A DNA stretch of 64,000 bases from Polymyxa betae A26-41 (GCA_003693705.1 RBZT01000339.1:42088-106087); one strand, 5' to 3'; counted from the first letter of the stretch, positions 1 to 64,000 are shown. The notes: generated by a model not told the origin, from the sequence alone. Made by a program: numbers and translations.

Positions 1-1733
1 TGATGAAGAGCATTACGGAAACCTGAAACCGACATTATTGAAGTTATTTCTCTTGAGGAGTCCGACGATGAGGCTCCTAATCAGGAGAGTCCAACATTCA
101 GACCAAACGACTACTTGTAATGTGCGAATGTTGCCATTACCCTTTTGTTTATTATTGTTCTATCCAGGATGGCGAGCAACTCAAATGGCAACCGGGATAC
201 ATCCCATAAATCAGCAATCAGCTTCAAGGTCTAGTTTTGCTATTAATCTCTGAAGTTCGCAATAACATCCTGTAAGGTTATCGAATTATCTGATGATGAT
301 GAAACCTGCCCCGTTCCTGTCAGTTGTCTCGTCCCTATCAACGAGTCTAAGACAGCAGCTGCTGCTAATTTTCGTAAAGAGAACAGTCCCGTGTATAAAG
401 ACCCCTCTGAGCAACAGAAACGACCGACTTGTTCTGCAAGTAACAAAGTGGCCGCTAAAGAAAATAACCGAGTACAGACTTGTCTATATGCCCGATTTGT
501 AATCTGAATCAGACCCAGAGAAAAGCTGCCAAAACGGCGTTGAACAAAAGTCGAAGGCTTGGTAACCAGCGTCCTCTCTGTAGATTCTCTTTGTTGAAAC
601 TGAACAGGAGCGTATTTTTGGAGTGAAGTTGTTGTGCATATACCAGAAACTGTTTGGAACAAATACGGCCCGTTTGTTAAGGAATCTATTGACCTTTTAC
701 ATGGTATTTCCCCCTTTAATTGTTTATCGCTCGATCGTAAAAGCTCTGTTAGGGGATATAAATGTTTTCTCTCTTTGTGACCGTAAGAACTGGATTACTT
801 GGGAAAGGAAACGACTCGATGACGATCTCGAGCCCGAATGTTTCGATAAAGCTAACAATCGCCTAATGTGAGTCTCGCATTCAACTATCTGAGTACTTTT
901 TTTAATGTCTCGATTTTTCAGATTAAACGAAAATTGCCCGGTTTTATCTGAAATCGCCCAGTTTAGCGCTCTGTTTTACGAAGCAGCCGATTTCATTGCT
1001 GAGTATGAGAACGGCCAGATTCTGTCCCGTATCAGGTCGGCATTGCAGACGCCCGACGCCCGAATCGCGCTCGTGGCCTTCGACCTGCGCCGCATTGTTC
1101 GTCTCAGGGCCAACAAGGCCATGCGGAAGCAGCTGGCTCAGTCATCGACAGGTATCGGTGTCCTCAAAGTACATCAGGTGTTCTGATTCCAACCGAGGTG
1201 TTTGTGACAGCACCAAAAGCACAGGATTTTCCAGTGTTGGTGAGATTGACGATTTTGCTGCTTATCTCATTAATCAGTTCGACTGTCGCTGTTCCTTCTT
1301 GAACTTCGCCAGCCTGGGTGAAGTTGGAATGTTTCTGTCTCAGACTACTCGGCATATTGCTCAGGAGCCCTATAAACCCGACGCTACTTCGTCTTTAGGT
1401 AGAAAGGGTTTATCTCATTATTTAGATTTTTGCTCTAAATTTCTTACAGGGTTCCGGCATCAAAATGTGATGAAATCAGCGGTCGTCGGCGGGATATTTA
1501 CACCTGCGATGAAGGAATGGTTCAATGTCCTTATTCGTATTCCTGGCATATCACCGAAGCGAGCGGAAGGCGTCATCAAGCGATACCCATCGTGCGCATC
1601 ATTGCTGTTAGCCTACCACAATTGTGGCTCGGACGAAGAGCGCAAACAGATGTTGAAGGACATCGAGGTTGAAGAAAAGAGACTGGGCCCTTCTGTATCC
1701 GCAACCGTATTTGATTATTTATATTCGGTTTGA
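1..1733 (+). CDS. EME1: EME1/Mms4-like crossover junction endonuclease subunit (5' end uncertain, multi-exon)
   Basis: C-terminal TRHIAQEPYK and HhH2 IRIPGISPKRAEGVIKRYPSCASLLLAYHNC...RLGPSVS match the EME1 C-terminus; acidic N-terminal exons carry SIM-like motifs (IIEVISLEESDDE, VIELSDDD). Confidence 0.75.
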
Positions 1734-1805
1734 TTCCTCAGAAATGTAATTTAATTGCAAACTGTTTATCATTGACCGAGTTGTTCTGCAAATGAGGTCA
1801 TCTTC

Positions 1806-3158
1806 AGACATGAAGGCTCCCTGTTCGTAGACCGGCTGAACAAATTCGCACATGACGAGTGCATCGTGACATTGTCGTGTATAATCCAACTAGTTGCAAT
1901 ATGGCTGCCTTTATGGCCATCATTGGCGTCGCAAATCAGATAGCAAATTTGACAAATGGGACCGATATCATTCGCGCTAATGGCTCCTTCATTCGGGCTG
2001 ATTGCTCCTTCATCAATGACCAGATTTCGTCTGATCGCCTGAATAGCGTGTCATTTACTTTCAAACCCTGTTACGGCGCTGCTTGCCTTAACAATCGAAT
2101 CGGATCCTTCACGTTTTGATTGTATCCACCTGATCAGTTCCGATGCAGACTTTAAAGCTGTAGACAATAGCAAGAAAACCGGTGATGACGGCTTCAATGC
2201 GGCAATGTTCGGCAGTGAAGCTTGCAGCCGATACAGGACACGAATCATCTCTCTCCTGTTAATTCCATCTCAGCCCAACACCATCAAGTTTTGCATGACC
2301 ATACAATCCCTGACTGTACATTTGCACACGATGCAAAGTTGACGCCTGGGACCAGTAGGGACACTGCTGACGGTCAGATCTTTGGTTGGAACTGCGAAAT
2401 TCATATTGCAGACCTGTTTCTTGCAGGATCTCGAGCAGAAATCGATGATCGATTCGAAGACGCCGTACGACCGGGCCAGTTCGAACAGGACGTGCTTGAT
2501 CATCTCAGTCCAGTGAATCTGTCTGGTCTCAACATCATGTGGGAGCAACCCGATCATCTGCCTGCTTCCCTAATCAACTTTTCCAGACCCCAAACCCCGA
2601 CACACACCCCAACCTGAGAAGGTCATGAGCTACTGCCTGTAGTCTGGCGGCCGCCAACAAATCGCTCTCGGCAATTTTCGCAGGCGGGTCCGGGAACTGT
2701 TTCAAGAACACAGGTCGATGATATTCTGGGACGAATTCGACCAGATCCTTCCATAATAATCGATTCGAGCATCGCCACCCATCCAGCTCGTCTTCCTGGC
2801 GGATCTTGATGGCATCAATGAAGCGCTCCTCCGAGACCAGCAACACGACCTGGTCGTCGATGCAGTTGCGTCGGTCCTGATCGAGGTCTCCGATTAAATC
2901 GTTCCAAAGCGAATCCAGATCTTGAGACAGGACTGCCGCCGTCTCCCTTTCCTGCGTGTATTCTGCATGTCCTGGATGGCGTCGATGTTTGGCTGGCGTT
3001 CCCGGCGAGACCGATTGAAATTCACCGAAACAGCTGTCGAAAGCCCGGTCCAGATTATCGTTGATCAGGTCGTCGATCGACACCTTCCGCAGCAGCTGTT
3101 GCTTCTGGCCCGGATTCCTATCCGCATTTGCTGGCGGGCTGGTCGCTTCCGACATCAA
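1806..3158 (-). CDS. Hypothetical multi-exon protein
   Basis: Collinear minus-strand ORFs 2574-3263, 2270-2557 and 2051-2248 separated by intron-sized gaps; no family recognised; ends approximate. Confidence 0.45.
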
Positions 3159-3553
3159 TGACAAACCTGTTGCGGCTGCCATAACATGTCGATCTGAGAG
3201 ATGAACCAGAGACGGGCAACCATCATCCAGTGTCACAATACCATCAGAGATCATGATCCACAATCAAGATCCGCTATATTTTGGACCATCCTGCGTCTTC
3301 GTAAAGAACCGATTTCGGTTAATAATTCTCTATGATAAAACTTCGCAAATCAGCTGTTATACTTGACAGGGTCGGGAAACGGTTTTAATTCTTAAGTATC
3401 GAATGAATCGATGCGGACAGAGTCTCGCTATAAGAATATGATGCCAGGTCGATAATTCATGAGCGAATACTCGGGTGAAATGCCAGCAATCAATACAGAA
3501 AATTACATTCCGATCTAGATCGATTGCTAGTACGACTCCCATTGTGACACATT

Positions 3554-6500
3554 ATGGGATCTCGGCTGAAAGGCGCCGATAGCTCGTACCAGGAGTCGGA
3601 CCAGCCGCGCCAGAAACGCAACCGAATCATCAAGCGCCTGCCCGGGTCCGTCACCATCTATGGCGCGGAGCGCTACCAGGAGCTCTTCAATATCATCTGC
3701 AAGGCGCGCGTCTCCTACTACCAGCGCTTTCTGCTCATGTATGAAGACTCGCTCGCCCATACCACCGTCGATATCGTCCTCGCTGTAAGTCCACCATCAC
3801 CTCTTTTCGAATCGTTCAACCATCTGTTATGAGTAACGTGGCCATTGTTTTCTCTAAAACGGGTTTCCAGTTTGGCGCGACCCTCCCTGAGTGTAACGTG
3901 ACCACCCTGTAGGCAGCTGGGCTGATGAGCACAGCTCTGTATATTGCCAGTACCTATTCAGACTCCAATACGATTCATCTCGTCGAGCTATGGCTGGCCA
4001 TCTTCTTCGCCGCCGACTTCTTCATTCGGCTGTCGGCTAATGGCATGGCGTTCCTGCGCAGCGCGGAGGGCATGATCGACCTGCTGGCCGTCATCCCGTT
4101 GATCTCGTCGGCCGGCGAGTTTAATGTCGACCCGCTGGTTCGCGTTGCTCGTGTCAATATCACGGTCATGAGGCTGCTGAAATCTGCAAAAATCCTACGA
4201 GTATTTCGCCTTGTTCGAATCGTTCGCGTCTATCGGGTTATCCTGCTGATGAGGGACGGCATTAAGCAGCGCCTTTTGGTTCATTTCGCTATCGGCATCG
4301 CTATCGTTTTATTCTTCGGGGGCATGTTCCAGCTTTTGGAAGACACGTTTGCCACCGATGTCGATCGCGCCTTCCACGACAGCTGCTAGTAAGATAAGTG
4401 TCAACAATTCTAATTTGTTTTCTGATATTATTTTTCCAGTTTTGCTGTGCAAACACTAACCGGTTTGGGGTATGGCGATGTCAGTATGATATCTTTGTGT
4501 ACTGTGAAGATGCTGATACTCATATCAGGTTGTTCCATCTATCATCCCAAGCCAGATTTTAGCTGTGGTGATGGCGTTCCTTGTATGGGGCCTGGTCCCT
4601 ATACATTGCGTAAAGATCATCAACATGGCACAGAGCGTCGGCTCTTGCGTCTTCCATTTCGTTCCGGGATCGCACCCACGCCAACATTGCGTCCTGGTCC
4701 TTCTGACCCATTGCACCGAACACGAAGTTGACGAATTCTTCCGCGAGTTTTTCCATCCCTGTCATGGTCCAACGCGGTTCCGGATCGCGGTGCTCGGACC
4801 TCGTGCTGTATTGGAAACGCTGGTGTCGAAACTGAGCAATAGAAATTATATCCGGCATGTGGATTTCGTTGCCGGATCGGTGTTCGACGATAACGATCTG
4901 AAACGATGCTGCTTGAATCTGGCTGCTGCTGTTTTCACCATGACTCATCGAATCTGTATTTCTCAGCAGCGCGGTATTGATGACGATAACCAGACGTTAT
5001 TGGCAGCGATATCAATCAAGAATGTCTGCCCGGAAGTGCCGCTGTATTTGCAAGTTAATAGCCTGGGTTTGGAAGAACATATTTTATGGAAAACGCTGAA
5101 CAATTTTGCGAATACTCAGCTGATTTGTGTTCGGCAATTGTCGCTGTCGTTATTGGGCCGCTCATGTTCATGCCCGGGAATGCACGTTCTCGTAGGTAAT
5201 CTGCTACAATCTACCCATTATGTTCCAGCTCATTATCCGAGCGATTCCTGGAAGGGAGAATGTAATGAAAGGAATTCGTATTTGTTTATCTGCAAAGCAG
5301 GCTGATTTTTGAATAGATCATTGGGGAAACTGTCATTCCCTCTTCCCGACGGTTTTCGGCAAATATTTTGATGGAAAGAAGTTCGCCGACTGTATCGTCC
5401 CATTGTATGAGAGCCTCGGTGTCTTGCCAATCGCCATGTCGGGCCTAACATCCAGCTCGAAAATCGAGGTCGTACTGAACCCAAGCGAGCGGGTCATCAA
5501 AGCCGGCGATCTGGTTTTTGTGATCGCCATTAGCTTGGAGAATGCGGCGGCCGTGGCGAATTTCATGCCGGACCCGAACAATGGGATTGTATCGCAATGG
5601 CGCCATTCTGAACGATTACAGACGAGCGCGCTGCGGCAAAAATACGACGCCCAAGAAGCGTTCCAGATGAAGACATGCTGCCCCAGCGGGATATCACTTC
5701 GTTCCGCACTTCACTCGAATACTGGGACCAGCACGATGTCCAGGTCTAGTACGAAACCTTTCAATCGGATTCAGTTCGGCAACCACATTGTCATCGCAGG
5801 GTTTGTTGAAGAGCACATTTTCGAATTTATTTGGAACTTGAGAAATCAGGTACCTCAATGTGATCCTGCCCATATGGGTGTTTAACAAATTCCAGGTTCA
5901 CACAGCTGATGTGCCCGTTGTGGTTGCAGTTCATGATGCCAATCTTTCTATGATGTGTTCATTGAGACGATTTTCTGGTGTCTACATAGAATCTGGGAGC
6001 CTGCAAGACGAGGCCTTCCTCGTTCGTATCAATCTGATTGCAGCCAGCCATGCCGTTCTGTTTTCGAATCCGGCTTATGCGTTCGACCCGGTCGTCATTG
6101 ATATTTCAGCGAAATCCGCCGAACAGCAGATCATTGATAGCGATCTGGAAACGATCACCAACCTCATTGCCGTTGAGAACTTTCTGGCGCGTTTTGGCCG
6201 CCTGAACGCCTCGAACTGCATCACGGAGTTCCAGTTCAGAAGCAATCTGGGATTTGTTCGGCCAAATTTCAATTCTCCGTCTAATGCTGCTTCTACAAAT
6301 TTCCATCCGGATGCTGCCGATGCTAAAGGTAATTAGGACGTTTTTGCAATTCTCGCAGTTCTTTCTAATTAACGCCTCAGTTCACTTTGCTGAAGTTCCT
6401 CAGTCGATGGCTGCGTTAAGCTTCCACTACCCTCAAGTATTTAACGTCGTACAGGCTCTTCTATACGGCAACCGATTCGGCATTGAAGAGCCGGCAGGTT

Positions 6501-7039
6501 TGGAACGGCAAGCAGGTTCTGATCCCACTATGGTTATGCAACTGAATTTGGTCCGAGTTCCAGCCAAACTGGAGAATAAGCAGTATTCTGCTCTTCTGAA
6601 GCATTTTGCGGAACAGCACGCCCATCTCTGCTTGGGACTGTTCAGAAGTAAATCACAGCGGAATGCCCCTATTCCGTATATTTTCGTGAATCCATCCCCG
6701 GATACCATTGTTTGTGAGGACGATCATGCATTTATCATTGCTCCTGTTTTGTTGAGCGAGCCAGGCCATGTCTATTCGATTCGAGATGAATCGAAAACAA
6801 AAGTTGTTACCTCCCTCTATAAGACCAGAATTCCGAATTTATCAAGCTGTTTACAAGAAATGCAAACAGACAAATCAGGAATTATTCAAATCAAAAGGCA
6901 TGCCTCTGAGAGTGCAAGCACGCTGAGAGCACGGCTATCGTTGATGGAGAAACAAAGCAGAAGCAGCAAATCAGTATTGCTTCGGGGTCTAGACAGCACC
7001 GAGTCTAAACAGCAACCGACTGTCCAATCGCAACAGTGA
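3554..7039 (+). CDS. Slo/BK-family potassium channel (6TM plus two RCK domains)
   Basis: S4 RLLKSAKILRVFRLVRIVRVYRV; spliced pore FHDSCYFAVQTLTGLGYGD; RCK motifs GSVFDDNDLKR, CSCPGMHVLVGNL, NHIVIAG, LCLGLFR, YIFVNPSPDT. Confidence 0.9.
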
Positions 7040-7073
7040 TCTGCAAATGTCGATTCAAGGCGATCAAAATATT

Positions 7074-7939
7074 TTATGGGCGCTTTTGTCGTGGTTTAAG
7101 AGAGCCAAACCAGCGCTGAATCATACCGAGCTGCCCCAGATGCACGAAAACGATTGTGGATATTCGTAGAATTGTCCAGGAATTCACATTGCGTGATAAT
7201 CGTTTGGTGGCTTGGCAAAACGTTTCAGCAGTCAAGGTATCTACAGCAAAAGGCAACGTACCAGATCGTTGCGACAGATTCATAAAGCGAAGATCACGTT
7301 GAATCGCTTCAATACGATGCAGTTTGGTTCCAATGGATGTTACTATGGACAGAAGACGCTCAGTATCCTCTGTACAACATGCTGAATTATTTGAGATTAG
7401 TCCCATTTACAAATCAACCTGTTGTTGCATGTGGGATACGTGCTAATTCATTTTTGCCAGAGTTATTTCCATCAATGATAGTAAAACTGTTTTACAATTA
7501 GACATTGCAAGAGAAGCACTTTTTTGGTCCCGACCTGATCGCTCTGCTACTGGCAACAGGCCATGCTCGATATGTAAAGCAAACATCGTGAAAATCCGTT
7601 GTTGTGGCAGCGGCCGTACGTTCAATATGATGACCAGGTCCGAATGGAACCGAACGGTAGTAAATAGTGTATCCATCAGGCGATTTGATTCTCAGGTAAA
7701 CCATGCCACGATGGTTTTCTTCTGAACGAACACTTTCATGTTTTTAGAGCGGATCCCATTGCAGTATAATTACTTTCAGGTGCTACTAAGGCTCGGAACT
7801 TGAATGGTTCCCCATCAGTGAACTTTATTTGACAGCACACCTCCTTATTGGGCTCAATTCGAAAATTGTAAGTAAGATCAGTCGATGCAGTAGTAATAAT
7901 AACTGCAGCTGCGAGCAAAAGGCCAGTGAGAAGATTCAT
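7074..7939 (-). CDS. p24/EMP24/GP25L family GOLD-domain cargo receptor
   Basis: Signal peptide, FRIEPNKEVC GOLD start, second Cys (HDVCF), coiled coil, C-terminal TM and short WF...basic tail. Confidence 0.75.
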
Positions 7940-8102
7940 TGGTGACGTTGACAGAGTCCTTGGAACAAGTCAAGATGAATGTTCGCATTATCCTGCCGCA
8001 GATTCATCAAATATTTGATTTCAACGATTACTTGATCAAGTCAAACAATTATCATTTCATGTTTTCCAACTGGCTAACTTTAATAAATAATGCCAATAAA
8101 TA

Positions 8103-10786
8103 TTAGACTGTATAACAGACTAAACTTCCGTCATAAGCACCAGAGACCAGAAATGGTGTCGTTGGGGAGTATGATAACGCAGAGATCACATCGCGCTGAG
8201 ATCTTAACCTTGTTATCCAACGACCGCTATTTAGATCGTAAACATAGCTTTGCTGGTCTTCGGAGCCTGCAGTAATGAATCTCAAACAAGGGCTTAACGC
8301 CACGCCAACCTGCTTCTGTCTGTTCAGATGCCCAACGAACCTAAGGGTCGTTCAGTTTCAGTCAGCTGGCAATCTAAGTTAATCCTACCTTCGAACAGGT
8401 CCTTTCAGTCGAATATCCCAGAGCCTGACGGTGTTATCAGCGGCGGCCGTACAGAAAAGATCTTGACGGTCCTCCGTCTGGTTGCGTAAACAGATCGAAT
8501 GTATTGGACGATCATGAGCGTTATTGGTGACCCTAATCAGAGATCCTCCAGTCCCCATATCCAAAACTGCAACAGATTATTAGTCGCGAAACTCAAAGCG
8601 TGTGGCTCACATAATAGGTCTCGATTCCTGGTGGACGCCAGAACAATATGTGAATTGTCAGAATTATAACTAGCAATTTGAGTAATCGTTCCATTCGTCT
8701 CACTGTCGTGCCTGTAAGCTGCGACACGAGAGAACTTGTAATCTTGATATGGACGATTAAGCTCGCTAGAGGCTGTGCCCAATTTATATTTGAATAAAGC
8801 AATGTCATTCCGACAGCAGAGCGCTATAAATTCGTCATTATGAAAGAACAGAGCGCCGTTAATTTCAGCAGAAAATGGCATATTGTCTTGGTTGGGTTTG
8901 CTTGAAAGGTTCGTAATAGAATGAGTGATACGACAAACAGGATCAAGACGAGGCAGCTGATAAACCGCCGCAGTCTGTATTACCATCAAAATTAACAGAT
9001 TGCTGATTAGTACCTGGAAACATTACCCGGTCGGCAGAGGCTGTTAGAATCAGTTTCGAGTCGCGGCTCCAATTGGCACTTTTTACGCTCGATGCATGTC
9101 CAGTCAAGATCTGACTATTGACTGTTTTCAATCGATGGATTCGAACGCTACTGTCTGTTGAACTTGAAAGGAAAGAGTTTCCATGAGGGGCGAAGGCTAC
9201 AGAGTTAATAGGACCATTGTGTATTGGGCGCTCCCCTTCAAGAACCTGACAGGCCATGTCAATCACTGATAAATAACAATCAAAGCTTTTGAAAGACCTG
9301 GATACGATCTATGATACGGCAACTGATGTCAAAGCTGAGAAGAAGCTCAAATACATAACAAATGAGAGCATTCACCTACGTGTTCACAGTTGGTGGTTTC
9401 GGTTGTTTGTTCTTGCTCGCTGATTTCGTTTTGATAGTGTTTTTGTAGAATAAAGAGTTAGTCTTCGAAGCTGGAGTCCCATATCCAGAGGATTTGACTT
9501 TTTTATGGAACAAAATGGGCTTGTCTAATGGTTTTTTCTTACTTGGGACCTTGGACTCTACAATAACATCAATGAAGTCGGACAATAAACCGCAAATGCA
9601 GTACTTTTCACAAACGTCGATTTTAACAGAGGTGAAGAGCCAGGCAGCTCTACATTGGATATAAATGACATATCTATTCGACGGCTCAACTTGAATTCCG
9701 AAACATTAAACTCGAGCGCAGATGTCTGGTTCGAAAAAACGAAGGTCAGAAAGCAGACAAGACTTTCCTGTAAGGGAATGATACAGCAACTTTCAGGCGT
9801 TTCTATAGAGAATCGGTGGACGAGATCCAGACTGTCGGCATGAACAATGCACACATCGGTTGATGTCACGACAGTAATGAAGTAACCGTGTTGTACGACA
9901 TTCCAAGATAAACCGATCAAAGACGTTGACTTTACCAACGTCTCAGTTTCACTTAAATCGAGTTCTAAAAATCGATATTCACCACAAGATTAAATGTTGA
10001 TGAGGAGCTCCTTACCATACTCAATATTTGTATTATCAATTCGTTCAAGCAGCTCCAGAATGTTGATTCTCCCCATATAACGACAGCCATCTTGCTCGGT
10101 ATATTCAAAAACAAAAGTATACCCGTTGGATGAGGCAATAGTGAATCTTGGTAGATGAGGGTGAGCAGAGCTGGCTATTAAAGGAGACGCGCACAGAACA
10201 GAGGATTGATAGACTAATTCTGAGTACGCCTCACCAGCCCACACTCGAAAGGTGCCATCTTCGCTAATGGCAATAAAAATATTAGCAAGAAATAAACACG
10301 AAGATGCCGACTTAAAATGCAGAGATTGTATAATTGCCCCGGAGCAGAAATCCACAAGAAGAATAGAACCGGACTCGTCAACAACTGCAAGAATTGTGAT
10401 CGAGGTGGAAAACGCAGCAAATCTAATAGATCTGGATGTGCCCAGAGGTAGAATCTTTCCAACCCTGCAACCATCAGATTCAATAATGACAATCTATTGG
10501 TTGATTATACCCACTGGGAAGAGCTAATTCTCAGCTTCTGATCATCCAACTTCCAGAAAGTCAGAGCGTCACTGGAACACGTGCAAGCAAGATTAATTCG
10601 GGCAGAGATTGCAGTAGCAGTGATCGCAGCAGCATGGTCATTCCGCCCAAGGGCGTCGACTTCGTCGTCTAGGACGCTAAATATCCGGATCGAATGAGTC
10701 TGGCGGACGACGCCGATCGCCCAGTTGCCATCGGCGCTGAGGCAGGCCAACGCTGGACGGTGCCATGGCCGCCAACTCCATGGCAT
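8103..10786 (-). CDS. WDR27: WD repeat protein 27-like
   Basis: Multiple WD40 repeats plus the DKPILFHKKVKSSGYG linker typical of WDR27; terminal TAGSEDQQSYVYDL repeat. Confidence 0.75.
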
Positions 10787-10918
10787 AGATAGCCGATAAG
10801 TTAGACAAATGACGATTTCATAAAAGGGCAAAACAGTCAAGGGGGCACCGCCACTGTGACTTCGTTACATTCATGTTGTTTATCACACCTCTATAAGGCT
10901 CTCTCTTTAAACATTCGA

Positions 10919-11642
10919 ATGACGCCGGCGGCGAGAGCAGCGAGCCTTCGGGCGGCTCTTGGCCAGCCGGGTAACGATCGCTGCGCCGACTGTCGGGCGC
11001 CGCAACCGACCTGGGCCAGCTATAACATCGGCGTGTTTCTCTGCCAGGATTGCGCCGGAATTCATAGAAGCTTGGGGACCCATGTGTCGAAAGTTCGGAG
11101 CGTGACGCTGGATGTTTGGGATCAGGACGCCATCGACAAAATGTTGTCGGCTGGAAATCGCAAGTTGGTATATTCGGAACTGGAAAAACGTTGTAACTGT
11201 AAACCTATTCAGGATAAACTCGACAATGGAGGGTTTGTTAAAACCGCATGTTAAGTTATCGCTTGATGCGAATTCGCTAACACGAGGCGCCTATATTCGA
11301 GCTAAATACATTGAGAAGAGATTCGAAAAACTGCTTGCAGCTGAATCGAAACCTGCTGATTTATTTGCTGGTCTCAATGTGCTGCCAAGACCACAATTCA
11401 ACCCTAAAGCGCCATCCCCCGTGAATAGCCAACAATCTGGCCTACTAACCCTTGGATATTGTACTGAATTACCAACTGCACAGTCCGATTACTCCAATTC
11501 CAATCATTGTCCAAATATGTTCTCTTCATTTTCATTCATTAACTCCAATGTGGAGAAATCCACAAGAAATGTACGAAGTAATGGCACAGAATTGATCAGT
11601 GACGATTCATTATTATCTTACGGCCTCTTTAACTTCAGTTAG
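10919..11642 (+). CDS. ArfGAP domain protein
   Basis: GNDRCADC...PTWASYNIGVFLCQDCAGIHRSLGTHVSKVRSVTLDVW; YIRAKY downstream. Confidence 0.92.
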
Positions 11643-11700
11643 ATGGCACTAATTCTCTCTCGAATAACAATTTTAATCAGAGTGTAATCCATTTTTTGAA

Positions 11701-13549
11701 TCAATGGACTTTCGATATATTGTCATTAAAATCTTTGAAGTCGCAATTGTTCAAAGTCGTCCTCCTCTTGGCAATTGGCAAAATCTCTCGTCGTTGCTGG
11801 CCAATATACAACTGTCTCGGCCGACCAATCTTACAGTTAGGGTCGGCAATCATCTCCTTCCAATTAACGAACCAGCCGATGGTTCGAGCGACAGCAAACA
11901 GCACCGTGAACATGGATTTCGGGATTCCCATGGCACGTAACATTACACCAGAGTAGAAATCGACATTGGGAAATAGCTTCCTCTTAATAAAATAATCGTC
12001 TTCGAGGGCGACTTTCTCCAACTTCCTGGCCAACTCCAGAATCGGGTCCGTTTCAATTTTCAGCTCATCTAAAACAGCATGGCAGACCTCTTGCATAATT
12101 TTTGCTCTCGGATCATAGTTCTGGTAGACACGATGACCAAATCTAAAGAACGCGACAATTAGCGAAATACTTGACTGGATCTTCGAGTTACCCCATAAGG
12201 CGGAATGGATCAGATTTATCCTTTGCTTTGGTTATGTAGAATGGAATACGATCTGCCTAAAGCAGAAATTAGCCACATAGAGAATGATACAGAAGTTGGA
12301 CGAACAGTGGCGATTTCTTCCAACATCTCCAAAACAGCTTGGTTAGCGCCTCTGATAAGACCGTTACAATCAATATTGACGATTATTAAATGAACTGACC
12401 CATGAGCTGCTCCCCAAAGCGTGGTGATACCACTTGCAATGCAGGCGAATGGGTTGGCGTAGCTGGAGCCGGCAATTCGGACAGTCGACGTCGAAGCGTT
12501 TTGTTCGTGGTCGGCATGCAGAATGAGCCAGACTTCTAGGGCATGCGTTAATACTGGATTCAGTTCGTAGGGCTCCGATGGCACAGAAAACATCATGTTG
12601 AGAAGATTCTCTGCATAAGACAGGCTGGTCTTTGGATAGACGAACGGCTGCCCGACACTGTATTTGTACGCCATCGCCGCAATGGTTGGCATTTTAGCGA
12701 GGAGGCGGTATGCGGCGCTAAAGCGATTCAGAGGGTTGTGAACGTCGAGATAGTCGTGATAGAATGCAGATAGCGCCCCAACTACACCAACGCAAATCGC
12801 CATCGGCTGCAAACTGAATCAGTTCTGCTTGAAAGAAAATAAGTTGTCATACATGAGCGTCGCTCTTGAACCCCTGATAGAATTGTATAAGCTTCTCATG
12901 AACCATGGTATGCCTCTAATGCTTAGTTCAATGCAAGCAAATAAGAAGCCATGTAAGATGCACCTTTATCAGGTAAGTGTGAAGCTTCTTGGCCTTCTCA
13001 TCAGGGAGATCACCATACAAGAGTAAATACTAACAACCCTTAAGAAAAAGAGCGAACATTTCACAAGCAGCATACAGTGACATCCATAAAGTCGCATTTC
13101 TCAGCCAGTTCTCCAATATCATAGCCCTGAGATAGATGTTATTCAAGCCTCAAGTGTTGCATGCACAAACACGATAGCGAAGAAGCCCGTTAGGGCCATC
13201 AATGAACGTGATCGAAGATACGCCTATAAGCCATTCCTATCAGTGACGGTTTGCTCTCCATATAGGGTACAATACATGACGATGTTGACATAAACCCTGG
13301 GTCATGGGTAAAATAACCGGTCTGAGCATACAATCCTCGAATATCAATAACCGGCGGTCCTTCAGTTCCCCTTAAGATCGGCAGCTGGACCGACTTCCTG
13401 GCCAGCAGTTAGGGCACACGAATCGGTGTCTGAATGTTGGCGTACCCATCCGGGAGCGTCACGGTCGCGCATTCCCCAGATTCAGGTGCGGTCGCTTTCG
13501 CCTCTTCATCGCATTTGACGAACCTATCGGCTAGCGCACTATGGTCCAT
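11701..13549 (-). CDS. gltA: Citrate synthase, proteobacterial GltA-like, intron-containing
   Basis: [30 protein letters not shown], spliced [43 protein letters not shown]. Confidence 0.95.
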
Positions 13550-14114
13550 AATCGGCTGCTTTACTCAGGAGGGTTTCTGAGCGAAAGATCTGCGGGGGCA
13601 CACTGAATCACGTGAGCAGTCCAGAAGCAGGCAGCTCTGAGTGCGATTAGGGTTTTGGTCAGTGAGAAGCCCAGATTGGTGAAAGGCGGCCTCTCAACCA
13701 GCAGTGAAGGTTTCCAGCTGACTGAGCTTCACCGAGAATCAAAAGAGGCGGTTGGAACTTTGTGCGGCCTCTCGCTTCCGATTCTCCATTCGTCTTCGTC
13801 ATGTCAACGGCGACCATCGCCCGAACGAATTGCAATTGTTGGCTGCGCTGGGACGTTTAGGCCACGCTGTAGTCTGTCGCCGTGGACGTCGTGACGGCAA
13901 TAAACTCAGATTAGGAACAGCTTGATTGAGAAATTGGAATGGTCAATGAGAGATCGTACACAGGAGCAGGAGTTTAGCAGTTAGACTGTTGCAAATAAAA
14001 CAATAGGCAAAATTGCAATTTTTGTTGTGTTTAATTTGCCTGGAGACGTGCGCAGATTCGTATCTATTTTCGCTTTCGTCTGGATTTGGAGAGCTTGCTG
14101 GTCCACATATTCCG

Positions 14115-14671
14115 ATGTTGGATATGATTGAGATTTCTGCTGGCGAGCTGGTAGAAAGACTTCTAACTGCACCAGAGACAGTTGCAGTAGTCGACGTTCG
14201 CGATAGTGTTGGATGGGAACCTCGTCTATAATAATATTCATTAACGATATTTGATAGGATAGGAGAGGTGGCCATATCAAGGTAAAGCTGATCAATCTGA
14301 AGTAAGAATGTGAATGGGATTGTCAGGGCTCCATATCAGCTCCATCATCGTCACTGGCAGGGCCACGTCTTGCTGAGCTGATTGAGCAGCTGTCCGCTAC
14401 CGAGCTGGTCGTCTTCCATTGTATGAAGTCGCAGATCAGAGGACCCAAATCCATGCAATTGTTCGCTCGAGTCGCCAGCCAGAGTGGCGCCAAAATCCAA
14501 TGTGCTTTGCTGACATTCGGTTTTGAAGAATTTATTCGGGTTGCTTGGAAACATGAGAAAGTATGGTTTTCAGCGTCGTTTTTATCCAACAATTTGACAT
14601 GAGATTTTCAGGCTGATCTGCTTCTTGAAGCAGTTGATCCGTATGTATGGCCGCCATTTCTTCTAAACTAA
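14115..14671 (+). CDS. Rhodanese-fold Cdc25-like phosphatase / Acr2 arsenate reductase
   Basis: VVDVRD, GGHIKG and active-site VFHCMKSQIRGP across short introns; last exon predicted. Confidence 0.85.
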
Positions 14672-14780
14672 GCACCTGCCTTCTTGCAATTCGACAATGT
14701 CGTGCAACCGCTCTCTTGTTAACCCTTGCAACGATCATTACGCTGATCTTCGATTAGATTATCGTCAGTTTTCACGAACC

Positions 14781-14807
14781 GGGTTTAGGGTTTTAGGGTT
14801 AGGGTTT
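14781..14807 (+). repeat. Interstitial telomere-like repeat GGGTTTAGGGTTTTAGGGTTAGGGTTT (telo-box-like)
   Basis: Four GGG tracts about 60 bp upstream of the PEX22 ATG. Confidence 0.8.
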
Positions 14808-14868
14808 GTGACTGCAACGAAGCTGAGCTGTTGCCTGCTTAATACGGCATAGTCTATTTGTATCTGGA

Positions 14869-15524
14869 ATGGTATCACCAATCTGGATATGGTGGGTTAG
14901 ATTGCCCCGGCAGATATCTGCCTATTACCAGGCTATCTTCACGATCTCTGTCGTCATCCTATCGCTCGTGTTCTACCGATGGCACAGGCGAGGACCTTCA
15001 TCTGGTGTCGTACAGCGATCGCCGCCCACTGAATCCTCAACAGCAAAAACTTCGTCATCGTGGATATCATCGCTTCGCGATGACCGCGAAGCGATCTGTT
15101 GCATCACCTTCGATCTTCTTGAAAGAGAGGAGCAACAATGGATTGTCGAGCTGGCCCGCTCTTGTCGCTTAATTGTAATTGCTCGCGATACTGTCGCGAA
15201 ACATTCGTGGGATGTCGTAAAGCAGCTTGGTTTGGATCAGCTCGTTCCAGGTCATCGTTTGCTGCTTTGTCAGACGACCTCGGGGGTTTACAGCATAGTT
15301 AGGCAAATCGATCCCCGGTTATTTATAGCTGGTATGGGGTCACAGATTCTGCTGTGAAAACTGATATGGACGTAATCACAGGAGAAGATGATCTCGAGGC
15401 TTTGAGACGTCTAGAGCCGTTCTTAGCGGGATCGATTCTGATCTCACCGCATGATCGGTCACATATTTGGGGTGGAACTATACGATCAACATTGAAGGAG
15501 GCTCTATGCAGTTTGGTTAAATGA
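14869..15524 (+). CDS. PEX22: Plant-type peroxisome biogenesis protein 22
   Basis: N-terminal TM followed by HRLLLCQTTSGVYSIVRQIDPRLFI, resembling the plant PEX22 FCST.GR.S.VRQLEP motif. Confidence 0.7.
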
Positions 15525-15599
15525 TATAGAATATATCTGTCCTACATCGTGACCTTCCGCTTCATTTGTTAGTTTAATAAATCAGAACAGAATGGACGA

Positions 15600-16571
15600 A
15601 GGTTAGACAGGTTTCTATCAATAACCTCTTAAAACACGTTGTGGCGCCAGTCCATCGTTAACCTTATGGCAGTCATAAACGAGAAGGATGAGATCGATCT
15701 ATATGAGCACCTGGTCTTCCTAACGCCAGAGATCGCCTTGTGCCGAACGTGATAGCGACGCCAGTTGACTTCGTTCAGCACACTACACGGTTCCCATTCC
15801 TCCTTTCAGACTATCATTCTATTCATTGGAGAATTTCCAGGAGTACAACTTGTATCTTGAACTTGGTTCAGGCAGGCGGCTGGCAAACGATAGAACCCTT
15901 CGCTAGTCGTTATTCTCATCTGCTGTCGTGTTCCTGTCGTGACACCGGCTGTATAAACGGGTTCAGATCGCTAATAATCTGCCATTCTTAGAACGATTAC
16001 TTAATCTCACCAGTATTCGTCCACGATCCATTTCATCTTCGGCCTTGGCTATGGTTTTAGGTGCTTGATTACATCAGGCCTGTCGCGTTCTTCGTTCACG
16101 TACCAATGACATGTCTGAAAGGTTCTCATAAAAGTTGTCGCTTCCCTTGACGTTAATGCACTCGCATGCCACTTCGAACAGGACGACGTGGCTCCCATAG
16201 AAGTCTGCAAGGGTATCACAATTGAGGGTTTTAAACAGCTTGCAGACATCGATGAGTCGCCAATCCGCCTTTGATTTTCTGAGCTGCAATTTGTCGTTTG
16301 AATAGTATTGAATGGTCAACTCCAGCACATGAAGTGATATCCGGGGAACTCTTGAGCCTCTGCATCCGATCGTGATTCTTGCGCTAGGCTCGAGTACAAC
16401 GGAAAGGCGTGGCGATCCAAACAAAGCACTTGGCGACTCTTTCGGCTCTAGAGGCGATACTCCCAACCATATTGAACCACCAGCTCCTCGATAAATGGAA
16501 CAGTAGACTACTCTAGCGGTTGAAGTAGGGCGTCATCATGATTGGAGCCGTTTGGAGAGAGCAGCGACATA
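15600..16571 (-). CDS. Hypothetical multi-exon protein
   Basis: ORF 16074-16466 plus further plausible GT-AG-bounded exons; no family recognised; ends approximate. Confidence 0.35.
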
Positions 16572-16731
16572 ATGGGCACAGAATTTTGGAATCCAGCGCA
16601 TTCTACTTCTGAAGATAGTGAGCGTGCTCATTTCTCATTGCTTATATTCCTGTCAATGCTGTATGTACGTAGGTAGGTTCATAATTGATGGGATGTGCAT
16701 TCTGTTGAACAATATGTAGAATGAGCTCATC

Positions 16732-17921
16732 TTACAACTTGGCTTTTCGCTTGATCTGTTGGTCGACTAAATCAGGACAGAATGGGCGAAGGTAGACACC
16801 CAGGTAAACATTCAGCGGGAAATACACTTTCCTCAACCGTCTATCAGCTGCATCGACAATCGCCTAAAAATCTTTATTGCATTCAAAGCTCTGTATACAG
16901 CACCAACCTTAGCACATTCATATGCTGATATGGCATCGGGATTCGACGAAGGATGAGATAATTCTATATGAGCACCTTCGTCTTTCAAACTGTGATTGTT
17001 CAATGAGCGATCAATAGGGATTACATCAACCTTTATTGGATACCAGTTCTTTCTAAAATTTGTACAGACAGATGGCGGGCAAACAATACAAATGTCAAGG
17101 CGATCGTCATCATCTAATTCGGATCTTAACGATTCGAAAAAGCCTGTCACTGCAAAGCGAGAGGCACAAAGTGCAGTTCGATATGGAAGTCCTAAATCGG
17201 TTCAGAATATCATAGCGTTCTTGACACGTTGAAATTTCACCGAGTTCGCCAGCAAGAGATGAGACAACCACAACCTGGCCACGAGACCCATCCGAATGGC
17301 GTACTAGATTCTGAAATGCCGCCTTCATCAAGTGTAAATACCCGAAAAAGTTGACGTTCATCAGGTCGTGATAGATCGCATCGCTTGTATTAACCCGGAA
17401 CGAATGATGGCAGCCAACTCCAGCACATAATACCTAAATCATATTTCGAAGAGATAATAATGACCATGTCTAGAAACATACAACAATATCAATTCTACCG
17501 AATGTCTCCATAGTTTTTGCTATCAAATCATTGCATTGACTCTCGCTGGTAATATCACATGGTATAACAGCAACCTCACTCCCGAACGCTTTGCAGTTCC
17601 TCCCGGTCTCTTCGAGTTCCTGAACCCTTCTTCCTGTAAGAACCAATCTAAGAGCAAGGCCTCAGTTTTATCGACCCGGACAGCAAGCACCAACCTGCAG
17701 CGGCGAGGGGCATAAACTAAAGCGATTTGTTTACCAATGCCTGAGCTTGCACCGCTGACTATTATAACACAATTATCTAAACTTCAGACTGAATAGTCCA
17801 TAATGTTGAGGTCAGAGCCAAAGCTCCAGAGCCAGATATTCCAGCAAGCATCATTACCTGTCCAATTCTTGGGGCGGCCACAAGGAAACAGAGCCTTTAC
17901 ATGAGGGACTCGTGTCGTCAT
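16732..17921 (-). CDS. Short-chain dehydrogenase/reductase with C-terminal PTS1 (-AKL)
   Basis: IIVSGASSGIG, NVNFFG, VVVSSLAG, AHCASRFAVTGFFESLRSE; ends IKRKAKL-stop. Confidence 0.88.
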
Positions 17922-18106
17922 AGCCTTGCCTACCTTTATGAACAGACAAAATGTAAAGGACAAGAGTCGTATGTTGGTTTTATTATGACAGTGAAGATCA
18001 AATGGAGAGGCGTGAACTTAAGCGAGTAGGAACTACACATGACATGACTGTTGCTATAATAGATTCCTAAAGCCGCCTATGACAAGACAACCGATCTTTA
18101 TTTCAC

Positions 18107-18146
18107 AACCCGTTTTACACAGAGAGATTTTACACAGAGAAAATTT
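18107..18146. repeat. 15-bp direct repeat (ttttacacagagaga / ttttacacagagaaa) at the DCTN6 stop
   Basis: Seen directly in the sequence. Confidence 0.55.
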
Positions 18147-18670
18147 TGCCTAACGCCGATCGTCTCAAGCTCAAATCTGATTCCAAGAAGCCAGAGTTAC
18201 TCGGCATCTGGAATGAAATTTGAGGAACGCCAACACAAACTGTGCTGTCGACAAGAGCTTCACCGTCCTGAGCTGGTTTCAATAGATTATCGTTAGATTC
18301 CTGCTACGAACCAAAATCTCCAGGTTTTCTCCAACAACGCAATGCTGGCCTACTTCTGCTCCGGCAGATAACGAAGCACGAGCTCGGATATAGCTATTAG
18401 ACCCAATAGAGCAGGCAACAATAGCGCCGGTTTCAATCAAAGAGTTGCTCCCGATAGTGATGGAGTTCCTATAAAGCTGTCAACTTACATTTTCATTGAT
18501 TATAAAGCCTACCTATCAGACTTAATCAAAGCGTTTTCTTGAACAATGACTCCGTCTTGCAGAAATATTGGTGCTATTGTACCGTCTATGATACAACCTG
18601 GATGTAGAAAACACTCTTCGCCAATCTGGACATCGCCGATAACCTGGGCGTCCTCATGTATATAGCCCAT
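18130..18670 (-). CDS. DCTN6: Dynactin subunit p27-like left-handed beta-helix protein
   Basis: MGYIHEDAQVIGDVQIGEECFLHPGCIIDGTIAPIFLQDGVIVQENALI...ITIGSNSLIETGA hexapeptide repeats. Confidence 0.65.
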
Positions 18671-18799
18671 AATTTGGAATGGGAATCAGAAAGCACCACG
18701 GGAGACGCAAGCCGCAACCTTAGCTGTTGACAGCTTTATGCATTAGTACTTGCACTTGGAGGGCAAAGACAGAAGGCGATATTTCATTTGAATCGAGCT

Positions 18800-19552
18800 T
18801 TAAAACATCACGCATGAGACTGGTAAGTTCATCTGGTGAGCGTCAACAAATTCTGGCATCGACCAGGCGATTTGGGAAGGTGTTGCAAAAGCTGATAAGT
18901 TTTCAGGACCTAAACGACATTGCTCGTGATCGCCTTGGCCTCTTTCCCTTGAAGTGTTTATGTTGTCAGTAGCTGATGGTTGTTCAAGATCCAAACGGGA
19001 TTGCTCGTAAACCTCTTGGCTTCTCTCTCCAGAAGAGTTTGGAATGTTAGCTAGTTGAACCGCAGGACTTGTTTCAGCAGCACTTTCATCTTTGTCTTTG
19101 CCAACAGATCCGGTACAATGTGGAAAGAGGTTTAATCCTGCAGGTTCATTGCAGGGCATGCTCACAGAAGCATCTAGTGATTTTTGTGGACATCCTCCAG
19201 AATAACCGATTTGCTCAATCTTGTCAGATGGACCTTCCCTGTGTGCTACGTCTTGACTTAAAATTGGTTCAAACCGGGTCAAATCTCCAGCTTCAACAAA
19301 AAATTTCGAATAAATCATGACCCCATCGTCATTCACTAAAACACGCTAAATCAAACCGTAACTTGCATAATTACTCCCTACGATGCGGCAGGACGACAAT
19401 TTCACCTTGGCGACCTCGGCTCGATGACAATCGCTGGGACAGAACCTCAGGCATATCGTTATGGATGAAAATGAATCCAAAACTCCTCTCTCGTCCTTTA
19501 CAGTGATATTGCGTTACCACAAATATGGCCTCTGTAGATGACAGACAATCAT
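18800..19552 (-). CDS. Hypothetical protein
   Basis: 178-aa ORF with a weak internal duplication (ERSQEVYEQSRL / ERGQGDHEQCRL); 5' exons uncertain. Confidence 0.4.
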
Positions 19553-19587
19553 GCTTGAGCGGGTAATGAAGTCAGGAGAATTTCCCT

Positions 19588-19677
19588 ATAGAGGGCTCAT
19601 TGAGCTCTAAGAATAATGTTACGTCTCATAAAGGGCCTCATCGAGCTCTAAGAAGTAATGTTACATGTCATAAAGGG
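19588..19677. repeat. ~41-bp tandem repeat, 2.2 copies, upstream of TAF6
   Basis: atagagggctcattgagctctaagaataatgttacgtctc / ataaagggcctcatcgagctctaagaagtaatgttacatgtc / ataaaggg. Confidence 0.85.
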
Positions 19678-19729
19678 TGACCAGCATATGTATGTGCGCA
19701 ATTGATCGTCGAACTCGTTTATAATCGGA

Positions 19730-21109
19730 ATGGCCAGCAATGAGGCGGCTTCCATGAATGGTGCGATCAGCAATCACGTGACCGCATCGAATGGCATTGA
19801 TGGATCCATAATCCGAGCCGAGTCGGTCCGGGCGATCTGCGACCAATTCGCAGCTAATGATCAGAACACGCCGCTTCTCGATTTATCGCTCTGCGAGGCT
19901 GTTGCTGCTGAGGTTGAATACCGAATACGACAAATCGCTCAAGATGCATTGAAATTTATGTCTGCTTCTTGTCGAACCCGTATGACATGTGCTGATATCG
20001 ACAGCGCGTTGCGATTACGAAATGTCCCTGCATTATACGGGTTCCGAAATTCCTCATCGTCCACTTTCTGTTCTGTGGCTGGCTACGACGATCTTTTTTT
20101 TGTCAATGATCCCGTTTTGTCGCTTTCAAATATTCTGACGGCCCCTCTGCCTGCTGCCCCGGCAGATTCCACATTCTCGGTTCATTGGCTCGCTGTGCAG
20201 GGTATCCAGCCTTGCATTCCACAGAATCCAGCACCAATCCTGGCAGCCCCGCCAATTCACGAAAAGGATGATAAGAGTGCCCCTTCAACTGTTGTGAGGC
20301 CACCTGTCCGACATGTTCTATCCAAAGAACAACAGATGTATTACGACCAAGTAACATTGGGCATTCGAAGCGGAGACGAGTCGCTCGAACGAGCAGTATT
20401 GCAATCAGTGTCCAGGGATCCAGGATTGCATCAACTGCTTCCTTACTTAGTCCAGTTTGTTGCTGACCAAGTGAATGCCCATCTGCGTGATTTGCCTCAG
20501 CTTTGGTCAGTGATGCGTCTGGCTCAAGCTCTCATCTACAGCCCGCACCTTCGTATCGAGCCATATCTCCATCAAATCATGCCACCAATATTAACTTGTT
20601 TGGTCGGACGACACCTTTGCTATGATTGCACCCAGGATCATTGGGCGCTCCGAGATTATGCTGCTGGTCTGGTAGCGTATATTTGTAGGAAGTTTGGGTC
20701 GTCATATCAAACATTACAACCTAGAGTTAGCAAGACATTAGCCAAGGCTTTCTTGGATCCCGATCGTCCGCTGACTACACATTATGGTGCCATTCAGGGC
20801 TTGCAAGCTTTGGGCGACAATGTCTCTGGCTTGCTGATTTTGCCCTATGCGCGCCTCTTCTATAAAATGCTGCAACCAGAGCTGTTGAATGCAGCTAATC
20901 CTGGAAGACGACTTGAGGCTGAATATTGCCAAGGAGCTTTATTGCGAGCTTGTGGAACGTATGTTCGTAGTCAGATCATGTCCGAATCTGAATTGTTTAT
21001 TGGGATCACGGCCATGTCCACTCTGGACGATCTTGAAGACCTGTTTGGGGAAGCTCTACATCCTTTTCTGTTGAGCAGAGAGGATTTTTTTGTCACTGCA
21101 CATATTTAA
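19730..21109 (+). CDS. TAF6: TFIID subunit 6 (intronless)
   Basis: Histone fold EVEYRIRQIAQDALKFM, HWLAVQGIQPCIPQNP, HVLSKEQQMYY, DPGLHQLLPY, DHWALRDYAA, TTHYGAI. Confidence 0.96.
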   Translation: MASNEAASMNGAISNHVTASNGIDGSIIRAESVRAICDQFAANDQNTPLLDLSLCEAVAAEVEYRIRQIAQDALKFMSASCRTRMTCADIDSALRLRNVPALYGFRNSSSSTFCSVAGYDDLFFVNDPVLSLSNILTAPLPAAPADSTFSVHWLAVQGIQPCIPQNPAPILAAPPIHEKDDKSAPSTVVRPPVRHVLSKEQQMYYDQVTLGIRSGDESLERAVLQSVSRDPGLHQLLPYLVQFVADQVNAHLRDLPQLWSVMRLAQALIYSPHLRIEPYLHQIMPPILTCLVGRHLCYDCTQDHWALRDYAAGLVAYICRKFGSSYQTLQPRVSKTLAKAFLDPDRPLTTHYGAIQGLQALGDNVSGLLILPYARLFYKMLQPELLNAANPGRRLEAEYCQGALLRACGTYVRSQIMSESELFIGITAMSTLDDLEDLFGEALHPFLLSREDFFVTAHI

Positions 21110-21394
21110 ATTGACATTGAGTAAATTAATTTCTAAATTTATGTTAAGACGACTTTAGAACTGTACTTTAGCTTCAAACAAGTCGTATCTAACTTCACTT
21201 GCAAATTCCTCAAATCCGGCATGCGGAACAGTTCAAAAAGCCACCCTTTTGACAACTAAACAACGTCAGCACATTTCTTAGCACTTATCCATTTTTCTCA
21301 CTTGCTGTGGCGTGATTTCGTGTAGATATTTTGCAAATGAGGGATTCTGGTTTGAGTGAACTCTGATAATTAAAAAGATGACCATGCGCACGAA

Positions 21395-21807
21395 TTATAG
21401 ATAAATTCTGTGTATGTCTTTTAGGTTCAGGCTTGCATTGCAAGCAGGGCATCGATGGTGAAGTCGTACTGCTTTATGAATACAGGAATAGCAGAACTAA
21501 GTTAAAATGTAATTAGAGGAAGCACCCAAATGTTTGAGGTTGAACTGACGACATGACCACAGAAAGAGCTTGCCATATCTTTCATCCTTACAAGACAAAT
21601 TGGACACGACAATCGCTCAAGGTGTTTGTCGGCAGAGCTGATCGACTTCTCATCTTCACTGGTCTCTGCAGTCAGATCAATTGTAGTTGCCCTTTTTGAT
21701 AGCGGTTCAGCCTTCTCTTCGGTAACTCCAGCATCTTCGTCGTCATCACTCACGATTACGACCACTTCACTGCAATCTGAGAGCGGCTCGAATTCTGGAC
21801 TGGACAT
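21395..21807 (-). CDS. RNF4/Slx8-like SUMO-targeted RING E3 ligase
   Basis: SIM-like VVVIVSDDDE and TIDLT; spliced RING CPIC...CGHV|FCYSCI...CPAC; ends HRIYL. Confidence 0.82.
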
Positions 21808-22037
21808 GAAGAAATCAATGGGAAGCACCAGACATTTGGTACGAATGCGACACAGTATAGATGAATGAATAGTAGAACACTCTGGCAGAATCACAAGAAC
21901 AACTGCTAGAAAATATTGTTACTCACACAGTCGCATCACATCTTACTATTACCTAGCCATGGCATGATGTAGCTGCGAGAAGGACAGCTAACAATGAATG
22001 AAACATACACAATCTGTTAAAATCGAATGTTTTGGTT

Positions 22038-24532
22038 TTATATAAGCCTCTTCTTAGAGTTTAATTTAAACCCTTTCAGGTCGTCAAAGCCTTCATCGTC
22101 CGATTGGGCTTTGCGCTTTTGGCTCTTAATATTAGCTATTGCGGCACTTTGTACAGCAGCCTTATCTCGAAGCTCATCAAGCAATTCGTCTTTCTTAGCA
22201 AACGATATAACTAAATGACGACCGTAAAAGTGAGTCGTTTCTAAGGACTTCTTGGCAGTCTGGGCTCCAGATGAAGTTGTGAATTCAACGAAAGCGAAAC
22301 CTCGATGTCCCCCGCCAAACTTGTTAGGGATACGGCAAGACTTAACAGCTCCAAATGTTTGAAACAGCTCACGAAGTTCTTTGATAGACGCTTCAAACGG
22401 CACGTTCTTAACGATAAGCTTGGTTTGTGACAGTTTAGAGTCAGAGATGTCAGCTTTTCTTTCGCGAATATCATCTGCAGTCTGCTTCTGATTTGATAAG
22501 GACAGAGCCAGTTTGTGCTCGTCGAGCTCGACTCCTTGCATCTTTTTCAGTACCTCCATGGCGATATCCTTACTGGAAAATTCCACAAAACCATAACCAC
22601 GAGACAGCGATTTTCCTGCTGAAAGCTTCTTCGCTATTCGAACACTCCTAACAGAGTATCGCTTGAATAAATCGCGCAAGCTGCTTTCAGTGGTTGAGAA
22701 GTTCAGATTTTTCACAAATAATGTGGCCTGGATGACAGGATCACCATCTTGCTCGTCGAGACTCGTCATTTCAACCAGTTCTTCTTTGACAGCTGGTAAC
22801 CGGTCGTCCGTACTACCCCATACGTTTTCTGGTGCCCATTGGAGATATAACGGCAAATGGTGAAATTTTGAATAAGCTAAAGCCGAAAATGCCCGCCTGG
22901 CAGTTGGATTCGAGCCCATTTCTACGAGAGCTAAAGCCCGGGTAGGGGGCAAAGCGCAGCGCAGAACTTGGCCATGCTTCTGGAAAAGATCACGAATTTC
23001 GTCTTCTGTACAGTCGAACGGGATGTTCTTCACGATGATGACGTTTGAGGAGCGTTTGTCATTAGGGCCCTCAAATGCGCTGATATTCACCCCAGCTTCA
23101 TTTGCAAGCCAATCCTTCACCTGCTGAATGACGTTGGTTTCGGCCAGAGCCATGTTCAGAGCAGCATTTTTGGCATCAGGGCCGACAAGGTCAGATTTGC
23201 TAATAGCCTGACCATCAGCAGTCGCTTGAGCAGCCGTATCAGTGTTGATGAACAGCGAATTCCAATTGAATCCCTGAAGAGCATCCGCCTTTCGCTGCTT
23301 GTTGACCTTTTGTTTGTGCGTAGAAGACGGTTCGACTTTGCTGGTTACAGGTTCGGGTTTGGAACGGCCTGGTAAGCAATGCAAAAGGCGCCCTTGAAAA
23401 ACCTGACCATCCATTTTCGACATGGCTCGCAGAGCGGAGGCACCATTGGCGAACTGGATCATGGCGAAACCTTTGCTGCGGCCGAGATCGTCCACAGGAA
23501 CATTGACTTCAATGATTTCGCCGAATGGACGGAAGGCAGCAGCAAGGTCATCCTCGGTGACAGAGAATGATAGATTTCTGATGAAGACACGAGCGGTATC
23601 ACAAACATCAGGGAGGCCGCTTTCACCCTCTGCCGTTTTCACGTTACTGTCATCCGGAACGTTCTCAGGTGATGTCTCATTGCTGGCAATCAGCGACTCT
23701 TCCTCTACAGCCTCGTCTTCTGATGATATCTGGTCTTCAATTTCTGATAGTATTGCTTCAATATCTTCGTCAGGGAACGATGGTCGACTGCGCGGCTCAT
23801 CATCCAGCCCAGGATTTTGAAACGCATCATTGTCCTCATCACTGCCATCACTGTCATCGAAGCAAATTTTTTCTTGTTCGGAAGCATGTTCCTCTTTAGC
23901 CGTTTCATCAAAATCAAAACGCTTATGAACCTTTTTGATGAACAGGCCCTCACCACCTGGTTTCTTGTTAGGAACAGTCTGCACCTCATTTGCGTCGTTA
24001 TCCCAGAAATTCCCTTTGCAGCGTGGCTTCATGGCAGCCAGAAACTAGTAACAATACGTTTAAACATTTGCATCCTAAGCAAAATAAGCCTGCATACCTC
24101 TTGAAATCTGCCATTTTTCTCAACATTATCAAGCTCTTTTACGAATTTTTCTGGTTCTGGCTGCTTTTCCTCTTTCGGATATAAATCCGGATTCGCAACT
24201 TGATGTGATGAACTGCCCTTAGAATAGCGACTCCATGGCCGGGCTAATTTTGAATCTCCAACAGGTAAGGCATATTCGACATATATTCTACTCGTATCTA
24301 GAAACGTCCGATCGAAGTAGCCTTTCGCTTTCGTGGCATCTTGTACGGTTCGGAAACCCACAAACCCGATTTGACGAGCTCTGCCATCCTTCGTCTTCAG
24401 AATTTTCACATCGGTTACTTCTCCGATTTCAGCAAACTTCTCGCGAAATCGTTGCTCTGTGATGTGCTTTGGTAAATTTTTTACGCAGAGCCTGGACGAC
24501 TTGGCAGAGGAAGATGTGTCTGCACCTGGCAT
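22038..24532 (-). CDS. MRD1: Multiple-RRM ribosome biogenesis protein MRD1/RBM19
   Basis: N-terminal SRLCVKNLP RRM, RPWSRYS, FNWNSLF, LAYSKFHHLPLYLQWAP, THFYGRHLVI; one intron at ~24046-24097. Confidence 0.95.
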
Positions 24533-25170
24533 CTTTGAAATCTTTTCAGACAAGATTCGCACGCAATCCCGGTCCGCGGATTGCGAAATCTAATCTGCGA
24601 GGTCACAGAGCACCGCAACTTTTTCTTAGGAACATCGGAGAGATCCCTTATTTTTAAGCCAAGTGCAAATCGATCTCCTTTTTGATGCTCTGCCCAAGTG
24701 CTTGACTGAATCATTTGCGAAGTGATAGACTGTTGATACGATTAAGCATTGGTCCACTATTGCCGAATCTATCATTTCAAACTAGCCTGAAGACATTGCA
24801 CTCATGATAAGTCCCTTTCAAACTATCGAGATGGCGTTTTGCAACTCCTAGATTAAATATCTTCTAGAACTTTGCCAGATCATTAAGTGTGCGCGTGTCT
24901 TCACCGTGAAGCGTACAATCTCCTTACATTGCAACACTTCTGACCCCCAGTAGGTCTTTGATCGTGAGTGGTGTGTCAGTCAGGGAGCAGCCCGACGTCG
25001 TTACGAAGTTAACGTCTTCGTCAGGGCCCCCTCTGTTCAGGATTTCACCGAAAAATTCCGCAAGATATCGCCAGACTGGGCGCGGCCATTCAAGCGAACG
25101 TTACCTGTCAATTCAGCCATTTTAGTGGTCCACTATCCATAACAACGAAGAGATTTGCTCATAGTAATCT

Positions 25171-26443
25171 ATGGGCTGTGTCTCGTCAAGCGAAAAGAAT
25201 GTTGCCAATATGGTCTGTGAAAAAGGGTACCTGCCGCAGCAACCCGGCCCGAATAACCCCGAGAAAGAAGGGGTCGGCGCTGCTACGGAATCCGATGAGG
25301 CAGCTAAGGTGCCTTACCGTTTGATTCTGAGCTTCATTGATTTCATATGATGAATAGCTGGAAAGCGCAGCAGCACAACGCAGAAGGTTGTCCGTTGCCC
25401 CTTTGTTAGTCGGCGACGTTGACGGTAAACGAGCGAATCCTACCGAAGGAAAACCCAGGAGGTATGCCTGACTTTACCTTCACCATTTCTCGCGCTAACA
25501 GGAAGCTAGGTTATCGCTAGGTGCTGCTCCACCATCCATCCAAGAGGGTGGCGATTCAACTCATGCTGAGCCGAGTGTTGTTCACACACAGTCATGGGTG
25601 GCACTATCAAAGAAAGGCTATGTGCCATACAATCGCAAAAAAATGAATCAAGATACATACTTTATCGCTGAATCCTTTTTGGAAGGAATCAGTTTATACG
25701 GCGTATGTGATGGTCATGGAGAATTCGGCCATCATGTATCGGCGTTCGTCAAGAACAATATGGTGCGCTGCCTGATCGCAGAGGAGCGATTAAGAGACGA
25801 CCCTCTGGAGTGCATTCCGAGGGCAATCACGAGGTTATGTGCCGACCTTGCCGATACACAAATCAATGTGTCGTTCTCTGGAACAACGGCCGTTTTCGCC
25901 ATCAAGATCGACAACCAGATTATTGTCGGAAACATTGGAGATTCAAGATGTATTATTCTGCAGAGGTCGGAGAAAGAACTCGTTCCGATTCCACTATCTC
26001 GTGATCAGAAGCCTGACGAACCTGACGAAAAAAGAAGGATTCTTGCTGCTGGAGGCAGAGTCGAGCCACTTCCAGGCCCTGTTAATGAAGATATGGGTCC
26101 AAGTCGGGTCTGGCTGGCCGAAATTGACGTCCCAGGGTTAGCGATGTCCAGATCCATTGGAGACGACATCTCACATACGGTCGGCGTGTCTTCTGAGCCA
26201 GAACTTCGCGTTCATCAGATAACCGATGCCGACTTGTTCCTGGTCTTGGCGTCCGACGGCGTCTGGGAGTTCCTGTCAAATCAGCAAGTGGCGTCGCTCG
26301 TAGCTAATTCAGTTCACGATATTGAATTGGCGGCGACCTCCGTGGTCCAAGAATCGACGAAGAAATGGCAAGAAGTAGAAGAAGTCATTGACGATATCAC
26401 CTTTGTGATATTACAGCTACAACAAGGACCGATTGTCTTATAG
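25171..26443 (+). CDS. PP2C/PPM phosphatase with predicted N-acylated MGC N-terminus
   Basis: KMNQD, GVCDGHG, GNIGDSR, GLAMSRSIGD, LASDGVWE, DDIT; first exon MGCVSS. Confidence 0.93.
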
Positions 26444-26559
26444 CATAAAATGTTCAAATAGGTTAATTTATTCTCACCCAAAATTGCGCATCTTTTTTGC
26501 AATCAGATTTGAAACTTGCTGCTTACTGGATTCCTGTATGAGTCTGTTTGAATCCAGGA

Positions 26560-27953
26560 ATGGCAGAAGCTCTTTGGGTGCCGGTTCTCTTGTCTGCAAG
26601 GTCTGGCGTTGAATTTAGCAACAAATTTCGGTTCTAATCTTTCGCTAAAGTGGTCTTGTGGTGATGATGGGACCGCCAGACCGTCAGCAAGAAATTGAAC
26701 TGATTTCTTGTGATCACGTGTCGATTGCATTCGCCAAGTCGGATTCAGCTTTTAAAAAAGGCGTTGTGACTTTAACGACGCAAAGAATCTTATTTCGCTC
26801 GGATGCATCTCCGGCTCCTCGTGGGATTAGCTTAGCTGAAATTCGTGATGTTACTCTTTCATCCGGACTATTGTCGTCGCCGAAAATTAAATGCAAAATA
26901 CGAGATTTTAATGTGCAGTTCGTGTTTCACAAACAAGGTCGTGACAAACTCTTCGAGCTTCTATCGAGGTCGATAAAAGCCCAAGAATGGCTGGTAACTT
27001 TTTCGCCAGACTACACATCTATCACTGATTAGTTCCAGCCGTTACCTTCCATGAAGAGTGAGAAGAAGTCGTTTTCTGCTCATTCAGCTGGGATTGGTAT
27101 GCGTGATAGGTAATCGGATCTACCACGTTTCAGATTGGTGTAGGTGGCATTTTACGTTCTGTTGCCAACGAGCAGGTTTCTTCAGATAAAACCATAACTC
27201 AGGCTTTCAATGATCTGGAATCGCTGATGTCCTATGCAAAAGAAATGGTATCTTATTTGCATCGGGATCGAAGCGTTTCGAATTTTGATAGGTTGAATTA
27301 GCGGAAAAGTTCACCCTGCGAACGTCTCCTGTTGATGACGATCAATCAGAATTCAGGGATATCTTGCATCAGATGGGCATTGCAAGTATTTGCGCTTCCT
27401 GAAGGTTTTCTATAGATTTGTCTAAAATATTCATAGATCCGGTTACAAAAGAGAATGCTGGCTCACATTATCATGTACAATTAGCACGTCAGCTAGCGGA
27501 TTTCCTAACCGGCGTTTTTCGTCAATCCGGTGGCGTTCTAATGCTCATTGACGTGTATTGTATGTTCAATCGAGCTCGAGGAACACAGCTTGTTTCTCCT
27601 GATGATCTTTTTACAGCGTCAGTGCTGTTGATTCCCAACTGACTTAATACTGATGATGGTTTAGCTGCAAGATGATTTCAGATCTAAATCTGGGAATGTC
27701 CCTTCGTCGTTTCGATTCGGGTGTTCTTGCTGTGCAAAGTTCTGAGCATGATGATACAACGATGGCGAATAATATTTTAAAGATTATTGAACAAAACGGA
27801 CCAGTAACAGAACTAGAGGTCTCGAAATTACTGAACATTTCGATACATCTTGCCAAAGAACACCTTCTCACTGCTGAACGTAATGAGTTTCTTTGCAGAG
27901 ATTCTATCCTTGAGGCAACAAAATTTTACAAAAATATATTCAAAGAATTTTGA
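26560..27953 (+). CDS. VPS36: ESCRT-II subunit VPS36
   Basis: GLUE-like GVVTLTTQRI and SSPKI, QAFNDLESLM, DVYCMFNRARGTQLVSPDDL, LCRDS. Confidence 0.9.
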
Positions 27954-28294
27954 ACAAAACAATTCGTCTACATTAGGCATTGATAACAGTGACCTTTCAA
28001 CTGTCGAATGTTACAATATTCATGGTGCAAGTCCAGGAAGATAATCAGTTTCGAGTTGTCATTCGATTTTCTCTTGTATTTTGAATGACAGCAATTCACA
28101 ACATTTCCTATTGTTCACCGCTTTACTATCCTCGATCACAATGCTGGGATGCAATTGTTCAGTGCCCAAAATTGCGCAGTGCCGGTGTCAAAATCTGCGC
28201 GACAGAGGTTAAAAGGCGACCTAGAGATATCGTACATTTTTACAAACGTTTTGGCTGGGTTGGGTTCAACTCCGTGCCAGTTCACAATCCAAAA

Positions 28295-31200
28295 ATGTCC
28301 TCCATGCAGGGCGGCGGCGGCGATAGAGAAGGATCGCCGCCAACGGATCCGCCTGCGTCACAGCCGCCGCCGACAAATGTGCAAAATATGCAGCAGGCGC
28401 CTTCACCGCATCCCCAGCGCATGTTCGCGCCTCTGCCTCCATTGTCGTTCAATGCAATGATGGCCGCACGAGGACGTGCATCCACAATACCGAGACAGCC
28501 GCATTACGAGCAAGCTGGCAGGACACCTGTTTTTCCGCCTCGTCGGCTGTTTCCACCTCCATTTTTAGTGCCGCCGCCGTTAAGACGAGGGAGATTGCCG
28601 CTCCCGCCGCTTAATTTGTTTCGAGGACATATTCCTCCAGGACGGGGCGGGATGGTGCCGAATAGGCCGATGCAGGATATGGCAAAGCGAACTTTACCGA
28701 CCCCTGCTTCGGAGGCTGGGTCGTCGCAACCTCCTGTTGTGCAGCAGGCGCCATCGCCCACCCTGCAGTCGCCGACGCCAGGCTCGGCTCCAAACCAGCC
28801 ACAGCCGGCACCGCCGATAACGAATCAGGCACAACAGCAGCCATCACAGCCACTGCAGATGCCATCAGCCCAGCAGCCCACTCAGTCCCCATCACCCCAA
28901 CCTCAGCCCCAACAGCAGGTCCATCAGGCCATGCCTCAGCAGGCACCTCAAACTTCATCTCGGTCTGCCAGCAGTCCGACGCCGCCGGCCACGGCTAACA
29001 TCCCTGTGCCGGTCGCCAAAATTTCCAACTTCCTACCTTCGCAATCCCCCACGCCTATCGCCAGCGAATCTACGAATCCTCCAGCGCTGCCGACCGGCCC
29101 GCCCATAGTAGTGGAAATGCCAAAGGTTAAGGATGCTCTGGGATACCTTGAGAAGGTCAAAAAGAAATTCTTCGATCGCCCGAGTGTCTATAATCAATTC
29201 CTGGAGATTATGAAAGAATTTAAAGCGCAGACGATTAATACTGAAGGCGTTATTAAACGTGTTACAACGCTATTTCAGGGTCATCGGGAGCTGATTCTTG
29301 GATTTAATCAATTTTTGCCACCTGGTTATAAGATCACAGATCCGACTATGCCACCTGCAGAACCGGCACCAAAACCCACTGTCGAATTCAATCACGCTGT
29401 CAAATATGTGGCTAAAATCAAAGTAAGTTCCGTTTTTCACGCTTAGATTTAAAATCAATTTTGGCGCTCAGCAACGCTTCGAAAACCGCCCCGAAGTTTA
29501 CGAAGATTTTCTCGAGATCCTGCACGCTTATCAAGAAAAACGTGCAACAGATCATGCCATCGAGCAAGTGAAAGGGCAAGTTCAGAATCTATTCAGAGGT
29601 CATCCGGATCTGCTAGATGACTTCAACTATTTCCTGCCTCCGGAGGCTGGCGGCTCAATGCCTTCGGCTTCTAAACAGCCCAAAAAGAAGAAGCAGAAAA
29701 AGGAGGACAGCGCTGTCCCGACAACGGCTGCAACAGCGGCACCTGCCAAGCGATTGGATCAGATCACCGCCACAACGGCCACTCCTCTGCGTGTTGGTCT
29801 GCCGCTGGGTCAGACGACGCCTCCAGCCACAACTCCCAGTGCCGTTCGTCGTATTTCTGGAAATGTTGGGGCGCTGATTCCTCCAGGGCCATATGCGACT
29901 GTTTCATATCCGCCCGATTCCAAAAAGGAAATGCAGCTATTCGAAAAAATCAAGGTCCCGAGGTTCGTCCTTTTTGTTTTTTTTACTGATGAGCATTTAG
30001 ATGGCGGTTCCTCGTTCGCTTTATGTTCAGCTGATGCGGGTTCTAAACCTGTTCGCATGCAATATTATAACCCGAGCAGAACTGATTTCATTGGTTGACG
30101 ACCTGTTCCTCAAAAACCCTAAATACGCCGAATTCTCGACGAAATTCAAGGAAGTTCTCGGCTATAACGAATGGGAGGAGAACCAATTAATGACTCATAT
30201 GCGATCCAATTTCTACGCCTTCGTTTCTTCTGTCGATTTCACCACCTGCAAACAGGTTCTCTCTTCTTAGTATGAGCAGTCTGATTCTTACAATTGCTAG
30301 GTTACGCCGTCATATCGGGAACTTCCTTCTGAGATTCCTTGCCCGCCATGCTCTGGTCGTACGATACTGGGTGATTCAGTTCTAAACGATACCTGCATAT
30401 CAATTCCAACAGGAACCGAAGATCAGGTTGGCATCTTGCCTGGCTCCTGCTTGTGAAATTTTAATGCCGCATTCAGAGCTTTAAATCTTCTCGAAAGAAT
30501 CAGTATGAAGAGGCGCTATTTAAGGTTGAAGACGAGCGTTATGAAATCGATATGATGATCGAAAACAACGCTGCCGCTATTCGAGTTCTTCAGGTGCGCT
30601 GCTATCAGGCCATTCGTTCCTTAGCTGATCTGGATATACAGCCTTTGAATGACCGAATCAGCACCTTGACATCGGAACAGGCCGCCGCTTTTAAACTCGA
30701 TAACTCTGTGGATATTCTGCATATTAGAGCCATGGCAAGGATCTACGGCGATGCCTGGTAATTCAATTTTTTTTTAACCATTTGATTTTTTAATCTATTA
30801 TCAGGTATGATATTGTCAGGCTTCTAAAACAGATTCCTGCAACTGCCATTCCTATAATCTTACGACGCCTGAAGCAAAAGGATGCAGAGTGGAGGCGAGC
30901 CAGAGAGAATATGAAAAAAACGTGGCAAGAAATTGTCAAAGTATTTCATCTCTGCTTAAGTTGGCATAACTTGCTGATAGTGCTGCTAGGCAAACTTCCA
31001 CAGATCGCTTGATCATAGGAGTTTTACTTTCAAATCAGAGGAAAAAAAGAGGCTTTCGTCCAAACATATTATCTCTGAGTTGAAGGAAGCGCACGAAAAG
31101 GCCTTTGATCTCTCCGATGAGGTTTCGAATTTTGACTCAGCTGCGTTTTTGCTTCAATAACAGCATGTGTAGGAACTGTCACCTTCCTCAAAACCAACTC

Positions 31201-32722
31201 GCTCATTGTACACATACTGTATGAATTTCTGTCTGGACGACAAGTTCACTCATAGCGAAATCTTCGATCTCGTGAAAGCTTCTATTGGCCATGTATTACC
31301 TGTCATTCTTTTGACAGAGCCATCTAATGTGTGCTCATAGCTATCTAACGATGATCGCACATCGTTCCTGCAGTTCTGGACTGGATTTGTCCACCATTTC
31401 TTAAACATCATCTCGGACTCCCACCTCATTGTCGATGCCAAGGTATTTTTTTCAGTTTCTGATTCCCGGATTGAGTCGAACTACTGTATCAGATGAATAC
31501 GCGTCCTGTCCGGATATCTATGGATTCATGGGGACTAGAAGAAATGATTTCTCCAATGCGTCGCCATACTCGTGAATCAAACCTCTTTTTTGGAAGCATG
31601 CCTTTCTACGTATTTTTCCGTCTTTATCAGGTTCTGTCTGGAATTTCAAACGGTTATGATGATTTATTCCAACATTTAGCTATTATACTCTCGTTGGAAA
31701 ACCTGCTACGAGCTTGCTTTCGCTAAACCAAACGGTGAAGAAAAATACAGTATGTGTTGCATCCAGTTTTGTGGATTATTTCTCACTGGATATACTCAGG
31801 CCGGTTCAAAGAGTTGGTATATTCTGTCGTTGACGGAAAAACTGATCAGGTTTCTTATGAAGATAGTTTAAGAAAACTGATTGGGGCGAATTCCTACACC
31901 ATGTTCACAGCAGAGAAAATTGTCTCCAACATCATCAAACTCACCCATTCTCTGATGTCAAATCAGCTTAGTCAGAAGCTGGTTAGTCTGTATGCTTATG
32001 AGCATGCGAGGGCGATCGATAAGAATACGAATCTGAAGGATCAGGATCCACTGGAGCGATCCGCTCTCCTTTCCAGAATGTATCTGATGAATTGCTGTTC
32101 CATTCTTGACGACGAAGACCATTGCGTTCAGATCGAATTCTTCAAGGTAATCGGGATGTTCACGCCCCTTTCAGTTCTCAGTTTCAAGTTTCAATAGGAT
32201 ACCTTTGAACTCGGTGTTGGCTATCTGGATAACCTGGTGAGCAGTGAATCCAGGCCTTCTGATCCATTATGGGAGCAGTATCTGGATCGCTACCTGAACT
32301 CAGCTTCTTCTTCGTCTCGTCCATTCCTTCGGCGCAACGTTCGTAATCAAGATGGATCAAGGACTGTGACAAGAAATGGTCTCGAGAGCAAGATTTGTCG
32401 GCGAACTTTCAAGGTTACCTGTCTTCTGGAGTCTTTCTCATTTTGTCTTAATTTTATTGTAGGCGTATTTCATTGAAGATACCGAGGATGTATTTTACCG
32501 GCAACAGCGTCCTCGCCGATGTAATTTGTCAAAGCGGCAAAGAAGGTCAATTGCGCTTCTAAATACTTTTCAATTATTGTTTATTCTATTTACAGATTCA
32601 CGGAGTGGTGGCGTAAACAACCAGCATACTTAAACAAGTCATCGGATGCCTCTAATATATTCCGCGACGAACAACGACCCGATGGATCAGCCGGAACGGC
32701 GCAGCCGATGGATCTTTGTTGA
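28295..32722 (+). CDS. SIN3: SIN3 transcriptional co-repressor
   Basis: PAH1 [13 protein letters not shown]...[11 protein letters not shown]2 [17 protein letters not shown]-interaction domain [35 protein letters not shown]. Confidence 0.95.
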
Positions 32723-32964
32723 TTTCATCACCCTGTGCAGTTCTTTCATTAAAAATTCAGTTATTACATCTGTTGCAGACTCATATTCTGTAGTTTGTGA
32801 ATACAAATAGATGGTCATTTCCAATATCAATCCAACCGATACCGACGACGTCGCTCCTTTACCTGATTGGTATCCTGTCTTTATGTAATGTTACATGCGA
32901 TTAAGGAACGGTCACACACTGGCTACTTTAGCAGGAGCTGAATTTGTCGTTGGCGTGCTGATTC

Positions 32965-34549
32965 ATGTCCATACAAGACTATGAGTTGAATGATCTTATT
33001 GGCAAAGGCTCTTATGGTGCCGTGTACAAAGCCAAACGAAAGTCTGATAGGTTGGATGTGGTCATTAAGCAAGTTGTTGGAACTGGAAAAAACCATGCTC
33101 GAGCGGAAGCTCGCGTCCTGGCCGATTTAGCTCATCCAACTATCGTCAAATACTACGACACATTTGAAGATCAGTCGGAGAAGATTTTGTACTTGGTGAT
33201 GGAATATTGTGATGGAGGCGACCTATCTGGTCTGATTCATTCGTCGGCCAATGCCCAGGGCTTCAATCGCAGACGACCTGGACTGCCTGAAAGCACCGTC
33301 CTTGATTATTTGGCACAAATGGCTCTGGCATTACATTATCTACACTCCCAGAACTTGATGCATCGTGATCTGAAAAGCCCAAACGTTTTTCTTCAAGATG
33401 AATGTCGTCGGATCAAACTGGGCGATTTTGGCGTCTCGACGTTTTTGGAAACGTCTATGGATTTTGCAGAGACATGCATTGGGACGCCATTCTATATGAG
33501 TCCTGAGCTGTTCAACAACAATCCTTGTAATAATCATCATCGAAACTCTTTCTCTGCTTTGTAACCGCGGTTTGTGCAGATAACTTTAAGAGCGACATCT
33601 GGGCGCTTGGCTGCATTACTTACGAAATGCTAACCGGGAATCATGCTTTCCATTCGGAATCGCTATCAGCATTATCAGATCGGGTGGTGAAAGGGAATTA
33701 CAACCTTCCACGGAAAGGCAGCCCAAACCTGTTGCAATTGCTCAAGCGGATGCTATCAGTAAATCCAAATAAGAGGCCCACAGCTGCTCATATACTCAAA
33801 TCGCCTTTACTGAATCGGCCATTGGTATGTCTTCTGCTCTCAACAAACGTGATCCTGTTAATTGCTGATGCAGCGCTCTTTCCTGGATCGATACCTGTCG
33901 ATCGCTTGCAGGATTCAGCAAAAGGACGAAATCGACAGCTTATTGAAGCAGATAACGGCCTTGGGATTGAACAGCTTGATTTGTGTGAATAAATGCTCAT
34001 TGCAAGAGATATTGATATCTCAGCAAGAATCAAGAGACGATCCATTTGGAGAACCAAATGACGATGCTTTCATTGAGAACTTAGAGCCAAATGAATCCGA
34101 TTACGAAGAGGTGCCGGCTTCAGAGAATCCATTCTCTGAAACAATGGTAATAAATCTGCTTCAATCCTCAATTGTGAGCTGAATGGTGATAGCCATCAGC
34201 GAACACAATAATCGATTGCATCTGGTCGTCAGTTCCACCATACGACGCTGTCAAATCATGTTCGAATGTAGTGCTGCCTGGAAATCTGTCCATACGAAGA
34301 TCGATGCTTCAAAGGTCGTCATTGCTGGCTCTATCTCTCCTACCATCCTAACAAATTCTTAGGCAATGCAAGCAAATTCTGGGCGACGACAAATTCGAAA
34401 GGTGTTTCGCCCTGGTTGCCTCCGAGAAACCGTCGACATTCTTCTCTGCCGATCTCAATCGTCTGCTGGAAACTGAACTCGGTCCAGGATGGCTACAAGC
34501 ATGCCATTTAGTCGAGCAGATATTGTGGATAGATGCAAATAAACCCTAA
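32965..34549 (+). CDS. NIMA-related (NEK) Ser/Thr kinase
   Basis: IGKGSYG, MEYCDGGDL, HRDLKSPNVFL, KLGDFG, CIGTPFYMSPE, KSDIWALGC; 3' exons predicted. Confidence 0.9.
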
Positions 34550-34557
34550 AACCCTAG
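34541..34557 (+). promoter_or_regulatory. Telo-box-like AAACCCTAAAACCCTAG between NEK and the kinesin-like gene
   Basis: Seen in the sequence; overlaps the predicted NEK stop and lies about 65 bp before the next ATG; regulatory role is inferred. Confidence 0.5.
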
Positions 34558-34620
34558 CGCCAGTCAGTTTCCCCGCGCCGAACGCAGTGCTGCCTAAGTG
34601 CAGTAGCACCGCGTCGCGTA

Positions 34621-36839
34621 ATGGAAAATGACGTCGACGAGGCGGCGCCCGCTTCTATGGTGAGACTTGTGCGCTGCCTAGTCGGTGAATTCTCCAGAAC
34701 GTTTTCTGTAACCCCCACTGAGACAATGACGGAACCCTGTCCTATCTCACTGCTCGACTATCCACATTCGTCGTCATTTCGTTATCGCGCTCGTCTTGCA
34801 GGCATGGACCCTGGTGAGCAACCCACGCCCCGAGCGCTATCGCCGCTGTCGTCTTCGACGTCGTCGTTGCTGTCGAGCGCGTCCTCGTCCGAGGAACCGT
34901 CGCCCCGGCAATGGGAATCGATCACGTATGGCCCTGTTAAAGCCTTCATTAAGGTTCGCCGGCTCTCTACTGAAGAGAAGCGCGCGCGCTGCCAACAAGC
35001 TGTATTTGTTTCCCCTGAAACCCGATCGGTTAATGTTCAGTCCCCTTCCGGAGTGGCTCAAACTGTATGGAATCTGCATATGTTCATCAAAAGGCTCACC
35101 TAATCGTGCCTTCTAGTTCAAAAGCTTTGATGCTGTCTTTGATGCTTCTGACGACCCATTTGACCCTGCTGATTTATATTCGCAAACAACAGCGCCTTTA
35201 GTACAAGAACTGTTTGACGATGCACCCTCTGTTGGATTGCTCGTTGCTTCAGGAGATAGGAATTCAGGAAAGTCTTGTACAATGCAAGGCGGTGGTCAAG
35301 ACATCGGCATTTTCCGTCGCGTTCTTCTCGACGTATTCGAACGATCACAAGCCTCAGCAAGAAAACATCAGTCTATATCTATCGCATTGCTCGGCTATTA
35401 CGATAATAAGGTAATTTTTATTGCAATTGGAAAGTTCAAAGCTTTATTGCACATCAGATATTCGATCTTCTGTCTCCTGGATCTGCTGGAAGCCCACAGA
35501 GGCTAATGAGAATTGGATCAATTTGTTCTCAAAGAATCCAGCATACGAAAGTCCAAAATGCCAAGAGCGCCATCACTATGCTAAAATCTGGTTTGCTGCA
35601 TAGAAACAACGATCCATGCATGTCGTTCGGCCATCTTCTATTTTCTGTTCGCCTTGCAACTACACGCCGTGGTAAAACTACATACTCGCAGCTGGTGCTT
35701 TGCGATTTGTACTCGCCACGACAATCAAAGTGCAAAGAAGCTCTGAACTTTAACATGTCTTTGGTGAACTTAAATCAATGTATTGAGGCGAAGTTACATA
35801 ATTATGTGAACCCCAGAGACAAGAAACCGGTCCCAATTCGTCAATCCAGGTTCACCCGTCTATTGCGCCCTAACCTTATTGGTTCTGGCACCACTGTCAA
35901 AATCCTGCATTTAGCTCCTTGTGTGGGAGACATTCATACCACATTGCAATCATTGACTTGCTCAACTTCCTCTTCCTCTAGCAATGTCATGCTTTTGCCA
36001 GGAAGTTTATCTGAATCGGAACTTACGAGTCCCATCTACTTGAAGTGCAAGGATTGCAAAGACATGCAATCCGCCTCATCTCCGATGTTGCCCGAGAACG
36101 TTATTACCTCAAGCCAAAACGGTGTTTTGCAGTCGACGACTCGCAAAATGCTACGCTTTCTAGAGCCCGACATAAACGATAATGGCGAACTTGAGCTCAA
36201 AGATATTGCTTCCGAAAACGGCATGCCTCCTTATGAGTCATCTGATTGCCTGAATCTTGCCCAGACATACCTTGAGGCTAAGGACCCAATTGCAAAGTCG
36301 CAGGTCTTAGATAAAGCAGCTTGCTTATGTGATCAAAGCTACGTTCGAGATCTTCTCAATGTCGTCGCAGACGAGATGGTAAATTTTGCTCCAACGTAAT
36401 CATTTGAAAAAAGCCTTTTGAGATCAATGTATCAACTAACTCACATGCAGTGCGATTCTTCCTCCTTTTAAACATGACGACATACCGCACCCTGGAAGGT
36501 GGCTTCCGGTCCCTGTTTCTCAATGGGTTCCAGACAGGTATTTATGTCATGATCCTTACTGCCGCTCATTTAACATTGATAGGCATTCTGTTGTCTGTTT
36601 ATACTGCCATAACAGATTTGGGTTCTTTAAAAGGCGTCACCATTGCAGGTAACTCCAACTAAACAGAAAAAAGCATTAGCAGCGCAGCCAACTGTCTTCT
36701 TAGGTCCTGCGGATTGGTATATTGCTATGAATGTTGCAAGCCCTTTCCAGTACCGTGGTCTGTGAATCCAGAGCGAGTTTGCAGATTTTGTATTGACGCA
36801 AGAAGCCGTATTGGGACATTTATTTTCTCGCATAGATAA
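34621..36839 (+). CDS. Degenerate kinesin motor domain fused to a C-terminal FYVE zinc finger
   Basis: GT-AG introns 35065-35116, 35411-35457, 36396-36450, 36538-36582 and 36649-36703 give one open frame: VKAFIKVRRL, SFDAVF, GDRNSGKSCTMQG, IFDLL, SLVNLNQCI, VPIRQSRFTRLL, then WVPD..C..C...F...RRHHCRSCG.VYC..CC...RVC..C. Confidence 0.85.
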
Positions 36840-36882
36840 CCAGCTAAATATTGTGATTGTTATAAAGAATGCATTGTTATTA

Positions 36883-39800
36883 CTAAAGATATAGACTCCC
36901 GGCAAATGGAATCCCTCGGTGAATGGAACGGCGGGCTTGTTCAAATTGGGCTTGAAGGGTTTCATTTCCAATCGAATGCGCTCCTTCAGCTAATTGTAAC
37001 AAAACCTATTATTATCTCAGCTTGCAAGAACTGGAATCTGAATGAAAGATACCTCTTGCAATCTTCGTAAATTCCGAATAATGGACCCTTCAAAGACAGT
37101 TTTGTACTTCCCACAAAGCTCTGAGAAACTGGTGCCACGGCACCAATCTAACACAATGGCGGCCATTGTTCCAGAAAATTGGTTAACATAATCTTCAACC
37201 TACAAAGCAGATATCAACAGGTTCGGCTAGGAAGACTTCGGATAAACGTTTCTTTACATTAACTGGCATGTCGCATTCGGCAGTCAACTCAGCGACGTTG
37301 CGAGCTGTCGATTTTAATGATGCTGAGTCCTGACTTAGCACGCGCAAGACTGTAAAACGAATTTCCTTACCAAATTGATTCTCAATCTCTTTCGGAACAG
37401 AGGGTCCTCGCTTCTCTTGATCCAGCTGTAGACAGCTGACTAAAGCAGCCGTTTGTGCTGGATCTAAATCTTGGAATATGCCATCGACCTAAAATGAGCA
37501 TAAGGCTACATAGAGAACGCAAAGAAACTGATCACATACAATCAACTCGGTGGAGACAATTTCGTCAAGCGAATCGATTTCACAAGCAATCCGTCCTTTC
37601 TGAAGTACAAGACCTTGACTGTCAACATACAGAAGTTTTCTAAGCAGCCTTAGACGATTCTTCAATTCAATTTTGAACAGATTCAGACTGTTGTTTAAAA
37701 CACCATCGTTCAGGTCTATTCAACTTTGAACAGAAAGCTGTGAGTCCTCAAGGAAGTTACCGTTGATTTCAGATTGTAACCGAAGATAGTTCTCAAATAA
37801 AGCCATTTCGAATTCTTCCGGCATGGGAAGCGAAGTTAGAATCGAGACCGCATTATCAATATTCTTTGAACAATCAGTATCTCAGCACTACCATAATGCT
37901 TATTAACCTTCTGATGCTTTAAGTATTCAATTTCCTTGTCAGAAGGCATGTGCATGTTATTAACAGGGTCTAAGTCAATAGCACATCCGGAAGAAATAAC
38001 TTCTTTCATTCTTTTCATAAGTGTTTTCCTGACAGCAGCAGGGACCAAATCATCAGGGACGAACATCTACAAATCACGAATTAAAGTTAAGCACTTTCCA
38101 TGTCAAAACAGACTCTGGCCGAAGATATCTTTTTAACAGCATCAAAGTGAAATCTGACAACATGAGCTTCACTGGAACTCGACGGTTGGACATCGCAACC
38201 GTCCTCATCAGTTATGCGGCAATTGACGAGAACGTCAACACAGTATTTAGAAGGTGCAAACAGCTTCTGAGATCCCATTACAATCCCTAATGAAAAATTA
38301 ATATGCTGACAGGGAATTGCAATACAGCACAGCACCCCATCCAAAATCGCGGTCATCGTCGGTTTTCTGATCGCTCTAGCAGCAACGTCAAAATTGGATT
38401 TCTCTTGGTGAAATGCCATACTTTACTGCCGATGTAGACAACACGACCCGGCTGGATAAACCGGAGCGAAATCTCGGGATTATGAATATATTGCTCAACA
38501 GCCTGACGACTTTCCTCGATCGCCTTTTTAAACCGGCAATACTTGTCGATGCTATCAAATCGATTCGGATCTCTGATACAAAAAATTAGAATGCTTGAGT
38601 GTCAGAAAATCAATAACAACTTTTCCGTTAATTTCTTCTTGATTTGTTCAACTTCTTGAGAAAGATGATCGATGTTGGATACAGATTGGTTTTGCTGTAT
38701 TCCATCAAGATAGACAAGAAAACTATTGGAGCCATTCAAAACCAAATGGTGGCTTTAGAATTCGACGACCTATTTCTTAACAGCAGTTCAGGGTTGTGCA
38801 ACTCCGATCGCGACATGTTTAGAATTGAGTTGTACGTTAATCGAAATTGCGAGATCTGAAACAAATCGATCAGTAACGGGCTTAAATGGACGAATCATTT
38901 TTCCATTACCAGTGGATCAGTGTGGATATCGACGAGAGATTCTATTGCTTCTTTCTTTTGATCTTGGTCTATCATCATAATTGACAACCCGAATGGATCT
39001 TTGCCTCTTCTTCCAGCTCGTCCTGTTAACCCGGTATCAGAAAAAAACGAGGGGTACAAGAAAGGCTACCGCTCATCTGAATATATTCGCTTGAAGTGAT
39101 AGAACGTCGATTCTCGCCATCGAACTTATCAAGAGCGGTGAATATAACAGTTTTGGCAGGCATATTTACTCCTATTGCTCATATGAGACGTTTTCTGTTT
39201 TGGTAAAAAGTTCCGACCTAAAGCAAACGTTTCCGTTGCACACAAAACCTTCACCAGCGACTCCTAGTGGGAGACCAGATCAACAGTGTCCTTAACAATT
39301 ACAAATCAGTACCTGAAACAGTAATTCCACGATTTCCTTTAAAATCGGTAGCATTCCACCATGATGCACCCCAATTCCTGATCAACGTAAATCAAATATA
39401 TATTCATACTCGCAAGCAAGCACAAGAGACCAAGTTTTAGCAAAGGAAGCAGATTTAAAGCTTGAGGAAGCTGAGCACTCAGTTAACGGAAAGAATCAGC
39501 AGATGGCATTGTTACATTTCGGTCCTCTTCTGATAAAGATTCAAGTGCGTTATCGAACACAGTTTGGACCAAGTTTTGTTCTTCAGGCGTGTTCATACAC
39601 AGATTGCCCAGCTTCATAGCATTGGATTCACATTCCCGCCGGCTGAAACTAAACAAAATGGCGGGATGGTAATTCTGCTGGACAAGCATGAAAAGCAGAC
39701 GTTGGATTCCACTGGAGCTCAATATGAGCTCTACGAGAATGTTAAAATCTTTCAACTCACTTGTTTTTGGCTCGTTCTTTGACAGCAGCTGCCCTCGTGA

Positions 39801-40922
39801 TCGCCATATCGAAGTTCTTCTCATTAAATTTTGTGCTGGGATCGGAAACGAGATAGATCCCTTCACCTTCGCCTTTGACGAAGACGTAATGGTGCAAAGG
39901 GATCGGCCGTTTCTAACCTAATCAGACGAACATACAGTGCAATAAAGAAGCCTACCAAGGTCTGCACCACCTCACAACGAGCTCCTCGGATTTTCGAAAC
40001 CCAATCTGCAAACTGATCGGCCTGCAAATCAGTCAGAAAAGGAGCTGGCAGCAATGCTCAAGAGCGCAAACACATACATTCGATAGCGTCGCCGATAAAA
40101 ACACTAACTTAATCGTTTTCGGGCACATGATGATGGTTTCCTCCCAAACGACGCCTATAATGATTCTGATAGCAAGGACAGGTCGTCGCTTGTAATTCAA
40201 GAAATGCTACCTCGTTCACGATCTCTCATGTAGCTGAAAAGTGGCATATCCGTTAATAACACACGATCACGGAATGAGCAATGGCAAATCCCTACTGGAT
40301 CTCATCGAACACAATCCATTCGACTTCCTCCATTTCAAAAGCGCCTCTGTCTGACAGACTTTTCAGTACCAGCAAGCGTTGGTTAGGCGAATGGTACAGA
40401 GCATATTCCGCAGAATCTCGGTCGTCATGACAAGGCAAGAAGCTTCCGGGTTCAATGACAAATCGCCGGTTTTCAACCCGACCTGGCCTTCCCCAAATTC
40501 CTGCTGCAATTCCCGGAATCTAACATCATGTTGGGAGCGAATTCAAGGGCACGACGACGTCTACTTTTGGTTTGATAAAGCTTTGATAGGAGATGTATAA
40601 ACCACCCTTCGTTGATCTCGAAGCGCAGAGGCGATCGCGTATCTGTAGACCATCCATCAACAAACCAATTCATGGTCGCAGAACGAGGCGTACTCAGCCA
40701 CTGAAGTCTTTCCTGCAGCCGCTAAGAAACCCATTCAGTATCAATAGAACAAATGTGAATCCTGGTCATACTATGAGCGGCGACCATCAGGGATTGGCCG
40801 GCATCGATCAAGCTGATCGCCTGCTTCTGCCAGTCATCAAGCTCGAAAGGGAACTCTTTGGCTGGAGGCCTAGGTTCAGACGCCGACGTCGTCCCATTCG
40901 GCTGCACCTCCATTCTCTCCAT
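36883..40922 (-). CDS. MTR4: Ski2-like RNA helicase MTR4
   Basis: [62 protein letters not shown]; ends [11 protein letters not shown]. Confidence 0.93.
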
Positions 40923-41125
40923 GACAGACGACAATGAAGAATGACCTCTATGGGGACGCATACACCGTCTATCAGCTCACGATCACGCGATATCGACCCC
41001 ATCGCCCCATCATAGTTAGACTTTGGGCCCATTCTAACTAACTTAGATTATCGTCCAATCAACACTACATTCGATCACTATTTTTCACTCGGTATTCGGG
41101 ATTTTGCCAAACGCGCTTGCTTATC

Positions 41126-42010
41126 TCATGAGCCGTCGCACGTTCTGTATTGATAACATGACATCGCCGTTGAGAAAGTCCATCTACTTTTGAGGGGTTG
41201 GCAGCCGTGGTCTGCAGTTAAAACACATCTCATAGAATATTGATTGAACATTGATACATGTTTGCGAATGTGTTTGATGAGATAATTGCAGATGAAAGTC
41301 ATGCCGTTATCCTGCCGGGTATTCCGCCATAGTGGTGAGCTGATTTTGAAGAACTCTGTTTTTAATTCAGAAGTGTTATTTTCTTTAGGTCGCGATCCAT
41401 GCCATAAAGGTTGCGATGAGATCATTGTCAAGGAATAGTCATGACGGGGCTACTCAGACCTCGTTAGCCGCTCGTCGTCTATATCGGGATCTACATAACG
41501 GAGATTGGGGAAGTCCAGCATATTAAACCAGCCTCCAGGACCATTTGTTTCTTGGTAACAGCGGCGGTTGAGTTGGTGCCGGGTTTGTTGCAACATGTGC
41601 TTCGTAAGGGCATGAATTTTAATGCCTTGCAATTTTGTCGCTGTCGGACGCCGTTGATACCGCTCCAATAATGGGGATTGCGGAAATTTCAACGAATCAA
41701 GCCGGCTTCCATGATAGCCTGTCTCTATGATGTCTATACAGCTTTGTCGTTGATCTGGATACAATCAGCTGGTGGCCACACTTAGATAAATAATCTGATT
41801 TTTCACTAGCGAATATGTTCCCGCAGAGCAGGAACTGGCCTGGAATACATTCTGCAGCTGAATGTTTATCGCATTCGAAGATCATGTTTGGATCGGGCGT
41901 CGGCATTGTGAGGCAGTCTACGAGTCAGAACTAGGTGTTGCCGCCACCACAGCGCTGTTAGAAAGCCCGACACGATGATTAGAGATAAGAAGATGTAAGT
42001 CAAAACGTGT
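41126..42010 (-). CDS. Hypothetical protein, possibly type II membrane-anchored
   Basis: Collinear ORFs 41126-41431, 41450-41764 and 41697-41906; hydrophobic stretch LTYIFLSLIIVSGFLTALWWR near 41940-42005; exon joins unresolved. Confidence 0.3.
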
Positions 42011-42452
42011 GTTAATCAAACTGAGCTGATTTCAAGTTCGGTTGCATTAACTAGAAGGGTCGGACGCGTTGACGTTTATCCATGCCGGTGTAATCCAGAT
42101 CGTATTCGAATTCCGTAAAGTTTATTCACAATATAAAGAATGTAAAGATGGAGCAGAGCAATTCGATAAATAAAACCGTTTGTGAAAGGACACGATAGCT
42201 TTATTTTTAAAGCGAAACTGTATGTTGCGGTTTAAGCATCAACTCAATATGGTTCGCACGTCAATAGGCAAAGTTGGTCTGTAATCCTTCTAGAGTGCTT
42301 CGTCAGTTAGCAGTTAGTTTTAGTCAGATTATCGCCTGATTCTGGATTCGTAGATTGCCTGAGTCATGCATGCAGAAGCGATATGTTGTGTGTAATCTGC
42401 GCGACGGATTTAATCTCCATCTGATCAAGGAAGGACTGAGAAGGCGTCTCCG

Positions 42453-42854
42453 ATGTCGAATGCTCCACAGGCAAGCTTCGTCTCGTCTCGGCCTGGCCCT
42501 ATTCTGATCGCTGCCCAAATAGATTGTCAATCCAAAACCGTTCCTTCAGGATCTGACCGGGAAGCCGGTCGCCGTCAAGCTGAAATGGGGCATGGAATAT
42601 CGCGGGTTCTTGGTCTCGGTCGACGCCTACATGAACTTGCAGTTAGCAAGCACTGAAGAATGGATCGATTCGAAGTTCGCTGAGAATCTTGGTGAAGTTC
42701 TTGTTAGGTAAGTCTTAAACTTCCACGGTTTTCCAAGGGGCCTTTCCAAATGCTACGAATCAGGTGCAATAATGTCTTATATATTCGAGGCGTTCCTGAA
42801 GATGTCGACGAGGTCGACGCCGACCACGGTAACCAGATGGACCGAGATGAATAA
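42453..42854 (+). CDS. SNRPF: snRNP core protein SmF
   Basis: [48 protein letters not shown]...LGEVLVR|CNNVLYIR. Confidence 0.97.
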
Positions 42855-43069
42855 TTCTCATACAACAAATTTGTTGTCATCAGCACTTCTGAGTATCTCA
42901 TTGACGACTTCCACATTGCTAAAATACAACTCTCTCTACCAAAGTAATGTTTTGAGGAGACTGTTGGTAGTAATTTGCGCAGCCTGTGATGGTTTCATCG
43001 ATTTTCAAATGACGTTCCGAGTTCTGCTTTATGCTTCTGTTATAATGGCATGCGCCTGAATCTGTGCTT

Positions 43070-44616
43070 ATGGAGTCTTTGCGAAAAATGTCATCTGCTC
43101 ACACTACAGCCGAGCCGAATCCAACGCTCTGTGTTGAGGCTCCCGAACCAGATGCTCCGAACTCTTCCCTTTCAGAGTCACCACATAATCCAGTAGCAGG
43201 TTCTGTACTAAATCCAGAACAGTCGTCTTTAGATTTAGACCAAAAACCGCATTCTTCTGCAGCCAGTTTACTAGAGACACCAGAGCCTAATTTGGGGTCG
43301 CAACCTGAGCATTCCGAAGACCGGTCTTCAGTCGGTCGGTTTACGCCAAATGAAAAAGCGACTACGAACTGTGTAGGTGATCAGGCGTCCCCAATTAAGG
43401 GAGCAGATCAAGAATGCAGGGAGCTAATGGAAAAATTTGAACGATTAACCGAACTGATGAGTAGGCAGAAGATCCTGTTAGCGGATCTCGCTCTGGACGA
43501 TATCGAACAGCGGATATCGAAATTAGATCCGGAACAATTGTCATCAGACGTAATCTGTCAATTGATCGAATTAGGAATCGTTCATTAAAGTTGTCAGGTG
43601 GAAGAAGCGATTGGCAAATTTCGATCCAATGACGCCATGAAGGCAATCAGAAGTGATGCCCAGAAGGTTCGCAAGATGATCAGAGAGGCCCAGACCAAAG
43701 ATCCAAATTGGATTCTGTCGAGTGAAGATAATGTCAGTGTGATGAAGATCACGTCTATGCATCTGACGATTACATAGAGCCGTCGTATGAAGTCCTTCCA
43801 TCGAGTAAACAATGACAGTAGCATCATCTGCTTCAAAGTCGAAGCTCGTTCCATTCAATGCAATGTGTTCAACTTATTGGCGCTTTTTATTGAGGTCGAT
43901 CTGCTACCTGCAATCCTCTCTACTCCATTAGCCTCGCTAGACATCGACCCGTTGCTGATGCTCAAGTTTCGGAAGCTGATGCATATCGTTTGTACTCCTA
44001 TTTGGCCATTCTCTGCTCGCGATATTACCTTGGACATGTCGGGATTCGACGTCTTGGACCAAAAATGTGTCGTTCTTTGTGGAGAGTCGTTCGAGAAGGC
44101 TGATGATGTCGGAATTTCCGCCCCTGAGGTGTCATCATTGATTGTGTCGGCACGATGTTTCTAAAGCTATTTTAGAGCCCCTCTAAATCGACACGAATCT
44201 CTGCTCAGTTATCAGGTGTGATCCTGAGGCCGCTGGGTGAGAACTTGACAAGCATGGTTGTAATCGCTGCTCTCGACGTAAAGCTTGGAGCTATCCCACC
44301 TGCTCTTGTTCAATTCATTACCAAGAGATTGACCTTGCCGATATTCCAGGCATGTTCTTTCTTGTTCGATTCAGCAATTACTGATTGGTTGCAGATGTTC
44401 ACTCGTCATGCCGAGAAATTGTCCGAGAGTCAGATCCACCAAGAACGATTATCTGAAGACCGATTCGGTGTCTACGAGACGATCAGAAATGCCTTAAGTG
44501 ACTATGATTACGAGCAAAGTCGAATTGCCGAAGGAGAGGCAAGCTCGCAGTTGGAGGATGTCGAGTCTTCTAAAATCAGTTTTTCTCATCCAAGCAATCA
44601 CTTGGCCACAATCTGA
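43070..44616 (+). CDS. START/SRPBCC lipid-binding domain protein
   Basis: LLALFIEVDL, TPIWPFSARD, LDVKLGAIPPALVQFI typical of the START fold; acidic low-complexity N-terminus. Confidence 0.7.
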
Positions 44617-45162
44617 CCAGCGATTCAATAGCAAGCGGCAAGGTTCCATCTTCCTTTTGCTAAATAAAACAAGCTACTAATGTATAAATTGATATTCATG
44701 ACAACCTAATTATATAATCTGCCTTTCTAACCATAGCCTCCACCTGGCAAGGAAAGCTTCTGCAGCGTTTTTAGTCGGATCTGTGCCAGGCATGGTTTCG
44801 TTCATTAATTTGCAGCACCACCTCAGAGTGCCTTTCTCATCGAGCAACCATAGAATAAACCAGCTTTACCATGCCTTCTAGGAAAGGCCCGGGCGGGCTC
44901 GTCGGAAACGAGAAGCACTATGACGGGGAACCATCATTGGCCAAAGACAACCCCGTCATGCAATTCTGACTTCCACACGCAATCAGCCGAGAATGAGAAT
45001 GCTTAGATTAGGCGAATACAGTAATGGTGTTTCATATAGTGGATCCTTCTACCAGCGTCACTAAACGCAACAGTACTATACTATAATAGTCAGTACCGAT
45101 CGATTAGAGGAACCCGTTCTGGGCCCTGTTTTGCCAATATCTCCGTCAGCCCTTATCTATGA

Positions 45163-47082
45163 ATGGAAGTAATCCAACAGTTTGCTGAGAATGAGACGTA
45201 TCTCTATGCATTGCGGCAGCAATTTCAGGTTCAGGTCCCGCTCTCCATTCCCGATGTGCCCAAAGTGGAATTGGCGCCAGCACGGGTGACGGAAACGCTG
45301 GAGGCGGTGCTTCGCGAGCCGCTTGGTGTGATTTTTTTCAATCGTTATTTGCGCTCGACGAAGACCATTGAGCAGGCGCTGTTCTTGGGCGAAGTCATGC
45401 AGTTTGAGGAATTACCGAAGGGGAGCTTCCGCAAACGGGTCGCCAAGAAAATCGTACAGAAATATTTGCTGTCGAATTCGAGGATGGCACTATCAATACA
45501 CGACGCAACGAGACAGCTGATAATCTCGAGAATGGCTCAGGACTCGGATGGTGAAAACATGTTCGCTTCCGCTAAGAGTTCAGTTCAACGAGACATTATG
45601 ATTGATTCGTTTCCTGGGTTTCTGTTCAGCCAATATTACGCCAGGCTATTGGCATTCAGAGCCAAGGAGATGAGTGCTGTCTCCAGAAACGATTTTGAAT
45701 TCATCCGAGTGTTGGGAAAAGGAGGATTCGGAAAAGTCTACGCTGCCCGTAAGCTTGATACTCGTCAAATGTACGCCTGCAAAGAAATGAGTAAAGAGAG
45801 AATCTTCGAGAGGAAACGCGAACGACTCTTACAGAATGAGGTAGGCTGGTGCCGTTTTGTCTACCGGGAGACTAAAATGGCATTGATCAGAGGCATTTTC
45901 TGACCCGAATCAGCCATCCTTTTATTGTTGGCCTACACTATGCTTTCCAGGATCCGATGAATCTGTACTTCGTCATGGATTTAGTTACCGGCGGCGAGCT
46001 TGAATATCACCTTCACAACCGTGGGCGATTCAATGCAAACTGGGTCCGGTTCTTTATTGCTGGCATCACGTTAGCTTTGGAATATCTGCATGGCCAACAA
46101 ATCGTATATCGCGATTTGAAACTGGAAAACGTCCTTTTAGACAACGACGGTAAAATTCTGCTAACAATAAGCACAACCCAATACTGAGTCTTCCACAGGG
46201 TTTGTAATGCTTGCTGATCTGGGCTTATGCTCCGTTGTTCCAGAAGGTCAACAGCTTTATGAGCATTGTGGGACACGGTCTTTTATGGCTCCCGAGCAGT
46301 GCATGAGCGGATATCGCTTCGAAGTCGATTGGTGGGCATTAGGCGTCTGCACCTATAAACTCTTAACGAATAAGAACCCGTTCTCCAAAATCTGGAGAGA
46401 GCAGGAAAAACCCAAAGAAGGATTGGTGTCGTCGATTTTGACGAAATCCATTCGCCAGCTATCGCAATTAAAATCGTCGATCAGCCGCCGCGATGGGAAG
46501 AGCTCGCTGCGGTCGCCCGATGCTGGTGCAAATCCTGCTGACATCGGTCTGGCCGGTCTTGGGGCTGCTAACCCAGTCGGAGATACGCCCAACAGCCCTG
46601 GAAAGTCGCCTGCTGGTGCGGCTGATATGGAGAAGAAAAAACATATGGAGACGGTTCGGAGACGTAAAACGACTCTGCTTCGAAGCATGTTCGAGACAAC
46701 AATCCGCGACCTTGCATGGCCTGATCACGTCGATGAAGGTGCCAAATCGTTCGTACTGGCAACGCTTCAATTGGATCCCAATCTTCGTCTGGGACACAAC
46801 GGTGCTGCAGAAGTGAAAGCCCACGAATTCTTCAAAGGATTCGATTGGGGTCGTTTGCAGCGAAAGCATATGGTTCCACCGTTTGTTCCAAGCTCAGGAT
46901 CCGTCAATGCTGAATACGTCGAAGCCGCCGATAATCTATCCAGCAAGAAAAGGTACCCGGTGTTCCCTGATTTCGACTACGTCGCCCGGCAGTCTTTCCA
47001 GCGCGAAATCGTGAATACTATGTACGATTTTGACGATCTCAGGCACTACAGAAAGCATCCGGCCCCGAAGAAACTGGTTTGA
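45163..47082 (+). CDS. RGS-domain AGC kinase, GRK-like
   Basis: RGS-like LEAVLREPLG...FNRYL...DSFPGFLFSQYY; kinase LGKGGFGKV, MYACK, YRDLKLEN, LADLGL, GTRSFMAPE, DWWALG, PPFVP. Confidence 0.85.
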
Positions 47083-47352
47083 TTCGTAGCTTAATACACA
47101 GAATTAACATATAACAACTATGATCTTGGGGAAGCTCACGTTGTTCTCTGTCGGACGACACATCTCTCTGGCGGTGCTTTTCATACTTTTCCTGTAAAAA
47201 TTCCTTTCCTTCATTCGACCTTTAGCTACATACAAACGACCCCATCAGTCATCTTATATAGTAGTCAGCAAGTGAAAGATTTTATGCGTTGTGTCTTCAT
47301 TAGTTATCTTTCTCTCAGATCAAATCATTACCTTCAAAATTTACCTATTGCC

Positions 47353-50300
47353 ATGGTCGATAAGATTCACTTCGCTATTGACAGGGGAGGTCAGCTGATC
47401 TCTTATCCGATCAACGTCTGCCTGAATGATACCAGGGACGTTTACTGATATCTATGCGGAATGTCAAGGGCGCGATCCTCTCATTTTGAAGTTACTGACA
47501 CAAAGCGGTGCTTATCCCGATGCGGCTCGTGAAGGCATTCGAAGAGCTTTAGAAACGTTTACAGGCAAGAACTTTCCCAAAGACAGGCCGCTAGACACTT
47601 CACATATTGGTGAATATCTGTCTGATTTAAATGCGATCTTCATTCAACATCAGGATCTGTTCGCATGGGAACAACTGTAGCAACAAATGCTTTATTGGAA
47701 CGTAAAGGCGCTAGAATCGCTCTTTTAATCTCAAGCGGGCTTCGGGATTTGCTTCAGATCGGAGATCAATCTCGGCCGGACATCTTTCAGCTTAATATTG
47801 AGCATCCAAAGTTGCTCTACGAGAGAGTGGAAGAAATCGACGAGCGCCTTAGGTTGGTCCATCCAGAAGAGGTTATTTATCGCTCAGCGAAGACTCCATC
47901 ACAAATCGTATGCGTAGGCCGTTGAAGGAAAGTACTATGCTACAGGGATCACAAAAGAAAAAATCGAGGTCTTACAAGCACCCGATCCTACCAAGATAAG
48001 AAAGCAACTACTGTCGTTAAAGCAGGCTGGCATTTCCAGTATAGCAGTTGTCCTGATGCATTCGTATACATTTCCTGCGCATGAGGCTTTGGTTGGAGAA
48101 ATCGCCAATGTATTCTGTCTGTACTTAATTTCAAAGCATTGAGTGATACGATTAGGAGCTGGGTTTTGAAAATATCTCTCTTTCGTCTGATGTTCTTCCG
48201 ATGGTTAAAATTGTCTCTCGAGGGTATACAGCCTGCGCTGACGCTTATCTAACACCATGCATTAATGAGTATGATGATGCAAATTCAGACAAGCATTTGG
48301 CACTGACCCGTTTTCAGATACGTGAAACACTTGTGTTCGGGATTCGACGATCATATCAATATCACATTAATGCAGTCGGATGGCGGATTAGCGAAATTGT
48401 CTGATTTTAAAGGCAGTAAGGCGATTCTGTCAGGACCAGCTGGCGGTGTCATCGGCTATTCCAGAACAGTAGGTGAAGTTTACAGCGACCAGAAAGGCAT
48501 TCCTTTAATCGGATTCGATATGGGTGGAACATCCACCGATGTCTCCAGATTTCAACATCAACTTGGTAACGCTCAGGTCTATGCCATCAGCTGCTCAACC
48601 TTCTATTTAGAACACAAGTTTGAGAATCGGACAGCTGGCGTGACAATCTTTGCACCACAGCTGGATATCAACACTGTCGCGGCTGGAGGCGGAAGCTGTC
48701 TAAGTGTGGTATCCGGAATTCTTCATGTTGGTCCAGAATCGGCCGGAGCTGATCCAGGCCCTGCATGTTATGGCAAGGGAGGGCCTCTGACAATTACAGA
48801 TTCGAATCTAATTCTGGGCCGCATCATTCCCGAGATCTTTCCTCATGTCTTTGGAAAAGGTTTTGTCGAATGAATCTGCGGCCGTGTGTTGCTGAATCGT
48901 TTTACAGATTCGAATGAGCCCCTCAGTGTTGATGCGGCTGTTGAACAGTTCAGTATTCTAATGCAGAAACACAGTGATGTATTTCATGGCATGTCAATGC
49001 AAGAAGTTGCATACGGGTTCATTCGTGTTGCCAATGAGACCATGTCACGTCCGATTCGTACCTTGACCGAAGCTCGGGGATATGACGCTTCGAAACATAT
49101 CTTGTAACAGTGTGGCGTTGCAGAATAATGAAAGAATGGTAACCTGGCTTTTAGGGCTTGTTTTGGAGGAGCTGCAGGACAACATTGCTGCGCTATTGCA
49201 AGGGCGTTATCCATAAAGAAGATTTTTATTCATCGACACTCTGTAATCGCGCATGCTGCTTATCTCTTCCGGCATTAAAATGGTTTTGTTGATAGGCGGT
49301 TTTTTCAGCTTATGGAATTGCTCTGGCAAATGTCGTTTATGAGAAACTAGAGCCATGCGCTCGTCCTTTGCTTGATAACAAGTCCGATACTGATCCATAC
49401 ATCTCAGAACGTTTGAACGCTTTATCGAAAGAAGTCGAATCACATTTGAAAGAGAAAGGATGCTCACCGGATTGCATCGAAATCGAACATTATCTGAATT
49501 TACGATTTGAAGGAAGTAATCAATCTATGATGATTCGATCTGGTCAGCTCGGCTACCAGAAGCAATTCATTCAGGCTTATGAAAGAGAATACGGTTTCAC
49601 ATTACAGCGCAGGGTCACCGTCGACGACATTCGAGTTCGAGGAGTTGCAAAACGACAACGTGTTCGTCGCCAAGAAATTGAAAAGTGTACAGACAGTTCT
49701 CGTCCGAATCACCCTTTGGAAGGGGATTTTTCCACTAAGTGCTTTTTCGAAAAAGGCGATGAGGCCTTGAATGGAAATCAAATACTCGAGATTGAGACAG
49801 TGAGTTGACTGGCTCGTTCCTCTTGCCACAACTAAGCTGTTTAGCCCGTATATTTGTTGGGCAAGTTACTGGCCGGTCGGGAGATCATTGGGCCAGCTGT
49901 CATCGTGGATAAGAATTCTACTATTGTTGTGGAGGCACGATGCAGAGCTCTCATCACATCTTGGGGGGATGTCGAAATCCGCATTGATTCTCAGAAAGCT
50001 GCCGGTTTATCGGCAATTGCCTGTGATCCGATTTTGCTTTCCATTTTTCAACATCGTTTTATGGGAATTGCGGAACAAATGGGAGTTTCTTTGCAGAGAA
50101 CATCCATCTCTACTAATATAAAAGAGAGGCTAGGTAATGCAATACTCAATTACTGTTCAGTATTTGAATTCGCTCTTAGATTACTCTTGTGCCATCTTTT
50201 GCCCTAGTGGAGGCTTAGTAGCCAATGCTCCCCATTTGTAAGTCTGTCCAAAGCTACAGTTTGTTGTTTAATCGTCGATGGTTCTAGGCCTGTTCATCTT

Positions 50301-64000: not shown

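What the first reader, a model, noticed from the sequence alone, without database searches (positions are those of the whole stretch)
34621..36839. Hidden pseudo-kinesin-FYVE fusion: candidate non-motile microtubule-to-PI3P tether
Seen: five canonical GT-AG introns of 45-55 nt join four fragments of the ORF track into one frame. The N-terminal half follows the kinesin motor scaffold (VKAFIKVRR, FDAVF, P-loop GDRNSGKS at ~35252-35275, IFDLL, helix-4 SLVNLNQCI, L12/helix-5 VPIRQSRFTRLL). Switch I NxxSSRSH reads NNDPCMSFGH (~35602-35634) and switch II DLAGSE reads DLYSPR (35704-35721). No obvious coiled-coil stalk follows. The C-terminus is a complete FYVE finger (WVPD, RRHHCR, RVC, eight Cys) split by two introns, so it is absent from the ORF track. 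Established: switch I and II are required for ATP hydrolysis and stepping; FYVE domains bind PI3P; catalytically impaired kinesin-fold proteins such as Vik1/Cik1, Smy1 and Costal2 act as tethers or regulators. Inference: a motor-dead adaptor linking endosomal or PI3P membranes to microtubules. The TMQG and L..CI motifs hint at a kinesin-6 origin and hence a role in cytokinesis or cleavage.
Basis: partly seen in the sequence, partly recalled or inferred. Interest (0 to 1): 0.85.

Follow-up and report, generated by a model that had tools for sequence, protein, structure and literature searches.

The report
Motor-dead kinesin fused to FYVE finger
A root parasite of sugar beet (almost certainly Polymyxa betae) carries a real, conserved gene that joins a kinesin motor domain with worn-out ATP-hydrolysis motifs to an intact PI3P-binding FYVE finger, so it probably anchors endosome-type membranes to microtubules instead of moving them.

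Summary
Six exons (34621-36839, + strand) are joined by five GT-AG introns of 52, 47, 55, 45 and 55 nt. Pfam places Kinesin on exons 2-3 and FYVE on exons 5-6, collinear with both profiles.

The genome matches the Polymyxa betae draft (1,001 contigs, 27.09 Mb). A syntenic ortholog exists in Plasmodiophora brassicae (PBRA_003741, 574 aa). There, motor, linker and the first half of the FYVE finger lie in one exon, so the fusion needs no splicing. Both of its introns sit at positions shared with this gene.

Both species have lost switch I, switch II, RxRP and the alpha6/neck-linker consensus, and both have shortened L9 and L11. Both keep the P-loop, alpha4, L12/alpha5 and every FYVE PI3P and zinc ligand. 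The linker is not conserved. This pattern fits a selected pseudo-motor, not a decaying gene.

One other kinesin-FYVE protein turned up, in an unnamed compact eukaryote, and its motifs are nearly intact.

Not shown: transcription (four RNA runs gave no reads), microtubule binding, PI3P binding and a cytokinesis role. Kinesin-6 ancestry is plausible but unresolved.

The P. brassicae ortholog is deposited but unstudied. I class this as a new variant of a known kind.

The parts
34541..34549 (+). Telomere-like box AAACCCTAA, 72 nt upstream of the start codon; likely a promoter-proximal element
   Evidence: 8 copies in the window against 0.36 expected; none of 100 shuffles reached 8. Its function is inferred.
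34621..35064 (+). Exon 1: unconserved Ser/Pro-rich N-terminus, then the first motor strands (VKAFIKVRR, in which the RxRP motif reads KVRR)
   Evidence: BLASTP aligns residues 100-147 to P0001 residues 30-80. 34621 is the first start codon after an in-frame stop.
35065..35116 (+). Intron 1 (52 nt, GT-AG, phase 0), at the same position as P. brassicae intron 1
35117..35410 (+). Exon 2: N-terminal half of the motor, with an intact Walker A motif GDRNSGKS at 35252-35275
   Evidence: Pfam Kinesin 41.5 bits; 41% identity to P0001 residues 82-174.
35411..35457 (+). Intron 2 (47 nt, GT-AG, phase 0)
   Evidence: the flanking exons abut on the ortholog.
35458..35970 (+). Exon 3, motor part: switch I remnant 35605-35634, switch II remnant 35704-35721, shortened L11, alpha4, and L12/alpha5 (VPIRQSRFTRLL) at 35830-35865
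   Evidence: Pfam Kinesin 58.9 bits; 36% identity to P0001 residues 185-342; alignment A1.
35971..36395 (+). Exon 3, linker part: about 60 disordered Ser-rich residues, then a predicted three-helix module; the sequence is not conserved
   Evidence: Shuffle test: 733 of 1000 shuffles score at least as high. Single-sequence AF2 gives three helices at pLDDT 64-75.
36396..36450 (+). Intron 3 (55 nt, GT-AG, phase 2, ACTAAC-like branch site): the junction that fuses the motor gene body to the FYVE exons
   Evidence: It is the only donor/acceptor pair that puts the FYVE finger in frame. In the ortholog the equivalent region is continuous exon. No RNA evidence.
36451..36537 (+). Exon 4: spacer and the WVPD motif (36524-36535)
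36538..36582 (+). Intron 4 (45 nt, GT-AG, phase 2)
   Evidence: When spliced, the spacing from D to the first Cys equals that of the ortholog (5 residues).
36583..36648 (+). Exon 5: first CxxC, a hydrophobic turret (FGFF), and RRHHC(R) at 36632-36648
   Evidence: Pfam FYVE profile 9-27; 65% identity to the ortholog.
36649..36703 (+). Intron 5 (55 nt, GT-AG, phase 2), splitting the Arg codon of RRHHCR at the same position as P. brassicae intron 2
36704..36839 (+). Exon 6: the remaining Zn ligands, RVC at 36774-36782, stop codon at 36837-36839
   Evidence: Pfam FYVE profile 29-64; 56% identity to the ortholog.
37020..37166 (-). 3' end of a convergent MTR4/SKI2-type helicase gene (DSHCT domain): the synteny anchor
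   Evidence: Pfam DSHCT 38.1 bits. The P. brassicae ortholog has the same convergent neighbour.

Best explanation
This is one functional gene of a plasmodiophorid, almost certainly Polymyxa betae. Its product runs: an unconserved N-terminus; a kinesin motor fold that can probably still hold nucleotide (P-loop kept) but cannot hydrolyse ATP or step; a poorly conserved disordered linker with a small helical module; and a canonical PI3P-binding FYVE finger. The most likely mechanism has two parts. The FYVE finger docks on PI3P-rich endosomal, vacuolar or autophagic membrane. The motor remnant binds the microtubule lattice statically through its preserved alpha4/L12/alpha5 face. The protein would then anchor or position those membranes on microtubules without transporting them. 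It probably derives from an active kinesin-FYVE transport motor. Shown here: gene structure, domains, motif states, orthology and conservation. Inferred: loss of ATPase, microtubule binding, PI3P binding and the tether role.
For: Domains are collinear across the exons. Exons abut on the ortholog P0001. Synteny holds, with a convergent DSHCT helicase in both species. Both P. brassicae introns sit at positions shared with this gene, and residues 82-536 there form one exon spanning motor to FYVE. ORF calls from independent public assemblies show the same continuous exon. Alignment A1 shows that both species lack SSRSH, DxxGxE, RxRP and the alpha6/neck-linker consensus. Both share deletions of about 5-8 residues in L9 and L11, so the loss predates the split of the two genera. 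Both keep GxxxxGKS, alpha4 and VP[IF]RQS[KR][LF]TRL. The FYVE finger keeps WxxD, RRHHCR, RVC and eight Cys at 56-65% identity. The linker shows no significant similarity, so constraint acts on the two domains. The AF2 model of the ortholog has the motor mostly above pLDDT 90 and the FYVE finger at about 95. The fold matches microtubule-bound kinesin motors, with target-normalised TM-scores of 0.83-0.88 for the MKLP2 chains. An intact-motif kinesin-FYVE (P0118) exists elsewhere. The AU test does not reject a single clade of P0118 with the plasmodiophorid proteins (p 0.63). From established knowledge: switch I Arg and switch II Gly/Glu mutants of kinesin-1 are ATPase-dead and bind microtubules tightly.
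Against: There is no transcript evidence: four RNA runs with the same species label gave zero reads, which is no test. The motor-to-FYVE junction in this species rests on one predicted intron. A second plausible donor at 36379 would give a product that stops six codons later, without FYVE. Microtubule and PI3P binding are untested. Smy1p is a degenerate kinesin that works without microtubules (PMC2141741). L11, part of the microtubule-sensing interface, is shortened. One P. brassicae assembly carries a model with a frameshifted FYVE tail (P0178). No obvious dimerising coiled coil is present, and single FYVE fingers often bind weakly.
Confidence: 0.55

Rival explanations
1. PI3P-membrane scaffold that no longer uses microtubules. 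The kinesin fold survives only as a protein-protein interaction module, as in Smy1p, and the FYVE finger places it on endosomes.
For: Four nucleotide-handling motifs are lost, L11 is shortened and the alpha6/neck consensus is missing. Smy1p is the precedent (PMC2141741).
Against: The best-conserved motor segments between the two species are exactly the microtubule-facing alpha4 and L12/alpha5, including the Arg of the VPxR motif.
Confidence: 0.2
2. Regulatory or partner subunit. The dead head pairs with an active kinesin, as Vik1/Cik1 pair with Kar3, or it retains an atypical slow ATPase. PI3P cargo would then still be moved.
For: The P-loop is intact in both species. A 41-residue helix is predicted in the P. 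brassicae linker. The genome has about 20 other kinesin genes available as partners.
Against: That helix has pLDDT of only 56-68 and has no counterpart in this species. The switch II Glu is Arg in both species.
Confidence: 0.15
3. Not one functional gene: either a decaying pseudogene, or a truncated kinesin-like gene ending at 36399 followed by untranslated FYVE relics.
For: There is no RNA evidence. The protein is absent from the protein libraries. The alternative donor at 36379 gives an early stop.
Against: About 655 codons stay open across six exons with five intact GT-AG pairs. All FYVE ligands are intact, yet the FYVE frame has no start codon of its own. The fused architecture, the synteny and two intron positions are conserved in another genus at about 37% protein identity.
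Confidence: 0.07

Closest known systems
Plasmodiophora brassicae PBRA_003741 (CEO94928.1, UniProt A0A0G4II92; P0001)
   Same: It is the syntenic ortholog. It has the same kinesin-linker-FYVE order, the same lost motifs and shortened loops, the same kept P-loop, microtubule face and FYVE ligands, and two shared intron positions.
   Different: It has 574 aa against about 655, two introns against five, and an unrelated linker sequence. Switch I still keeps RSH there, while switch II has also lost its Asp. It is deposited only as 'FYVE-type domain-containing protein', and no paper mentions it.
P0118, an 886-aa kinesin-FYVE from an unnamed compact eukaryote (public run SRR23031613, locus L018)
   Same: N-terminal motor and C-terminal FYVE. 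It shares the unusual GKS (not GKT) P-loop ending, the lack of a long L6 insert, and an LPW-type stretch before RVC.
   Different: Its motifs are nearly intact (LRIRPF, SSRGH, DMAGVE; Pfam 287 bits) and it has a longer coiled region, so it is presumably an active PI3P-cargo motor. A sister relationship is not rejected, but it is not shown either.
KIF16B (kinesin-3 with a PI3P-binding PX domain)
   Same: A kinesin whose own tail reads PI3P on early endosomes (established knowledge; see PMC10662051).
   Different: KIF16B is an active processive motor, belongs to a different kinesin family, and uses PX rather than FYVE.
Non-motile kinesins: KIF26A/B (kinesin-11), KIF7/Costal2, Smy1p, Vik1/Cik1
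   Same: A kinesin fold kept for binding or scaffolding, with motor activity lost (PMC10585591, PMC5881503, PMC2141741).
   Different: They are unrelated lineages and none carries a lipid-binding finger. Vik1 lacks the nucleotide site entirely, whereas here the P-loop is kept.
FYCO1 and similar FYVE adaptors
   Same: They link PI3P membranes to the microtubule system (established knowledge).
   Different: They recruit a separate kinesin. Here the microtubule-binding fold and the FYVE finger are in one polypeptide.

Membership tests
Kinesin superfamily (PF00225 motor fold) | Match to the Pfam Kinesin profile above the curated cut-off | tested here: met
   Exon 2 scores 41.5 bits and exon 3 scores 58.9 bits against a cut-off of 29.3, and the two are collinear. 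The ortholog scores 121 bits.
Kinesin superfamily (PF00225 motor fold) | Walker A / P-loop GxxxxGK[ST] | tested here: met
   GDRNSGKS at 35252-35275.
Catalytically active kinesin | Switch I NxxSSRSH | tested here: not met
   The aligned stretch reads DPCMSFGH, with the Arg replaced by Phe, and L9 is shortened.
Catalytically active kinesin | Switch II DxxGxE | tested here: not met
   It reads DLYSPR: Gly is replaced by Ser and Glu by Arg. Glu is also Arg in P. brassicae.
Catalytically active kinesin | RxRP adenine-pocket motif and the alpha6/neck-linker consensus | tested here: not met
   RxRP reads KVRR. The end of alpha6 and the neck region show no consensus in either species.
Kinesin microtubule interface | alpha4 (xNxSL..L..CI) and L12/alpha5 (VPxRxSxxTRLL) | tested here: met
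   FNMSLVNLNQCI and VPIRQSRFTRLL are conserved with the ortholog. Actual binding is not testable here.
FYVE zinc finger (PF01363), PI3P-binding type | WxxD, R[RK]HHCR and RVC motifs plus eight Zn-ligand Cys | tested here: met
   WVPD, RRHHCR and RVC are present, with CxxC four times (the exon 6 frame was corrected). The Pfam pieces score 19.4 and 18.7 bits, each below the 27.8 cut-off but collinear. The ortholog scores 54 bits.
Kinesin-6 (MKLP1/MKLP2, KIF20/KIF23) | Long insertion in loop L6 | tested here: not met
   There is no insert in this gene, in P0001 or in P0118, whereas the KIF20-like P0002 and P0004 have one.
Kinesin-6 (MKLP1/MKLP2, KIF20/KIF23) | Phylogenetic grouping with named kinesin-6 motors | tested here: inconclusive
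   The nearest intact hits are KIF20-like and the top Foldseek hit is MKLP2. But phmmer against PDB puts kinesin-8 Kip3 first, and the trees leave the position open.

The most novel reading that the evidence does not exclude
Plasmodiophorids turned an ancestral PI3P-vesicle transport motor, a kinesin-FYVE that is still intact in at least one other eukaryote, into a static microtubule-to-endosome anchor. They did this by losing hydrolysis and neck mechanics while keeping the microtubule face and the lipid finger. This would be a natural motor-to-tether conversion with a built-in membrane address. It might be used when the multinucleate plasmodium is cleaved into zoospores or resting spores.
Probability: 0.3. 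Interest if true: 0.65.

Novelty: new variant of a known kind. Interest (0 to 1): 0.55.

Why it matters
Non-motile kinesins and PI3P-reading kinesins are each known. A kinesin fold with dead switches joined directly to a FYVE finger has not been described in the open literature searched. The protein would make a compact, easily testable natural model of how a motor becomes a tether. It also marks a lineage-specific piece of membrane-cytoskeleton wiring in the Phytomyxea, a group of obligate plant root parasites whose cell biology is barely known. Finally, it shows that intron-split small domains are missed by ORF-level scans of this unannotated draft genome.

Tried and rejected
1. RNA evidence: four RNA runs with the same species label (three studies) gave zero reads on 34200-37300, so this was no test.

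2. A word-indexed protein search with exon 3 found nothing, because full-length kin fall outside its length window.

3. The same tool with P0001 returned only P0001 itself, because kinesin words saturated the candidate list. With the tail of P0118 it returned only ordinary FYVE proteins.

4. The Atlas look-alike search gave only generic kinesin clusters, all below 0.9.

5. Metagenome scans: the tool's own patterns found no relative. My VPxRQS-type pattern found 11 contigs, all intron-rich ordinary kinesins from one project, not orthologs.

6. Linker conservation between the two species was tested and rejected.

7. Motor trees (105 and 48 rows) did not finish the careful search within the time limit. 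The quick trees leave the family position open.

8. No second kinesin-FYVE gene lies in this genome: FYVE and kinesin hits never sit close together on one strand.

9. All work on this gene was done exon by exon, by reference. The natural full-length ortholog P0001 stood in for whole-protein searches and folding.

Full report
**What is in the sequence.** Reading 34300-37200 and the ORF list gives a six-exon model on the + strand.
- Exons: E1 34621-35064, E2 35117-35410, E3 35458-36395, E4 36451-36537, E5 36583-36648, E6 36704-36839 (stop at 36837-39).
- The five introns are 52, 47, 55, 45 and 55 nt. All are GT..AG, with phases 0, 0, 2, 2, 2.
- Intron 3 has an ACTAAC-like branch site about 10 nt before its AG.

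**Domain scan, exon by exon.**
- Kinesin (PF00225) scores 41.5 bits on E2 (profile 44-133) and 58.9 bits on E3 (profile 138-320). Both exceed the 29.3-bit cut-off and continue one another.
- FYVE (PF01363) matches E5 (profile 9-27) and E6 (profile 29-64). E4 ends in WVPD.
- Behind the stop at 36397 the FYVE frame has no ATG.
- The next gene downstream is convergent on the minus strand (DSHCT helicase). The FYVE exons therefore cannot belong to a neighbour or start on their own.
- A six-frame FYVE scan of the whole genome does not report this locus, and the protein is in neither protein library. It really is hidden from ORF-level annotation.

**Organism.** The assembly has 27,085,814 bases in 1001 contigs. 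The Polymyxa betae draft genome is described as 1,001 contigs, 27,085,946 bp and 45.1% GC (PMC6328671). The best relative of the gene is from Plasmodiophora brassicae. I take the window to be P. betae, the plasmodiophorid vector of rhizomania.

**Ortholog and proof of the fusion.**
- An exhaustive HMMER search with E3 against 1.84 billion representatives gave one outstanding hit, P0001 (78 bits, 37% identity; the next hit scores 55 bits).
- P0001 is P. brassicae PBRA_003741 / A0A0G4II92, 574 aa, with Pfam Kinesin plus FYVE.
- Its locus has the same convergent MTR4/DSHCT helicase downstream.
- The six exon translations align to P0001 residues 30-80, 82-174, 185-342, 505-514, 520-536 and 538-571. 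The conserved junctions abut.
- Mapping P0001 onto its own DNA shows only two introns: one after K81 and one inside RRHHC|R. These are the positions of introns 1 and 5 here.
- Residues 82-536 of P0001 (motor, linker and the first half of FYVE) are one exon. ORF calls from independent assemblies read the same continuous stretch. In the sister genus the fusion therefore needs no splicing.
- In this window only the 36396 donor with the 36450 acceptor keeps FYVE in frame.

**State of the motor (alignment A1).** Compared with intact relatives (P0002, P0004, P0014, P0118), both plasmodiophorid proteins show the following.

| Element | Intact form | This window | P. brassicae |
|---|---|---|---|
| P-loop | GxxxxGK[ST] | GDRNSGKS (kept) | GASNSGKS (kept) |
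| RxRP | RxRP | KVRR (lost) | RVRA (lost) |
| Switch I | SSRSH | CMSFGH (lost) | PPRRSH (lost) |
| Switch II | DLAGSE | DLYSPR (lost) | LLGSLR (lost) |

- The switch II Glu is Arg in both species.
- Both share deletions of about 5-8 residues in L9 and L11, and neither shows an alpha6/neck-linker consensus.
- Both keep alpha4 and L12/alpha5 (VPIRQSRFTRLL here, VPFRQSKLTRLF in P. brassicae).
- The shared deletions date the degeneration to before the Polymyxa/Plasmodiophora split.
- Since that split, the motor core (36-41% identity) and the FYVE finger (56-65%) have stayed conserved. The linker has diverged beyond recognition: 733 of 1000 shuffles score as well.
- This pattern is what a selected pseudo-enzyme shows, not a pseudogene.
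- From established kinesin mutagenesis (my knowledge, not tested here), loss of the switch I Arg and the switch II Gly/Glu abolishes hydrolysis and tends to give tight, nucleotide-insensitive microtubule binding.

**FYVE finger.** WVPD, RRHHCR, RVC and four CxxC pairs are present, along with a hydrophobic turret (FGFF here, FWFLL in P. brassicae). The ortholog's FYVE matches endofin, EEA1 and RUFY1 chains in the PDB.

**Structure.**
- AF2 on P0001 with a 34-row alignment gives a confident motor (mostly pLDDT above 90) and FYVE finger (about 95).
- It shows disorder at 348-381 and 479-503, a 41-residue helix of modest confidence at 380-420, and a three-helix module at 428-477.
- Foldseek puts microtubule-bound MKLP2 first, followed closely by KIF14, Kip3 and kinesin-8B.
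- A single-sequence model of this window's linker is weak. It shows about 60 disordered residues, then three helices, and no long helix.
- The statement 'no coiled-coil stalk' holds for this species.

**Relatives and origin.**
- Among the 150 best hits, only P0001 and P0118 carry a FYVE signature.
- P0118 (886 aa) lies on a gene-dense, intronless 9.8-kb contig from public run SRR23031613.
- It has nearly intact motifs (Pfam 287 bits), a coiled region and a C-terminal FYVE finger.
- It shares the unusual GKS ending of the P-loop and the lack of an L6 insert.
- The trees place it near the plasmodiophorid clade, but without support.
- An AU test does not reject one clade. The constrained tree is 3.2 log-likelihood units better, with p 0.63.
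- Kinesin-6 ancestry is plausible. P0002's best PDB match is KIF20A by 40 bits. P0014 and a cluster-mate of P0132 are named KIF20.
- It is not established. PDB phmmer of P0001 puts Kip3 first, and the L6 insert is absent.
- The P. betae genome shows no clearly kinesin-6-like paralog and no second kinesin-FYVE.

**What is missing.**
- Four RNA runs gave no reads at all, which is no test of expression.
- No paper mentions the ortholog or a kinesin-FYVE fusion.
- Metagenome scans added no orthologs.

**Method note.** Exons were handled one by one, by reference. The natural full-length ortholog was used for whole-protein work.

**Verdict.** The microtubule-to-PI3P tether role is the best mechanistic inference but is untested. 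The kinesin-6 and cytokinesis ideas remain open.

Noticed in passing
window 13647-63180 (8 sites; 34541-34549 lies upstream of this gene): The telomere-like box AAACCCTAA occurs 8 times against 0.36 expected. One copy sits 72 nt before this gene's ATG, which fits a promoter-proximal element already noted by another reader.
   Followed up: partly
L016:9706-9804 (P. brassicae, between PBRA_003741 and the MTR4-like gene): A second, 82%-identical copy of the last FYVE exon lies about 1.9 kb downstream of the ortholog. It has an in-frame stop, so it looks like a decaying exon duplicate.
   Followed up: no
P0178 (P. brassicae XXQ31067.1, 594 aa): Another P. brassicae assembly models the ortholog with a frameshifted tail after CCSTW, losing RVC and the last CxxC. 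This is either an indel error in the assembly or a real strain polymorphism.
   Followed up: partly
window 36538-36582: Intron 4 is 45 nt long and free of stops in frame. Its retention would insert 15 residues between WVPD and the first CxxC without truncating the protein (read).
   Followed up: no
window 36379-36450: A second good donor (GTAAAT at 36379) paired with the same acceptor would end the protein six codons later, without FYVE. This could be a FYVE-less isoform (read).
   Followed up: no
L018 (logan:SRR23031613 contig, 9.8 kb): This is a very compact eukaryotic contig: seven intronless genes with spacers of about 40-500 bp, mostly under 100 bp, including an apparently active kinesin-FYVE (P0118).
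   Followed up: partly
G000 whole genome: With a KIF20-like query, no clearly kinesin-6-type paralog stands out in this genome. The best matches are general kinesins at 37-43% identity.
   Followed up: partly
window 32965-34182: The upstream neighbour is a protein kinase gene split by short introns (Pkinase 149 bits on its first ORF). The P. brassicae ortholog has a different upstream neighbour (PI31_Prot_N), so synteny holds only on the downstream side.
   Followed up: no
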